Below are positions 1-64,000 of a stretch of DNA of 64,000 nt, in pieces; position 1 is the stretch's first letter, and each line of letters opens with the position of its first letter. Below the pieces are notes generated by a model, which saw only the letters and a program-made list of their open reading frames with translations, did not search any database and was not told where the DNA came from. The position numbers were made by a program, and so were the translations under genes. Source of the stretch: Pseudomonadota bacterium (GTDB taxonomy: Bacteria > Pseudomonadota > Alphaproteobacteria > Paracaedibacterales > CAIOTO01); assembly GCA_040389165.1 (NCBI GenBank), contig JAZKAK010000048.1:4022-68021 (forward strand). Reading direction: 5' to 3'.

Positions 1-935
1 TCGTCACGCTAGGCGCGGAATTTATTGCGAATGAGCGCCCTTTGGTCGTGTGTTACAAAAGTCAATTTTATTGTCCGATATTCAAGAATTATCCCGAAAC
101 AACGTTTGGCGGCACATTTGAAACCAACACAAATTATCGTGATAATTTTGTAAAGGAATTGATCAAGAAGGATGGCTGGATGATTTTCCCGCCGATTCCG
201 TATAGTGCTTCAACAGTAAACTATAACTTATCGGTGCCGGCCCCAGCCCCACCTTCAAGCGACAACTGGTTCGGGACAGACGATCAAGGACGTGATGTGC
301 TGGCAAGATTGCTCTATGGGTACCGTATTTCCATTTTATTCGGTCTTTGTTTGACGTTTTTCTCAGGGGTTATTGGTGTATTCATGGGGGCGATGCAGGG
401 CTACTTTGGTGGTCGATTTGATATGATTACGCAACGTATTACCGAGATATGGGCTGGATTGCCGATCCTCTATTTGTTAATGATTTTGTCCAGCATGATA
501 GAGCCAGGTTTTGGTTGGCTTTTAGGGATTATGTTGCTTTTTGGTTGGATGATGCTGTCGAGCGTGGTACGCGCCGAATTCTTTCGAACGCGATCGCTTG
601 ATTATGTGCGTGCTGCAGAGGCGCTAGGTGTGCCAACATTTCGTATTATCGTGCGGCATATTTTGCCAAATGCCATGGTGGCAACAATTACCTATTTGCC
701 TTTCATGTTGAATACGTCAATTAGCACGTTGACGGCGCTTGATTTTCTTGGATTTGGATTGCCTCCGGGTTCAGCATCTCTTGGTGAGTTGATCACGCAA
801 GGAAAGAATAATATTCATACGCCTTGGTTGGGGATCACAGCTTTCTTTTCAACTGCTTTTTTACTGAGTCTTCTTGTCTTTATCGGCGAGGCGGTTAGAG
901 ATGCATTTGATCCGCGAAAGACGGCTGTTCGTTAG
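1..935 (+). CDS. yejE: ABC transporter permease, YejE-like (oligopeptide/microcin C type), 5' end cut by window edge
   Basis: The frame stays open to the window edge (from nt 3: VTLGAEFIANERPLVVCYK...). YejE-type N-terminal segment AEFIANERPL...YPETTFGG. Multiple hydrophobic TM stretches. Permease loop RAAEALGVPTFRIIVRHILPN. Stop at 933-935. Confidence 0.8.
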   Translation, partial: VTLGAEFIANERPLVVCYKSQFYCPIFKNYPETTFGGTFETNTNYRDNFVKELIKKDGWMIFPPIPYSASTVNYNLSVPAPAPPSSDNWFGTDDQGRDVLARLLYGYRISILFGLCLTFFSGVIGVFMGAMQGYFGGRFDMITQRITEIWAGLPILYLLMILSSMIEPGFGWLLGIMLLFGWMMLSSVVRAEFFRTRSLDYVRAAEALGVPTFRIIVRHILPNAMVATITYLPFMLNTSISTLTALDFLGFGLPPGSASLGELITQGKNNIHTPWLGITAFFSTAFLLSLLVFIGEAVRDAFDPRKTAVR

Positions 936-1044
936 AGCATTCTTTTATTTAATTGAATGTAACTTAGTACGAATAAATTATGAATATTAAAATATTCACA
1001 CCTATTAACTAAATCTTAATATTTAACTGTTTTTATATAAACAT

Positions 1045-1773
1045 ATGATTTCCTTTTTTGGAGTATGTATGTTTGCTATGCATAGATTGAAATTTTTATT
1101 ATGTGCGTGCGTGTTTATATTGGGTGCAAATGCATCATCTTTTTGTGCTGGTGTATATGCTGGCGAACTTGTTTTTTCCGAAGCTGAAATAACTTCGTTG
1201 TTCAGACGGGCTGAAATCGATGCTCACAATGAATCTTTAAGATCATCAGATCGGGATTTGAGTACTAATCTTCATATAAATGGGGATAAATTAAATACCT
1301 CAGCGTTACGTATAACTTATCTTAATAAGCATCAAGCAATTTTATCTGATTGCCATGCTCGGCTTGTGCCAATATTGGCAGAAATTTCTCTGCGTCAATT
1401 TGATGAGAATGTGCACGCACTTGACCCTCACGTTGTGGCAAATCTAGATAATTTATTGAATATTGCGCAATCGCTTGATATGGGAAGAAACGTTCCACTA
1501 ACCGAAGCAAATGGGCTTGTGAGAAGCTTTGGTATTGTGTCAGATGTTCATTTGAATCAATTATGCGCTGGGTTTGATGCACGCCATAGTGAATTATTTT
1601 CACGTGTAGCAACGTTGGCGCATGATCTTGATGTTCAAAGAGAGTCTAATATTGGAATTGATCAGTTAATCACAATAACAGATAATTGGACAACGCAGGG
1701 CGGTTGCTTTCAAGGTAGACGTAATCGTTTGTATGTAGCATTAGCATCGATGATGGCAAATATTGGGGTGTAA
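1045..1773 (+). CDS. hypothetical protein with N-terminal hydrophobic signal-like segment (orphan)
   Basis: 242-aa ORF. N-terminus LKFLLCACVFILGANASSFCAG resembles a signal peptide. No motif recognised. The start codon is uncertain (several in-frame Met). Confidence 0.45.
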   Translation: MISFFGVCMFAMHRLKFLLCACVFILGANASSFCAGVYAGELVFSEAEITSLFRRAEIDAHNESLRSSDRDLSTNLHINGDKLNTSALRITYLNKHQAILSDCHARLVPILAEISLRQFDENVHALDPHVVANLDNLLNIAQSLDMGRNVPLTEANGLVRSFGIVSDVHLNQLCAGFDARHSELFSRVATLAHDLDVQRESNIGIDQLITITDNWTTQGGCFQGRRNRLYVALASMMANIGV

Positions 1774-1897
1774 TACCAATTTCACTAACTTTCGATTAGT
1801 ATAGCCTACTGCGATATCTGCGCTGCTCGCATACTTCAGTATGTTCCGCTGCTCCAATCTTGCAGTCTTTCTACTCGAAGCTTTTTGAAAATGGTAT
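1773..1897. repeat. palindromic element, family C (uninterrupted copy)
   Basis: Terminal inverted repeats ATACCAATTTCA ... TTGAAAATGGTAT. The interior aligns with the outer element at 23596..23892. It starts on the last base of the upstream stop codon (TAATACCAATT). Confidence 0.7.
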
Positions 1898-2030
1898 AAG
1901 CAAAAGATGTGCATGAGGCATCACACGCGTACACTGGCCAGGTAAATTGGTAATCCCTTATTGCTATTGCTAAAAATGAGATAAGCATCACTAATTGCTT
2001 TTGTTTTGCAATGCATTCTTGTAGTATTTT

Positions 2031-2876
2031 ATGGAAATTACAAGAAGTTTGATGAAATCTATGAATTGCCTTTTATTACTCGTGCGAATGAGTTGCGTGC
2101 TGTTGTTAGCCCACGTATGTCTTGTCGATGTTGTGCATGCACAAAAGCAGGAAATATCAAAAAAGTCTGGATTTATTGATGAAGCGTTTGATGACGAAGA
2201 TGATGGTGTTCTGGATGAACCTGATCCTCTTGAGCCTCTTAACCGTGTAACATTTGGTTTTAACCGTATTATTGATGGATTGTTGTTAAAGCCTATAGCG
2301 ACTCTTTACGATACAACTGTGCATGAGACGGGTAAGGTTGGTGCTCTAAATGTTGTGGATAATGCGTTTGCTCCGGTTGTATTTATTAATCATACTCTGC
2401 AGGGCGAGGGCGAGAAAGCATGTCGAACGGTTTTTCGCTTTGTCATTAACACAACAATTGGCTTTCTGGGGCTTGTGGACGTTGCGTCGGAAATGGGATT
2501 GCCAAAAGAACCAACGACCATGAATGAAACGTTTGCAACATGGGGGGTTGGAACGGGGCTTTATATAGTGCTGCCACTCCTTGGGCCATCATCCTTCCGT
2601 GATGCGACGGGTAAGTTGGGTGAGTATTATTCGAATCCATTATACTATATTGTCAATAACAAACATCGCACACACAATCATCATAGGCAGCAGGCGTATA
2701 TCCTGAAAGTCTTGTATGGCTTGGATGCAATCGATCGTCGTCGTCAAGTGCTGGTTGGCTTGCGCGATTTAGAGCGTATGTCGAGTGATTTTTATGTAGG
2801 CATGCGCAGTGTGTACTTTCAAAAACAGGAAGCTATGCAAAAGCAAATAGCTGCGCGTAAACAGAAAGCGAAGTGA
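2031..2876 (+). CDS. mlaA: MlaA/VacJ family outer-membrane lipoprotein
   Basis: Core PLEPLNRVTFGFNRIID...FVINTTIGFLGLVDVASEMGL...ETFATWGVGTGLYIVLPLLGPSSFRD matches the conserved VacJ/MlaA block pattern. Hydrophobic N-terminus. Confidence 0.8.
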   Translation: MEITRSLMKSMNCLLLLVRMSCVLLLAHVCLVDVVHAQKQEISKKSGFIDEAFDDEDDGVLDEPDPLEPLNRVTFGFNRIIDGLLLKPIATLYDTTVHETGKVGALNVVDNAFAPVVFINHTLQGEGEKACRTVFRFVINTTIGFLGLVDVASEMGLPKEPTTMNETFATWGVGTGLYIVLPLLGPSSFRDATGKLGEYYSNPLYYIVNNKHRTHNHHRQQAYILKVLYGLDAIDRRRQVLVGLRDLERMSSDFYVGMRSVYFQKQEAMQKQIAARKQKAK

Positions 2877-2960
2877 TGGGGGGGATGAAAACTCGAAGGC
2901 TGTTTTCGAAATTTCATGGAAATCGCCAGCAAGCATTTTTGATTTAAATAATAGCTGCTC

Positions 2961-4130
2961 TTAACGATCAATCTCGCCAAACACAATATCCATTGACCCA
3001 ATAATCGCGACTGTGTCAGCTAAGAAATGCCCTTTTACGAGAAAATCCGTTGCTTGCAAAAAGGCAAAGCCAGGCGTTCGAATTTTGCATCGGTACGGCT
3101 TATTACTGCCATCGGCAACTAGGTACACACCGAACTCGCCTTTGGGCGCCTCGACTGCTGTATACACTTCACCTGCGGGCACATGGAACCCTTCGGTATA
3201 GAGCTTGAAATGGTGAATCATAGCTTCCATCGATTGCTTCATGGCTTCGCGCTTTGGGGGCACAACCTTGGCACAATCGGCTAACACAGGGCCATACGGC
3301 ATGCCATCAAGGCACTGCTGGACAAGACGCACACTTTGACGCATTTCCTCTACTCGCACCAAATACCGATCATAACAATCGCCATTGCGCCCAATAGGCA
3401 CGTCAAACTTTAGTTGATCATAAATTTCATACGGCTGCGATTTACGCAAATCCCATGGCACAGAGCTGGCGCGCAACATTGGGCCAGATAAGCCCCATTT
3501 CAAGGCATCTTGTGGTGATATCACCCCAATATCAACCGTGCGTTGCTTGAAAATTCGATTGTCCGTGAGCATTGTTTCAACGTCATCAATGATTTTTGGA
3601 AATCGCTTTGTAAACACGCCAATTTCAGCAAGCAAGCCATCCGGTAAATCCTGATGCACGCCGCCGGGGCGAATATATGCGCTATGCAGTCTGGCACCTG
3701 ATACTTTTTCGTAAAAGCCCATCAAGGTTTCGCGTTCTTCGAATACCCACAAAAATGGCGTCATGGCACCAACGTCCAAGGCGAATGTTGCGATATTCAG
3801 CAAATGATTTGCAATACGCGAGAGTTCTGAAAACATGACGCGAATATATTGCGCACGAATGGGGACAGCAAGCCCAAGCAGTTTTTCAATGCCCAGCACA
3901 AACGCATGTTCTTGATTCATGGGCGATACGTAATCAAGCCGATCAAAATAGGGAATCGCCTGCAGGTATGTTTTATTTTCAATCAGCTTTTCTGTGCCAC
4001 GATGCAAAAATCCGATATGCGGATCTGCACGCTGAACAACTTCACCTTCGAGCTCCATCACAAGGCGGAGCACGCCATGTGCTGCTGGGTGTTGCGGGCC
4101 AAAATTAAGTGTATAGGTTTGCTGGGTCAT
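2961..4130 (-). CDS. nuoD: NADH-quinone oxidoreductase subunit D (49 kDa)
   Basis: [39 protein letters not shown] and C-terminal DIVFGEIDR are canonical NuoD blocks. ATGA start/stop overlap with nuoC. Confidence 0.95.
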
Positions 4131-4768
4131 ATATCCCCCTTGGTGACGGCGGTGGGTGTTGCGAGTGAGACGGGCATTTCAGGTGGCAGTTTATTTCCAA
4201 GCGTCCCTTCCCATGGACTGAGAAAGTCAAAGCTGCGATATTCCTGTTGCAACTTCACAGGCTCATAGACAACGCGGCACTCCTTCTCGCAATAGCGTAC
4301 CTGCGTATAGCCTGTTACCGGAAAATCTTTTCGTAACGGGTGCCCTGAAAAATTATAATCCGTTAAAATACGTCGGAGATCGGGATGTTCTGAAAAAGGA
4401 ATGCCGAATAAATCCCAAACTTCGCGTTCATACCAGTTGGCACAGTTAAAGACTTGCGTTGTGCTGGGCACGGATGAGCCTTCTTCGACGTTAATTTTAA
4501 TGCGAAGTCGTATGTTCTGTGAAAGGCTTAATAGGTGATAAACTACTTCAAATCGTTGTGTTCGTCCGGGATAGTCAACGGCCGTAATATCCATGAGCTG
4601 TTTGAATTCACAACTATGGTGATCACTTAAAATGGTTAACACCCGTATAATTGATGCGGGATACACAACGAGTGTTACCTCACTCAACTGGTGATGCACA
4701 GCTATTAAATCAGGCCCAAGAATTTCCCTAAGCACCGAGGAGAGTTGATCAAAACGAACGACGTCCAT
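4127..4768 (-). CDS. nuoC: NADH-quinone oxidoreductase subunit C (30 kDa)
   Basis: [19 protein letters not shown] and [38 protein letters not shown] are canonical NuoC blocks. Confidence 0.95.
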
Positions 4769-4871
4769 GTGAATTTACCTTTTATATACATGAATAGTAT
4801 ACGGCGCGCGCGAGAGTTTGGGAATGGGTTAGTTTGTGGGTGATCGTCAATGGAGTATCTGAGTGCTTCAT

Positions 4872-4904
4872 AAAACAGGGGGCCGTTTAATGCTCCCCTG
4901 TTTT
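4872..4904. terminator. symmetric hairpin flanked by A- and T-runs (bidirectional-type intrinsic terminator)
   Basis: AAAACAGGGG-gccgtttaatgct-CCCCTGTTTT. It lies just downstream of the 873-aa gene (minus strand) and upstream of nuoC. Confidence 0.6.
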
Positions 4905-4912
4905 GATAGATA

Positions 4913-7534
4913 TTAGGACAAATACGGAGAAACCCACGCAAATAATGCGCTATTACGTTGTTCTAATTCCTCACGTTTTATGTTGCGAAGGCAATCAGTA
5001 TCACACAGTAATACTTCTGCAGTTTTCCCGTGTTCTCGCATTTGTGTTACAATATTAAAAACATTCAATAATCCGTTAGTATTGTTAATATGATGGAATG
5101 ATATTTTATCAACTGTCCCTGGTATTTTTTGCACAAAATTACTGATTTTTTCTGAGGGCATGACCAATGTTGTCTCAAAAGAATGCTTGTTTTTAGACAT
5201 TTTAAAACTAACTTGCTTTAATTTATTCAGCCCCGATAAATCAAAGAGTTGTTCGTCACTGCTCATGAAAGGTACGTCATGTAATTCTAGTAGATTTTCA
5301 AAGTATGATATTTCACATGCGATTGAATCACTATGATTTTCAATAGTAAGAAATTTTGCTCTCTTCATAAACTCGATTGCTAGCTCTTGTGCTTCACGAA
5401 TGCCATGTTGATCATTTAACTTTCTGTATAATATTTCAATCAATGTCTTATTGGAATTTGCATACCTCTCTGTAAAAAGCTTAGGTGCTGCGTCAGCCCA
5501 TTTTAGAGCCTCTCTTGGTGTTTCTAAATTAGTGTAATAGAAAAAAATAGCTTTAATATGGTTATTAATAAGATCAGTTTTTTCAGAAACATCATTATCT
5601 CGCGTGATTTTATTAAATAGGCTTCGTAATAATGGCAGCGAACGATGGCTGCCTAACACATGCGATTTGATTAGCTGGCGATAACTAAGAGACTGCAAGT
5701 CATTTTCCATTAAGAATTTTGTTACTAAAGGTTCTGTTCTTAATGCATTTGTTGAAAACTCAGAATAATGAGATTTTAAATCAACATATAAGCCTAATTT
5801 AAGCAAAATAGCTTCTGCTTCTTTATCACTTTTTGTTCGTGATAGGTCATATTTGGAAATAGAATCAATAGGTCTAAAATCCCATTCAAACTGCTCGCCA
5901 TCTGTTACAGGCATATAAAAATTACCAGTAAAATCATTGTTGTTAGAGCTTTTTCTGATATCCACACATCGAATGGAACCAAAAGTCAAATGGCCACCTG
6001 TCAAGTCAGTCATAAGCATTCTAAACGCGTTTTGTGTGTATTTTGATAAAATAACATCTGTTATTCTGTCTCCCATTGAGCGGAAATGCGAAGTTAACCA
6101 CCCCCACGTTCCTTCCCATTCCATGCTCTCACTACTTATTAGCGGTTCGTCAGGATGTTTACCTATCTCTGCCAAAATCCTAAACATATTAAGAATACCA
6201 GGTACCATCTCTTCGGTATTTGTTGTATCCATAAATCGTTTTGATGGTGAGTAATAATGAATGCCAGGAATATTTGCTAAACGCTTAGCCCACTCAGTGC
6301 GACTCCTTGGGTCATGTGGTGATATATGCTGAAATTCTGTGTAGTAATCACGAAGGATGCTACCCTCTTTCCAAAAAGTTGGATCAAAAGCTTCATCCTT
6401 AAAACAAAAGAAATTAGTCATGTTGCGTATAGCTGTTTCGACATAATCAGGCATCGGTCGACCATTAACGATTGTCATGCGCGATTTAATAAGAGGCACA
6501 TTTTGATCATCTAACATCAAACGATCACGATAGATGTACGCCCATATATCGTCATAACGCTTGCCTGCATAAAATCTTCTCAACGCTATTGGATTTTCGA
6601 TAATCGGCTTGATCCGCTTACGCATATCTGCATGTTTTATGTCAGTAAGCGGGCTTTCCTCTGGAAATAAAAATCTAACATCCTCTATGTTTTTTGTTTT
6701 TTTCCACGCATACGTTGCCACAACACGATCAAGCGTACCTGTCGCGTAATCTCCGGTCCTCTCTTGCATAAATGCAGTCAAAAATGAGTTGGCAAGCAAA
6801 TAGCAGTAAAAATCATTTTGCGTGACTGCTTCAGCATCAGCCTGCGCTTGTATTGTGTCCCACCAAGAACCTTGCCCCATTAGTGATTGCGTTAAAATCA
6901 CGCCGTCTTCACTTTCCAAAAGACCTTCTTTGAGGATGCCTGATTCAATTAATTCCTCTAAAATTTTGTCATCATCTTCATGGCGTTGCAGATGTTTGCT
7001 TCGAGCAGTTTCACCGAATTGCGAAATAGAATATGTATTGATTTCTTGTGCTATTAGACCTCTTGCCGATGGTGATAAATCCCGATGAAATAAGGATGTA
7101 AATACCGCCCAGACATCCATTTCTCTGCCCTGCCGCATAGACATTAATGTTCTATAAAATTGTTGTGCATTAGTGTTTGTCACTGCATCTAACATTTGAT
7201 TAACAGTTAAGTAATTTCCTGTAGTGGAAGGAAATAAGAAATGCACAAGCTGAGTCATAGCATCTTTTGCAAAACTGCAATCTTCGGTTGCTAAAACTTG
7301 ACTGTGGTAGTTAGAATCCCATTGATCATGACTTACGACGAACCGTAGGTTCGATACAAAATCTTCATTGATAAAACGATACAGTGGCGAAAAATAACGA
7401 CTATATGACGTGTCGCGCGTTGAACGCTCTTCAAATGCCTCAATAGACTGAGCATCAATATGTGCATGATTCATGGCATACGTAGACGTAGATAGCAATA
7501 AAACACAACTAGCAAAAAATCGTTTCATTTTCAT
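4913..7534 (-). CDS. large secreted orphan protein (873 aa from MKMKRFF start)
   Basis: The long ORF is 4913..7585. I prefer the ATG at 7534 because MKMKRFFASCVLLLSTSTYA|MN is a classical signal peptide. No known domain recognised. The gene looks more AT-rich than its neighbours (visual impression only). Confidence 0.6.
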   Translation of the reverse strand: MKMKRFFASCVLLLSTSTYAMNHAHIDAQSIEAFEERSTRDTSYSRYFSPLYRFINEDFVSNLRFVVSHDQWDSNYHSQVLATEDCSFAKDAMTQLVHFLFPSTTGNYLTVNQMLDAVTNTNAQQFYRTLMSMRQGREMDVWAVFTSLFHRDLSPSARGLIAQEINTYSISQFGETARSKHLQRHEDDDKILEELIESGILKEGLLESEDGVILTQSLMGQGSWWDTIQAQADAEAVTQNDFYCYLLANSFLTAFMQERTGDYATGTLDRVVATYAWKKTKNIEDVRFLFPEESPLTDIKHADMRKRIKPIIENPIALRRFYAGKRYDDIWAYIYRDRLMLDDQNVPLIKSRMTIVNGRPMPDYVETAIRNMTNFFCFKDEAFDPTFWKEGSILRDYYTEFQHISPHDPRSRTEWAKRLANIPGIHYYSPSKRFMDTTNTEEMVPGILNMFRILAEIGKHPDEPLISSESMEWEGTWGWLTSHFRSMGDRITDVILSKYTQNAFRMLMTDLTGGHLTFGSIRCVDIRKSSNNNDFTGNFYMPVTDGEQFEWDFRPIDSISKYDLSRTKSDKEAEAILLKLGLYVDLKSHYSEFSTNALRTEPLVTKFLMENDLQSLSYRQLIKSHVLGSHRSLPLLRSLFNKITRDNDVSEKTDLINNHIKAIFFYYTNLETPREALKWADAAPKLFTERYANSNKTLIEILYRKLNDQHGIREAQELAIEFMKRAKFLTIENHSDSIACEISYFENLLELHDVPFMSSDEQLFDLSGLNKLKQVSFKMSKNKHSFETTLVMPSEKISNFVQKIPGTVDKISFHHINNTNGLLNVFNIVTQMREHGKTAEVLLCDTDCLRNIKREELEQRNSALFAWVSPYLS

Positions 7535-7583
7535 GCGTAAATCCTTATTTATTATACATAATTTATTAAAAACTTTATCTATC

Positions 7584-7620
7584 AAAAAAAAAGAGAGCCA
7601 TTGCGTGCCCTCTTTTTTTA
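7584..7620 (-). terminator. intrinsic terminator downstream of pepA
   Basis: Minus strand reads GAGGGCA-cgcaa-TGGCTCTC (6 bp including one G-U) followed by a T-run of 9. The plus strand shows A9 ... T7 symmetry. Confidence 0.5.
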
Positions 7621-7663
7621 TTCTGACTCTCTAACGTTTTAGACTAGCCAACGTTAATCATCT

Positions 7664-9151
7664 CTATTTCTCGTAATTCGCTTCAATAAATGCATCTAAC
7701 AAGCGTACGCCGAACCCCGTCGCACCTTTGCCCGAAAGTGGCTTATCTTTTTTATCCCATGCCATGCCAGCAATATCAAGGTGCGCCCATGGTACATTGT
7801 TCACAAAGCGTTGCAAAAATTGCGCAGCAGTAATACTGCCAGCGCCGCGACCTGAGCCGACATTTTTCATATCAGCAATATCTGAATCGATTTCTTTGTC
7901 AAATGCTTTTGTCAGTGGAAAGCGCCACAAAGGTTCACCAACCGTTGTGCCAGTCGCAATCAACTTATCGGATAGCGCGTCATTATTTGCAAAAATCCCT
8001 GCAAATTCAGAACCCACCGCAACTGTAATCGCGCCCGTTAGTGTCGCTAGATCGATCATCACTTGTGGCTTAAATCTGTCTTGCGTATACCAAAGTGCAT
8101 CTGCCAAAACCAAACGTCCTTCAGCATCTGTGTTTACAACTTCAATGGTTTGCCCTGACATGGATACAACTACGTCAGCTGGGCGTACAGCGGAACCTGA
8201 AGGCATGTTTTCAACCATACCCATCACGCCAACAACATTCATCTTTGCTTTACGAAGCGCCAACGTTTTCATGAGTCCGATGACAACACCAGAACCGCCC
8301 ATGTCATATTTCATATCTTCCATATTGGCAGATGGCTTTATAGAAATTCCACCGCTATCAAACGTCACGCCCTTGCCAACGATTGCGACAGGTGCTTCAT
8401 CTGTTTTGCCGCCATTCCATTGAATAACAATAAGCTGCGATTCTCTGGCGCTTCCTTGACCTACGCACAGTAACGAGTTCATCCCAAGCGCTTTCATTTT
8501 GGCTTCGTCGAGTACTTCAACCTTAAGGCCAAGTGCGGTAAGCGCCTTTGCTTGCTCAACCATTGTTTCTGGATAGATCACATTTGGTGGTTCACTTACA
8601 ACATGACGTGTCAAAAAGTTGCCTTCATTTGCCGCATGCAAACGTGCAAAGGCAGCGGTCGCATCGTCTGGTGCATTCGTGCGTGCAATCACATGGGTTG
8701 GCCCCTTTGGCTTGTCACCTTCCTTGGTTTTGTATTTATCAAAACGCCAGGAACGAAGTTCGATTCCACTTACAAAGCGTGCGAGACCATTTGCGTCTAA
8801 GGGGATCTCTGGCAGATCAACAGTTAACGTATCTTGTGTGCTGCGCGCGACGGTAGCAAATACTTTAGCGCCCGCTTCTTCGAGTGATTGTGCTGTTGCA
8901 TCGGCAGCTTTGCCAAAACCAATAAGAATAATATGGGAATAATCAATACCATGAGGTGCGGAAATCGAGAGAACTTCGTCTTTCTTTCCTTTGAACGATC
9001 CGCCGTCAATTGCACGTTGAATATGATTTTGTGTTTGCGTGTTAACTTCACCTGTGCGCGTGAACAACGTGTTGTTTTCAAACGTACCAAGGACAAGAAT
9101 TCCTTTTGGTTGTGTTTGAGGAACGGTGTTTAATTCGAAGGATACCTGCAT
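7664..9151 (-). CDS. pepA: leucyl aminopeptidase (M17)
   Basis: M17 signature NTDAEGRLVLADAL. Metal-site context VGKGVTFDSGGISIKP, DMKYDMGGSG. Confidence 0.93.
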   Translation of the reverse strand: MQVSFELNTVPQTQPKGILVLGTFENNTLFTRTGEVNTQTQNHIQRAIDGGSFKGKKDEVLSISAPHGIDYSHIILIGFGKAADATAQSLEEAGAKVFATVARSTQDTLTVDLPEIPLDANGLARFVSGIELRSWRFDKYKTKEGDKPKGPTHVIARTNAPDDATAAFARLHAANEGNFLTRHVVSEPPNVIYPETMVEQAKALTALGLKVEVLDEAKMKALGMNSLLCVGQGSARESQLIVIQWNGGKTDEAPVAIVGKGVTFDSGGISIKPSANMEDMKYDMGGSGVVIGLMKTLALRKAKMNVVGVMGMVENMPSGSAVRPADVVVSMSGQTIEVVNTDAEGRLVLADALWYTQDRFKPQVMIDLATLTGAITVAVGSEFAGIFANNDALSDKLIATGTTVGEPLWRFPLTKAFDKEIDSDIADMKNVGSGRGAGSITAAQFLQRFVNNVPWAHLDIAGMAWDKKDKPLSGKGATGFGVRLLDAFIEANYEK

Positions 9152-9248
9152 GTGTCAATTTTCCTAAAATTAATGTATGTGATCATTATAAGGGGTGAAA
9201 TTAGGCTTTGCAAATGAAGATGCGTCTATGAGATCGCAGCACTCACTT

Positions 9249-9446
9249 ACGCAGTGCTCACGTTTTGTATATTACGTTTTTTGTCATTGTCATTCCCTCT
9301 TGGCTGTGAATCCAGAGAAAAATTGAATTCAAAACGATAAATTTATATAATTAAAAAGACTGGATCCCCGCCTGCGCGGGGATGACAGCGACTTTTAAAA
9401 CAATTTTAATCCTTGCAAACAAAAAATGAAAAACGTGAGTGCTGCA
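9249..9446. repeat. palindromic MITE-like element, family A
   Basis: TIRs ACGCAGTGCTCACGTTTT (9249-9266) and AAAACGTGAGTGCTGC (9430-9445). Internal hairpin module CTGGATCCCCGCCTGCGCGGGGATGAC. A partial extra TIR copy (CGCAGCACTCAC) lies just to the left. Confidence 0.7.
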
Positions 9447-9458
9447 TTCATTTCGTAA

Positions 9459-10583
9459 TTAGAGAATTTGCCGTAAGAAACGAATGGCGGCTTTCTTTGA
9501 AAAGCTGCTTTCGCTGTTATGTAAAATAACAATGCCAACTTTTCGATCAGGAGAGAAAGCTAGAAAGTTTTTGAATCCTTTAAGCCAGCCACCATGATAG
9601 ATGATGCGTTGGTGATCAATATCGAGAATACGCCAGCCGAGCCCATACCAGGCATTTAGGTCAGCGCCTACCGCCTCTTCCTTAAACCAACCAAGCGCAT
9701 CTTTCGTCGGTGCAACGGGTGTGTGAAAAGGTGATAAATCATGTGTACTAATCAAATTCTCTTGTCCATTAATATGGAGAAATAAGAAATTTGCCATGTC
9801 ACGAATACTGGCGTTGATGCCACCGGCGGATGGGACATGCGCATGATAGAATTGTGATAAAGACGAGCTCGGTGCAAGGGATCCCTTTTTAGTAATTTGA
9901 TGTGGCCAAGCTTTGTTTGCGCAGCTTTCAAAGGGGATGTATCCACAACTTGCGCGCGTCATGCCAGCAGGGTTAAATAGGTAGTGCTGTAAAAGATTTT
10001 CAAAAGGCGCCTGATTGGTATGTTTTATGATGTCCTCTAGCAGGCTAAACGCTAAGTTATGATAATCAAAAGTTTCTCCGGGTGTGTTTTGTGTGTGAGA
10101 AGATAGATCATTTATAAGCGTTATTCGCGCGGTGTTAGCCTCTATTTTATTATTCCATCCTGTTCGCGCATAGCCACTGGTATGACTGAGCAAGTGACGC
10201 ACGGTTGTGTCTGATTGAATCCAGGGCAGATGATATTGAACGGCTTGATCAAGATTTAGTCTGCCATTTCTTTGCAGAATAGCAACTAAGGTGGCTGTGA
10301 TAGGTTTTGAAATAGATCCCAATTGGAAAACGGTATCAAGGTCAATGGGATAGCCCTTTTTGCCTTTGCTCATTTTCCGTACGCCAAAAGCGTTCATGTA
10401 AACGATTTGATCATGATCAATAATGGCGACGGCGCAGCCGGGAATTTTCTTTGTTTTGATGAGCTGTTCAATATGCTGTGTGAGTGCTTTTATGGAGACA
10501 GATAACGTGTTAGCAATGGCGATGCAAGGCAATATGAGTAAAATAACGAAGAATGTACGAATATAAGTGGCCCTGCGCGTCAT
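9459..10583 (-). CDS. serine hydrolase, beta-lactamase/class C-like family, secreted
   Basis: SxxK motif in LGSISKPITA, downstream LLSHTSGY block, N-terminal signal FFVILLILPCIAIA. Confidence 0.8.
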   Translation of the reverse strand: MTRRATYIRTFFVILLILPCIAIANTLSVSIKALTQHIEQLIKTKKIPGCAVAIIDHDQIVYMNAFGVRKMSKGKKGYPIDLDTVFQLGSISKPITATLVAILQRNGRLNLDQAVQYHLPWIQSDTTVRHLLSHTSGYARTGWNNKIEANTARITLINDLSSHTQNTPGETFDYHNLAFSLLEDIIKHTNQAPFENLLQHYLFNPAGMTRASCGYIPFESCANKAWPHQITKKGSLAPSSSLSQFYHAHVPSAGGINASIRDMANFLFLHINGQENLISTHDLSPFHTPVAPTKDALGWFKEEAVGADLNAWYGLGWRILDIDHQRIIYHGGWLKGFKNFLAFSPDRKVGIVILHNSESSFSKKAAIRFLRQIL

Positions 10584-10820
10584 ATAAACTGCTCATCTTT
10601 CAGTATCAAATGGATTGTGACAGGATAACGTGATTCTGTCTTTTAAACCATTGGAAAATCGTGCTTCTTAATATTCGTTCTTCTAGCAGTAATAAAGTGT
10701 AGCCAGCATGAAAAATGCCAGTTATTATTGAGTGAAATATGATAAATTTTATCATAAAAAGAAAGATAATTAGATGATAATTTTCTATTCTTGAACATTA
10801 ATTTCAAAGGAGAGTAAAAT

Positions 10821-11291
10821 ATGATTAAAATAACGATATGCTTATTTATAGGGTCGGTTTTTTTTGTTAATACGACGTCAGCTGCTCTTTTTCACTTGGG
10901 GTTTGATGTATCAAAATTTTTGAGCCGCTCTCATTATTTGAATCCCCGCTATTTATCTACGCCAGGCAGAACGAAAATCCCAACTGAAACAGCGACTTGT
11001 TCACATATTGATAAAGCAGAATTCGCATGTGGAGCCCTTTTGTTGGGTGCTTTCGTAGGAGGGAGTTACATAACTAATTTACGCATGAAGATGCTTAAAG
11101 AAGTGAAAGAGGTAGGGGTAGATTCGTCATTTTCAGTTTATTCACAAGAAAATTTGATTATTAATGAAGAAGATTTGCATTTAGCGACGGGATTTCACGC
11201 TGGGGATATATCTGTTATTAGGACTCTTTCGGAACTAATGTCGACATTTGTAAATTCTGGAGACCATGGCACGTTGCCACCTGGTGACTGA
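10821..11291 (+). CDS. hypothetical small protein with signal peptide and one further hydrophobic segment
   Basis: 156-aa ORF with AGGAG-like RBS (aaaggagag) upstream. Signal-like ICLFIGSVFFVNTTSA. No recognisable domain. Confidence 0.4.
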   Translation: MIKITICLFIGSVFFVNTTSAALFHLGFDVSKFLSRSHYLNPRYLSTPGRTKIPTETATCSHIDKAEFACGALLLGAFVGGSYITNLRMKMLKEVKEVGVDSSFSVYSQENLIINEEDLHLATGFHAGDISVIRTLSELMSTFVNSGDHGTLPPGD

Positions 11292-11309
11292 AAAGATAAA
11301 TTTCCTACC

Positions 11310-12302
11310 TTAATTTGTAACGATGAGCGTCTTAAACAATGATCCCATGGCCGATGGAGCCGTCAGTCGTGCGGTTCCTGTGCGCAAATTTGTACTATGT
11401 GCAGGGGTTCGTTGAACAAGATATTCAGTACGTTCATTGATGCCATTTTGAATTAAAAATTCACCTTGTGTGGTGAGCGTGGTAGATAGTGGTTCCATAA
11501 GCTGTTTTATCGATGCAAAATCAACCTGATGGGAGAGATCAGCCTTCCCCATATGATTAAAAACTGATACGCGTTGATGCCTATTTACAGCCTGCATGGT
11601 ATCACCTGTGCGTTGCGCGCATTCATCTCCATAATCAATGATAAGTGCCATTCCTTCACCGTGCGTGAGGCGCCGTTTAATTTCGACGGCTATGCTTAGT
11701 GATGTTTCAGAGGTTTCACTGATTTGCTCATGTGGTGCGTGGGGAATGAAATGCCAGCTATCTTTTTCATTATGGGTAATCAGTCGTTCACGATGTTCTT
11801 TTGTAATAGGATCAAAAATAAATTGCTCAACCGGAAGTGCATCAAAGAATTCATTCGCAATAATGAATGTGAAGTCTGATTCAGGCACGACTGCCAGTGT
11901 CGGTGCATGTGTTATCTCGTCTCCAAGCAAGGCTTTTTGCTGTTGTAGCAGGGCTGGACAAATCTCAATTAGATAAATAATGAGAGTATTCCAAAAATCA
12001 GGAAATTGCTTAAATGTGCGAATCATGTCTGCCATCAGCGTACCGCGTCCTGGCCCAAGCTCAGCTAACATGACTTGTTCAGGACAGCCCATTTGATGCC
12101 ATTGATTCACAAAATTAAGCGCGATAATTTCGCCAAATACCTGCGAGATTTCAGGACTTGTGATAAAATCACCTTGGCGACCAATGACGTTTGAATTGGC
12201 ATAATAACCATCAGCTGTGTCGAAGAGAATGAGATCCTGATATTCGCGTACGGTGAGAGCACCATAAGTATCGATGTGCTTTTTGAGACGTTGTTCGAGC
12301 AT
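11310..12302 (-). CDS. SAM-dependent methyltransferase, DUF185 / NDUFAF7 (MidA)-like
   Basis: GDFITSPEISQVFGE and LAELGPGRGTLMADM blocks are characteristic of the MidA/NDUFAF7 family. Confidence 0.8.
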   Translation of the reverse strand: MLEQRLKKHIDTYGALTVREYQDLILFDTADGYYANSNVIGRQGDFITSPEISQVFGEIIALNFVNQWHQMGCPEQVMLAELGPGRGTLMADMIRTFKQFPDFWNTLIIYLIEICPALLQQQKALLGDEITHAPTLAVVPESDFTFIIANEFFDALPVEQFIFDPITKEHRERLITHNEKDSWHFIPHAPHEQISETSETSLSIAVEIKRRLTHGEGMALIIDYGDECAQRTGDTMQAVNRHQRVSVFNHMGKADLSHQVDFASIKQLMEPLSTTLTTQGEFLIQNGINERTEYLVQRTPAHSTNLRTGTARLTAPSAMGSLFKTLIVTN

Positions 12303-12336
12303 TATATTAATACCTGATCATTTCTAAAACTGGTGC

Positions 12337-13059
12337 TTAACTCAAATTACTCAAAAACGTACGTGCGCGTGGTGATAATCCTTCACCTGACTCATCAAAA
12401 AATACATCTCGTGAAACATTGTCCAGCAATACACCATGATCCAAAAATAAAATATGCTCAGCCACATGACGCGCCAAACGGACTTCATGCGTGACAACTA
12501 AAATCACACGATTTGGTTGACGAAGCGCTTTAATGATTTCAGAGACTTCATTGATCAGCTCAGGGTCAAGCGCTGACGTTGGCTCATCAAACAGCAGTAC
12601 GGGGGGATCCATCATCAATGCGCGTGCGATGGCAACCCGTTGCTTTTGTCCACCAGAAAGATTGTGTGGGTGGGCTTGGCTATGTTCAGCTAGTCCGAAC
12701 TGTGCCAACAATGCATGTGCTTTGTCCAACAAGGCAACCGCCGTATCTTTTTTATGGCACGTCGGTGCAAGTAACATGTTAGCAAGCACAGTTAGGTGTG
12801 GGAATAAATTAAACCCTTGAAAAACAATACCAATTTTACCTGCAGCAAGTGTGTCAATCGGCGCATCGTTAACGATAATCGTTCCGGCGTTTTGTTTATG
12901 TAGTAGTGCTAGGCAACGGAGCAACGTTGTCTTGCCGGCGCCCGATGGCCCTAGAATGGCAAGAATCTGCCCATCTTTAACGTCAAAGGTAACAGCATCT
13001 AAAATACGCTTAGATGGATCACGCTGCATAGTAACAGTGAGTGCGTTGACATTAAGCAT
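12337..13059 (-). CDS. amino-acid ABC transporter ATP-binding protein
   Basis: Walker A GPSGAGKTT, signature LSGGQKQRVAIARAL, Walker B LLFDEPTSALD. The start is set at the ATG at 13059 (MLNVNALTV), which overlaps the permease stop in ATGCTTAA. The longer track ORF (to 13209) would overlap the permease by 150 nt. Confidence 0.9.
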   Translation of the reverse strand: MLNVNALTVTMQRDPSKRILDAVTFDVKDGQILAILGPSGAGKTTLLRCLALLHKQNAGTIIVNDAPIDTLAAGKIGIVFQGFNLFPHLTVLANMLLAPTCHKKDTAVALLDKAHALLAQFGLAEHSQAHPHNLSGGQKQRVAIARALMMDPPVLLFDEPTSALDPELINEVSEIIKALRQPNRVILVVTHEVRLARHVAEHILFLDHGVLLDNVSRDVFFDESGEGLSPRARTFLSNLS

Positions 13060-13717
13060 AAGACAAGCTCTTTTCAAGGCGTTTTGCGAAGAATGCAATA
13101 ATAAGGACCATAATATAATAGATGGCGGCAGCGATGAGAAATGGCTCAAAATAAAGATATTTATCGGCAGCAACGATTTGCGTACGTCTGAGTAAATCAG
13201 CCTCGCCAATGGTACTTACCAACGCAGATTCTTTTAATAAATTGATAAATTCATTCACTAAATTGGGTAGAATTGTACGGATAGCAAGCGGCATGATCAC
13301 ATGATAAAATGTTTGAAAACGTGATAATCCAAGTGCATGTCCCGCTTCCCATTGGCCGATATCAATGGATTGTATCCCACCACGGATGACTTCAGATGCA
13401 TAAGCAGCAGAGTTAAGTGAGAATGTTATTACTCCTGCTTCAAAAGCAGTAATATTGTAACCTGTAAAGTGTGGTATAGCGTTAAAAATGAGCGCTAGCT
13501 GCACAAGCAACGGTGTTCCACGGAATACAGAGGTATAGGCGTTTGCAAAGATGCGAAGCGGGCGAATGGTGCCAATTTTGAGCACAGCCAATAAAACAGC
13601 TAACGGTAAGCCGCATGAAATTGAAATGAGCGTGAATTTCAAGGTGACAATTACCCCGCCTAAAATATAAGGAAGGGAAGGGATCATCGCGCCAAAATCA
13701 AGGCCAGAGCTAAGCAT
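13052..13717 (-). CDS. amino-acid ABC transporter permease (His/Glu/Gln/Arg type)
   Basis: Conserved blocks FRGTPLLVQL and EAGHALGLSRFQTFYHVIMPLA (EAA loop). The start at 13717 overlaps the binding-protein stop (ATGCTTAG). Confidence 0.85.
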   Translation of the reverse strand: MLSSGLDFGAMIPSLPYILGGVIVTLKFTLISISCGLPLAVLLAVLKIGTIRPLRIFANAYTSVFRGTPLLVQLALIFNAIPHFTGYNITAFEAGVITFSLNSAAYASEVIRGGIQSIDIGQWEAGHALGLSRFQTFYHVIMPLAIRTILPNLVNEFINLLKESALVSTIGEADLLRRTQIVAADKYLYFEPFLIAAAIYYIMVLIIAFFAKRLEKSLSYA

Positions 13718-14498
13718 TTGTTTTCCCTTTGAGCCACTTGTCTTGCAGCGCCTTGAGTGAACCATCATTTTGCATTTTATGAATAATTTCATTCACAGGT
13801 GCAACAAGCGCAGAGCCTTTTGGAAAGGCAATCGCTGATGAAAATTCAGTTTCTGGTATCTCAATCATCTTAAGGCCTTTGATTTCATTCATAACGGTAT
13901 GGGCTTCTGTTTCGCCCAATACAATTCCAACAATACGCTTTACCTTTAGATTTTGAATAAGATCAGGCACTTTGCTAAGAGACTGAATTTGCATCCCCTG
14001 AACCTTTGGTAGCCATTCTTTTAGGCATATTTCATTCGTTGATCCCAACTGCACACCAACGGTTTTTCCTTTAAGATCATCCATGTTATTGATGGATGCA
14101 TCGTCTGTGATGAGTACAGTTTTTGATGTGTTGTAATGTACAGAAAAATCAATAACTTTTGCGCGCTCTTCTGTTGAGCTTAGGCATGAGATTGCTAAGT
14201 CAACGCGTTTTGATTGCAAACCACCAATAATGCTTTCAAACGGTAAATCCTGAAATTTCACTTCGCGTTTCAATTCTTTTGCAATAGCGCGCATCAAATC
14301 AATTTCAAAACCGACCATTTCACCATCTTTATAGTATTCGAATGGTGGATAGTCTGCCGATACAGCGACTGTTAATGCGGCATCTTTATCTGAACTCTTT
14401 TCGTCTTTACAACCAACGAGAAGAGATAACAGTGCAGTTATGCAGAAGAATTTTGAAAAAACAGAGGACATTGAAGAATTGCCTTTCAGAGCAAGCAA
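13710..14498 (-). CDS. amino-acid ABC transporter substrate-binding lipoprotein
   Basis: Lipobox LLVGC. PBP type-2 pattern (DYPPFEY..., FEIDL, GVQLGST). An alternative start at 14471 (MSSVF) is equally possible. Confidence 0.85.
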   Translation of the reverse strand: MLALKGNSSMSSVFSKFFCITALLSLLVGCKDEKSSDKDAALTVAVSADYPPFEYYKDGEMVGFEIDLMRAIAKELKREVKFQDLPFESIIGGLQSKRVDLAISCLSSTEERAKVIDFSVHYNTSKTVLITDDASINNMDDLKGKTVGVQLGSTNEICLKEWLPKVQGMQIQSLSKVPDLIQNLKVKRIVGIVLGETEAHTVMNEIKGLKMIEIPETEFSSAIAFPKGSALVAPVNEIIHKMQNDGSLKALQDKWLKGKTNA

Positions 14499-14537
14499 AT
14501 AAAATTGATTTTAATGAAATTGAAGAATGAAGTCCAA

Positions 14538-16070
14538 TTAAATGTGGATATGGTTAACCAATCGCCGGCGCCGTATAAGCATCACGCCCGTAAATGCCAC
14601 CGCCAGAAATATCCAAAAAGCATCATCTTTTAGTCGACTATAAACCGTCGCAGGGTGCGCCTTTGGCAACTCAAAATCGATAAAGCCAATGTCATTTAGA
14701 CCCAATTGATGCACGATCCGCCCGCACGGGTCAACGACAGCAGACACGCCGTTATTGGCAACACGCACAAGTGGCAATCCTTCTTCAATGGCACGAATGC
14801 GAACCAGTGCTAGATGTTGATATGGACCGGCTGACATGCCATACCATGCGTCATTGGTGATATTGAGAAGCCATTCAGGGCGTTTAGCGCCGGCCGATTT
14901 ATCTATGATTTCGCCTGGAAATAACGCTTCATAGCAAATTAATGGGGAAAATGGCGGGATTCCAAGAACATCCAGCGTTTTAACACCATCACCTTTTGAA
15001 AAATCAATGGCGCCTGGCGTAATCTTATCCATCGGTAGTATGTGTTTAAAGGGCACATATTCACCAAAAGGAACGAGATGTGTTTTTGCATAATGATAGG
15101 GGATCTCGCCTTTTTCATTGATAACAGAAAGGGTTGTGAATATTTTTCCGTCTTTGTGATGTGGGGCGCCTGTTATTATATAGCCGTTCTTTGGTGCAAT
15201 GCTGCTTAGAATTTCTTTGAGTTCAAGTGATTCATTCAAAATTCGTGTAACGGCGGCTTCAGGCCAAATGATGGCAGCCAGAGGACGCTCAGCTTCTAAA
15301 CTTGAAAGTCCGAGCTGAAGTTCTATATTGCGGTCAAAGCTGCTGGGCAACCATTTAAGACGCTGATCAAGGCTTGGTTGAATAAGCCGTAGATTAACAG
15401 GTAATAATTCAGTTGGCGTGCGATATAAGCGTATGCTGCCAAATAGTGCGCACCCAATAATCCCAGCTAAGGCCAGGATGCGGCATAATCGGCTTGCGCT
15501 TGTGATCAGCACGACAGCCACTATTGTCAAAAATGATAAACCATAAATGCCAATCCATGCGGTGCTTTGCAAAAGGGACAATCCTATATCAGTTAAGTAT
15601 GGCCACGTATATGCACCCCAGATTGATCCTGTTAAATTCCAGGGGAGTCCTGTTAAAATGTGCCCGCGAAGCCATTCGCAAACAGCGAATCCAATAGCAA
15701 ATGCAATACGACGCTCAATGGAGTGAGGCGCAAAGGGCAACATGAAGAAGCCATTGATTACGAAGAAGAGTGCCAAAAACGCCGATAACGCCAGAACAGC
15801 AGGAACACCAAGCCAGCCCATGTCAATGGTACAAAATGAAAGGCCAATCCAATAGAGGCCCGCTACAAAGAATCCAAGCCCAAATGTGTAAAGTCGTTCA
15901 AACAGCTGGCGTGGTGTTCGTGCGTTGTCAAGTAGATGCAAAAGCCCCCAAACAGACACAAAAAGCGCAGGCAGAAAATACAGTGGGGCAAAAGAAAGTA
16001 CAGATAACGCGCCGAGGATTAGTGCACTTATGCGTGGAGCGCCAATGAGGTGGCTGAAGATTTTGTTCAT
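14538..16070 (-). CDS. lnt: apolipoprotein N-acyltransferase
   Basis: Polytopic hydrophobic N-terminal half followed by a CN-hydrolase domain, with IWPEAA, KTHLVPFGEYVP and PLICYEALFP (Glu-Lys-Cys contexts). Confidence 0.9.
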   Translation of the reverse strand: MNKIFSHLIGAPRISALILGALSVLSFAPLYFLPALFVSVWGLLHLLDNARTPRQLFERLYTFGLGFFVAGLYWIGLSFCTIDMGWLGVPAVLALSAFLALFFVINGFFMLPFAPHSIERRIAFAIGFAVCEWLRGHILTGLPWNLTGSIWGAYTWPYLTDIGLSLLQSTAWIGIYGLSFLTIVAVVLITSASRLCRILALAGIIGCALFGSIRLYRTPTELLPVNLRLIQPSLDQRLKWLPSSFDRNIELQLGLSSLEAERPLAAIIWPEAAVTRILNESLELKEILSSIAPKNGYIITGAPHHKDGKIFTTLSVINEKGEIPYHYAKTHLVPFGEYVPFKHILPMDKITPGAIDFSKGDGVKTLDVLGIPPFSPLICYEALFPGEIIDKSAGAKRPEWLLNITNDAWYGMSAGPYQHLALVRIRAIEEGLPLVRVANNGVSAVVDPCGRIVHQLGLNDIGFIDFELPKAHPATVYSRLKDDAFWIFLAVAFTGVMLIRRRRLVNHIHI

Positions 16071-16072
16071 AT

Positions 16073-16293
16073 AGTATGATTTCCTGTTCTTACTTTGTCA
16101 TCTCCAGAGAAGGCGAATCCTTCGTGGTGACTCTACTCAGTGTCATTCCCGGACTTGATCCGGGGATCTATAAAGGTTCAACGGCAAACACATAGAGTAT
16201 TTTTATTGCGTGATACATAAAGTTTATATGCCTACTCAATGGTAGATCTTCGGATCAAGTCCGAAGATGACAAAGACAGAGTTTGGCTATGAG
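16073..16293. repeat. degenerate palindromic element (family B-like) with two hairpin modules
   Basis: GTCATTCCCGGACTTGATCCGGGGATCTA and TAGATCTTCGGATCAAGTCCGAAGATGAC modules. The ends resemble decayed B-type termini (agtatg...tttgtcat / gatgacaaag...). Confidence 0.55.
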
Positions 16294-16303
16294 GGAGTTT
16301 AGT

Positions 16304-17572
16304 TTACTTGATTACTGTAATGCCGCCCATATACGGGATCAATACATCAGGTACCGTTATCGATCCGTCAGCTTGCTGGTAATTCTCTAAAATCGCCACC
16401 ATTGTGCGTCCAACTGCCAAACCAGAGCCATTGAGTGTGTGCACAAAGTAATTTTTCCCATCTGCTTTGGACTTATAACGTGTATTCATCCGACGTGCCT
16501 GGAAATCATTGCACCGTGAACAACTGGAGATTTCACGATACGCATTTTGCCCGGGCAACCAGACTTCTAGGTCGTAGGTTTTCTCAGATGCAAATCCCAT
16601 ATCGCCAGTGCAAAGAGCAAGTGTTCTGAAGGGCAATTCAAGCTTTCTCAGAATTGTTTCAGCGGCGTCTGTCATGCGTTCATGCTCGGCAACTGATTGT
16701 TCAGGTAATGTGATGCTGACCAACTCAACCTTTGAAAATTGATGCTGGCGAATCATGCCGCGTGTGTCTTTGCCAGCTGATCCTGCTTCTGATCGAAAGC
16801 ATTGACTATAGGCCGTAAAGCGTAACGGAAGCTCTGCCTCGGTCAAAATATCACCGGCAACCAAGTTGGTTAGCGTGACTTCGGATGTCGATGTCAGCCA
16901 ATGACCAGTCGTGGTTTTAAACATATCTTCGGCAAATTTTGGTAAATGTGCAACACCATAAAGGGCCGCATCATGCACGAGTAATGGCACATAGGCCTCT
17001 GTATAACCAAATTTAGTCGTATGCGTATCAAGCATGAATTGTGCAATGGCACGCTCTAGCCGAGCAAGCGGCCCAGTAAGTACAACAAAGCGTGAACCCG
17101 ACATTTTTGCGGCCCGTTCAAAGTCCATCATCTTTAGGTTTTCACCCAATTCGAAATGCTGCTTTGGTGTGAAATCAAATTCACGTGGCGTGCCATGACG
17201 ACGGACTTCTACATTATCAGATTCATCTTTTCCATCAGGGCAATCGTTCGCCGGTAGGTTAGGAATATAGGATAAAACCGCATGCAGTTCGTTTTCGAAC
17301 ACAATTACTTCGGCTTCAAGAATTGTCATTCTATCTTTGATACGATCATTTTCCACGGTAAGCGGAGCCGTATCGCGCCCTTCTTTCTTTGCAGATCCGA
17401 ATTCTTTAGCAATTGCATTGCGACGTGTTTGTAGCTCTTGCAGGTCCGTTTGAATTTGACGAAGTTTTGTGTCGAGATCTAAAATTTCTGTCGATTGCGC
17501 GTCAAGGCCACGGCGTGCAAGGCCAGCGTTGAATTGATCAGGATTGGTGCGAATAAAGCGAATATCATGCAT
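16304..17572 (-). CDS. serS: seryl-tRNA synthetase
   Basis: N-terminal coiled-coil arm. Class II motifs (FRSEAGSAGKDTRGMIRQHQFSKVE, HTLNGSGLAVGRT). Confidence 0.95.
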   Translation of the reverse strand: MHDIRFIRTNPDQFNAGLARRGLDAQSTEILDLDTKLRQIQTDLQELQTRRNAIAKEFGSAKKEGRDTAPLTVENDRIKDRMTILEAEVIVFENELHAVLSYIPNLPANDCPDGKDESDNVEVRRHGTPREFDFTPKQHFELGENLKMMDFERAAKMSGSRFVVLTGPLARLERAIAQFMLDTHTTKFGYTEAYVPLLVHDAALYGVAHLPKFAEDMFKTTTGHWLTSTSEVTLTNLVAGDILTEAELPLRFTAYSQCFRSEAGSAGKDTRGMIRQHQFSKVELVSITLPEQSVAEHERMTDAAETILRKLELPFRTLALCTGDMGFASEKTYDLEVWLPGQNAYREISSCSRCNDFQARRMNTRYKSKADGKNYFVHTLNGSGLAVGRTMVAILENYQQADGSITVPDVLIPYMGGITVIK

Positions 17573-18317
17573 GATTTTTGTATTTTTCTATAAAGCTAAC
17601 GATAATGATAGATAAAGCATATAAAAATAACAACGGTAGCGCGAGCAAAATCATACTGAGTGCGTCTGGTGGCGTAATGATAGCCGCAAGAAGTGTCACA
17701 CCTACGACAGCGAGTCGCCAGCGTTTAATGAGGGTTTCTTTTGAGAGTATGCCAAGCCATGCGAGCCCGCCCAAGATCACAGGCAATTCAAAACTAAGCC
17801 CAAAGGCAAGTAATAGGCGCATGACTAACGATAGGTACTCACTCATTTTCGCCTCAAGCTGAAGCGGTATGCTGCCGATCATCGTTTCAAAACTGAGAAA
17901 GAAAGAGAATGCTGTGGGCAGCACAATATAATAGGCGAAAAGTGCACCTACGGTAAAAAAGAATGGAGTTGAAAATAACAAGACAAAAAATAGCACGCGC
18001 TCGCGTTTAAATAGACCTGGACTGATGAATAGCCAGGCTTGTAGCGCAATAAAGGGGAATGTGAAAAACAGACCAGCAAAAAGTGCGACTTTAAGATACG
18101 TGACAAAGGCTTCAGTAAGGTTTGTGTAGATGAACCGGCGCGCCTCACCTTTGATTGCAAAGAGGTGCTCTAGTGGTGATACAAGAATATGAAAAATGGG
18201 TTCAGACAGAAAATAAGCAATGCCAGTCCCGATGGCAAAAAATGCAAGCGATACCATAACTGCAGTACGCAGCTCGGCTACATGTTGCCAAAAGGGACGA
18301 GATGGATCAGTGATCAT
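17565..18317 (-). CDS. tatC: twin-arginine translocase subunit TatC
   Basis: FWQHVAELR N-terminal motif and six hydrophobic helices. 8-nt overlap with the serS start. Confidence 0.92.
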   Translation of the reverse strand: MITDPSRPFWQHVAELRTAVMVSLAFFAIGTGIAYFLSEPIFHILVSPLEHLFAIKGEARRFIYTNLTEAFVTYLKVALFAGLFFTFPFIALQAWLFISPGLFKRERVLFFVLLFSTPFFFTVGALFAYYIVLPTAFSFFLSFETMIGSIPLQLEAKMSEYLSLVMRLLLAFGLSFELPVILGGLAWLGILSKETLIKRWRLAVVGVTLLAAIITPPDALSMILLALPLLFLYALSIIIVSFIEKYKNHA

Positions 18318-18328
18318 AATTCTGTATC

Positions 18329-19501
18329 TTAAATAGATGGAATGCGAAATGCATCACTTAAATCCCGAATAACCTGCGATAAATACATGTTGATAGCGTC
18401 TTCCTTTAAATATTTTTCAGCGAAAGCGCGCCCGGTATTACCAATTGTCTCCGCAATTTCAGGATTCTGTTCGAGATATGTATAGACGTGTTCAAGATTT
18501 GTTAGGCCGAGGTCGATCGTAACATGTGTTTGCATGTTTGTAAGTAATGAATAAAAATATTGTTTGCAATCGGCGCGCAGCAGCAAAACAGAACCTGTAA
18601 ATAAAATGTAGGGAACGCGTGACCAAGCGGCACCGTAGCCATCCATAGATATAAGGTATTTATGACGTGCATGTTCAATAAAATCAGCTTGCGGGCCTCT
18701 TTTACAGGCGAGATTGCTCAAATACCATTCTTTGAAATCAGGCGTGACGCGTTCGGGTATGTTAATCCATTCATCACCTGTGATCATTGCATTTATGTAT
18801 GGTTTTTCTTTTGAAAGCAGAAATAGTTTTAAGCGGTCATCATTCTGCAAACTTTCCATGCGATAAATCAACGAATTGGGTCCTGTAACGCCGCCTCTGA
18901 AAAATACCGAAGGGCTTCGTTTTGCGTACACATATTCCATTTTTTGTTTTATGTCATTAACCGTGACTTTGTAATTCGGGTGCATAATATAGGGGTCTGG
19001 AATAAGGATAGCTTGGTCTGACCACAGAATTTTTGGGTGGGTGCATGTCAATAAAACGGGACATTTCTCAAAGAGCTGTTTTAACTCGAGCTGCCCCTTT
19101 TCATCGAGTGAGCCGCATTCATGCAGCGGCTCTTGCGGCATATAAACAAATGACAAGCCATCTTTAAGATCTTTTGTCATATGCGTGTTAAGCCAAGTCA
19201 GTAATTCATTTGAAAATCGCGTGTGGGGGTAGCTATCTTTCCGTTCGGGCGCCACAGGATACACTGTCCAGGCTGCATTTTTGAATGTGTAAATATAGAA
19301 CGCAGATTTAATGCCGCTGTTTTTTATATGCGCTATAAAATTGTCAAGGTCGACGTGTGAGTAGCCATTTTGCGCAAAACGATTGGTGAATTGATGCGAT
19401 AGAGCGGCGATATTAGCTGCAGTTTCTGAGGCTGTGGCGTGGCAGGTGTGTCCGTAATATAGCAAGAGCATGGCGCTTATTAGTTGATTTTTTAATTTCA
19501 C
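18329..19501 (-). CDS. CAP10 / glycosyltransferase family 90-like protein with signal peptide
   Basis: C-terminal half (HKYLISMDGYGAAWSRVPYILFTGSVLLLRADCKQYFYSLL...HV...NLEHVYTYLEQNPEIAETIGNTGRAFAEKYL) follows the GT90/CAP10 (POGLUT/KDELC-like) pattern as I recall it. N-terminus LISAMLLLYYGHTCHA is signal-like. The stop lies 11 nt upstream of the tatC start. Confidence 0.65.
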   Translation of the reverse strand: MKLKNQLISAMLLLYYGHTCHATASETAANIAALSHQFTNRFAQNGYSHVDLDNFIAHIKNSGIKSAFYIYTFKNAAWTVYPVAPERKDSYPHTRFSNELLTWLNTHMTKDLKDGLSFVYMPQEPLHECGSLDEKGQLELKQLFEKCPVLLTCTHPKILWSDQAILIPDPYIMHPNYKVTVNDIKQKMEYVYAKRSPSVFFRGGVTGPNSLIYRMESLQNDDRLKLFLLSKEKPYINAMITGDEWINIPERVTPDFKEWYLSNLACKRGPQADFIEHARHKYLISMDGYGAAWSRVPYILFTGSVLLLRADCKQYFYSLLTNMQTHVTIDLGLTNLEHVYTYLEQNPEIAETIGNTGRAFAEKYLKEDAINMYLSQVIRDLSDAFRIPSI

Positions 19502-19578
19502 GAGCTGTTCTTTTAAGCGTATGTAGTGGATGTCGAAAGTTTATCACATGAAACATGTTCGGGAAATAAATTTTGCCG

Positions 19579-19607
19579 TTGACACCAATAACATCTATCA
19601 TTAGCTT
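19579..19607 (+). promoter_or_regulatory. candidate sigma70-type promoter for tRNA-Leu
   Basis: TTGACA (19579-19584), 17-nt spacer, TAGCTT (19602-19607), about 8 nt before the mature tRNA 5' end. Confidence 0.35.
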
Positions 19608-19615
19608 AACCTTAA

Positions 19616-19702
19616 GCCCAGATGGCGAAATTGGTAGACGCACCAGCTTCAGGTGCTGGCGGGCGCAAGCTCGTGGAAGTTCGAGTCTTCTTCTGGGCAC
19701 CA
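19616..19702 (+). tRNA. tRNA-Leu (anticodon CAG), CCA encoded
   Basis: Hand-folded cloverleaf. Acceptor GCCCAGA/TCTGGGC, anticodon stem CCAGC/GCTGG with loop TTCAGGT, long variable arm, T-arm GGAAG-TTCGAGT-CTTCT, then ACCA. Confidence 0.93.
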
Positions 19703-19756
19703 TTTTTAATTACATCTCCCCCATTGGGATAAAACCCCTCATTAGGATAAAACACG

Positions 19757-20380
19757 ATGCACATTCATTTTCACACACACGATTTGCCTGAATCTTTTGT
19801 GCCAAGCGCGATTGTCGCGATGGATACCGAAGCGATGGGCCTTAATTATCATCGTGATCGTTTGTGTCTTGTGCAGTTATCGAACGGAGATGGTCATTGT
19901 CATCTTGTGCATTTTCCGACAGGGGATTTTTCACAATCACCACGGTTAAAGGCGTTGCTAACGCGGCCTGATGTAACAAAACTGTTTCATTTTGCGCGTT
20001 TTGATGTAGGGATTCTTCAATTTAGTTTTGGCATTCAGTTGAATAATGTCTATTGCACTAAGATTGCCTCACGTTTGACACGCACCTATACGGGTAAGCA
20101 TGGTTTAAAGGATTTGTGCAAGGATTTGCTGAAGATTGAAATTTCAAAGCAAGAGCAAACCTCTGATTGGGGCGCGACTGTTTTGTCGGCTGAGCAGCAA
20201 ACGTACGCAGCGACAGATGTATTACACTTGCACCAATTAAAGGAAATCTTGGATGGTTTGCTGCAACGCGAAAATCGTCATGATTTAGCTAAAGCGTGTT
20301 TTGACTTTTTGCCATATCGCGGACATCTTGATTGCACGGCGGGTGATACATTTGATATTTTTAGTTATGCGACGAATTAG
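19757..20380 (+). CDS. 3'-5' exonuclease domain protein (short RNase D-like, DEDDy)
   Basis: ExoI AMDTEAMGL, ExoII FHFARFDVGIL, ExoIII YAATDVLHLHQL. Confidence 0.8.
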   Translation: MHIHFHTHDLPESFVPSAIVAMDTEAMGLNYHRDRLCLVQLSNGDGHCHLVHFPTGDFSQSPRLKALLTRPDVTKLFHFARFDVGILQFSFGIQLNNVYCTKIASRLTRTYTGKHGLKDLCKDLLKIEISKQEQTSDWGATVLSAEQQTYAATDVLHLHQLKEILDGLLQRENRHDLAKACFDFLPYRGHLDCTAGDTFDIFSYATN

Positions 20381-20546
20381 ATTTTTATTGAGCACTTAAA
20401 AATATATTGTTACTATAAATCTTGATATATGTGGTTTTGTAAAAGAGCGAGCAATGAGTATAAAATTTAACACATGGCGATGGTATTCGGTTTAACCGAC
20501 ACACTATTCTTGTGCCTAAATTTTATGTTTAAAGAAAGCTCTTGTT

Positions 20547-21545
20547 ATGACTGTTGCACGTCAATTTTATAAATACCTTGCGCTCCCCCTGCCGCTGATT
20601 TTATCAGCAAGTGAATTATCACTTGTTCATGCAAATGTGACGCCTTCTCAGAAAACAACTCCCAGACAAAAATCGTATCGTATTGCCGAGAAGCTAGATG
20701 CGATTCTAAATGGATATCAGCTGACGTATGATATTGATCGTCGCTCTGTTGATTCAGCCATGCAGCCGGCAGCAGTTCAGCCCGTAATACCTACAGATGT
20801 TATTCGTAAAATCGTGTATTTTATTGATAATAATCTACCTATTGATATCCGCATGGTTGGTTTTCCTTTTAAATCGATCAATCAGAATAGCAAAGTTATT
20901 GATCAAAAGGCAGATATGGCGGAACGATTGAGTTTGCAGTACCTGCAAGGCATGATTGATAAGATCAATGTTGTCTATTCGAAAGGTGCCACACTTACAA
21001 TTATATGTGATGGAATTGCATTTGGTGATGTGCTTGGCGTCGATAATGTGCACATTCAATTGTATGAAGATACGTTGCGAACGCTTTCCAAAGACCTACC
21101 TGGAATTCGCATTCTGGGATCGAAAGAGCTAGGGTGCACAAGCGCTGATTTTCAAAAGGAAATAGCTGAAACAATTTCTGCTGATGATGAATTATTGCTA
21201 AAACGCATGGCTTTAGAATTGAATCAAAGCACCATCACAGATGATGTCCTTATAAAGGCAAAACAAATCGGTGCCCGAAGTCAACAATTCGGTGCGTTTA
21301 TTAAAGATAAATTTAAAGACCAAAACTACATTTCCGCTTCTGTTCATTTCCAACCGAGCACGTCAAGCAAACTAGGGCTCAAGCTTTCCCCTGATTCTTA
21401 TATTACCCCTTGGCATGGCGCCCTTGTAAAAGAGGAAAACGGCCGATGGCGTATTAGTCACCGTGAAGATATTGATCAAACACACTATGTGCAAACAGGC
21501 GCGTATGTGAATCAATGTTGGTGTGTCTTTTTTAAGGCCAGATAG
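20547..21545 (+). CDS. PvcA/Dit1-family (isonitrile synthase-like) protein with signal-like N-terminus
   Basis: VGFPFKSINQNSKVIDQKADMAERLSLQYLQGMIDKINVVYSKGATLTIICDGIAFGDVLGV parallels the PvcA block AFPAKSPN..KVLG..PDMGE..AL.FL..L...I..IY.PGA.LTI.SDG.VF.DL.GV. The C-terminal SVHFQP...KLGLKL...YITPWHG parallels LSIHPQ...KFGI.L....W.TPWHG. Confidence 0.75.
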   Translation: MTVARQFYKYLALPLPLILSASELSLVHANVTPSQKTTPRQKSYRIAEKLDAILNGYQLTYDIDRRSVDSAMQPAAVQPVIPTDVIRKIVYFIDNNLPIDIRMVGFPFKSINQNSKVIDQKADMAERLSLQYLQGMIDKINVVYSKGATLTIICDGIAFGDVLGVDNVHIQLYEDTLRTLSKDLPGIRILGSKELGCTSADFQKEIAETISADDELLLKRMALELNQSTITDDVLIKAKQIGARSQQFGAFIKDKFKDQNYISASVHFQPSTSSKLGLKLSPDSYITPWHGALVKEENGRWRISHREDIDQTHYVQTGAYVNQCWCVFFKAR

Positions 21546-21682
21546 CCGCTTCACTTTCCCAATTCATCCATACTTATTTTGCTCAATTCATAAAGATTGT
21601 GTGAAATCCGTATAACTCTTCAATCTTTTTTGAAGAGAACGCCACTACTTTGTCAATTTCATATATTAAAAGGAATATTTTT

Positions 21683-22738
21683 ATGAAAACTAAATTAAAT
21701 TACACTAGAAAATCATTGGTAATTGCTTTGCTCATGACAACACATTGTGCGACAGCTTCTTCCGTATTTTGTATGGAAGATCTGCCGCAGTCTGAGGCAG
21801 CTCATACATCTGGCATGAACGTTATTGCTACTCCCGCATGTTTGAAAGCGTCCCCTATTGCATTTGATAAAATGTCAGTTACAGATAGGGAAATCATTAC
21901 TAGGCATATAGATAGCTTGCCACGAATGCAAGAAAGTGGCGACGCTATAGCTCGTTTAACTGGATTTCTAAAAAAATGTATCAAAAACAAGCCGCAGGCG
22001 CCACTCTATGATTTAATACAGCAAGCAATTGTTGATGGAGAACCATTGCAGTGCGTTATGCTTGGTTTTCCTGTGAAATCACAGGATATGCGTGAAGTGT
22101 ATGATTCAAAGGCTGGACTGGGCGATCTGTTAAGTTTGCTCACTTTGCATCATATTGCCTATGAAATCCAAAAAGTCCATGCGCCGGGGGCTAAATTTCA
22201 AATTATAAGTGACTATGTTGCATTAAAAAAGATTGTTGCACATGAGTCTGCAGAAATTTATCAAAGAGATATTCAAAGGCTAATCGATTTGTTTCCAGGA
22301 ACTCTTGAATACGATAGAAGTTTTCATGATGCAGAATTCGCCTATGTTGTTTCTGAAGAACAAGCGCAAAACACACGTTATGAAAAAGCATCATATACGC
22401 ATGATGAAAAAAAGATTGCTGAAGCTAAGGCAAAATCAAGTGGATTTAGTGATTACATAACGGGAATGTTGAAAAATATCCCCCATATTCGATTTTCGGT
22501 GCATCACTATAACAATGGAAAATCGAATAAACTTACATTGCCCTTTTTTAGTAAGAAATTAGGGGCACCGTGTCATCATGTCTGCACGGTTAATGCTGAT
22601 TCTAAGTGTGCTCTTGGTAAATATAAAACACAAGAAGGGCATCTTGTTGGAGAAATACGTGCATTCGAGCTGCCAACAATGGATGGGTCAATTATTCCTT
22701 TAACCTACTTTAAAAATTTAGAGGAACAGCATTCATAA
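21683..22738 (+). CDS. divergent PvcA/Dit1-family paralog with signal peptide
   Basis: LGFPVKSQDMREVYDSKAGLGDLLSLLTLHHIAYEIQKVHAPGAKFQIISDY and FSVHHYNNGKSNKLTLPF align to the same blocks as the upstream gene. SDG becomes SDY and TPWH becomes APCH. The ATG at 21683 has an AAGGA RBS. Signal SLVIALLMTTHCATASS. Confidence 0.55.
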   Translation: MKTKLNYTRKSLVIALLMTTHCATASSVFCMEDLPQSEAAHTSGMNVIATPACLKASPIAFDKMSVTDREIITRHIDSLPRMQESGDAIARLTGFLKKCIKNKPQAPLYDLIQQAIVDGEPLQCVMLGFPVKSQDMREVYDSKAGLGDLLSLLTLHHIAYEIQKVHAPGAKFQIISDYVALKKIVAHESAEIYQRDIQRLIDLFPGTLEYDRSFHDAEFAYVVSEEQAQNTRYEKASYTHDEKKIAEAKAKSSGFSDYITGMLKNIPHIRFSVHHYNNGKSNKLTLPFFSKKLGAPCHHVCTVNADSKCALGKYKTQEGHLVGEIRAFELPTMDGSIIPLTYFKNLEEQHS

Positions 22739-23225
22739 TCCACTCTTTCCACTCTCTTAATTGATTAAGATCCTGATCAATGGCGGCCATGGTGTCGCTT
22801 TGGTCAGGCGTTTCATCACTCAACCAAATGTGAAGCCAGTGATTAAAATACGCCGTGTACATATGCAAACGTGCTTTGCTTGCAAAGTCATTGGGCGCTA
22901 GCGAAAGCTGACAAAATAGCCGAGTGAAAAAACCATGTGCTAGGGGAACAAAATCTTTTACTATGCAGGGCGACGAAAGCATATCAGGGGAAATTCGCTT
23001 GATTGCAGCTTTGTCTGGCAACATGGTGTCAAACAGTATTAATGTTGCTTCGAGCAAACGATCATGAATAGGCAAGTCGGCATCAATCGAAGAAATCTGT
23101 GGTTCTATTATTGATTCGGCATAATACACATAGGCTGCCAGCGTTTCGATCGGTGCATCGCCAAGGCCGCGGAGCCCCATAGATTCGATCGCGTCATGAT
23201 CAAATGGATTCTTCATGAATTTCAT
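22710..23225 (-). CDS. hypothetical protein, possible COQ9-like / TetR_C-like helical domain
   Basis: C-terminal DFASKARLHMYTAYFNHWLHIWLSDETPDQSDTMAAIDQDL resembles the COQ9-domain pattern (D..Y.KR..L..vY....l.wl.D.S.d...T..flD..l). No HTH is present. Weak call. Confidence 0.35.
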   Translation of the reverse strand: MKFMKNPFDHDAIESMGLRGLGDAPIETLAAYVYYAESIIEPQISSIDADLPIHDRLLEATLILFDTMLPDKAAIKRISPDMLSSPCIVKDFVPLAHGFFTRLFCQLSLAPNDFASKARLHMYTAYFNHWLHIWLSDETPDQSDTMAAIDQDLNQLREWKEWIMNAVPLNF

Positions 23226-23347
23226 TACACAATTTAGTTAAGCTCTTCTTTTTGGATAACCTTTATTGCGTATAAGTGCAAATCATATTTGCATTTTTGG
23301 CTAAAGATTTGTATCGTCAGGGCATAGAAACAAAAAAGAGAAGAATT

Positions 23348-23596
23348 ATGGAAGAATCAGTTATTGGTGGCGTTTCAGGTGCTGAATTAAGACAATTTAT
23401 TGAACGTATCGAGAATCTTGAGCAAGAAAAAGCAGAGCTTGGTGAGCAAATTCGCGATACGATGAGCGAAGCCAAGGCACAAGGGTTTGATGTTAAAATT
23501 TTGCGTCAACTTATTCGTATGCGTAAGATGAAAAAAGAAGACTTGGCAGAGCAAGAAGAATTGCTCGAGCTATATCGCCGTGCACTTGGCGAATAA
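23348..23596 (+). CDS. gapR: UPF0335/DUF2312 protein (GapR-type nucleoid-associated protein)
   Basis: LRQFIERIENLEQEKAELGEQIRD...AKAQGFDVKILRQLIRMRKM is the hallmark UPF0335 sequence. The start is set at MEESVIGG (ATG 23348). Confidence 0.8.
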   Translation: MEESVIGGVSGAELRQFIERIENLEQEKAELGEQIRDTMSEAKAQGFDVKILRQLIRMRKMKKEDLAEQEELLELYRRALGE

Positions 23597-23892
23597 TACC
23601 AATTCCCGAAATAAATGATTGCTTCAACTTTCTGCACTATCTGTGCTGCTCATGTACTGAAGCATGCTACCCGTCACTTTTATTTTTCTTACTGTCATTC
23701 CCGCGGAGGCGGGGATCCAGGCTGTTTAGCTCTCCCCAAACTCACGGTTTTTAAAGGGGCTTTTCTGGATTCCCGCCTCCGCGGGAATGACAAGGGTGGA
23801 GTGACAAAAAGTGACGGGTAGCATGGTACTGAAGTACATTCCGCTGCTCGAATCTTGAAATCTTAGCACTGATTTATTTGGGGAAATGGTAT
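23596..23892. repeat. palindromic element, family C, interrupted by a family B element
   Basis: Left arm ATACCAATTCCCGAAATAAATGATTGCT... and right arm ...AGCACTGATTTATTTGGGGAAATGGTAT are reverse complements. It begins on the gapR stop codon (TAATACCAATT). A third partial end (CCAATTTCAC) follows at 23897. Confidence 0.75.
23663..23826. mobile_element. MITE-like element, family B, with perfect TIRs and 9-bp target-site duplication
   Basis: 19-bp perfect TIR CATGCTACCCGTCACTTTT / AAAAGTGACGGGTAGCATG. Flanked by GTACTGAAG at 23654-23662 and 23827-23835. Internal inverted pair GTCATTCCCGCGGAGGCGGGGATCCAG / CTGGATTCCCGCCTCCGCGGGAATGAC. Confidence 0.8.
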
Positions 23893-23933
23893 AGTTCCAA
23901 TTTCACACACGGTATAATTTAGGATAAGCACTC

Positions 23934-24683
23934 TTGAAACGACGCATTCCTGCCTTTAGTCTGCTTGAAATGGCATTGGTGTTATCGATTATCGGTATCA
24001 TTTCCGCATACGCAATTCCAGCATGGTTGCACGCACGGGCGACGGCTCGACGCGTTGAAACGGATGCTAAATTAGAATCAGTGATTTATGCACTGGCTGG
24101 ATACGTGCAGATGCACAAACGATTGCCAAACCCTGCTGATCCGATCGCAACCGGAGAGGAAGCCGGGCTCGAGAGAAGTGACCTGACGACAGGAATTTTG
24201 CCGTATCGAACGCTTGCTGTTCAAGAAAGTGATGTAAAAGATGGGTTTCGTCATTGGATTAGCTATTCTGCGTCACATATATTAACAGCTAAGCCTGGCA
24301 CGTCAAGGCCAACGGGCGTAGGCGCGGGCGCAGGTGTGAGTCGTGCATTGCCAAGCGCTACGTGCGATGAGTGTAATCCCATTTGCCGTATTAGACCTTA
24401 TGGTGCTCGATTAGATGTGTGTGATGCACAAGGGCAATCGCTATTATCACAGGTACATATAGAAGATTTTATTGCGTTTGTGCTTGTTAGCCACGGGCCA
24501 TCTGGCGCGGGATCTTTTGATGATCTAGGGCAGCGAAAGCAGGCTATAGGTGATAAATTGAAGAATTTTGGTGCCACTTCATTTATAGATCGCCCCATTA
24601 CGAAGGAATATGATGATCGCGTGCGCTGGGTGTCGCGGAATAATTTAATGGCAATGTATGCAAAGCAGCCGTGCAAGCCTTAA
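23934..24683 (+). CDS. prepilin-type N-terminal domain protein (pseudopilin-like), TTG start
   Basis: MKRRIPAFSLLEMALVLSIIGIISAYAIPAW resembles the cleavage/methylation motif (G/A-F-S-L-L-E plus a hydrophobic helix). The rest of the protein is unrecognised. Confidence 0.55.
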   Translation: MKRRIPAFSLLEMALVLSIIGIISAYAIPAWLHARATARRVETDAKLESVIYALAGYVQMHKRLPNPADPIATGEEAGLERSDLTTGILPYRTLAVQESDVKDGFRHWISYSASHILTAKPGTSRPTGVGAGAGVSRALPSATCDECNPICRIRPYGARLDVCDAQGQSLLSQVHIEDFIAFVLVSHGPSGAGSFDDLGQRKQAIGDKLKNFGATSFIDRPITKEYDDRVRWVSRNNLMAMYAKQPCKP

Positions 24684-24887
24684 GAGCATATTTTTTCCAC
24701 ATCAGTGTCTTGCTGGACGATCTCAATCATTAATGAAATATTAACTGCTTACAAGCGATAATAAGGAGTCGTTTGTATAAAAGTTTAATAAAATTGCATG
24801 TGTATGTTTGTTAAACACGGTTTTCTGTTATTAGGATTATGCTTATTTAGCGTGATTTTTACACGTATGCATTGGATTAAAGCGTGT

Positions 24888-27611
24888 ATGAAGATGATAC
24901 GTTTTAATGTATGTGTTTTTATGACTGTGTTGTTTGGAATAGCCTCTCTGGGTTGCGGTACTACTTTAAATTTACCTTCAGGCACTGGAGGCGCGCCAAA
25001 TGCAACAGCATGGGGAACAAGTGGAGCTGTAGGGACAGCCGCCGGTAATGCCATTGCGACAGCGAATGGGGGAGGGGTAGCTGCCACATTTGGTGTTACT
25101 TCTCAATACGTTCTTCAGACGCCTGCATACTTTGATATTAGTGCATTGGGCGCAGGCGCTTTTACCATCGATCCAGCGACATCAGACGTCATCAATATTG
25201 GTGGAATGACATTTACGGTCAATGCAGTATCTGGTCAAACAGTTACATTTGGTGCAGCGCTTAAAAATTTGCAAGTTAGCACAGGCGGAGGGCTTACTGT
25301 TTCAGGCGGTGGCTCTGTAAAATTTGATAATACAAATAGCACAAAACAATACAACCCAGGCATGGATATTGGTGCCCTTTATATTGACGGATCAACCGTT
25401 ACATTGCCGGTCTCAAGTATGTTTGGAACTGGACAGTCTGTTAGTAATAGTTCTTATTCATCAATTACGTTAGCTAATGGCTCAACTTTGATTTTAAATA
25501 GTCGCGTTGCCATTGGTTCGCGATTTGGTGGGATCAGTGTTGATATTAACGTTTTGGATTCAAACTCCACCATCCAATTGGCAGGTGGTGCAATAACAGC
25601 ATATATAACACCTATTTTCAATACAAACACTTATAATAATGGCAGTGGCGATACAGTACCTGACACGCTTAACATTAATACAAATGGCGGCATATTGAAT
25701 ATGTATGGCAATAATGTTAACGGCACAACAGGAACTGCAATCACACTTAATGTGAATGATACTGCCACATCTACCGGCTCCATAAATTTATATGGTAGTC
25801 ACAGTGTTAGTGCCGGAGGAGCTGATTATTCCAACACCAATGTTAACGTCACATCAGGAAGATTGAATCTTTATTTGGATGCTGATAGTCAATCCCTTCA
25901 AAACATCACTATGACTGGTGGAACCGTTACCGGATCAGCTTACATAGGTGTTGATGTCACGATGTCAGGTGCATCGAAAATGAATGCTGTAAATAGCACA
26001 ATGAATGCTGTAAATATCACAATGAATAATTTAACTATGTCTGGGACAGCTAGCGTTTCTGGCAGGATTCAAACGTGTGCCGATCTTAATTTAAGCGATA
26101 ATGCTGTTTTTGCACCGTCAACCGGAACAACAGTTGTTGGGGGGAATCTAAACGCTAATTCCGAAACACCGAGTTATGTGGTCAGTTATGATGGCACAAA
26201 CATCAGTAATGTTAACGTTACAGGAACAGCTGATGTATCTGCTCTTCAGATAGAGTTACTTCTTTCTGCTGGCACTTATTCTACTGGCAGCCAAAATTTT
26301 ATTATTATGACATCTGCTGGACTTACCGTCCCCACAGTAGAACCGAAATGGAATATAGATGGGGTATTTCTTGACTCAGGTAAGATAATACCCGCAACAG
26401 GTGATGAGGTGGATCTATCATTGACGTCAGACGGTTCTCAGTTAACCCTTGCATTAACGATTAATAAAACTCTGTACGTTAATACACCTGTAGTTACTGA
26501 TTATGTCGAACCCTTTACACCGACATCTGCACCGTCCACCATTGTTGATACTGCCTCCCTCATCAATGCGACATTTAGTAATTCTGCCAGTTCCAGCGAT
26601 ACGATGATGCAAAGTACCCAGGATAATTTCCGCTTCGCAAGTACCTCCACGAATCCCTTCTTGCCACGCAGTGCGCAATCAACGAACGTATCGCTGCTTG
26701 AGAGTATTATTCGTGCAACAGAAGCCAGCGGCCCCATTAGCGTTGAGCGCAATGAAACACGTATCTGGGCAAGTCCTTATACGTCACGATCACGCGTGAA
26801 TAATTCAGCAGCGGGCATCGGGCAACAGGGTTGGAGCGGCGGATCGCTCATAGGGTTTGAAAAACGTGATGTAAAGAATATTTGGACAGTGGGCATGCTG
26901 ACAGGACTTACGCTTTCTAAGTTTCACAATAATGGTGATCCCGACACACATTCAAAAGCAAATGGCTATGTGATGGGTATATACAATACGCTGAAATACA
27001 CGGATAACAAGGATGCAGGGAATTTTGGGCACGAAGTGCTGATTTCACGCATTACAAACCTGAACACCATGCAACGCCGTGGCGAACAAAGCACGATCAC
27101 CTATTTTGCAAAGGCTGCGAATACGTCTGTTACGAATCTTGGAAATGCCCAGTTTAATTATATTTTCAATTTAGAAAAAGCAGTTACATGTCGTTTGAGT
27201 CTTGGCGGAACCTATACGGATGAAACAGAAGGCGCGTACACAGAAACCAATGCAGGCATGTATGGTAATCGGGTGGGCGGTAAAAATACGAAGTCGGGCG
27301 AGGTTTATTTTGGTCCGGGTCTACGTCACATATGGAAAGACGGCCCACGTACATATCGTTTGACGGGTGTGTATGAATATGGTGTGAGTGTTTATAACAA
27401 AGGAAATACGCAAACAACGACGACACTCGCTGCGATGCCGCACGTACTTACCAACGCCCCGAGTGGCGGTAAAAACAAGCATTACCTGCAGTTGAATGGT
27501 TCGTATTTAAATAAGGAAACAGGGCTTAAATTCTCAGGTGCCTATTCAGGGACCTTTTATAAAGATACGCAGAATCACACATTTACCGCCAAGGCCGAGT
27601 TGCGTTTTTGA
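24888..27611 (+). CDS. autotransporter (type Va) with G/T/N/S-rich passenger and C-terminal beta-barrel
   Basis: The C-terminal ~280 aa shows amphipathic beta-strand periodicity and ends ...FTAKAELRF (terminal Phe), with the junction motif ETRIWASPY. The start is set at MKMIRFNVCVFMTVLFGIASLGCG (signal/lipobox-like). The track ORF starts at 24798. Confidence 0.85.
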   Translation: MKMIRFNVCVFMTVLFGIASLGCGTTLNLPSGTGGAPNATAWGTSGAVGTAAGNAIATANGGGVAATFGVTSQYVLQTPAYFDISALGAGAFTIDPATSDVINIGGMTFTVNAVSGQTVTFGAALKNLQVSTGGGLTVSGGGSVKFDNTNSTKQYNPGMDIGALYIDGSTVTLPVSSMFGTGQSVSNSSYSSITLANGSTLILNSRVAIGSRFGGISVDINVLDSNSTIQLAGGAITAYITPIFNTNTYNNGSGDTVPDTLNINTNGGILNMYGNNVNGTTGTAITLNVNDTATSTGSINLYGSHSVSAGGADYSNTNVNVTSGRLNLYLDADSQSLQNITMTGGTVTGSAYIGVDVTMSGASKMNAVNSTMNAVNITMNNLTMSGTASVSGRIQTCADLNLSDNAVFAPSTGTTVVGGNLNANSETPSYVVSYDGTNISNVNVTGTADVSALQIELLLSAGTYSTGSQNFIIMTSAGLTVPTVEPKWNIDGVFLDSGKIIPATGDEVDLSLTSDGSQLTLALTINKTLYVNTPVVTDYVEPFTPTSAPSTIVDTASLINATFSNSASSSDTMMQSTQDNFRFASTSTNPFLPRSAQSTNVSLLESIIRATEASGPISVERNETRIWASPYTSRSRVNNSAAGIGQQGWSGGSLIGFEKRDVKNIWTVGMLTGLTLSKFHNNGDPDTHSKANGYVMGIYNTLKYTDNKDAGNFGHEVLISRITNLNTMQRRGEQSTITYFAKAANTSVTNLGNAQFNYIFNLEKAVTCRLSLGGTYTDETEGAYTETNAGMYGNRVGGKNTKSGEVYFGPGLRHIWKDGPRTYRLTGVYEYGVSVYNKGNTQTTTTLAAMPHVLTNAPSGGKNKHYLQLNGSYLNKETGLKFSGAYSGTFYKDTQNHTFTAKAELRF

Positions 27612-27754
27612 TATAAAAGATTGGCCGTTGATAACTGTGGTTGCTGAGAGTGTGTTTTTAGCGTCATTCAATACCACGTGATTAATTCTATCAAATTGGC
27701 TATGATGTTATTTGTAAGATTAAAAATAGTAACTATTAACGTGCGTTCTCATTT

Positions 27755-27915
27755 TTAAATGTGTCATCTTTGGGCTTGACCCGAAGATCTCTCCAGTTGA
27801 AAGCGTGCACTGTCTTATTATATGGTTAGTATTTGCCGTCTGATCTTTATAGATCCTCGTGTCAAGCACGAGGATGACAAGGGAGGTGAGATGACAAGGG
27901 TGATAGTTACTTAAA
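27755..27915. repeat. degenerate palindromic element with two hairpin modules
   Basis: GTCATCTTTGGGCTTGACCCGAAGATCTC and TATAGATCCTCGTGTCAAGCACGAGGATGAC modules. The right end GATGACAAGGGTGATAGTTAC resembles a decayed B-type terminus. Confidence 0.5.
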
Positions 27916-27935
27916 AACAATAACGTGGTTTTTCG

Positions 27936-30527
27936 ATGGCAACTGGTATTCATACTCAAACTTCGGTTGACTCTGACTTAGCTCTGGTCGCCGATTCGCA
28001 GACTCAAGTAACTGTTCCTGCAACAGTTCACACCCCCATGATGCAGCAATATTGGGAATTGAAAAAATCTCACCCGAATGAAATTCTTTTTTATCGCATG
28101 GGCGATTTCTATGAGATGTTTCACGAAGACGCTGTGGTCGCGGCGCGGGATTTGGACATTGCCTTGACTAAACGGGGAAAAACCGATGGTGAAGATATTC
28201 ACATGTGTGGCGTACCATTTCACGCATATGAGAATTATTTGGCGCGGTTGATTCAAAAGGGGCATCGTGTTGCAATTTGCGAGCAGTTAGAGTCGCCAGA
28301 AGAAGCCAAAAAACGTGGCGCCAAGGGGCCATTGCAACGCGGCGTTGTGCGTATTGTAACGCCGGGCACATTGACTGAAGAAACACTATTGCCCGCGCGG
28401 CAAAATAATTATTTGGTGGCGGTGTCGCCGCTTGCAAAGGCAAAGTTGGGTATTTCAATTATTGATATATCGACAGGTGAATTCATGCTTGAGCCATGTA
28501 CACCGGCCGACCTAGCAACGACGTTAGCACGCCTTGACCCATCTGAGATTATCATTCCAGAAACACATCTTAATCCTGGGGAATTGTTTGACACATTGCT
28601 GCCGTGGCGTCGTAAATGTACGCCATTGCCGCTCGTTCGTTTTAGTCATACCAATTGTGCTGAACGATTGATGACATTTTTTTCAACGAAGACATTGGAC
28701 GTGTTTGGGCAAATTCCAGATGAATGTTTGTCTGCAGCCGGGGTTGCACTGGATTACCTCTACTTGACGCAAAAAGAAGCCTTGCCGCGTTTGGCGTATC
28801 CACGTTTTGTTCAAAAGTCCGAATCGCTTATTGTTGATGCGGCGACACGGAAAAGTTTAGAGCTCACGTGCACACAAAATGGACAATTTCAAGGTTCTCT
28901 GCTGCATGCTATTGATCGCACGCTCACATCGATGGGCGCGCGTTTGCTTATCAGGCGTCTTTCTTCGCCATTGATTGATCCTACTGCTATTCATCACCGC
29001 CAGGATAAAGTGACGTATTTTTATGATGCAACGAGTGTAAGGCGTGATGTGCGTGCATTGCTAACGAAATGCCCTGATGCTGAACGTGCGCTTGGGCGTT
29101 TGTTGATGAGCCGTGGTGGTCCGCGTGATGTTGGGCTGATACGGCAAGCTTTATGTCAGGCAGAGCAACTAAGTCATTTATTTGATGAAGATGTTTCGTT
29201 TATAGATAGTTGGAAAAAGGCACTGAGCAGTAATTTAAAGACACTGGCGTTGTTAACATCTGCTTTCCAGGATGAACAGCTGCCACTGCTTGCGCGCGAT
29301 GGTGGTTTTATTGCAAATGGCTATTCATCTGAACTTGATCGTATAAGGCACATTCATGCAAATGGTCGGTCGATGATAGCAGAGCTACAACAACGTTATG
29401 TGACTGAAACGTCGATTGCCACCCTTAAAGTTCGTCATAATCACGTGCTGGGATACCATATAGACGTAAGCCCGAGTCACAATAGTAAAGTGCCGGATTA
29501 TTTTATTCACAGACAAACGTTATCGACTACCTATCGATACACCACGGTTGAATTGGCTGGCCTTGAGCAAGAGCTTAGTCAAGCCACCGCTACTGCCTTG
29601 TCGCTTGAATTAACATTGTATGAAAGTTTGATTGCGGAAATTGCGCTGGTTGAAGAGCCGCTAAAACAAACACTGCGCGCACTGGCAGATATTGATGTAG
29701 CGGCAGCTGCGGCCGAGCTTGCTGTTGTTGAACGTTATACAGCGCCTGTTATCGATGATTCACCAATGATTCATATTGAAAATGGTCGTCATCCAGTGGT
29801 GGAACAGGTATTAAAGCAATCCTCTGCAACGACGCCGTTTACTGCGAATGATTGTAACGTGACGGAATTGAAACGTTTTTGGTTGATGACAGGCCCGAAT
29901 ATGGGCGGAAAAAGCACGTATCTTCGTCAGAATGCCTTGATTATTATTATGGCGCAAATGGGTATGTATGTGCCGGCGGAAAGAGCGCGCATTGGCTGGG
30001 TAGATCGGATTTTTAGCCGAGTTGGCGCGTCAGATGATTTGGCCGCGGGGCGGTCAACGTTTATGGTGGAAATGGTTGAAACGGCCGCAATTCTGCATCA
30101 AGCAACGGAACGATCGTTTGTGATTTTGGATGAAATAGGGCGGGGAACAGCAACGTACGATGGGCTTGCCATTGCGTGGGCGGTGTCAGAACATTTGCAC
30201 AATGAAATCAAATGCCGGGCGATCTTTGCAACGCATTATCATGAACTGACAAAGCTGCAGGATACATTGCCGATGCTTGCATGTCTGACAGTAAAAGTCG
30301 AGGAATGGCAAAATCAAATTGTGTTTCTGCATAAAGTGATCGAAGGTGTGGCAGATCGATCGTACGGTGTGCATGTGGCGGCGCTTGCGGGCTTGCCAAA
30401 AACCGTCGTGAAACGTGCGGAAACTGTATTGCGCGGGCTTGAGCAAGAGAAGAAGGCTAATCAAGCGAAGCTAGATAAGAAAGAAGATGTGCCTGAGCAA
30501 AAGAAGCAATTGAAGCTGGTGTTTTAG
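27936..30527 (+). CDS. mutS: DNA mismatch repair protein MutS
   Basis: [22 protein letters not shown], Walker [26 protein letters not shown]. Confidence 0.95.
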
Positions 30528-30537
30528 TATTTCAAGG

Positions 30538-30682
30538 ACGCAGTGCTCACGTTTTCTCCCCTGTGTTTTGCCCGGACGTGATCCGGGTATCTAAATCACC
30601 GTGTTGATCCCCGGATCACGCCCGGGGGGGACGGTGAATGCACGGAGAGGGATCTAGGTTTCAAAAAACGTGAGCACTGCGT
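30538..30682. repeat. palindromic MITE-like element, family A
   Basis: TIRs ACGCAGTGCTCACGTTTT / AAAACGTGAGCACTGCGT (perfect 18 bp). Internal GCCCGGACGTGATCCGGGTATCTA and GATCCCCGGATCACGCCCGGGG modules. Confidence 0.75.
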
Positions 30683-30791
30683 TTCAATGAGATTTATTCC
30701 CCGCCACTTATAGCGCGTATAGCGAAGAATTTTAGTGCGTTCGCAAAAAGATGGTTTTATGCAGAACTGTTCTTTTTAGGAAAAGAATAGG

Positions 30792-30959
30792 TTAACGCAC
30801 ACATTTGTTACTTTCCCAGTGACAGAAGGGCAAGGTTGCGCAGGAGCTCTGACTCGGCTGCTTTTGACACTGAGCACTTTGAGCCGCATTAGCCTTGCAG
30901 CTATCTATGTTGGAAAAAGAGACTAATAATGTAAGAGCGCCTAAAAATAAGTATTTCAT
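30792..30959 (-). CDS. small (55 aa) secreted cysteine-rich peptide, not in the ORF track
   Basis: Hand translation: MKYLFLGALTLLVSFSNIDSCKANAAQSAQCQKQPSQSSCATLPFCHWESNKCVR*. AAGGA lies 7 nt upstream of the ATG. Hydrophobic signal-like N-terminus. 5 Cys. Confidence 0.45.
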   Translation of the reverse strand: MKYLFLGALTLLVSFSNIDSCKANAAQSAQCQKQPSQSSCATLPFCHWESNKCVR

Positions 30960-31127
30960 AGAATATTTCCTTTCTAATGTAATTAAAACAAGGCAAAATA
31001 TAATTTCATTGAGCCCTATGAATTATATTACCTGCAAATGGTTAACAATGGGTTAATTATGTGCCGTTTTTAGATTCTATATTCTATATTTTAGTATCTC
31101 AATGAGATGTAAAGCACACTATTGTCA

Positions 31128-31243
31128 CGCAGTGTGCACGTTTCCTTCTCTGTATTGCCCGTCCGGGGACGGTGAATACACAAAAGAGGCCTTGTGAATA
31201 TACGAAGAGAAAACTAGGTTTTCAGAAAACGTTCATACTGCGT
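31128..31243. repeat. palindromic MITE-like element, family A
   Basis: TIRs CGCAGTGTGCACGTTT / AAACGTTCATACTGCG. TATTGTCA appears on both flanks (31120-31127 and 31244-31251, the right copy offset by 1 nt). Confidence 0.7.
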
Positions 31244-31329
31244 TATTGTCATATTTTGTCACACACAATGGCTCTGATTTCAGCTATCTTAGGTCTGAAA
31301 TTCATTAATCAATAAAAGAGAAAAATAAT

Positions 31330-33180
31330 ATGTGTGGCATTATTGGGATTATCAGTCAAACCGACGTTAGTGAACGATTGCTCGATGGCCTTAAGCGTCT
31401 TGAGTATCGCGGGTATGATTCTGCCGGAATTGCGACGCTAGCAGTCGATGGCGAAATTGATCGCCGACGTGCTGAGGGAAAGCTTGAAAAGCTGTCAGAT
31501 GTGTTGGCCTCGCGCCCGCTTGCAGGGACGATTGGCATTGGCCACACGCGCTGGGCAACCCATGGCGGAATCACGAAGCAAAATGCGCACCCCATGGCGA
31601 ATGATATTGTTGCCGTTGTGCATAATGGTATTATCGAAAACTTTGCACTACTAAAAAATATGCTGCTGCAACGGGACGCTGTGTTCACTAGTGATACCGA
31701 TACCGAAGTCGTTATGCATTTGGTGTCGATGCACATGCAGGATGGTTTTGCCCCGCTAGAGGCTGTGCAAAAAACATTGTCACAAATCAAAGGGGCATTT
31801 GCACTTGCGTTTTTGTTCAAAGCGCATCCTCATATGTTGATCGCAGCGCGGCGGGGTAGTCCGCTTGTGCTTGGTGTTACTGAATCAGAGCTGTTTATCG
31901 GATCAGATGCGATTGCACTTGCGCCGTGGGTTCGAACGCTTTGTTATCTTGAGGAAGGTGATGTTGCCACATTGACGCTGCATGGTGATAAGGCTGAGGT
32001 TTCAATTTTGAATGAGGAAGGTGCACCGGTAGAGCGCCCGCTTCGCCAAACAAACATTACAACAGATGCAATCAGTAAGGGTGCTTTCACGCACTACATG
32101 CTAAAAGAAATCTTTGAACAGCCACTTACGGTAAGTGATACGTTGCAGTCACTCATTTCAATTGAGGATGAATCGTTTCATGCCCCGCTGCTCCTGCTTA
32201 ACAAGCCGTTCTCCAAGCTCCGAATTATTGCATGCGGTACATCGTATTATGCAGGACTTGTGGCAAAGTATTGGTTTGAAAAATTGGCGCGTGTGCACGT
32301 TGATGTTGAGATTGCCTCAGAGTTTCGTTATCGATCGCCTGTATTTGATGGGCAGACATTAAATTTTTTCATCACACAATCAGGTGAAACGATTGATACA
32401 TTAGCGGCATTAACGCTGGTTAAGCAGCACGGCGAGCCATGCGTGGCAATTGTGAACGTGGCGGAAAGTTCGATTGCACGGGCTTCGGATCATGTGATTC
32501 AAACAATGGCAGGCCCTGAGATTGGTGTGGCGAGCACAAAGGCATTTACGGGACAACTCGTCGTATTGGCGGCGTTGTGTTTGAAATTTGCGAAAGAGCG
32601 TAAAACAATTTCCGATGCTGAATGGACGCAGTTTTTTCAGTCAGTTGCGCAGATTCCTGGGCATATTAGCGACTTATTACGCAATGACGGTGTATACCAT
32701 CAGCTGGCAGCGCATTTATGCCAAGTACATCATGCTTTGTATTTAGGGCGTGGCGCTAACTTTCCGATAGCACTTGAAGGGGCACTTAAGCTTAAAGAAA
32801 TTTCATATATTCATGCTGAAGGATATCCCGCGGGAGAGCTTAAGCACGGCCCTATTGCTTTGCTTGATTCTAAGATGCCTGTGATTGTTATCGCGCCACA
32901 CGATGAATGGTTTGAAAAAACGCTATCGAACGTGCAAGAAGTGCTCGCCCGTTGCGCCCAAGTGATTGTATTTACAGATGAAAAAGGTGCAGCGGCAATT
33001 GAGGCGCAAACTAAAACGATGCCATGTTATCGCATTGTGATACTGCCTGAATCAAATGTGTTGACGGCCCCACTTTTGTATACAATTCCCATTCAACTGC
33101 TGGCGTATTACACAGCGCATATGAAGGGAACAGATGTGGATCAGCCAAGGAACTTGGCGAAATCGGTAACAGTAGAGTAA
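31330..33180 (+). CDS. glmS: glutamine--fructose-6-phosphate aminotransferase
   Basis: N-terminal MCGIIG nucleophile, two SIS domains, C-terminal LAKSVTVE. Confidence 0.95.
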   Translation: MCGIIGIISQTDVSERLLDGLKRLEYRGYDSAGIATLAVDGEIDRRRAEGKLEKLSDVLASRPLAGTIGIGHTRWATHGGITKQNAHPMANDIVAVVHNGIIENFALLKNMLLQRDAVFTSDTDTEVVMHLVSMHMQDGFAPLEAVQKTLSQIKGAFALAFLFKAHPHMLIAARRGSPLVLGVTESELFIGSDAIALAPWVRTLCYLEEGDVATLTLHGDKAEVSILNEEGAPVERPLRQTNITTDAISKGAFTHYMLKEIFEQPLTVSDTLQSLISIEDESFHAPLLLLNKPFSKLRIIACGTSYYAGLVAKYWFEKLARVHVDVEIASEFRYRSPVFDGQTLNFFITQSGETIDTLAALTLVKQHGEPCVAIVNVAESSIARASDHVIQTMAGPEIGVASTKAFTGQLVVLAALCLKFAKERKTISDAEWTQFFQSVAQIPGHISDLLRNDGVYHQLAAHLCQVHHALYLGRGANFPIALEGALKLKEISYIHAEGYPAGELKHGPIALLDSKMPVIVIAPHDEWFEKTLSNVQEVLARCAQVIVFTDEKGAAAIEAQTKTMPCYRIVILPESNVLTAPLLYTIPIQLLAYYTAHMKGTDVDQPRNLAKSVTVE

Positions 33181-33184
33181 TCTT

Positions 33185-33295
33185 TCCCTCAATCGTTATT
33201 GCGAGCATCTTTGATGCGTGGCAATCTAGAAAAAGCTGGATCACCACGTCGTTTTTGACTCCTCGTGACGACGAATACGAATGTATAGAATTTCA
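33185..33295. repeat. decayed fragment of the hairpin-module repeats
   Basis: ATTGCGAGCATCTTTGATGCGTGGCAATCTAG and CTGGATCACCACGTCG...CGTGACGACGAAT resemble the module layout seen elsewhere. The ends are unclear. Confidence 0.3.
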
Positions 33296-33303
33296 AGTCT
33301 GCA

Positions 33304-34260
33304 CTAATACGCGAATGATCTAAGCATTTGCATGAATTTTCCGTTATATCCCCATTCTGAGATTTTAAAACACCCAAGGATATCGGGTATTAGGGAAAAG
33401 GTACGTTGATGAGGGTGTCTGTGTACGTTCTTGACGATGCCCTTTAATTCATCTGTCGTTATATAGGTAATTCCATCAGGTTTCTGTTGTGTCGCTACAA
33501 ATAAAAGTGCTTGGTCGTGTGCGTGTATCTTAAATTCTTTACGTTGCATTTGATTGTCAAAGGGTTGATCTGTTAATGCATCCTTGTTTTCACATAAATT
33601 AAGCCATGTTTGCACAAAGGCGCGGCCACGTTCAGTGTTTCGTATAATAAGGAAGGCGCCCCATAACGCGTATTGGTCGTTCAATAGCTTTGGATCTATA
33701 TTATTTAAGGTGAGTGCTTCACTCTTGATGGTTTGGCCGGCTTTATTGAGATTGTTTTTTCGTTTGCTTCCGTCATGTAAAAGAAGAATGTCGGTTTTTG
33801 TTTCATTGAGTTTATGAACAAAGGGTTCAATTGAATTTTTGAATATAACAGGCGAGTCGACATAGAACACAAGGCTGCCTTCGGGAAGTTCTTTGAGCGT
33901 TTTTAAAATGAAATAAGGCTTCCATAGCCAGTAGCCTGCTCCCTTTTTCTGATCGAGAATTTCTTTGTTCTTGGCATAGAAATTAGTATCAATATCTTTA
34001 CGATGATAGAGAAAAAAACGATCAAAACCACGATTGAGTGCGGAAAGAGTTTGTGCATTTTGATTCTGATAAAAGACGGAATCACCATCTGCATACGAAA
34101 TGCAAGCGATGGGGGCAGGGTTCAATGTTTGAATACGATTAATGTCAATGTGAGCAAACGATATATCACTTTTGTTGAGCATATAAAGTTGCTCACATAC
34201 ATTTAGAAAAACGTACACGCAGAGAAAACCAAGCACGTAACGGCGAATTTTAGCGAACAT
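33304..34260 (-). CDS. membrane-anchored hypothetical protein, possible GT-A glycosyltransferase
   Basis: N-terminal anchor YVLGFLCVYVFLNV. GAGYWLWKPYFILKTLKELPEGSLVFYVDSPVIF resembles the W-K-P...(D-x-D-like) arrangement of GT-A transferases. The family is not identified. Confidence 0.45.
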   Translation of the reverse strand: MFAKIRRYVLGFLCVYVFLNVCEQLYMLNKSDISFAHIDINRIQTLNPAPIACISYADGDSVFYQNQNAQTLSALNRGFDRFFLYHRKDIDTNFYAKNKEILDQKKGAGYWLWKPYFILKTLKELPEGSLVFYVDSPVIFKNSIEPFVHKLNETKTDILLLHDGSKRKNNLNKAGQTIKSEALTLNNIDPKLLNDQYALWGAFLIIRNTERGRAFVQTWLNLCENKDALTDQPFDNQMQRKEFKIHAHDQALLFVATQQKPDGITYITTDELKGIVKNVHRHPHQRTFSLIPDILGCFKISEWGYNGKFMQMLRSFAY

Positions 34261-34262
34261 AG

Positions 34263-34493
34263 TATGCTACCCGTCTTTTTGTCATCTTCGGATCAAGTCC
34301 TAAGATCTCTACGCGTGGAAGCGCATGTGCATTGTTGTCTGGTTGTAAAATCATCGAATATTTGCCTTTGAAACTTTATGGATCTTCGGATCGAGTCCGA
34401 AGATGACAAAAGGGGATTCCGAAGATGACAAAAGGGGAGTCCGAAGATGACAAAAGAGGAGTCCGAAGATGAAAAAAAGTGACGGGTAGCATG
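34263..34493. repeat. MITE-like element, family B, with internal 22-bp tandem array
   Basis: Termini TATGCTACCCGTC-TTTTTGTCAT and AAAAAGTGACGGGTAGCATG. Modules GTCATCTTCGGATCAAGTCCTAAGATCTC and GGATCTTCGGATCGAGTCCGAAGATGAC. GCGAACA occurs on both flanks (imperfect). Confidence 0.75.
34395..34478. repeat. tandem repeat, 22-bp unit x ~3.8
   Basis: GTCCGAAGATGACAAAAGGGGA / TTCCGAAGATGACAAAAGGGGA / GTCCGAAGATGACAAAAGAGGA / GTCCGAAGATGAAAAAA, head-to-tail with no spacers. Confidence 0.85.
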
Positions 34494-34510
34494 CGAACAC
34501 GGCTGTGCTT

Positions 34511-35347
34511 TTAAGAAACGGTGAAAATCTCAACACCTGTTGCGGTCACGCCGAGTGTATGTTCGAACTGAGCTGATAAAGATCGATCCCGTGTTACCGC
34601 TGTCCAGCCATCATCAAGCATTTTGACTTCATACTTTCCAGCATTGATCATTGGTTCGATGGTAAAGAACATGCCTTCTTTAAGGACGATTCCTTCTCCG
34701 GGCTTGCCATAATGCACAACACTTGGTGCGCCATGGAAAGAACGACCTAGCCCATGACCACAGAAGTCGCGCACAACAGAAAACCCACTCTTCTCAGCGA
34801 GTGATTGTATCGCATAGCCTATATCGCCCAGAGTGGCTCCAGGCTTCACTACGTCGATGGCGCGCATAAGGCACTCATAGGTGGTGTTAATAAGTTTTTC
34901 AGCGCGCAGTGGGACTTTGCCGATACTAAACATACGGCTTGTGTCGCCATGCCAGCCGTCAACAATTAAGGTGACATCGATATTGATGATATCACCCGTA
35001 ACAAGTTGTTTGGCAGAAGGAATGCCATGACAGACAACGTGGTTTACAGACGTGCAAATTGATTTAGGAAATGGTGCATGACCATACGGTGCGTAGCCAA
35101 GCGGGGCAGGGATTGAGTTATGCTCAAGCGTCCATGTATGACACAGGGTGTCAAGCTCGTCCGTCGTGATGCCAGTTTTTACGAATGGTGTGATGTAATC
35201 AAGTAGCTGTGAAGCAAGTTTTCCAGCTTTGCGCATACCTTCAAAGTCAGCAGCTTTGTGAATAATGATGTCGTCATCATTTGGCTCGTCTTCGTATTGG
35301 CTGTGTTTGCAGTTTTCACCATGCACGTGATGCTGTGGGTTGATCAT
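34511..35347 (-). CDS. map: methionine aminopeptidase, type I
   Basis: Pita-bread blocks NIDVTLIVDGWHGD, FCGHGLG, FTIEPM, SAQFEHT. A His/Cys-containing N-terminal extension of about 25 aa (HHVHGENCKH). Confidence 0.93.
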   Translation of the reverse strand: MINPQHHVHGENCKHSQYEDEPNDDDIIIHKAADFEGMRKAGKLASQLLDYITPFVKTGITTDELDTLCHTWTLEHNSIPAPLGYAPYGHAPFPKSICTSVNHVVCHGIPSAKQLVTGDIINIDVTLIVDGWHGDTSRMFSIGKVPLRAEKLINTTYECLMRAIDVVKPGATLGDIGYAIQSLAEKSGFSVVRDFCGHGLGRSFHGAPSVVHYGKPGEGIVLKEGMFFTIEPMINAGKYEVKMLDDGWTAVTRDRSLSAQFEHTLGVTATGVEIFTVS

Positions 35348-35542
35348 GATTGATGCTCCTTAAAATCATAAAAAACCCCGCGCACGATAAAGTAAGCGGG
35401 GCATGTAGTCTAAACTAGATTCTGCAGTGTTATTTTCGTGAAGGCGGAAATCCGATTGTTTGAAAATGATGGCAATAAATAATTATGCCAAAAATTTTCT
35501 GGATTCCCGTTTGCACAAAAATGACACGAGAAAAACGATTAA

Positions 35543-36157
35543 CTATCGTGAGTAAAATTCGACAACTAAGTGTGGTTCCATCTGAACAGGAAATGGCACA
35601 TCAGATAACTTTGGTGTACGAACAAATGTACCCTTCATCACTTTGTGATCAACATCCATGTATTCTGGAACATCGCGCTCAGAAAGCTGTGTAGCACCCA
35701 AGACAACAGCATTTTCTTTCATCGAAGTTGTGATTGAAATTTCATCACCTTCTTTTACAAGGTAGGATGGAATATTCACGCGTTTACCATTTACGGAAAT
35801 GTGACCGTGGTTCACAATTTGACGTGCAGCGAAAACAGTCGCTACAAATTTCATGCGGTAGACAACAGCATCAAGACGACGCTCAAGCAAGCCAATCATG
35901 TTCTCGGACGTATCACCTTTACGGCGCACGGCTTCGTCATATACGCGGCGGAACTGACGCTCACTAATGTTGCCATAGTAGCCTTTAAGCTTTTGCTTAG
36001 CGCGCAACTGTACGCCATAGTCAGATGGCTTTGAACGTTGTTGCCCGTGTTGGCCTGGCCCATAATTGCGGCTGTTAAATGGACTCTTGGCACGACCCCA
36101 GAGGTTTACGCCTAAACGGCGGTCGATTTTGTGTTTCGCTGTGACTCGCTTTGTCAT
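35543..36157 (-). CDS. rpsD: 30S ribosomal protein S4
   Basis: Typical S4 N-terminus ([15 protein letters not shown]) and S4 RNA-binding domain ([39 protein letters not shown]). Confidence 0.95.
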
Positions 36158-36348
36158 TGATAAGCCTTATCTCAAGTAATTTATTTTCAAATAGAAGTTC
36201 CAAATATATGACATGTTTTTTTTGTTTTGTCAATATTTTACGTGGATTTTTGTTTTGGATGGACGGTATTCTTTTGCTGAATTATTTTTGCCAACCGGTG
36301 GGCATTAAATAACGACGACCAAATGTGCTGATCGCCGTTATGTAGGTA

Positions 36349-36470
36349 CGCAGTGTGCACGTTTTTTAAAACCCAGATCCCTCTATGTGTATTCACCGGA
36401 CTTGACCCGGTGATCTAGATGCCCGGAGCAAGTCCGGGCAATACACAGGAGAGAAAACATGAGCACTGCG
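36349..36470. mobile_element. MITE-like element, family A, with 8-bp target-site duplication
   Basis: TIRs CGCAGTGTGCACGTTTT / AAAACATGAGCACTGCG. Flanked directly by TGTAGGTA at 36341-36348 and 36471-36478. Internal modules ATTCACCGGACTTGACCCGGTGATCTAGA and GCCCGGAGCAAGTCCGGGC. Confidence 0.8.
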
Positions 36471-36503
36471 TGTAGGTAGAATTTAGTGGATAGCTGACGT
36501 TGA

Positions 36504-37064
36504 TTAACCAGCGTTCGCACTTGTATCAAGAGCCTTCAAAGCATCCCAAGCAGCAGCGGCTTCTGGTTTGGCAGCGTTCTCTCTTTGGAGATATACCGGT
36601 CCGACAATAATTGCAGAAACTGCATTTGAAAGGTGGTGACAATTCGTGAATTTTTTTGCTTTTCCTTCGGCAGCTTCTACTTTTATACTTAAGCATTTTG
36701 CAGCATATAATGGAATCACACAATCAACCAGCGTTGCAGCCTTATCTGGTGATTTGCAGTTTAGAGAGCATGCTAAGCCCGCAACCATGCCCACTTTTGC
36801 TTGCGCTGGTGTTGGCGTTGCAGTCTCCTCAGCATCTTCTGATAAGCCTTTACATTTTGCTTTTGTACACTTTTCTGCACATTGTGCGGCCGTCCATTTT
36901 GCCGGCTTTGGAGTAGCTACAGCATTAATATCGACGCCAGCTGCAACAACAACAACTCGTTTCTTTGCTGCTGGTTTAGCAGGGGCCTCTTCATCTGAAG
37001 CAAAAGTTTGCCCAGCAAAACCAATCGCTAATAAAGCAGCCATAATTAATTTAATTTTCAACAT
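36504..37064 (-). CDS. secreted Ala/Lys/Pro-rich protein with 10 Cys (orphan)
   Basis: Signal peptide MLKIKLIMAALLAIGFAGQTFA|SD. Low-complexity AKPAAKK region, then Cys-containing segments (CAEKCTKAKCKG, LACSLNCKS, DCVIPLYAAKC). Confidence 0.55.
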   Translation of the reverse strand: MLKIKLIMAALLAIGFAGQTFASDEEAPAKPAAKKRVVVVAAGVDINAVATPKPAKWTAAQCAEKCTKAKCKGLSEDAEETATPTPAQAKVGMVAGLACSLNCKSPDKAATLVDCVIPLYAAKCLSIKVEAAEGKAKKFTNCHHLSNAVSAIIVGPVYLQRENAAKPEAAAAWDALKALDTSANAG

Positions 37065-37293
37065 GTTTAATACCTTCCTATAAAATTATACAACGAAATT
37101 CGCTTTTATTAAGAACCTGCAATCTGCATTTCAGATTGATTTTGGCCTTAATATGCGGTTACAAGATCACCATATCATAGCGACCCTTAATAAAAGGTTA
37201 ACGTGACACGTATTTTATCACGAACCATAAAATTTTATTAATTTTACATTGTCTGTTGGCATCCTTGCCCCCCCCAGCGTAGGTCATTTTCAC

Positions 37294-37558
37294 CATACTG
37301 CCCGTCTCTTTGTCATCCTCGTGCTTGACACGAGGATCTATAAAGCTGCAGAGGCATGAAGTTGAGGATGTTATAACCAGACCACAACGTACATGCGCTT
37401 CCACGTGTAGAGATCTTCGGATCGAGTCCGAAGATGACAAAAGGTGGAGAGAAGATGCCAAACAAAAACGTGGAGAGAAGATGGCAAACAAAAAGGTGGA
37501 GAGAAGATGCCAAACAAAAGCGTGGAGAGAAGATGCCAAACAAAAACGTTGGGTAGTG
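37294..37558. repeat. MITE-like element, family B (diverged termini), with internal 26-bp tandem array
   Basis: Left CATACTGCCCGTCTCTTTGTCAT, right AAAAACGTTGGGTAGTG. Modules GTCATCCTCGTGCTTGACACGAGGATCTATA and AGAGATCTTCGGATCGAGTCCGAAGATGAC. Confidence 0.65.
37444..37547. repeat. tandem repeat, 26-bp unit x 4
   Basis: GTGGAGAGAAGATGCCAAACAAAAAC repeated four times with 1-2 substitutions per unit, head-to-tail. Confidence 0.9.
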
Positions 37559-37690
37559 AAGGCGCAATTATTTGCTTTAATTCAATATTAATTATAAATA
37601 AATGATTATTAAATATTATTATTTAAAGTTAACCATATATTAATTATTATATACTATTCTGTACGTATAAAATTAAATATAGGTGTGGTT

Positions 37691-39853
37691 ATGAACGTAA
37701 GCTCTTTTAAGTGTACACATACGAAATTAAATAAAGCAGTATTGATGTTAAGCGCGGGATTGCTGCTTGGCGCGGGAGAGGGGGAGGCAAGTACGACGTA
37801 TCCATCGCTGACCTTCTCTGTTGACTCACCAAGTTTGCCTGGCAATACAGGGGTTTATTATGCAGTGCGTGCGTTTCAGGTGTCAACTACTAATACATAT
37901 TGCTTTACTCTTTCAGGAGCTTCAAATTTAGATAATATTAGTAGTGCAAATATAAATATATACAGTGGATCTTTTGATCCATTGTATCCCAATTCAAATA
38001 TATCTAGCAGCGGATTGAGTTCTGGAGACAGTGCTACGTTGTCTTCGGGACCACGTTATTATGCTGTTTATGAAAGTTATGCAGATACATATACTTTGGC
38101 AATTTCACCTGCTATCACATTGTTCAGTACGAGTGATTTGGCAGGCGCGTCTTATAGTGGTGATTTAAAAATAAAAGGAAATATAATTAGTACGGGAAGC
38201 ACTGCTTCAGTTACTGCCAGCAGCACTTCATCAAATGGTCAGTCATATGTATATGCAATGAATAATACTATTGTTAATTTTACAAAAATGAGTTCATACA
38301 ATCTGACACTTTATGGACAAAATAGTTACGCAGGCTCAACTACGATAAGTGCGGGTACCTTAAGTCTTGCAAACAGCAGCATTCCATCAACCAGTCAGAT
38401 TAATATGTCTGGTGGTATATTAGGTGCAGCAGCAAGTTTTACATTGCCAAATGCAATCGTTCTGAATAATGCCTCGAACACAATTGATTCTCAAGGGCAG
38501 AACTTAGTCTTAAGTGGAAATATTACTGGAAATTATGGACTCATAGTACAAGATAGTGTTGGTAGTAGCGTTGGATCAGTATCGTTAACGGGCACAAATT
38601 CATATTCTGGCACAACAACTGTTAATAGCGGCATACTTAGTTTGTCAAGTGCCCCTAACGCGAATCAAATTACATTTAATGGTGGTTCATTTCAAGCTGG
38701 CGGGACCTTTTCACTGAGTAATGCCATTAGTTTCTCATCAGCTACGAATTTTGATACAAATGGATATAATGTGACGCTAACAGGTGGAATTATTGGGTCA
38801 GGCGGCCTCACCAAAATTGGCGTAGGAGTCTTAACATTGGATAATTCAGTATCAGGGGGGGACACGCAAACAGGTATAATAACAGTTAATGCAGGTACAT
38901 TCGCTATAGGATCACAAGTTAATGATATATCAGATGATCCAAGCATATCTCTTGGTGGCGGTACATTTAGAAGTACGGCATCTTTTAATTTAACAAAAAA
39001 TATAGGTCTCACAGGAAATAGTGCCATCGATCCATATGGCAATACGCTAACCTATACAGGAACAGTTTCTGGGTCAAATCAACTGGAAATTAATGATAGT
39101 GCGGGCTCTGCAGGTATATGTGATGTAACTGGTGGGACGTGTTCATTCACAGGCGGTCTTAAACTAACAAGTGGCATTTATAAAATTGATACGGTTGCCA
39201 AAATGGGAACAGGAACATCTGTTCTTAATGGTGGCACACTGCGGCTTACACAGAGCATTACATCTTCTGTGCCTGCTATTTCAGTAGCCGCGGCCAACAG
39301 TGTGATTAATACCGGTTCCTATACGTTAAATTTGGGCACGGTAACGGCTACAGCGTCATCAAATCAAATTGAAATTACTGGCGGTGGCCTGTTGGACATG
39401 ACGAATGCAACAACGAGTAGTTTTATTGGTGGGATGAAAATTACAAATGGGACGATGTTGATAAATGCAGCGTATGCAGGGACGGGCGGTATGACATTAA
39501 ATGGAGGAACTCTTAAGCTTGCGGCAAGTGTTTCATCATTTCCAGCAATTGCAATTTCGAATAATAGCACGATTGATACAAACGGTAGTGGGTATACATT
39601 AACCGTTAGTGGAGGCGCGCTCACAGGTACGTCAGGGAAACTATTGACAATCGCTGGCGGTGGTACCATGGCATTAACATCGTCATCGGTAAGTGCGCTT
39701 GCTGGGGCAGGGGTCAGTGTTACTGCGAATAGTACACTTAGCGCATCAAATATAACGAATCAATTGAGTGGTGCCGCTTATCTACAACTTGCTGCCGGAA
39801 CAACATTGAAAGTGACGGGGAGTGGGACATTACCGTGCGGTTTGGTTCTATAG
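37691..39853 (+). CDS. autotransporter-passenger-like repeat protein lacking a beta-barrel domain
   Basis: Signal-like LNKAVLMLSAGLLLGAGEGEA. Repeated autotransporter-associated beta-strand-type units (NSYAGSTTISAGTLSLANSS, NSYSGTTTVNSGILSLSS, GLTKIGVGVLTLDN, GTLRLTQS, GTLKLAAS). It ends ...GSGTLPCGLVL*, 32 nt before the convergent fabH stop, with no barrel region. Confidence 0.7.
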   Translation: MNVSSFKCTHTKLNKAVLMLSAGLLLGAGEGEASTTYPSLTFSVDSPSLPGNTGVYYAVRAFQVSTTNTYCFTLSGASNLDNISSANINIYSGSFDPLYPNSNISSSGLSSGDSATLSSGPRYYAVYESYADTYTLAISPAITLFSTSDLAGASYSGDLKIKGNIISTGSTASVTASSTSSNGQSYVYAMNNTIVNFTKMSSYNLTLYGQNSYAGSTTISAGTLSLANSSIPSTSQINMSGGILGAAASFTLPNAIVLNNASNTIDSQGQNLVLSGNITGNYGLIVQDSVGSSVGSVSLTGTNSYSGTTTVNSGILSLSSAPNANQITFNGGSFQAGGTFSLSNAISFSSATNFDTNGYNVTLTGGIIGSGGLTKIGVGVLTLDNSVSGGDTQTGIITVNAGTFAIGSQVNDISDDPSISLGGGTFRSTASFNLTKNIGLTGNSAIDPYGNTLTYTGTVSGSNQLEINDSAGSAGICDVTGGTCSFTGGLKLTSGIYKIDTVAKMGTGTSVLNGGTLRLTQSITSSVPAISVAAANSVINTGSYTLNLGTVTATASSNQIEITGGGLLDMTNATTSSFIGGMKITNGTMLINAAYAGTGGMTLNGGTLKLAASVSSFPAIAISNNSTIDTNGSGYTLTVSGGALTGTSGKLLTIAGGGTMALTSSSVSALAGAGVSVTANSTLSASNITNQLSGAAYLQLAAGTTLKVTGSGTLPCGLVL

Positions 39854-39884
39854 TATTTCTTCAAGCAACAGCTATAGCTGTTTA

Positions 39885-40910
39885 CTACCAACGAATGATG
39901 CTTGATGCCCAAGTAAGACCGCCGCCCATGGCTTCGATAAGCACCAGCTGCCCAGGTTTAATGCGACCGTCGTTGACCGCTGCGCATAAAGCAAGTGGGA
40001 TGGATGCCGCCGACGTGTTGGCATGCTTATCGACGGTCATGACAACTTTTTCATGTGGTAAATGAAAATGGTCGATGACGCCTTTTATAATGCGTTCATT
40101 CGCTTGATGTGGAACAAACCAATCAATGTCCGTTACTTTTAAATTATTGGCGATCAAGGCTTTTTCAACGGCTTCACCAATTTTCTTGACAGCACTTTTG
40201 AATATCTCACGGCCGTGCATTACGACGGCACCACGCTTGCTTGGTGTCTCAATTGAATGATCAACGTAGAGTAAATCGTAGCCACTGCCATCAGAGTAAA
40301 GATGCGTCGATAATACGCCGCGTTTATGTGCGTTACGGAATTTTGTGTTATTGGTATTTGCGCTATGAAATGTTGCTGATGTGTCATCATCTGTTTCGAT
40401 TGCTGTTAATACGAGTGCGGCCGCGCCATCGCCGAACAAAACGCAGGTTCCACGATCATTCCAATCGATAAGGCGTGACATGGATTCAGCGCCAATCAAA
40501 AGGACTGTTTTTGCTTGGCCAGCTTTGATGAAATTGTCAGCCACAGCAAGCGCGTATACAAAGCCAGAGCAGACAGCTTGCACATCAAACGCAAATGCTT
40601 TATTCGCCCCAAGAAGGGCCTGCACACGTGTTGCTGTCGCAGGGAAACCATTGTCAGGCGTCGTCGTTGCAAGAACAATTGCATCCACACAGGAAGCATC
40701 AATACCAGCCATTTTAAGGGCGAGTGTTGCTGCATTTGCGGCCATAAATGCCGTTGTTTCCTCGGTGCTTGCCAAAAAACGTTGTGCTATGCCTGTGCGC
40801 TCGCGTATCCATTCATCGGAAGTATTAAGGTGTGCGGGCAGATCAGCATTTTTGACACAATTTTTAGGTAAATAATGACCTATACCAGCAACCATCGAGC
40901 GAAAAGACAT
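39885..40910 (-). CDS. fabH: 3-oxoacyl-ACP synthase III
   Basis: Catalytic contexts QAVCSGF (Cys), VPHQAN (His), HANTSAAS (Asn). Contains an extra ~25-aa polar segment (ETDDDTSATFHSANTNNTKFRNAHKRG). Confidence 0.9.
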   Translation of the reverse strand: MSFRSMVAGIGHYLPKNCVKNADLPAHLNTSDEWIRERTGIAQRFLASTEETTAFMAANAATLALKMAGIDASCVDAIVLATTTPDNGFPATATRVQALLGANKAFAFDVQAVCSGFVYALAVADNFIKAGQAKTVLLIGAESMSRLIDWNDRGTCVLFGDGAAALVLTAIETDDDTSATFHSANTNNTKFRNAHKRGVLSTHLYSDGSGYDLLYVDHSIETPSKRGAVVMHGREIFKSAVKKIGEAVEKALIANNLKVTDIDWFVPHQANERIIKGVIDHFHLPHEKVVMTVDKHANTSAASIPLALCAAVNDGRIKPGQLVLIEAMGGGLTWASSIIRW

Positions 40911-40925
40911 CTATTGTTGTTCCTA

Positions 40926-42035
40926 TTATAGTGACTCAGGTAAATTTTGTTCGGGGATATGTTTATTTAGCATATCTTTTTCATGTTGTGCCTGATCGAG
41001 TTTGATTTGTTCTTGCTGTGTTTGCAATAGCGTAAGTCTGGCTTGCACACTTTCAATAAAATTACTTTCAACCATATTGATGGCAACGCCAACTGCGTTT
41101 GCGAAACCAACAGCATCTGTGCCGCCATGGCTTTTGACCGCAATGTGACGTAGTCCAAGGAAAACGGCTCCGTTGTAGTAGCGCGCATCACTCACTTGTT
41201 TTACACGATCAAAAGCAGGTTTAGCAATGAGATAGCCAAGTTTTCCACGCCAAGACGCAGACATGCATTCCTGCAAAAGATCCCGAACAAAACGCGTTGT
41301 ACCTTCAATTGCTTTAAGCGCAATATTACCTGAAAAGCCATCGGTGACGACAACGTCTGTTGTGCCGGCCATAATATCATTGCCTTCTACGAAGCCGTGG
41401 AAGTTGAAATTAGCCATGCCGCGTAGAATTTGAAAAGCTTCTTGTACGCCTGCGTGACCTTTTACTTCTTCTGATCCCACGTTAAGTAACCCAACGGTCG
41501 GGCGATCAATGTTAAAAACCTTTGCAGCAAACGCTTCGCCCATAAGGGCAAACTGGACAAGGTTAATGGGTGAACATTCAATATTGGCACCCAAATCAAG
41601 CACAATCGTGCGACCATGTCTGTTGGTCGTAGGCATAATGGCAGGAATTGCAGGACGATTAATGCCATCAAGGGTCTTTAGGATAACTTTGGACAAAGCC
41701 ATATAGGCGCCCGTATTACCTGCAGATACAACCGCGTGCGCACGACCATCCCGTACAGCATCAATTGCCATTCCTAGATTGGACTTTCGGCCACTTCGGA
41801 CAGCAACAGCTGGTTTTGTGTAATTTGTAACAATTACATCTGTATGAATGACTTCACTGCATGCTTTTAGCAGCGGCGCTTTTTCAAGCGCGCTGTGAAT
41901 CTGCGGAGCATCTCCATACAGCAAAAAACGCAAGCCTTTTACTTGCGTTTTCTTGAGTGCCAGTTCGGTGCCGGGGATAACCATGGATACACCAAGATCC
42001 CCGCCCATGGCATCAATTGCGAGTGTAAAAGACAT
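40926..42035 (-). CDS. plsX: phosphate acyltransferase PlsX
   Basis: IAIDAMGGD, SAGNTGA and GFSGNIALK blocks. 1-nt TAATG overlap with rpmF. Confidence 0.93.
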   Translation of the reverse strand: MSFTLAIDAMGGDLGVSMVIPGTELALKKTQVKGLRFLLYGDAPQIHSALEKAPLLKACSEVIHTDVIVTNYTKPAVAVRSGRKSNLGMAIDAVRDGRAHAVVSAGNTGAYMALSKVILKTLDGINRPAIPAIMPTTNRHGRTIVLDLGANIECSPINLVQFALMGEAFAAKVFNIDRPTVGLLNVGSEEVKGHAGVQEAFQILRGMANFNFHGFVEGNDIMAGTTDVVVTDGFSGNIALKAIEGTTRFVRDLLQECMSASWRGKLGYLIAKPAFDRVKQVSDARYYNGAVFLGLRHIAVKSHGGTDAVGFANAVGVAINMVESNFIESVQARLTLLQTQQEQIKLDQAQHEKDMLNKHIPEQNLPESL

Positions 42036-42232
42036 TAGCTCTCGTCAACAATAGAAGCCTTTAATTTTAGCACCTGACGGCCATTGTAATGACCACAGCT
42101 TTGGCACACATGGTGTGGAAGCTTGCGTGCACCGCAGTTTGGGCACTCTGTTGTGTTGATTGCGGCCAGGTGGTGATGTGAGCGTCGCATGCCACGACGT
42201 GACACGGATGTCTTTTTCTTTGGAACTGCCAT
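42035..42232 (-). CDS. rpmF: 50S ribosomal protein L32
   Basis: [19 protein letters not shown]... with a CxxC...CxxC zinc-ribbon pattern (CPNCG...CQSCG). Confidence 0.93.
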
Positions 42233-42513
42233 GAATAACCTCTCTCATGAGTGAGAAAAAAATATAAAACTTAACTTCGGACAATACAGAATTTTATGGG
42301 AAAAATCAAGACTCTTGTTACTTGTTTTTTTGTTTAAGGCCTAATTAACCTTGCTGGCAAACCTTTGCTTTTAGCGAAGAACGCATAAAGTATGATAAAT
42401 TAGCACGGATTGCCTCAGCTATCCATTTTACGGGATGTAAAAAAGGGAGTAGCATCGATCATGCTTCTTGTCGTATAGTGTGTTTAGATTTTTATAGAAT
42501 AACAAAAAAATAT

Positions 42514-43284
42514 ATGCGCATTTTATTGTCTAATGACGATGGTATTAACGGTCACGGTCTTAAAGTTCTTGAGAAAATGGCACGTACTCTTTCGGATGAC
42601 GTGTGGATCGTCGCACCAGAATTGGACCAGAGTGGTTCAAGCCATTCCTTAACATTGCGTGACCCTTTGCGCATTCGTGAGGTTTCACCGAAAAAGTATG
42701 CTGTTTCCGGCACGCCAACAGATTGTGTGATGCTTGCTGTGTCACATCTTATGAAAGATAAACGGCCTGATCTGATTTTATCAGGAATTAATTATGGTGC
42801 CAATATGGCTGAAGATGTGACCTATTCGGGCACGATCGCTGCAGCGATGGAAGGTACGCTTTTGAATATTCGCTCTATTTCTTTGAGTGTTAACATATCG
42901 TATGGACATTCCGCTAAATGGGCGACAGTCGAGCACTATGGCCCGGAAGTTTTAGCGAAACTTTCATTATTACCATTCGATAAAAACATTTTGATTAATG
43001 TTAATTTCCCCGACGTAGTTGTTTCATCCGTCAAAGGGGTACGTATAACGACGCAAGGACATCGTAGTGGTGAAGATGCACTTATTGAATGTAAAGATCC
43101 TCGCGGAAAACCTTATTTTTGGATTGGCGCCGGTATGTATCGTTATACGCCTGATGCGCTTGCTCTGGAATCCGGAACGGATCTTGAGGCAATTCATGAT
43201 GGTTATATATCGATCACTCCATTAACGCTTAATTTAACACATGAAAAGACGCTTGGTAGCTTGAAAGGTGCCTTTGGACTATGA
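42514..43284 (+). CDS. surE: 5'/3'-nucleotidase SurE
   Basis: MRILLSNDDGI..., SGINYGANMAEDVTYSGTIAAAMEG. The start is set at the ATG at 42514. Confidence 0.92.
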   Translation: MRILLSNDDGINGHGLKVLEKMARTLSDDVWIVAPELDQSGSSHSLTLRDPLRIREVSPKKYAVSGTPTDCVMLAVSHLMKDKRPDLILSGINYGANMAEDVTYSGTIAAAMEGTLLNIRSISLSVNISYGHSAKWATVEHYGPEVLAKLSLLPFDKNILINVNFPDVVVSSVKGVRITTQGHRSGEDALIECKDPRGKPYFWIGAGMYRYTPDALALESGTDLEAIHDGYISITPLTLNLTHEKTLGSLKGAFGL

Positions 43285-44198
43285 AAATGTTTTCTTTAAA
43301 CGCAAAATTACTTGTTTCATTTGTGTTTTTAGCGTTGCTAACAGCATGTGGTGATCGTGAGAATGGTCCATCCGAAATTGTAAATGCGCGCGCTATATCG
43401 CCTTACTATTTTGTGAAAAAAGGGGAAACCTTAGCGGATGTGGCAGCGCATCATTCCATGAAAGAAGAAGAATTAATTGCGCTCAATGATTTGAAGGCTC
43501 CTTACACATTATTTGAACGCCAACGTATTTTAGTACGTGTTATTGGTAAGGGTAATAGTGATTATAACAAACCAGGCGGAGATGTTACGGTTAAAGAATT
43601 AGATGTTGACGATGTAAAAGATGCCGAAAAAGAGGAAGATAAAGACGGTGGAGGAGTTGATCCTTTGGCGCCCTCTGTAGATGGCTCGCTTGGTGATGCT
43701 GGAATTACTGATGGTGTAGATTCGGCTACTTCTGTTGTTAAAGATGGAGCGCCTAGTTTTGGTGCAAAGCATGCTGCGGCTAAAGGTACTGCAACGGCAA
43801 GTGCTGCCGCTGCGCCTGTTGCTTTTGATTGGCCAGTGAAAGGAAAAATATTAACCAATTTTGGTCAAAAAATGTCCGATGGAACGGTTAGCGATAGTTT
43901 GCAAATCTCTGCACCTGTTGGTACAAAAGTGAAGGCCGCTGCTGCTGGTAAAGTTCAAAAAGCCGGTGAGACAGTTCCTGGATTCGGAAAAATAGTTGTC
44001 GTTAAGCATAATGATGGAAAGTTATCGTTGTATGCTCACTTAAAAGAAGTATCTGCAAAACCCGGACAGAAAATTATTCAGGGTCAAGAGCTTGGTCGAG
44101 TTGGCACAAAGGGCAAAGAGCCAATGCTTCTTTTCCAAGTTCGAAAAATGGTTGGGAAGAAATTTATTGCAACGGATCCAGCAGAATTATTGCCATAA
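43281..44198 (+). CDS. LysM + degenerate LytM (M23) lipoprotein, NlpD-like
   Basis: Lipobox LLTACG. LysM YYFVKKGETLADVAAHHSMKEEELIALNDL. The C-terminal M23 fold has the catalytic His contexts replaced (SDSLQI for HxGIDI, MLLFQVRK for HLHFEIR). ATGA overlap with surE. Confidence 0.8.
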   Translation: MKMFSLNAKLLVSFVFLALLTACGDRENGPSEIVNARAISPYYFVKKGETLADVAAHHSMKEEELIALNDLKAPYTLFERQRILVRVIGKGNSDYNKPGGDVTVKELDVDDVKDAEKEEDKDGGGVDPLAPSVDGSLGDAGITDGVDSATSVVKDGAPSFGAKHAAAKGTATASAAAAPVAFDWPVKGKILTNFGQKMSDGTVSDSLQISAPVGTKVKAAAAGKVQKAGETVPGFGKIVVVKHNDGKLSLYAHLKEVSAKPGQKIIQGQELGRVGTKGKEPMLLFQVRKMVGKKFIATDPAELLP

Positions 44199-44226
44199 TC
44201 AATTTATAAAGAAATGGTATAGAGCT

Positions 44227-44270
44227 ATACCCATCGTGACATTTTTATGTGTGATGGGTATGCTTTTCTA
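44227..44270 (+). terminator. hairpin downstream of the nlpD-like gene
   Basis: ATACCCATC-(17 nt)-GATGGGTAT followed by GCTTTTCT. Confidence 0.4.
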
Positions 44271-44280
44271 CAGTTTTAAT

Positions 44281-44583
44281 TTAATTCGCAGTTGCCTGTT
44301 GTTCTTGTCCTGTTGAGATATGGTTAACATATTCAGGTTTTGGACTGGCTTCCATTACGCGTACCATTCGCCCTCCAACTTCCGTATCATTCAGTCCTAT
44401 TATTGCTTTTTGCGCTTCTTCCGACGTTTTCATTTCAACAAAACCAAAGCCTTTGCTACGTCCAGATGCACGATCCATAATAACCTTTGCTGATAAGACT
44501 GAGCCAAAATTAGTAAAGATCTCTTGCAACTCAGCATCGCGCATAGAAAATGATAAATTGCTAACGTATAATTTGTTATTCAT
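44281..44583 (-). CDS. RRM-type RNA-binding protein
   Basis: RNP-2 LYVSNL and RNP-1 KGFGFVEM motifs. 100 aa. Confidence 0.85.
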   Translation of the reverse strand: MNNKLYVSNLSFSMRDAELQEIFTNFGSVLSAKVIMDRASGRSKGFGFVEMKTSEEAQKAIIGLNDTEVGGRMVRVMEASPKPEYVNHISTGQEQQATAN

Positions 44584-44708
44584 AACTGCTCCTTAAATAA
44601 ATCAATGACTGTAACGTTCAAGGGTGTAAGTGCTTTTTGAGCGACCGTCATGGATAGAATAAGTCTGCAATGGTTAAAATCGAGTAAAGGCGTGGAAAAT
44701 AAATAAAG

Positions 44709-44726
44709 AAAATGTGCACACTGCGT
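44709..44726. repeat. solo family A terminal repeat
   Basis: AAAATGTGCACACTGCGT matches the reverse complement of ACGCAGTGTGCACGTTTT at 17/18 positions. No partner TIR was found within 150 bp. Confidence 0.5.
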
Positions 44727-44762
44727 TAGATGTGCCGTTTTCAAAAAGTTTTTAAAATGGTA

Positions 44763-45455
44763 TTAGCATATGCCGACTTCATTCCCCATAAGGCTTAGGC
44801 CATGATTCTCTTTAGATTGAGCTATTAGCAATTTTATTAATGCTTCAGACTCTTTGTCGCTGCATTTTTCCAGAAGTTCTAATGATTTTTCTAAACATGG
44901 ATATCCTACTCTCAAATCGAGTGAAAATGGATAGCAAATAATAACCTTTAAAAATGCTGCGGTATGTACTGAATGCACTTGGGGATTTATGCAATAATTT
45001 AAAATTGAATCGTTGCAAAGAGAGATTATATCTTTTTTATCCATGACAGAGCATAAACATTGAGAGTCAAGGAAAGGCCTTAGGATATGTGTTTTTTCAT
45101 TAATGTCCTCTATTGAATCAGAAGTTTTTATAGAAAGCTCGCTTAGTATCTCAAGGCCTATGCCTCGTAAGTGTGAAGCTTGCTTTGTTCGGAAATCAAT
45201 AGTTGCTGGAAGTTTGTTAAGCTCTTTCAATTCGGTGCTGTATACTAGAAATTTATGAGATAAATTACTGCTCATGCAAACCGGTACCACAGTAAGATTT
45301 CTGCTCATTGAATTTATTATAGGCACAAAATGATTTAAACTTGCTCTCATCATTGCTGATGCTGAATTTACACTGCAGGCAATAAGGGACATCCCAAAAA
45401 TGATTTTCTTACCATAACGCTTTAGGTTCGCTGTTTGATTGTTGCAACTTAACAT
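44763..45455 (-). CDS. hypothetical protein with signal-like N-terminus (orphan)
   Basis: 230-aa ORF. KIIFGMSLIACSVNSASA is signal-like. Cys-rich (about 11 Cys). No domain recognised. Confidence 0.4.
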   Translation of the reverse strand: MLSCNNQTANLKRYGKKIIFGMSLIACSVNSASAMMRASLNHFVPIINSMSRNLTVVPVCMSSNLSHKFLVYSTELKELNKLPATIDFRTKQASHLRGIGLEILSELSIKTSDSIEDINEKTHILRPFLDSQCLCSVMDKKDIISLCNDSILNYCINPQVHSVHTAAFLKVIICYPFSLDLRVGYPCLEKSLELLEKCSDKESEALIKLLIAQSKENHGLSLMGNEVGIC

Positions 45456-45613
45456 GTGTTATTTCCTGTCAAATGATTAAACTTTCAGGGTATTAGTAAT
45501 CTAATTTTATGGCAATTTCAATCAAATTATTCTAAAAAATGCGATCTTTGACCATCATGATTTTAACGAGTATATTGATTGAATTAGTATTTTTCATGTA
45601 TCGGAGTCATCTC

Positions 45614-47374
45614 ATGCCTACAAAACGCACATCGATTTCTGGCAAAACGTGGCTCTATAATGAACCAGACCCACGGCAGGTCATGACGCTGACACAGCGA
45701 TTCGGCGTTACCGATATATTGGCCCAGATTCTTGTGCATCGCGGTATTCCCATCGATCAAGTTGACGCCTATTTAAACCCAACAATGCGTCATTTTTTGC
45801 CTGAACCGAATCATCTAATTAATATGGAAAAAGCTGTTTTACGCACGATTACTGCAATTAAAGCGCATGAAACGATCGTAGTTTATGGTGATTACGATGT
45901 TGATGGTGCGACTTCGTCTGCACTGCTGCGGCGTTATTTCGATTCTATAGGCCACCCTATTAGTGTATATATTCCAGATCGCATTGACGAGGGGTACGGC
46001 GCGAATACTGAAGCACTTTTGATGCTTCGTGCAAAGCCAACTGATTTAATTCTCATGGTTGATTGTGGAACAACTGCGTTTGAGCCATTGAGAGCTGCCG
46101 CTGAGGCAGGACTTGCTGTTATTGTGCTTGATCACCACACAGCCGAGGCAACTCTGCCAATCACAGCGGCACTCGTGAACCCAAATCGTCTTGATCAAAC
46201 GACATTGCCGCGTGATGAAATGCGATTTTTGTGTGCAGCCGGTGTTGCGTATTTGTTTGTGGTAGCGCTTAATCGTGCCCTTCGAAATGATTGTTATTTT
46301 AATGATACGCCGGAGCCCGATTTGAAAGATTTGCTTGATCTTGTGGCGCTTGGCACCGTGTGTGACGTAATGCCGTTGATTGGATTAAATCGCGCTTTCG
46401 TTCGGCAAGGCTTAAAAGTGATGGCAAGACGTACGAATGTTGGTCTTAGTACGCTTAGCGATATTGCAAAAGTGAATGAAAAACCAAGTGCGTATCACCT
46501 TGGCTTTGCGTTAGGGCCGCGTGTGAATGCTGGGGGCCGCGTGGGCGATGCAATGCTCGGTAGTCATTTATTGTCGACAAATGATTCACTGCTTGCCAAG
46601 CAAATTGCCAGCCGGTTGGATGCGTATAATGAAGAACGTCAAGGAATTGAACGTTTGGTGTTGGCGCAAGCGCTAGAACAAGTCGAGCAAGAAAACCTCG
46701 ATCAACACCCGATTTTGCTGGTTCATAACGAAGGTTGGCACCCCGGCGTTATAGGTATCGTTGCAAGTCGTCTTAAAGAACGTTTCCATAAGCCAGCGTT
46801 GGTTGTTGCGTTTGATGCTGATATTGGCAAAGGATCAGGGCGATCTGTGCCCGGTGTTATTATGGGCGAAGCAATGATTAAGGCAGTTCAGTTGGGGTTG
46901 CTTGATAAAGGTGGGGGGCATGCGATGGCTGCAGGATTTACTGTTCTACGCGATCAATATAATGCATTCTATGATTTTTTGAATACAGAGCTCGGCGCGA
47001 AAGCAAAGTCATCTCTGCCAATACTTAATATTGATGGAATGATATCGGTTGGAGGGGCAACGCTTGCCTTAATTGAGGAACTGCAAAAGCTGGAACCCTT
47101 TGGAGCCGGCAATGCACAGCCACGCTTCATGATACAAAACGTGACAATGCCTTATGCCGAACCCATTGGTGATGGGTCACATTTCAGATGCCGTATTCAA
47201 GACGAGACAGGGGCTGGTGCAAAGCTGATGGCGTTTAGGGTGACGGGCACTCCAGTTGAATCTGCCTTAAAGCGCGCCAGGAAACAACCCTTTGATGTTG
47301 TTGTGACAATTAAGAACGATACATTCGGCGGGCGAAATTCTGTAACATTAATGCTCGAAGACATGGCATTTTAG
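45614..47374 (+). CDS. recJ: single-stranded-DNA-specific exonuclease RecJ
   Basis: DHH motifs (VYGDYDVDGATS, MVDCG, VLDHH) and DHHA1 GGGHAMAAG. The start is set at MPTKRT (45614); the track ORF starts at 45539. Confidence 0.92.
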   Translation: MPTKRTSISGKTWLYNEPDPRQVMTLTQRFGVTDILAQILVHRGIPIDQVDAYLNPTMRHFLPEPNHLINMEKAVLRTITAIKAHETIVVYGDYDVDGATSSALLRRYFDSIGHPISVYIPDRIDEGYGANTEALLMLRAKPTDLILMVDCGTTAFEPLRAAAEAGLAVIVLDHHTAEATLPITAALVNPNRLDQTTLPRDEMRFLCAAGVAYLFVVALNRALRNDCYFNDTPEPDLKDLLDLVALGTVCDVMPLIGLNRAFVRQGLKVMARRTNVGLSTLSDIAKVNEKPSAYHLGFALGPRVNAGGRVGDAMLGSHLLSTNDSLLAKQIASRLDAYNEERQGIERLVLAQALEQVEQENLDQHPILLVHNEGWHPGVIGIVASRLKERFHKPALVVAFDADIGKGSGRSVPGVIMGEAMIKAVQLGLLDKGGGHAMAAGFTVLRDQYNAFYDFLNTELGAKAKSSLPILNIDGMISVGGATLALIEELQKLEPFGAGNAQPRFMIQNVTMPYAEPIGDGSHFRCRIQDETGAGAKLMAFRVTGTPVESALKRARKQPFDVVVTIKNDTFGGRNSVTLMLEDMAF

Positions 47375-47887
47375 TTTTTTTAGCGTGACGGCCAATGTGT
47401 TTAGGCCAGAGAGCGATTCTGATAATTAAGTAAATTGTATTACAGTGAAATAGGGAGAGTAAGCTTTTGATGTTCTTTTTACTAACTCCCCTCAATACAT
47501 CATTTTTCTGCATATAAACACTCTCAAAAGATACATTTTTCCCTAAAGTTATCCACAATTTTTTTTCTTATTTTTTTACGTTATATGCTTGACACAAGGA
47601 TAACTGCCAGTTGCATTTTGTGTTAAAAATTCAATAAAACTGCGGGTTCTTTTGCGTGATTAAAAATTAATCACCCTCTATGGAACTGAATGAATTAGCC
47701 ATTATTAACACTTTATTTACAGGTTATACACAGACTTATCCACAGGTTTTGGGGATAACTTTTCGGCAAAATAAAAGTTCAGAATCATTTGATTTATGGC
47801 CAGAAAAATAGCACTATAAACATGCGCTCTTGCTATAATGTTCTTGCAAAACCGTGAAAAACTTGATAAACATTCTATAGTGAAAAT
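47375..47887. other. AT-rich non-coding region with DnaA-box cluster (candidate oriC or DnaA-regulated region)
   Basis: Perfect TTATCCACA at 47549-47557 and 47736-47744. TTATACACA at 47724-47732. Inverted TGGGGATAA at 47750-47758 (1 mismatch to TGTGGATAA). T/A-rich stretch at 47558-47590. Confidence 0.45.
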
Positions 47888-47962
47888 GGTCACATAGCTC
47901 AGCGGTAGAGCACTACATTGACATTGTAGTGGTCACAGGTTCAATCCCTGTTGTGACCACCA
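47888..47962 (+). tRNA. tRNA-Val (anticodon GAC), CCA encoded
   Basis: Hand fold: acceptor GGTCACA/TGTGACC, D-arm GCTC-AGCGGTA-GAGC, anticodon arm CTACA-TTGACAT-TGTAG, T-arm ACAGG-TTCAATC-CCTGT, then ACCA. Confidence 0.93.
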
Positions 47963-48017
47963 TTTTTCCCTCTTCTTTGTGTGCGATACACGTAAATTCT
48001 AAGAGTTAGGTTTTCAT

Positions 48018-49001
48018 GTGAAAAGTAGAGCTCTCTTATTTTTTTCTATTCTGAATATCTTCTTTATCCTATCTTCTTATGCGGCGAATGCGTCGAAAGC
48101 CCCTGCATCACTTCTCCCTTTAATTACAGTTGAAGTTCCCCCCTATTCTAATAGCGCTGAAATAGCACGGCGCCTTGTTAATGCGGGCGTGCTCACCCAT
48201 CCTTGGAAATTTCTATTGGGTATTTCTCTGAGCCATAAAAAAGCGTTCGCGCCTGGTACATATACATTTAAATCGGGCATGGATATTATCGATATTATTG
48301 ACGTGCTTAAAAAGGCGCCTGTATATAAAGTTACAATTCCTGAAGGTTTAACTGTTGCTGAGATTGTGCGTTATCTAAATGAACAATCTTTTTTAACCGG
48401 CGGAATATTTCTGTTGCCGTCTGAGGGTATGCTGTTACCTGAAACGTATGTTGTGCGTTATGGCGATAAGCGCGAGGTCGTGCTGAAGCGGATTGAATTA
48501 TCAATGAAAACAACAGTGAAGACATTATGGGAAAGTTCTGCTGCGAGTAAAGCACGAACTGCAGAGATGGGGATAAAATCAGAGTTGGAATTATTAACAT
48601 TGGCGTCTATTGTGGAAAAAGAAACAGGCATAGCTGCTGAACGTGCGCATATCGCAGGTGTGTTTCTGAATCGTTTGGCACAAAAGATGCGTTTGCAATC
48701 AGATCCAACTGTTTCATATGCCGTTACGAATGGTAAACAACCATTGGGGCGTCAGTTGCGTAAACGTGATTTGGCTGAGCAATCGCCAATGAATACGTAT
48801 ACGACCTCTGGCTTGCCTCCACAGCCTATTGCTTGTCCTGGAAAGGCTGCGTTGTTGGCTGTATTAGCACCCGATACAACCAAGGATCTTTACTTCGTCG
48901 CTAACGGTGTCGGTGGGCATCGTTTTAGTGAGACGCTTGATGGCCACAATAAGAATGTCACCCACTGGCGTCGCGCACAACGAAGTGCTGATGACGAGTA
49001 A
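48018..49001 (+). CDS. mltG: endolytic murein transglycosylase MltG (YceG-like)
   Basis: VTIPEGLTVAEI, LASIVEKETG, VFLNRL...MRLQSDPTVSY and NTYTTSGLPPQPIACPG blocks are typical of YceG/MltG. GTG start. Confidence 0.9.
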   Translation: MKSRALLFFSILNIFFILSSYAANASKAPASLLPLITVEVPPYSNSAEIARRLVNAGVLTHPWKFLLGISLSHKKAFAPGTYTFKSGMDIIDIIDVLKKAPVYKVTIPEGLTVAEIVRYLNEQSFLTGGIFLLPSEGMLLPETYVVRYGDKREVVLKRIELSMKTTVKTLWESSAASKARTAEMGIKSELELLTLASIVEKETGIAAERAHIAGVFLNRLAQKMRLQSDPTVSYAVTNGKQPLGRQLRKRDLAEQSPMNTYTTSGLPPQPIACPGKAALLAVLAPDTTKDLYFVANGVGGHRFSETLDGHNKNVTHWRRAQRSADDE

Positions 49002-49021
49002 AGCTTAATCAAGGTGAAATT

Positions 49022-50068
49022 ATGTCAAAAATTGCAGTTGTTCTGTTTAATTTGGGTGGACCAGATACCCTGGCGGCTGTAAGACCGTTCCTGTTTAATT
49101 TATTCAATGATCCAGCAATTTTGCGTATGCCTAAGGTGCTGCGTTACCTGCTTGCAAAATTAATATCAGGCTTGCGTGCCAATAAAGCACGTGGCATTTA
49201 TGCGCGTATGGGCGGTGGATCGCCATTGCTTCCTAATACGGTGGCGCAAGCGAAGGCACTAGGGGCAGCCCTAATCGCTGAAGGGATGGACGCACGCGTA
49301 TTTGTTTGTATGCGTTACTGGCACCCCATGTCGGCTGAAGTTGTGCAGGAGGTATTTGATTTTGCACCTGATGAGATTGTTCTTTTGCCTTTATATCCGC
49401 AGTTTTCGACAACAACAACAGGATCGTCTATTGATGATTGGAACAAAGCATGGCAAACAGCAGGGCTGTCTTCTATTCCAACGCACAGTATTGGTTGTTA
49501 TCCAACCGATACCAATTTAGTTGCTGCATTTGCTGATTTATCAATGCCTCTTATTAATGAAGCCTTGGCGCATGTTCGGCCCATGATCTTATTATCAGCA
49601 CATGGTTTGCCGCAGTCGATTGTTGATGCGGGTGATCCATATCAGTGTCAGGTCGAACAGACAGCAATGCACATCGAACGCGAATTAAGAGTGCGTTTTG
49701 GCGATGTATTCGATACCACTATTTGTTATCAAAGTCGTGTTGGCCCAAAAAAATGGATTGAGCCATCAACGGACACTGTGATTAAAGGGGCTGCTGCGCA
49801 AAAGCGTCCTATTATTGTAGTGCCTGTAGCCTTTGTATCTGATCATTCGGAAACACTTGTTGAGCTTGATCAGGATTATCGTGACTTAGCATTGGCTAAT
49901 GGAGCATCTTTTTATGGCCGCGTGCCAAGTCTGGCCTGTCACCCATTATTTATAAAGGCATTAATCTTACGTATTCAAAAGGCGCTTAGGAAAGATAAGT
50001 GTGAAAATCTATGTAAAGATGATATGATCTGTTTTTGTAAAAATGTTTTAGAATCGTCTTCTCGATAA
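49022..50068 (+). CDS. hemH: ferrochelatase
   Basis: VLFNLGGPD, LPLYPQFSTTTTGS, SAHGLP, SDHSETLVELD. The C-terminal extension has 4 Cys (CENLCKDDMICFC), possibly a cluster-binding tail. Confidence 0.93.
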   Translation: MSKIAVVLFNLGGPDTLAAVRPFLFNLFNDPAILRMPKVLRYLLAKLISGLRANKARGIYARMGGGSPLLPNTVAQAKALGAALIAEGMDARVFVCMRYWHPMSAEVVQEVFDFAPDEIVLLPLYPQFSTTTTGSSIDDWNKAWQTAGLSSIPTHSIGCYPTDTNLVAAFADLSMPLINEALAHVRPMILLSAHGLPQSIVDAGDPYQCQVEQTAMHIERELRVRFGDVFDTTICYQSRVGPKKWIEPSTDTVIKGAAAQKRPIIVVPVAFVSDHSETLVELDQDYRDLALANGASFYGRVPSLACHPLFIKALILRIQKALRKDKCENLCKDDMICFCKNVLESSSR

Positions 50069-50091
50069 TAGAATATAAAAGATAATAAAAA

Positions 50092-51099
50092 GTGGGTATT
50101 CAAGTGGTTACTAATGCGTCGAAGAATGAAATGAATCAAACAATTGCTCAAAAGGGACATGATGTTCTTATACATGAGGCGAAGGGACTTTATGCGTTAG
50201 CCGAATCGCTTGGTACCGCGTTTGAATTAGCCGTCACGACGATTGCAGACACAAAAGGTAGGCTTATTGTAAGTGGCGTTGGGAAAAGCGGGCATGTTGG
50301 GCGTAAAATAGCCGCGACGTTTGCATCAACTGGGCAGCCCGCATTCTTTGTTCACGCGGCAGAAGCCGGACACGGTGACTTAGGTATGATTACAAAAGAT
50401 GACACATTGTTGCTTATCTCATATTCAGGCGAGGCGAACGAGTTGCATGCACTCTTTCATTATGCGCATCGCTTGCAATTACCTATTATTTCAATTACAT
50501 CGAAAAGCGCATCCTTGTTAGCAACGCATTCAAATATCACGTTGGTATTACCCGATGTTGGAGAGGCGTGTCCAATGGGACTTGCGCCCACGACGTCAAC
50601 AACCCTTACGATGGCGTTGGGTGATGCTCTGGCAGTAGCCTTGTTGTCGATGCGTGGATTTACAAAACAAGATTTCAATACCTTTCATCCGGGTGGGAAT
50701 CTGGGGCATCAGCTACGATCAATCAAAGATTTTATGCATCACGGAGAGCGTGTGCCTTTAGCGCCGTCTGACACGCCAATGACGGAATGTTTAATGCGTA
50801 TGTCTGCCTCGGGCTTTGGCTGTGTCGGAATTGTAGGTGATAATAAGTGCCTTGTTGGGATTATCACTGATGGAGATTTGCGTCGTCATATGAGTGACAA
50901 TTTACTTAGCTTAAAAGCAATTGATGTCATGACTAAGAGCCCAGCTACTATTGCCCCGGAAGCATTGATGGGCGATGCGCTTGCATTATTTGAGAAAAAA
51001 TCAATCACAAACGTCTTTGTCGTCGATCAAAGTTGTGCTAAAGATAACGTGCTTGGGATCTTGCATTTGCATGATTGTTTGCGTGGAAAAATAATTTAA
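50092..51099 (+). CDS. kpsF: arabinose-5-phosphate isomerase (KpsF/GutQ family; SIS + tandem CBS)
   Basis: SIS block GVGKSGHVGRKIAATFASTGQPAFFVH and a C-terminal CBS pair. The exact start is uncertain. Confidence 0.9.
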   Translation: MGIQVVTNASKNEMNQTIAQKGHDVLIHEAKGLYALAESLGTAFELAVTTIADTKGRLIVSGVGKSGHVGRKIAATFASTGQPAFFVHAAEAGHGDLGMITKDDTLLLISYSGEANELHALFHYAHRLQLPIISITSKSASLLATHSNITLVLPDVGEACPMGLAPTTSTTLTMALGDALAVALLSMRGFTKQDFNTFHPGGNLGHQLRSIKDFMHHGERVPLAPSDTPMTECLMRMSASGFGCVGIVGDNKCLVGIITDGDLRRHMSDNLLSLKAIDVMTKSPATIAPEALMGDALALFEKKSITNVFVVDQSCAKDNVLGILHLHDCLRGKII

Positions 51100-51130
51100 A
51101 AAACAAAACATTAAAGAATGGAGAATAATA

Positions 51131-51862
51131 ATGATTAAAACGTTTAAAAGATTACTATGCGCTGTTGCCGTGCTGACGACAAATACATGGGCGGCTGAAT
51201 TTATTGCTGTAGCTCCAGAGGTGCTTACAGTTAATTTCCAACAAGGAAACTTTGTACATGCATCTGTAACGGCAGAAGATAAAGCTGAGTTTGAAATACT
51301 TAGAGAAGCACATAACACTCAGCATGATGCATTGGTGCGTGTGCCATGCGTAGCAGATGTCTTTGACAATCAAATTGCACGTCGTAATAGTGGAAATGCA
51401 TGGCATGCCTTAACTGTGCGCGATGCTGAGTCAAACGAGATGGTAGCTGCACTTATATTTGGACGACTTCCAGCCATTGGTTATAACCCAGAAGACCATG
51501 CAGGAATTCAAGCCTTTATCCGCAGTCTAAATATTACGGGTGAAGATAATGCACGAATTGCTAATCGTGGTTTGGCAACGTATAGCTTAATGACTAATAT
51601 GGATAGAATGACGGCTTATCTTACTGAATTTCATCAGAATGCATTTGCTCACTGTTGCAGGCTAGTTGATGAAGCACGTCCTTTGCCGATTGAAAGAACA
51701 ATCCCGACACATGTGGCATTATTAGTTCGTTCAGATGCACCTGATGCCGAAGCAATGGCAGCTGCTAGATATGCGTTATATGAGCATGAAGGTGATTTCA
51801 ATCTTTCAGAATTTTATCCGCCAAAAGCTACCTATGCATGGGTTCAAGCAATTCCACAATAA
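51131..51862 (+). CDS. hypothetical secreted protein (orphan)
   Basis: Signal peptide MIKTFKRLLCAVAVLTTNTWA|AE. GGAG RBS-like sequence upstream. No domain recognised. Confidence 0.45.
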   Translation: MIKTFKRLLCAVAVLTTNTWAAEFIAVAPEVLTVNFQQGNFVHASVTAEDKAEFEILREAHNTQHDALVRVPCVADVFDNQIARRNSGNAWHALTVRDAESNEMVAALIFGRLPAIGYNPEDHAGIQAFIRSLNITGEDNARIANRGLATYSLMTNMDRMTAYLTEFHQNAFAHCCRLVDEARPLPIERTIPTHVALLVRSDAPDAEAMAAARYALYEHEGDFNLSEFYPPKATYAWVQAIPQ

Positions 51863-51899
51863 GTACAAAACGCTTAGCGCCTAGCTAATGCTATCTTTT

Positions 51900-51941
51900 A
51901 AAGCAGCATCCTGGAAATTTCAGAATGCTGCTTTTTTATTT
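51900..51941 (+). terminator. intrinsic terminator
   Basis: AAGCAGCAT-cctggaaatttcaga-ATGCTGCTT followed by TTTTTATTTT. Confidence 0.8.
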
Positions 51942-52056
51942 TAATGGCTCATGCGCTGTATTGTTTTTTTAAACAATAGTGTTAACCTATCATTAATCAT
52001 TTTATATTAAAATAAACATACAGATACTTTATTTTAAAACAAATAGGGGTTGTGTG

Positions 52057-53241
52057 ATGAATAAATATTCAAAGAGTCTTTGTGGCGGAACACTTTCTTT
52101 GCTTGTTGCTCACGAGGTTTGTTTCGCATCAGAGCTGCCTGATGATCAAAGGGCAGCTTCACTTAGTCACGTTGTGAATCATGTGCATTTCTCGCAGACA
52201 CCTGATGATTCGCAACAAAATACGATGTATGCAAACCAAAGCACTTATTATCCGGCTGTTCATCAAATTAATAAGCAGCTTCATGATGACTATGGTGTTA
52301 TGAACCCTAATATTCAGCTTGCCCCTGCAACGTATGAAGAAATATCACATATATCGATGCTCTATGAGTCAAGCCCAAAGGATTTCTTCTATAACAGTCA
52401 AAAAAATCAGGTAAGACTCGTCTGGAAAACGGATAAAGCTTCTAGTTTGCTTTGGCCAAAGAAAAAAACATTTGCTCTTCAAGAATCCGATGATAACCTA
52501 ACGATAGCTGCTGCTGAGTTGACGCCAACGACTGTGAATTCAAGCATTGCTCCTTCCGTGAATTCACGCGTTCCAGTCGTCATTGACATAATCAATAGAA
52601 AGCTGCGTGATTTATATGGACGAATCAATCCTAATATTCAACTTTCTCTTGTGACATATAATGAAATATCACATATTTCAATGCAATATGAATCAGGTCC
52701 AGAAGATATCTTGTATAATAGGCAGAAAAACCAGGTGCGATTTATATGGAAAAACCGCAACTATTGCAGCATATTTAGATTAAAGCGAAAGACCTTTGAT
52801 CTGGCAAGAGTCATCATTGTTAAGCCAGCAGTGTCAGACACTACAGTTGCCATGCATCCGGTTGTAGAAAAAGAAAAACACGTAACTTTTAATATAGATG
52901 CTAACAGGCAATATCCTGTCGTCGACTACACACATATATCTAATGTGCAACAAAGACCTATCACTCATCCTGCGCACATACACAATGGCCAGATAGTACA
53001 AACCTATCGCTTAACACAATCAGCGGCAGAATTAGTATTTGGTGAATGGTTTAATAGGCTGGAGCCACGCTATAAAGGAAACTATCTTGAAACATCTGAG
53101 TATAATCGATTAATTACTGATCTTAGAAAAAATGGGATAGCAAGTCTAAATGTTTATATAGAACATCCTAATAGTTGGTATCTTTTAGCGATATGGCAAA
53201 ATCATCAGCAACGACTCTATCAACTTTGGGGATTGCGGTGA
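52057..53241 (+). CDS. hypothetical secreted protein with internal ~80-aa tandem duplication
   Basis: Signal-like SLCGGTLSLLVAHEVCFA. Two repeats share NPNIQL..TY.EISHISM.YES.P.D..YN.QKNQVR..WK.....KTF.L. Confidence 0.5.
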   Translation: MNKYSKSLCGGTLSLLVAHEVCFASELPDDQRAASLSHVVNHVHFSQTPDDSQQNTMYANQSTYYPAVHQINKQLHDDYGVMNPNIQLAPATYEEISHISMLYESSPKDFFYNSQKNQVRLVWKTDKASSLLWPKKKTFALQESDDNLTIAAAELTPTTVNSSIAPSVNSRVPVVIDIINRKLRDLYGRINPNIQLSLVTYNEISHISMQYESGPEDILYNRQKNQVRFIWKNRNYCSIFRLKRKTFDLARVIIVKPAVSDTTVAMHPVVEKEKHVTFNIDANRQYPVVDYTHISNVQQRPITHPAHIHNGQIVQTYRLTQSAAELVFGEWFNRLEPRYKGNYLETSEYNRLITDLRKNGIASLNVYIEHPNSWYLLAIWQNHQQRLYQLWGLR

Positions 53242-53279
53242 GTGTTTAGTAAATGAAGATAAAGGGCTGAAATATTCCT

Positions 53280-53374
53280 CTACCCACACACCTGCTGCAG
53301 TGTCGCCTTTTGATTCGGTATCACATCAAACATGCCAGAAAGGGTTGCTTTGATCGTGCCAATGCCTGCAATCG
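53280..53374 (-). repeat. diverged duplicate of the dnaE 3' end (last 30 codons plus stop)
   Basis: By hand alignment, 81 of 95 positions are identical to 54307-54401. The minus-strand translation IAGIGTIKATLSGMFDVIPNQKATLQQVCG* compares with dnaE VAGIGTIKATLAGTFDVTPNQKATLQQVCG*. Confidence 0.85.
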
Positions 53375-53472
53375 AAAATATAATGAAGGTTGTAAATTTT
53401 ATATATACATTTTCTTTTATATATGATATATAAGTTGTATTGATGAATTGTAATTTAATTAGGTATATATTG

Positions 53473-54261
53473 ATGAGTAAAAATTATTTAAACATGGTGC
53501 GCATACTTGCTCTGGGGTGCTCTATCCTATGTATTGCAGCGTGCACAGTATCTGAGCGGGATGTAACTGAAAACTATCTAAGAGAGGCAAATAGTCCGCA
53601 CACTTCGCCAACTATAGGTTTTCAATGTAAGAAAAAATTGTTTTTTCGATATTTAAATGGGCAGTCTGGTCTTTCAGAGATGGAATCCACATTCAGAGCG
53701 CGTCAATTGCAGCACCAGATTAATGAAGAAAGCAAACTTTATCCGTCCGAATATTTTGTTGCACGATTAATGCTTGCCGTTCAGTATGCAAATGAAAGCT
53801 ATGAACGAACAAAAGAAACAATGCACAAAAACGCTCATTTACTCTTTAAAGAATTACTCACTGATAAGACGTTAAACATGGATCAACAAAAGCAAGTTAG
53901 ATCAAAGCTAGCAATGCTTTATATTTTCACAAAAGACAAAAACTTTGTACCTGAAGATGGAAAGAATGTTATTTCTGCCGTGTTGGAACTTGCAAAAGAT
54001 TTCATGGATCATCCTGAATTATCAGGAAAAGATTGGTTTGAAATCAATTATGGCCTTGTGTACATGTATTGTCATTGTACGCGTCTCTCAAATATGAACG
54101 TTGATGAAGGCAGAACTGAAGCTATTCGTATTTGTAATAAGATTCTAAAAGACAATAGAATAACAGATGTGAATAAAAAATTTATTGATGAAGCTCTTAT
54201 AATTCTAAATAAATCAGATTCAAATCCAGAAGAAATTTTTGCATTTAAGCAGAAAGCTTAG
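53473..54261 (+). CDS. hypothetical lipoprotein (orphan)
   Basis: MSKNYLNMVRILALGCSILCIAAC has a lipobox-like IAAC. The helical, K/E-rich remainder is unrecognised. The track ORF starts at 53440. Confidence 0.5.
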   Translation: MSKNYLNMVRILALGCSILCIAACTVSERDVTENYLREANSPHTSPTIGFQCKKKLFFRYLNGQSGLSEMESTFRARQLQHQINEESKLYPSEYFVARLMLAVQYANESYERTKETMHKNAHLLFKELLTDKTLNMDQQKQVRSKLAMLYIFTKDKNFVPEDGKNVISAVLELAKDFMDHPELSGKDWFEINYGLVYMYCHCTRLSNMNVDEGRTEAIRICNKILKDNRITDVNKKFIDEALIILNKSDSNPEEIFAFKQKA

Positions 54262-54290
54262 TGGTGAAAAGTAAAAATGCGATGACTAAA

Positions 54291-54321
54291 CAGGTGTCTG
54301 GGTGTTTTACCCACACACCTG
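54291..54321. terminator. strong hairpin overlapping the dnaE stop codon
   Basis: CAGGTGTCTGGGT-gtttt-ACCCACACACCTG (12 bp plus 1 mismatch). Only a weak T-tract on either strand, so terminator function is uncertain. Confidence 0.4.
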
Positions 54322-57300
54322 CTGCAGCGTCGCCTTTTGATTCGGCGTCACATCGAATGTGCCGGCAAGCGTCGCTTTGATCGTGCCAATTCCGGCAACC
54401 GGTACTAAGAAATGTAACGCCGTCCGACCTTTTTTAAGATTCCTGACAATCTCGGCCAGATGCGGTATATTCGCTTTCGCAGGGTCAATGGGCAATTCAA
54501 GCGAATCAACTTTAGCTTTGTTATCGAGTGGTTCAAGACCTTGGCCAGTGAATCTGAAATTATCATCACCATCCGCTTTCAAGTTTCCTGTTACGTACAC
54601 GGCCTGCCCTGGAATCAGCCTATCGCGCACGGCTGCAAAGGCTTCTGAAAAGAATGCAACTTCAAATACGCCGCTTAAATCAGTCAACGACACGAACGCA
54701 AAGCGATCGCCTTTTTTGGATGTACGTTCTTGTTTCGTTAATATAATCCCAGCAAGCGCGATCGATTGGTTGCTGCTTGTTGCACGTTCAAGCAAATCAC
54801 ACGACTTCACGATGCCCAATTGATCCAGCACATCTTTGTACATGTCCAATGGGTGCGCGCTTAAATAAAAGCCAATGGCATCGAATTCTTTTTGCAAACG
54901 ATCGAGCGGCGTCCATTCCATCACATTTGGCAAAGGCACATCTTTTTCTGTCTCACTTGCCGTATTGCCGAACAGCATCTTTTGCTTACTTGCTTTTTCG
55001 GACCGTATTTGTTGCGCGATGCCAAGCAACGCTTCTAAGCCCTGGTTTAATTGATGGCGATTATCATGTAAACAATCAAACGCACCTGCATTCACCATGT
55101 TTTCAAGTTGCCGCTTATTAATAACACCTGGATCAATACGTGTTGCAAAATCGCGTAATGTTTTGAACGGCCCATTCTTTGTGCGCTCTGCGACAAGTGA
55201 TTCCATGGCCTGTGCGCCTACACCCTTTAACGCAGCCAACGCATATCTGATGCCGTCCTCTTCTACGTTAAAGTTCACGCCCGACGTATTCACACTTGGG
55301 GGCAACAGCGGTATTTCTTGGCGATCAAGATCTTGCCGATACACGTTCAACTTATCTGTATTATGCATATCCAATGTCATGGTCGCTGCAAAGAATTGTA
55401 ATGGATAATTTGCCTTAAGATAGGCTGTCTGATACGCGAGCAATGCGTATGGCGCCGAGTGCGATTTATTGAAACCATACCCCGCAAATTTTGCCATTTG
55501 ATCGAAAATCTGCGATGCGATATTCGGCTTAATACCATTTTTAATGGCGCCCTCAGTGAACAGTGCGCGCTGTGCATCCATTTCGGATTTAATTTTCTTA
55601 CCCATCGCGCGACGTAATAAATCCGCGGCGCCAAGCGTATAGCCGCCCAATACTTGTGCGATCTGCATAACCTGCTCTTGATAGACCATAACGCCATACG
55701 TTGGTTCAAGAATATCTTTCAAAAGTGGATGCAGATACGTAACGGCTTCTTCGCCGTGCTTACATGCTAAATAACGTGGAATGTCATCCATTGGACCAGG
55801 GCGATACAATGCCACAAGGGCAATTAGATCTTCGAATCGGTCAGGCTGCAGGCGGCGCAGCACATCACGCATACCCGCACTTTCTAACTGGAATATACCG
55901 ACAGCCTCAACCCGGCAGAGCAGCGCAAACGTCGCTGGATCATCCAGTGGAATAGCGTGGATACGAAAGTCTTCGCCGGTTAGCGTTCGCACCAGTTGAC
56001 AGCACGACTCAACAACGGTCAGCGTCTTAAGTCCCAAAAAGTCGAATTTTACCAAACCTGCTGTTTCAACATATTTCATATTGAATTGCGTTACGGCGAG
56101 GTCGGACTTCTCATCACGGTACAGCGGCACGAGTTCATCAAGTGGGCGATCACCAATAACAACACCCGCGGCATGGGTAGAGGCATGACGGTAAAGCCCT
56201 TCAAGTTTCATCCCCATGTCCATTAAACGTGCAACCATTTCGTCATCATCTCGCTGTTGTTTTAACAAGGGTTCATGCTCAATTGATTGTGCCAACGTCA
56301 TTGGATTCGCTGGATTATTTGGGATCATCTTACAGATGCGATCGATCTGTCCGTATGGCATTTGCAGCACACGCCCAACGTCACGAATCACGATGCGTGC
56401 TTGTAATTTACCAAACGTTATAATGTGCGCCACACGATCCATACCATATTTTTCGCATACATACCGAATCACCTCGTCACGGCGATCTTGGCAAAAGTCT
56501 ACGTCAAAGTCAGGCATAGAAACACGTTCTGGGTTCAAGAAACGCTCGAACAGCAAATTGAATCGGATAGGATCCATGTCAGTAATCAACAGTGACCATG
56601 CGACAAGTGATCCTGCACCCGATCCACGTCCAGGTCCTACGGGAATGCCTTTATCTTTTGCCCATGTGATAAAATCCGATACGATTAAAAAGTACCCAGG
56701 AAACCCCATTCGCTCAATAATGCCAAGCTCGTACCGCAAGCGCTTAATATATTGCGTGCGGAGTTCTTCATGTTGTTCAGCTGAGAAGCGATTAAAAACC
56801 TCTTCAAGCAAACGCTTTTCAAGACCTGCATGAGATTGATCCCACATCTCTTCTGTTTCACTTCGCCCTGATTCTGTTGGAAAACTTGGTAAGATAGGTT
56901 TGCGTGGAAGGGGTCTATAGTGACAACGACGGGCGATTAGAACCGTGTTTTGAACGGCCTCAGGAAGATCCGAGAATACTTCTTTCATCTCAGCAGCGGA
57001 ACGAAAATAATGACGCGGTGTTTCTGTGCGACGTTGATCTTGCTCGACATAGGTGCCAGCCGCAATACAGAGCAGCGCATCGTGTGCATTGTACATATCG
57101 GGGGTATCAAAAAATACGTTATTTGTCGCGACAAGAGGGATATCAAACCGGATTGCAAGGTCAAGGAAGTCAGGTTCCAGCTGCTGTTGAAGAGGAATGC
57201 CGTGACGTTGCAATTCCATATACAAACGGTTCGGAAATAGATCGAGCAACGTTTTCGTAAACGTCTCAGCATATTCTTTGCGCAAATCTTCCGTTCCAAG

Positions 57301-57771
57301 TTGCAAAAGCTGCGCTAAGGATCCCTCGTGTGCACCGGTCAAGCACATCACGCCATCGTTGTGCTTTGCAAGCTCAGTCATCGTGATATGCGGCCCAATT
57401 AAGCCTTGTTCCTTGAAATAGGCGAGACTCACTAGCTTCATCAGGTTCATATAGCCAGCTTCATTTTGTGCCAGAAATACCATCGGCGATGGAGTCGTTG
57501 TAATCTTTGGATAGAATGCTGACAGATCAATCGTTAGTTGGCAGCCGATGATGGGTTGCACCCCTGCATCTGCAGCAGCCATTGAAAATTCCAATGCCCC
57601 AAACATGTTGTTGGTGTCTGTCAATGCAACGGCAGGCATATTATGTTTTTGACAGAGTTTTGGCAGGCTCTTCATCAAAATTGCCCCCTCGGTCAGGGAA
57701 TAGGCCGAGTGTACGCGAAGGTGGATGAATCCATCGTAAGAAGGGGAAGATGAAGGGTTTTTTGCTGTCAA
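54307..57771 (-). CDS. dnaE: DNA polymerase III alpha subunit
   Basis: PHP N-terminus FIHLRVHSAYSL, palm/fingers blocks (GPGRGSGAGSLVAWSL, PDFDVDF, YRPGPM, GYGFNKSHSAPYA), OB-fold C-terminus. 1154 aa. Confidence 0.96.
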   Translation of the reverse strand: MTAKNPSSSPSYDGFIHLRVHSAYSLTEGAILMKSLPKLCQKHNMPAVALTDTNNMFGALEFSMAAADAGVQPIIGCQLTIDLSAFYPKITTTPSPMVFLAQNEAGYMNLMKLVSLAYFKEQGLIGPHITMTELAKHNDGVMCLTGAHEGSLAQLLQLGTEDLRKEYAETFTKTLLDLFPNRLYMELQRHGIPLQQQLEPDFLDLAIRFDIPLVATNNVFFDTPDMYNAHDALLCIAAGTYVEQDQRRTETPRHYFRSAAEMKEVFSDLPEAVQNTVLIARRCHYRPLPRKPILPSFPTESGRSETEEMWDQSHAGLEKRLLEEVFNRFSAEQHEELRTQYIKRLRYELGIIERMGFPGYFLIVSDFITWAKDKGIPVGPGRGSGAGSLVAWSLLITDMDPIRFNLLFERFLNPERVSMPDFDVDFCQDRRDEVIRYVCEKYGMDRVAHIITFGKLQARIVIRDVGRVLQMPYGQIDRICKMIPNNPANPMTLAQSIEHEPLLKQQRDDDEMVARLMDMGMKLEGLYRHASTHAAGVVIGDRPLDELVPLYRDEKSDLAVTQFNMKYVETAGLVKFDFLGLKTLTVVESCCQLVRTLTGEDFRIHAIPLDDPATFALLCRVEAVGIFQLESAGMRDVLRRLQPDRFEDLIALVALYRPGPMDDIPRYLACKHGEEAVTYLHPLLKDILEPTYGVMVYQEQVMQIAQVLGGYTLGAADLLRRAMGKKIKSEMDAQRALFTEGAIKNGIKPNIASQIFDQMAKFAGYGFNKSHSAPYALLAYQTAYLKANYPLQFFAATMTLDMHNTDKLNVYRQDLDRQEIPLLPPSVNTSGVNFNVEEDGIRYALAALKGVGAQAMESLVAERTKNGPFKTLRDFATRIDPGVINKRQLENMVNAGAFDCLHDNRHQLNQGLEALLGIAQQIRSEKASKQKMLFGNTASETEKDVPLPNVMEWTPLDRLQKEFDAIGFYLSAHPLDMYKDVLDQLGIVKSCDLLERATSSNQSIALAGIILTKQERTSKKGDRFAFVSLTDLSGVFEVAFFSEAFAAVRDRLIPGQAVYVTGNLKADGDDNFRFTGQGLEPLDNKAKVDSLELPIDPAKANIPHLAEIVRNLKKGRTALHFLVPVAGIGTIKATLAGTFDVTPNQKATLQQVCG

Positions 57772-58116
57772 AAGATGCGCTTAAATTAGGTGTTTTATAT
57801 AACTTAAGATATACGCGTATTGAAGAACAGATTCAAGGCGCAAGTCTTAGCTTGAATTAGCGACATCATATTTCAAAATAATTAATTTAAAAATAAATAT
57901 TATTTTTATTGATCTGATTGAAATTCCAGACTAATTTCATTTTCAGAAAACATGTTCACTTGATATATGCTGCGAACATATTAAAGGATTACCACCATAG
58001 AATTGCGCTAAGCGAAAAATAAATTGATTTGAGTCGATGAATATAATAGTATTTTTTCATAAATTCAAATAAATATAATGTATGGCCTGTAAACATCGGC
58101 AGATAAGGAATATAAT

Positions 58117-58851
58117 ATGGAAGAAATGATTGAGCCACAAAAAGATCTAGATCATTATATTGGAAAACGTTTACGTGAGAAACGTCAAAAATTGGGTTTG
58201 ACCTTAACAGATCTTGCCGAGAAACTTGGTGTTTCACACCAGCAAATTCAAAAATATGAGCAAGCACAGTCTCGTGTTTCGGCAATTACGCTCTATCATT
58301 TAGGGGAAATACTTGGTGTTGAGCCAAGTTATTTTTTTCAAGGTTTTTCAGCCTTTAAGAAAAAAACAGAACGCGTGGCAGGTGATGTAATTGTGCCTGA
58401 TCGTGAAAGCGTGCTCAATATTCTGCTTGTTGAAGATGATGCTGCGGATGAGCTTTTAACACGTCGCGCTTTTGATGAATGTTCTGTTTCTGTAAATTTA
58501 TTTACCGTACATGACGGAGTTGTTGCATTGGATTTCTTGCGTAATAAAAGTACATCTGTTGATTTTCCAAGACCAGATATTATTTTGCTTGATCTAAACA
58601 TTCCAAAACGCGATGGCGCAACTGTGCTGCGTGAGATTAAACGTGATCGAGATATGAGTGATATTCCAGTTATTATTATGACGAATAGCATCAATTTTCA
58701 AGAGATGATCTTGTGTTATAAAGCATACGCTTCGGGATACATTTGTAAACCGTTTGATTACGATGTTTTTCAAAATAGTATTGAGTCATTAGCCTCGTAT
58801 TGGGCTAAGTCAGTTGTTCTTCCAAATAGATCGCATGGCTTGCTGGCGTAG
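58117..58851 (+). CDS. hybrid regulator: N-terminal XRE-type HTH + C-terminal receiver (REC) domain
   Basis: HTH: IGKRLREKRQKLGLTLTDLAEKLGVSHQQIQKYEQ. REC: LLVEDDAAD (acidic pocket), IILLDLNIP (phospho-acceptor Asp), VIIMTNS (Thr), YICKP (Lys). Confidence 0.85.
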   Translation: MEEMIEPQKDLDHYIGKRLREKRQKLGLTLTDLAEKLGVSHQQIQKYEQAQSRVSAITLYHLGEILGVEPSYFFQGFSAFKKKTERVAGDVIVPDRESVLNILLVEDDAADELLTRRAFDECSVSVNLFTVHDGVVALDFLRNKSTSVDFPRPDIILLDLNIPKRDGATVLREIKRDRDMSDIPVIIMTNSINFQEMILCYKAYASGYICKPFDYDVFQNSIESLASYWAKSVVLPNRSHGLLA

Positions 58852-58933
58852 TCGAAGCTATTTTTTAAGCTTAATAAATTACGAGAGGGAGACCTTATAA
58901 AAGTCTCCCCTTCAGTCCAATCGTTAAAATATG

Positions 58934-59413
58934 TTACGCATAGGCGGCGGCATACTCTTGAGTAGGCATTTTTAACTTTGTTATGTTGATTGCATTCATG
59001 TAGGAGTTTATATAATTTACAATAGCGTCAGTGCGCATCATGATTTTTTCGCGTATATCATAATCGAAAGATTGATACAGAACGATATGACGCATATCTA
59101 AAAGTAATGCTTTTGATTTGCAAATCTGTTCTTTCACATGCCGTGCGTTTGAACAAGATGTTTGTGCTAGTTCTTGGAAGCGGCATTCAATATGGTGAAG
59201 AATTCCCATTTGGAAAGCGCGTGATGGCCGTGGAACTTTAGATATTATCGTGTTTTCAAGTTTCATTGTGTCACCTAAATGCTTAGAAAGATTTAAGAGC
59301 ATAATGACCGAAAACAGGCTGAACGTTAAGTTGAGGTTTTTCATTGTTTTCAACCATTTTTTTAAAGATGAAAATGATACTAATTGAGTGAAAAAAAAGT
59401 GTAAATTTGTCAT
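58934..59413 (-). CDS. hypothetical protein between regulator and kinase (orphan, start uncertain)
   Basis: 159-aa ORF on the opposite strand. An internal MKNLNLTFSLFSVIMLLNLS would be a signal/TM-like start at 59344. No domain recognised, and it could be non-coding. Confidence 0.3.
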   Translation of the reverse strand: MTNLHFFFTQLVSFSSLKKWLKTMKNLNLTFSLFSVIMLLNLSKHLGDTMKLENTIISKVPRPSRAFQMGILHHIECRFQELAQTSCSNARHVKEQICKSKALLLDMRHIVLYQSFDYDIREKIMMRTDAIVNYINSYMNAINITKLKMPTQEYAAAYA

Positions 59414-59468
59414 GAGCGACGAGGCTCAACAAGATGATATGTATTAATAAAAATAGGAGCGTACATTA

Positions 59469-61445
59469 ATGTTACTTGAAAAAATGCTTAAAGATGGACT
59501 TTTATCTTCAACAGACATATCAGAACGTTTTCAATTTGGTTTTTTCGAATGGAATATCAAAGAGGATAGAATTGTCTTATGCGCTTATTTAGCCGATTTA
59601 TTAGCATTTAATACACATGATCTAACGCAAACCTATACTGCTTGGCGAGCTTTAACGCATTCTCAGGATATGAAAAAAATCATACGTGCGTATGAGGAAA
59701 TTCAAGAAAAAAAAACACTGTATGTAAGTACCGAAAGTCGCAAACTTTGCCGAGATGGAACTTGGCGATGGGTTGCTGTAAGAGGAAAAATTATTGAATT
59801 CGATGACGAGGGCTATCCAATACGCGCGGTTGGAACGTGCACAGATGTTACCGAAATTAAAGAAGCAGAGCTCTCTCTGATACAAACAAAATATTTGTTT
59901 GCTGAGATTAAACGTATTAAAGAGTGTAACAGAGCTGATCTTACGCTTAATGAAATGTGTGCTGAGATCCTGCTGTCTTTCGAAAAACTCACTTGCTCTT
60001 CCCATGCATTACTCTTATTTAATTCGTCAACCAATTTCAATAATCGTAACAATGAATTCGTTAATAGTAATGATCCATCTTTGTACAATTTAGATATTGA
60101 AGATTCAAATCTGTTAATGTCAGATCTCGAGAAACTTAATTTTGTTAATTTCGTATTAAATCAGAAAAAAAATTGTATTGATCATAAAAATAACAGATCG
60201 TTATTAGGTATTCATTTGGATTTGCCCTTTCACCAGCAAGGTGTGGTTGTGATAGAACGAAGTGAGCCCTTTGATGATGCGTTATTGGATTTTCTAGAAC
60301 CTTTTGCTGGGGCAGCAACTCATATTATTAGTATTAAAAAACTACAGGCAAACACAAGTGAGTTGGATAATATGCTTTCATTCTTTATCCAGCAAGTACC
60401 TGTACCTGTGGCGATGTTTGATACTAATATGTGTTATAAATTTGCAAGTGATGCCTGGAGAAAGGAATTTAGATTTACCGAGAAAAGTTACAATATAATC
60501 GGTAGGTCTCATTATGAAACGTCTCCGTCTCAGCCTAAGGAATGGAGAGAGCGTCATCAACGTGCCCTACGTGGAGAAATTGTCAAATCTGTTCCGGAAG
60601 AAGTTGTTGACTATTTTGAGCAACCCATATGGTTAGAAGGCGCGATTCACCCATGGTATGACGTGAGCGGAGACATTGGGGGTATAATTATCTACTCAAA
60701 TGTTGTTACCGAACACAAAGAGAATGAAAAAAACCTTAAAACGACTGTTGAAAATCTAATCAGATCAAACCAAGAGCTTGAAAGATTTGCGCATGTTTGC
60801 TCGCATGATTTAAAAGAACCACTACGTAGCATATCAAATTTCATCCACCTGCTGTTCAGTCGCAACTCAGCTCGGTACGATGAAGAGTCTTTACTTTATG
60901 TGAGCCATATTCTAAAAGGAATTGATCGTATGAACACACTTATCAAAGATGTTCTGCTTTATTCTAAGATCTCAGCTCAAACAAATCATGATAAAATTTT
61001 GTTAGACGTAAACGATATCGTTGGTAAGATTATGGAAACGTTGGATTGCAGCGTAAGAGAAGTAGATGCCTGCTTTAAGATTGCTCCTTTACCTTCAGTT
61101 TTAGGCGAACCCACGCAGATTACTCAGCTCTTTGCTAATCTGATTGAAAATGCCTTAAAATTCCATGCAAGTAAACCATTAATTATTGACCTATTCGCCA
61201 TTGAAAAAACCTATTTTTGGGAATTTCATATACGTGATAATGGGATAGGAATTGAAAAAGAATATCATAGAAGCATCTTCAGCATGTTTAAGCGTCTTCA
61301 TAGTAAAAACCAATACGAAGGTTCTGGCATAGGGCTGGCTATTTGTCAAAAGATCGTGCATGCGCATCTTGGTAAGATTTATGTTAAATCTGTCACTGAA
61401 GGTGGAAGTGAATTTATATTTACCTTGCCAAAAGGGCACGTGTAA
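59469..61445 (+). CDS. cytoplasmic PAS-domain sensor histidine kinase
   Basis: H-box FAHVCSHDLKEPLRSI, N-box NLIENALKF, G1 IRDNGIGI, G2 GSGIGLAIC. PAS-like segments (WRWVAVRGKII.FD..G, EGAIHPWYDVSGDIGGIIIYSNVVTEHK). No TM segment seen. Asn-rich linker. Confidence 0.9.
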   Translation: MLLEKMLKDGLLSSTDISERFQFGFFEWNIKEDRIVLCAYLADLLAFNTHDLTQTYTAWRALTHSQDMKKIIRAYEEIQEKKTLYVSTESRKLCRDGTWRWVAVRGKIIEFDDEGYPIRAVGTCTDVTEIKEAELSLIQTKYLFAEIKRIKECNRADLTLNEMCAEILLSFEKLTCSSHALLLFNSSTNFNNRNNEFVNSNDPSLYNLDIEDSNLLMSDLEKLNFVNFVLNQKKNCIDHKNNRSLLGIHLDLPFHQQGVVVIERSEPFDDALLDFLEPFAGAATHIISIKKLQANTSELDNMLSFFIQQVPVPVAMFDTNMCYKFASDAWRKEFRFTEKSYNIIGRSHYETSPSQPKEWRERHQRALRGEIVKSVPEEVVDYFEQPIWLEGAIHPWYDVSGDIGGIIIYSNVVTEHKENEKNLKTTVENLIRSNQELERFAHVCSHDLKEPLRSISNFIHLLFSRNSARYDEESLLYVSHILKGIDRMNTLIKDVLLYSKISAQTNHDKILLDVNDIVGKIMETLDCSVREVDACFKIAPLPSVLGEPTQITQLFANLIENALKFHASKPLIIDLFAIEKTYFWEFHIRDNGIGIEKEYHRSIFSMFKRLHSKNQYEGSGIGLAICQKIVHAHLGKIYVKSVTEGGSEFIFTLPKGHV

Positions 61446-61523
61446 TAGGTGAGGCATGCAAATAGTATGAGGCCCATCGTTTTGGGAACTACATAAATGG
61501 ATAAACGTCATGAAATGGCAATT

Positions 61524-61599
61524 TGGCGTCCCCTACGGGAGTCGAACCCGTGTCTACACCGTGAGAGGGTGGTATCCTAGGCCACTAGACGAAGGGGAC
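61524..61599 (-). tRNA. tRNA-Glu (anticodon CUC), CCA encoded
   Basis: The minus strand GTCCCCTTCGTCTAGTGGCCTAGGATACCACCCTCTCACGGTGTAGACACGGGTTCGACTCCCGTAGGGGACGCCA is collinear with canonical bacterial tRNA-Glu. Anticodon loop CTCTCAC. Confidence 0.9.
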
Positions 61600-61611
61600 A
61601 TTACACTTTGT

Positions 61612-61640
61612 AACATAAGGTAACTGAGCTGATAAATCAA
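61612..61640 (-). promoter_or_regulatory. candidate promoter for tRNA-Glu
   Basis: Minus strand: TTGATT, 17 nt, TATGTT, then 12 nt to the tRNA 5' end. Confidence 0.35.
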
Positions 61641-61689
61641 GATTTTTCTGCAGATGCATTAAAAGACAAAAATATAATTTGTATATAAT

Positions 61690-62604
61690 TTAACGAGCAT
61701 GCATAGCGAGTGTGCCTGACCTTCCATCGATGGCGCCTTGAACCATGGGAAGTTCTTGTAAGAGCTCTTTTTCTTTTAGTAAGTCATTAGCAATTGTTTC
61801 AACTGGAATAAACGTAATGCCCTTGGCGATAGAGTCATCGAGGAAATTCGTGAACCAATCGATATAACTCATGCCTTCAAGCTCTGCATGAATTGTTAAG
61901 ACATTCAATGATTGATTCTTTATATGTTCATGATACACATTTATCAGTTGATCTGTCGGATATTCTGGCCGTCCAATAAGTTCATCTAGCGTTGGTAGTG
62001 TTGTTGGTATTTGTAATGTTTTAAACGTGCGACGATTGACAATTGGATAAAAGGCTTTCGTTCCACGGGTATCGCTTGCATACGCTAAGGAATGTTCGTC
62101 ATATGCTGAAAGGCTTGCTTTATTGGCTTGCCAGCCTGCAGATCCCATCGTACGAGGTCTGCGGCCAAAGACATGTGTAAACGCGGAAACAGCATGATTA
62201 ACTTCTTCACGAGTGCGTGCTTCTGTCCATGAGCTAAGCTTATCTTGCCATGCATTATGATCATAACAATGCACGCCTACTTCATGCCCTGCTGCAGCTA
62301 TTTCACGCATGATAGAGCCATGCCGTTTGCCGATATGAGGCCCATTTCCTAAAAGTCCATTTAACAGCGTGCGAATTCCATAGACCTTGAGCACACTCGT
62401 ACGACTGACTTTTTGAAAGAATCCAGGTTGAAAAATACGACGAATGGCACGTCCTGTGTTATCTGGCCCCATTGAAAAGAGAAATGTTGCCTTGAGATCA
62501 CGTTCATTAAGTAAATGCATTAGATTTAATGCGCCTATACGTGTGCCACGTTCTGTGTCGACGTCAATTTTAAGACCAACAATTTTTTGTTTAAGTGACG
62601 TCAT
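61690..62604 (-). CDS. arnD: polysaccharide deacetylase family, ArnD-like (4-deoxy-4-formamido-L-arabinose-phosphoundecaprenol deformylase)
   Basis: Collinear with E. coli ArnD as I recall it: VGLKIDVDTERGTR..., FSMGPDN.GR, GHEVGVH.YDH..WQ, GSAGWQA, QIPTTLPTLDELIG, LTIHAELEG. An alternative start at 62619 overlaps the upstream stop. Confidence 0.88.
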   Translation of the reverse strand: MTSLKQKIVGLKIDVDTERGTRIGALNLMHLLNERDLKATFLFSMGPDNTGRAIRRIFQPGFFQKVSRTSVLKVYGIRTLLNGLLGNGPHIGKRHGSIMREIAAAGHEVGVHCYDHNAWQDKLSSWTEARTREEVNHAVSAFTHVFGRRPRTMGSAGWQANKASLSAYDEHSLAYASDTRGTKAFYPIVNRRTFKTLQIPTTLPTLDELIGRPEYPTDQLINVYHEHIKNQSLNVLTIHAELEGMSYIDWFTNFLDDSIAKGITFIPVETIANDLLKEKELLQELPMVQGAIDGRSGTLAMHAR

Positions 62605-62611
62605 ATGTTTC

Positions 62612-63667
62612 TCAATCATTTCCAAGTTGACTATCAAGTTCACTTGATGGTCGTAAAAGGTGATAGTCTAGGGTTTTCCGAAGCGCTTCTTTAATGCCAA
62701 CTTTCGGTGTCCAGCCAAGAACATTTTGGATGTGCTCAATTTTTGGCACGCGACGTGCGATATCTTGGAAGTACTTACCATAGTGGTCGCTCGATGACAC
62801 ATCTTCAATGACAACGCGGTTTGCTATGTCTGCATACGCTGGATAGGTCTTTATTAAATCAACAATCATCACAGCTAGTTCGCGAATAGAAATATCGTTG
62901 TTTGGGTTGCCAATATTAAAAATCTGACCAGAGGCTTTGTTGTCTTTGTTTTCAATAATCTTGATGAGTGCATCTATTCCATCGTCAATATCGGTAAATG
63001 ACCTTCGCTGATGGCCGCCGTCCACAAGTTTGATGCGTTGATGGTGCAAGATATCGGCGATAAATTGCGTGACAACACGCGATGAACCTTCTTTAGCCGC
63101 AAAAATGCTATCAAGCTTTGCGCCTAACCAGTTAAAGGGGCGGAATAAGGTGAAGTCAAGGCCGTGTTGAACGCCATACGCATAGATAACACGGTCGAGC
63201 AATTGCTTGGAACATGAGTATATCCAGCGTTGTTTTTCGATCGATCCCAGAATCAATGGCGAAGTATATTCGTCAAATTCTTCATCCGTGCTCATGCCGT
63301 AGACTTCTGATGTTGACGGGAAGAGAACGCGTTTTTTGTAGGTCACGCATTGGCGGATGATTGGTAGATTTGCTTCGAAATCGAGTTCAAACACGCGAAG
63401 TGGATCTGTTACATAGATTGACGGGGTTGCAATTGCTACAAGTGGCAATATGACATCGCATTTCTTAACATGGTATTCAATCCACTCTTTGTTGATTGTA
63501 ATGTCGCCTTCAACAAAATGAAAACGCGGATGTCCGATGCAATCGCTTAGTTTATTGTCAGACATGTCCATGCCGTATACATGCCAATCTGTATTCTTTA
63601 AAATAGATTCAGTAAGCGCGCTTCCGATGAAACCGTTGATACCAAGGATGAGAACTTTTTTGGTCAT
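62612..63667 (-). CDS. arnA: NAD-dependent UDP-glucuronate dehydrogenase/decarboxylase, stand-alone ArnA C-terminal-domain homolog
   Basis: KKVLILGINGFIGSALTE, HPRFHFVEGDITINKEWIEYHVKKCDVILPLVAIATP and PLRVFELDFEANLPIIR...FPSTSEVYGM nearly mirror the E. coli ArnA dehydrogenase domain. There is no formyltransferase domain at the N-terminus. Confidence 0.9.
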   Translation of the reverse strand: MTKKVLILGINGFIGSALTESILKNTDWHVYGMDMSDNKLSDCIGHPRFHFVEGDITINKEWIEYHVKKCDVILPLVAIATPSIYVTDPLRVFELDFEANLPIIRQCVTYKKRVLFPSTSEVYGMSTDEEFDEYTSPLILGSIEKQRWIYSCSKQLLDRVIYAYGVQHGLDFTLFRPFNWLGAKLDSIFAAKEGSSRVVTQFIADILHHQRIKLVDGGHQRRSFTDIDDGIDALIKIIENKDNKASGQIFNIGNPNNDISIRELAVMIVDLIKTYPAYADIANRVVIEDVSSSDHYGKYFQDIARRVPKIEHIQNVLGWTPKVGIKEALRKTLDYHLLRPSSELDSQLGND

Positions 63668-64000
63668 AAGAGGTGCTCCTAAAGATGTCGTTAATTGCTG
63701 TGTTGATGCCGTTTTTTCGGCTGGTTTTTTTGTTTATTAGACGTATTTACAATGGACAACACGATAATAGAGCAGAGGCGGCTGCTTCGCAACTCATTCT
63801 TTGGGGTAAGATTATGCATTATTCACAACAAATTGTGCCATTTCAATGTCTTGCGCTGCAATTTTAATTGAATTCGTGATAACAACTTTATGTTTAAAGC
63901 TTCTTTTTTGAATCGACATTGTGCTTGGGTAAGTTCGCAAAAGATGGTCCTTCTGAGTCTGTTGTTTTTATTTCTTTTGTTGAAATCATGAAACACGTAT

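Follow-up and report, generated by a model that had tools for sequence, protein, structure and literature searches.

How can a short non-coding element have moved into the middle of another repeat, leaving what looks like a duplicated target on either side, when the DNA around it encodes no transposase? This question is raised by the spacer between a gapR-like gene and a gene for a prepilin-type pseudopilin-like protein in the MAG of an uncultured member of the Pseudomonadota, which has a GC content of 42%. The stretch of DNA that was analysed as a whole, here called the window, comprises 64,000 nucleotides, and the features of the locus and of related elements are collected in Table 1. The spacer holds two repeats of different kinds, a palindromic element of a family termed C and, inside it, an element with inverted ends.

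Anatomy of the inner element

The inner non-coding element extends from 23663 to 23825 and thus measures 163 bp. Its terminal inverted repeats (TIRs) are perfect, with 19 of 19 positions paired and 0 mismatches, against a chance expectation of 0 in a scan of the window, and each of them directly adjoins one copy of the 9-mer GTACTGAAG. Indeed, this 9-mer is present just twice in the 64-kb window, both times abutting a TIR, and the pair is the sole 9-mer direct repeat with a spacing of 172 in the whole window. Given the base composition of the window, a 9/9 match of the flanks has a chance probability of 4.8e-6. The initial annotation had described an element with perfect 19-bp TIRs and the same repeat on both sides, and both observations hold; its right end (23826, for a length of 164 bp) and its coordinates for the right repeat (23827-23835) do not, and are replaced here by 23825 and 23826-23834, respectively.

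The element is small and encodes no transposase, since its open reading frames are spurious read-throughs only. In an Rfam search of the window only tRNAs exceeded the gathering threshold, and the hairpins gave a single, meaningless sub-threshold match to a miRNA; a scan of the spacer for promoters and terminators returned nothing exceeding the shuffle expectation. In the literature, the string of the TIR was found in unrelated primers only.

Table 1. Coordinates of the features at the nested insertion and of related elements in the window
Feature	Position	Strand	Evidence or remark
gapR-like gene, 82 aa, ATG at 23348	23348..23596	+	Pfam PF10073 GapR_DNA-bd, E=1.1e-30
Family C left arm (ATACCAATT...) up to the duplicated target	23596..23653		gapless alignment to 1773-1897 after excision; hairpin fold
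Target-site duplication, left copy, GTACTGAAG	23654..23662	+	adjoins left TIR
Left TIR of the MITE, CATGCTACCCGTCACTTTT	23663..23681	+	same letters as the left IS end (IS4 family) in L020, L018 and L022
Internal hairpin 1, TGTCATTCCCGCGGAGGCGGGGATCCAG	23693..23720	+	3 mismatches to NTS consensus
Internal hairpin 2, inverted copy, minus strand TGTCATTCCCGCGGAGGCGGGAATCCAG	23765..23792	-	2 mismatches to NTS consensus
Right TIR of the MITE, AAAAGTGACGGGTAGCATG on the plus strand	23807..23825	-	exact reverse complement of the left TIR
Target-site duplication, right copy, GTACTGAAG	23826..23834	+	adjoins right TIR
Family C right arm (...AATGGTAT)	23835..23892		gapless alignment after excision; hairpin fold
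Prepilin-type pseudopilin-like protein, 249 aa, downstream gene	23934..24683	+	query for orthologous loci
Uninterrupted family C paralogue, 125 bp	1773..1897		alignment, fold
Second, older TIR-bearing element, 231 bp	34263..34493		TIRs TATGCTACCCGTCTTTTT and CATGCTACCCGTCACTTTT
Third, decayed TIR-bearing element	37294..37558 (approx.)		left TIR CATACTGCCCGTCTCTTT; degenerate right end ...AAACGTTGGGTAGTG

Nesting within a family C palindrome

The TAA stop codon of the gapR-like gene (23594-23596) is followed directly by TA and the family C element. When the inner element is removed together with one copy of the repeat, that is, when 23596-23662 is joined to 23835-23892, exactly 125 bp are left, and these align without gaps to the uninterrupted family C copy at 1773-1897, which is also 125 bp long, with identity at 84 of the 125 positions (67%). 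Retention of both copies of the 9-mer, on the other hand, imposes on this alignment a 9-nt gap located exactly at the apex, in the centre of the palindrome. The copy at 1773-1897 likewise begins at a stop codon (TAA-TA-CCAATTTCAC), and its last letters are ...AATGG-TA. Both 125-mers fold into long imperfect hairpins with the closure ATACCA/TGGTAT and an apex hairpin on top, with a fold z of -5.3 for the host copy and -2.7 for the paralogue. The apex hairpin reads ATGTACT-GA-AGTACAT in the host copy, where the duplicated 9-mer belongs to it, and CATACT-TC-AGTATG in the paralogue; the centre of the latter (CATACTTCAGTATG, 1830-1843) is the same hairpin with compensated changes in the stem and the 2-nt centre flipped. 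The MITE is located at the tip of the palindrome, with the duplicated 9-mer 1.5 nt off the symmetry axis, and the 297-bp composite has a predicted folding energy of -85 kcal/mol (z=-13.5).

The arrangement is a nested insertion of one element into the apex of an older, 125-bp palindromic repeat, and the nesting itself provides a relative chronology in which the insertion of family C came first and that of the MITE second. The claim of the initial annotation that excision with one duplicate restores family C is borne out. Its further proposal, that 1773-1897 displays the unoccupied target, is to be read more narrowly: the two copies are collinear, but the comparator is a 67%-identical paralogue and not the same sequence, and it is thus a paralogous empty site, related in sequence to the target without being identical to it.

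Since the apex hairpin and the repeat overlap, one could ask whether the repeat arose by coincidence or from the host palindrome itself, with the inner element as a variant family C centre; host symmetry had indeed been named in the initial annotation as a competing source of the repeat. A palindrome, however, yields inverted repeats by its symmetry, so that a direct repeat is not explained by it, and the 125-bp register is regained only after one repeat copy is removed. Together with the low chance probability of the 9/9 match and the occurrence of the inner element outside family C, between different flanks (34263-34493, L006 and P0146-8, described below), this refutes such an origin.

The two family C copies bear on another possibility, according to which the MITE inserted in a different family C copy and the occupied allele arrived here by recombination or gene conversion between paralogues. 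Recombination is known to act on such repeats, and family C is a multi-copy family with two copies in the window. Yet these copies are only 67% identical, with the longest perfect stretches common to both not exceeding 19 nt, and would be a poor substrate for the transfer of a 172-bp heterology; moreover, no second family C copy with an insert is known. An arrival by conversion is therefore improbable, and equally improbable is its corollary that the duplication, real as it would be, holds no record of transposition into the present site.

Orthologous sites in relatives

A comparison of relatives at this site, as the initial annotation had proposed, gave a result in keeping with its reading. 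Homologues of the pseudopilin-like protein with 57-80% identity were retrieved, and several of their contigs were readable. In contig L014, where the protein is 67% identical, the distance from the gapR stop to the pilin start is 18 bp, and in L013 (80%) the spacer measures ~32 bp; neither family C nor the MITE is present in either contig. The two spacers are orthologous empty sites, and it follows that both elements were added, specifically in the present lineage, to a spacer that had been short at the outset. The L013 spacer reads TAA-TA-CCAATTTCAC..., a string that is matched also at the start of the family C copy at 1773-1897. In L015-L017 (67%), a spacer of 150 bp contains another insert, an inverted pair of hairpins devoid of TIRs (TGTCATTCCCGCGAAGGCGGGAATC ... 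CTGGATCCCCGCCTTCGCGAGGATGACA).

An IS4-family clade with matching ends

As the initial annotation had stated, there is no transposase in the 64-kb window: a Pfam search of every ORF of 150 aa or more returned housekeeping or unannotated proteins, none with a transposase domain, and tblastn of the cognate transposase described below against the window gave no match at E<=1. The annotation had also suggested searching for a transposase whose IS ends match the TIR, and such an enzyme was found in metagenome contigs. In particular, an exact scan with the 19-mer, which covered genome and metagenome contig collections and did not include the source genome among its matches, identified four contigs in which the 19-mer starts an insertion sequence (IS), with flanks that are all different. 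The complete IS copies have a length of 1168-1172 bp (L020:30-1197, L018:17-1188 and L004:107-1274) and a second end, CATACTACCCGTCACTTTT, with an 18/19 match in each; in the L004 copy the end identical to the left TIR is situated upstream of the transposase start.

The IS contains a single ORF of 358 aa that matches Pfam DDE_Tnp_1 (PF01609) and scores 167 bits with the NCBIfam IS4 equivalog NF033591, whose cutoff is 152. The Y(2)R(3)E(6)K signature of IS4 transposases is likewise present, in the form YRKRWSIEELFKKLK, and these features place the parent IS in the IS4 family. The stop codon of the transposase lies inside the right TIR, where AAA AGT GAC GGG TAG encodes the C-terminus K-S-D-G-stop.

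A protein search with this transposase retrieved hundreds of relatives, mostly on contigs of ~1.2 kb, as expected because repeats collapse. Three relatives on longer contigs (47-53% amino acid identity) retain the terminus CAyrCTACCCGTCAsTTT, and all three are flanked by perfect 9-bp duplications, namely GGTAAGGCG in L026/L027, GTTTTTGTT in L028 and AATTTTTTT in L025, where the duplication surrounds a 2.2-kb unit. The L028 contig also bears a Ros/MucR-type gene, a type that is typically alphaproteobacterial. The IS copies that carry the 19-mer unchanged lie on short contigs from metagenomes, with one contig binned as Bacteroidetes, and do not belong to the present lineage. No duplication was seen around those of L020 (4/9) and L004 (3/9), an absence that was taken to be uninformative because the contigs are short and L020 lies among other ISs. 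Across the subgroups of the IS4 family, duplications range from about 8 to 13 bp, or about one helical turn (PMC2266710, Table 1), a range that includes the 9 bp of L025, L026/27 and L028. The six duplications collected display no obvious common motif, and no target preference is claimed.

The MITE has its TIRs in common with an autonomous IS that makes duplications of equal length, and both the sequence of its ends and the length of its duplication match one and the same IS clade. Given that the window contains no transposase, we infer that the element was mobilised in trans by a transposase of that clade. The transposition-type mobility that had been proposed for this non-coding element is thus sustained by the duplication, the nesting and the IS4-type ends, and mobility without a transposase is no paradox, because the ends belong to an IS4-family clade.

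Other copies of the MITE family

A degenerate search with the TIR raised the number of TIR-bearing elements in the window to three, by two that are older than the inner element. The first of these (34263-34493) has a different hairpin core and a 22-bp tandem array, and its flanks, CGAACATAG and CGAACACGG, agree at 7/9 positions (P=0.0016), with the left copy taking in the start codon of the 33304-34260 gene. The second, decayed one (~37294-37558) has a hairpin core of its own, differing from those of the other copies, as well as a 26-bp tandem array, and no duplication is recognisable in its flanks. A 164-bp relative, 79% identical over 134 nt and with a decayed right TIR, is present in an Alphaproteobacteria MAG contig (L006), where the flanks match at 6/9 positions (P=0.011). 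The origin of this closest MITE relative, together with the GapR encoded at the locus, suggests that the host is an alphaproteobacterium. The duplication is of fixed length and variable sequence (9/9 in the inner element, decayed to 7/9 in 34263-34493 and to 6/9 in L006); among the copies read as DNA, one MITE copy has a perfect duplication.

A peptide read through the element led to one cluster with three members (P0146-P0148). The NCBI contigs that encode them measure 50.5, 63.8 and 53.3 kb, and they are identical to the peptide of the inner element at 52/52, 52/52 and 51/52 residues, respectively. Their common part begins with HATRH (= CAT GCT ACC CGT CAC), and the N-terminal, upstream flanks differ. 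Multiple copies are therefore found in the window, in the NCBI contigs and in L006, and the presence of at least four near-identical copies of the subfamily at different sites indicates recent multiplication. The other matches of the 19-mer scan (L002/3/10, L005, L007/9 and L008) are apparently coincidental or coding. The degenerate TIR had no match in the viral contig collection, and the plasmid collection yielded no full-length MITE, just matches to the hairpin arms.

Hairpin cargo between the ends

MITE and IS have nothing in common past about 21 nt at each end, and the interior of the MITE is thus neither IS-derived nor the remnant of a deleted transposase gene. It is made up of two hairpins in inverted orientation that are 96% complementary and resemble the NTS (Neisseria Transformation Sequence) and the Ssn-related motif (SRM). 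The NTS, with the consensus CGTCATTCCCGCGMAVGCGGGAATCYRG, is targeted as ssDNA by the GIY-YIG nuclease SsnA, and the published search for it tolerated at most 1 mismatch (PMC11893778); the MITE hairpins, with 2 and 3 mismatches, lie beyond this limit, and they do not match the strict form of the published degenerate SRM pattern. Four other hairpins of the window do match this pattern, against 0.1 expected. The hairpin arms also match records of N. gonorrhoeae, Azospirillum and Photobacterium, and a Francisella sRNA probe holds the same hairpin motif. Hairpin doublets without TIRs occur in the window at 9283-9388, 16141-16272 and 27762-27880, as well as in a sister lineage, in L015:1068-1176. 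The MITE is accordingly a chimera, with IS4 ends on either side of a doublet of hairpins that is also found alone.

An interior of this kind, an inverted doublet existing also without TIRs (in L015-17 and in the three window doublets), together with the GGGTAG of the ends, would be compatible with a REPIN-like REP doublet moved as ssDNA by a RAYT, that is, an IS200/IS605-type Y1 transposase, with GTAG as the REP signature. A 'GTAG REP' has in fact been described in QMITE2 by Wachter et al. (PMC5896051). In the present case, however, GTAG is part of the GGG-TAG stop-codon region of the parent IS4 transposase, and it is found in the end of the MITE because that stop codon sits inside the right TIR. 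Transposition by RAYT or IS200/605 enzymes is not known to make a target duplication, in contrast to the 9/9 duplication seen here, and a Y1 transposase is absent from the window. Movement as a REP doublet is thus very improbable.

NTS-like hairpins are also known targets of IS110-family recombinases (PMC5896051; PMC11893778), and this lends some plausibility to a site-specific insertion at hairpin repeats, comparable to that of IS1111 in Coxiella or of the Nf-phage recombinase at the dRS3 of Neisseria. But the hairpins of the present element are its cargo rather than its target, and the window contains no IS110-family element or recombinase. Long TIRs and 9-bp duplications are not known from the IS110 family, and the anatomy of TIRs plus duplication speaks against such an event, the probability of which is close to negligible.

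Proposed course of the insertion

All in all, the explanation that we consider very probable is that a MITE with the ends of an IS4 clade was mobilised in trans into the apex of family C, with formation of a 9-bp target-site duplication. The parent is an IS of ~1.17 kb with a single DDE/YREK transposase of ~358 aa and the terminus CAyrCTACCCGTCAsTTT. A transposase of this clade, the gene of which either lies in another part of the genome or has meanwhile been lost, would have bound both 19-bp ends and excised the element, which would then have been inserted via cuts staggered by 9 bp, and the repair of these cuts would have generated the duplication of GTACTGAAG. Such cut-and-paste chemistry is assumed by analogy with IS10 and IS50. 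The target was the apex of a pre-existing 125-bp family C element, itself inserted directly after the gapR stop codon. Conceivably, the insertions might also affect the expression of gapR or of the pilin gene.

The element is therefore an ordinary, recently active MITE without a transposase, it displays no new kind of mobility, and the current understanding of transposition is unchanged. What it offers is a clean case of a recently active bacterial MITE for which both paralogous and orthologous empty sites are available. In addition, the recognition of the parent IS clade from the ends alone turns mobilisation in trans into a testable hypothesis.

Comparison with known systems

Non-autonomous derivatives of the IS4 family are already known. 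In MIC231 of Bacillus cereus, IS4-family ends surround non-transposase DNA, and the cognate enzyme, that of IS231, moves the cassette in trans. The inner element similarly consists of IS4-family ends flanking non-transposase DNA, but it is smaller, geneless and bordered by a 9-bp duplication, whereas MIC231 is larger and gene-bearing, the duplications of IS231 are 10-12 bp and the hosts are Firmicutes. The Correia/NEMIS elements of Neisseria are likewise small intergenic MITEs with TIRs and a strong hairpin potential; their target duplication is TA, however, and their TIRs, 26 bp in length, bear no relation to the TIR described here. Identity with the Correia elements was rejected, as the duplication is 9 bp and not TA.

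Within the IS4 family, the ISAba1/ISBf13-like elements (De Palmenaer et al. 2008, PMC2266710) resemble the parent IS in the single-ORF DDE/YREK transposase, the 9-bp duplication and the 5'-CA terminus. They differ from it in sequence, since the transposase is just ~35% identical to the ISAba1- and ISBf13-type transposases (on plasmids), and the window element itself is a non-autonomous derivative and not an IS. As regards the subgroups of the family, the length of 1.165-1.175 kb and the CA end of the parent fit the IS4Sa type, and the 9-bp direct repeat also fits the IS10 type.

The hairpins of the MITE resemble the Neisseria NTS/dRS3 repeats and Ssn-related motifs (PMC11893778), from which they are separated by 2-3 mismatches. 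A difference is that NTS repeats are not described with IS ends on both sides; furthermore, a motif scan and a listing of gap ORFs revealed no ssn-like GIY-YIG (GIY-YIG_unchar_3) gene in the window.

Among described elements, the one that comes closest is QMITE2, found in Coxiella burnetii (Wachter et al. 2018, PMC5896051). It measures 150-190 bp, its TIRs are 17-31 bp long, and its direct repeats, which are unique and variable, comprise 7-11 bp, in most cases 9 bp; 'full-size' forms with TIRs and direct repeats exist beside 'small' REP-like forms without them. The inner element, with a size of 163 bp, TIRs of 19 bp and direct repeats of 9 bp, falls inside all these ranges. In both systems full-size and small, TIR-less REP-like versions coexist, the positions are intergenic or 3' of genes, and the hairpin fold is very stable. 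The hosts are different, a gammaproteobacterium for QMITE2 and, here, an uncultured member of the Pseudomonadota whose MAG contains alphaproteobacterial markers, and the IS1111-type insertion of Coxiella is not seen in the present case. The origin of QMITE2 has been called indeterminate, with no parent transposase known (PMC5896051; PMC10969869), whereas a parent IS clade can be named here. Compared by description alone, the element is QMITE2-like in architecture and is not called a member of that family.

The association of IS4 ends with NTS-like hairpins gives a hint of the way in which repeats of this kind, which in other bacteria are the targets of Ssn nucleases and IS110-type recombinases, may spread. 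It is possible, albeit rather doubtful, that the IS4-type ends of the CAyrCTACCCGTCA clade spread NTS-like or Ssn-related hairpin doublets, and that the dichotomy of full-size and small QMITE2 is the same phenomenon. If true, QMITE2-type elements would gain the parent transposase that they have long lacked, and there would be one route by which hairpins targeted by Ssn or IS110 enzymes could multiply across distant Pseudomonadota. The clade is in this sense a candidate origin for the QMITE2-type elements of Coxiella.

Termini and target site of family C

Both window copies of family C, the 125-bp palindromic repeat whose host copy carries the 163-bp MITE, share the layout TAA(stop)-TA-[CCAATT...AATGG]-TA (window 1771-1785 and 1890-1897; 23594-23604 and 23885-23906), and the TA on either side of each may represent a TA target duplication. 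Directly 3' of the host copy the window reads TAGTT-CCAATTTCAC (23885-23906), and an element-free relative has TAA-TA-CCAATTTCAC (L013:25-45). The empty site itself therefore matches the family C left terminus (1776-1785) at 10/10 positions, a match that could result from end-targeted insertion or be the leftover of an older copy. In the Logan short-read assembly of the same organism (SRR26324622), two contigs (L011 and L012) break exactly 30 nt inside each family C end. The composite repeat interrupts assembly, and the copy numbers of these elements will therefore be underestimated in short-read MAGs.

Older TIR-bearing elements and an apparent IS derivative

In each of the two older TIR-bearing elements, a short tandem array separates the right hairpin from the right TIR, built of 22-bp units repeated 3-4 times in one and of 26-bp units repeated 4 times in the other, with GAAGATG(A/C)CAAA as the core of both units; no tandem array is present in the young copy (23663-23825). 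The ATG start codon of the glycosyltransferase-like gene adjoining the second MITE lies inside the left copy of that element's decayed duplication (window 34254-34262). The element thus inserted virtually at the start of translation, taking the place of the gene's native upstream sequence. In a further contig (L025:2209-4393), IS4-type ends flanked by the 9-bp duplication AATTTTTTT bound a unit that holds the transposase gene, a further, decayed end in its interior, and about 1 kb of additional sequence that includes an ORF of 157 aa. The unit appears to be a small, cargo-bearing derivative from the IS clade that shares its ends with the MITE.

Features of the window
Feature	Position	Strand
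Tandem DIT1_PvcA (isonitrile-synthase-like) genes (2), upstream of gapR	20547-22738	
Glycosyltransferase-like gene adjoining the second MITE	33304-34260	-
Tandem arrays of the older TIR-bearing elements	34393-34480; 37439-37568	
Further intergenic hairpin repeats	9283-9388; 16141-16272; 27762-27880; 30538-30637; 35495-35526; 36405-36471	

The gapR-pilin locus and hairpin repeats

The DIT1_PvcA pair is kept in some relatives (P0005 contig) and missing in others (P0003 and L014 contigs). In a EukProt gene model (P0015), a GapR domain and a pilin-like protein homologue (63% identity) are joined in a single fusion, which suggests a relative of the window's bacterium within a eukaryote assembly, as symbiont or contaminant, in which the gapR-pilin spacer is short and element-free. 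In a sister lineage, this same gapR-pilin spacer holds a TIR-less doublet of NTS-like hairpins (L015:1068-1176; also L016 and L017) starting 26 nt past the stop codon. This doublet was acquired independently, and hairpin elements have landed in the spacer repeatedly.

Many more intergenic hairpin repeats occur in the window, of the form TGTCAT-stem-loop-stem-GATC, their stems distinguished by compensatory changes. The window contains no ssn-like GIY-YIG gene, and 4 of its hairpin repeats fit the published pattern of the Ssn-related motif, against 0.1 expected.
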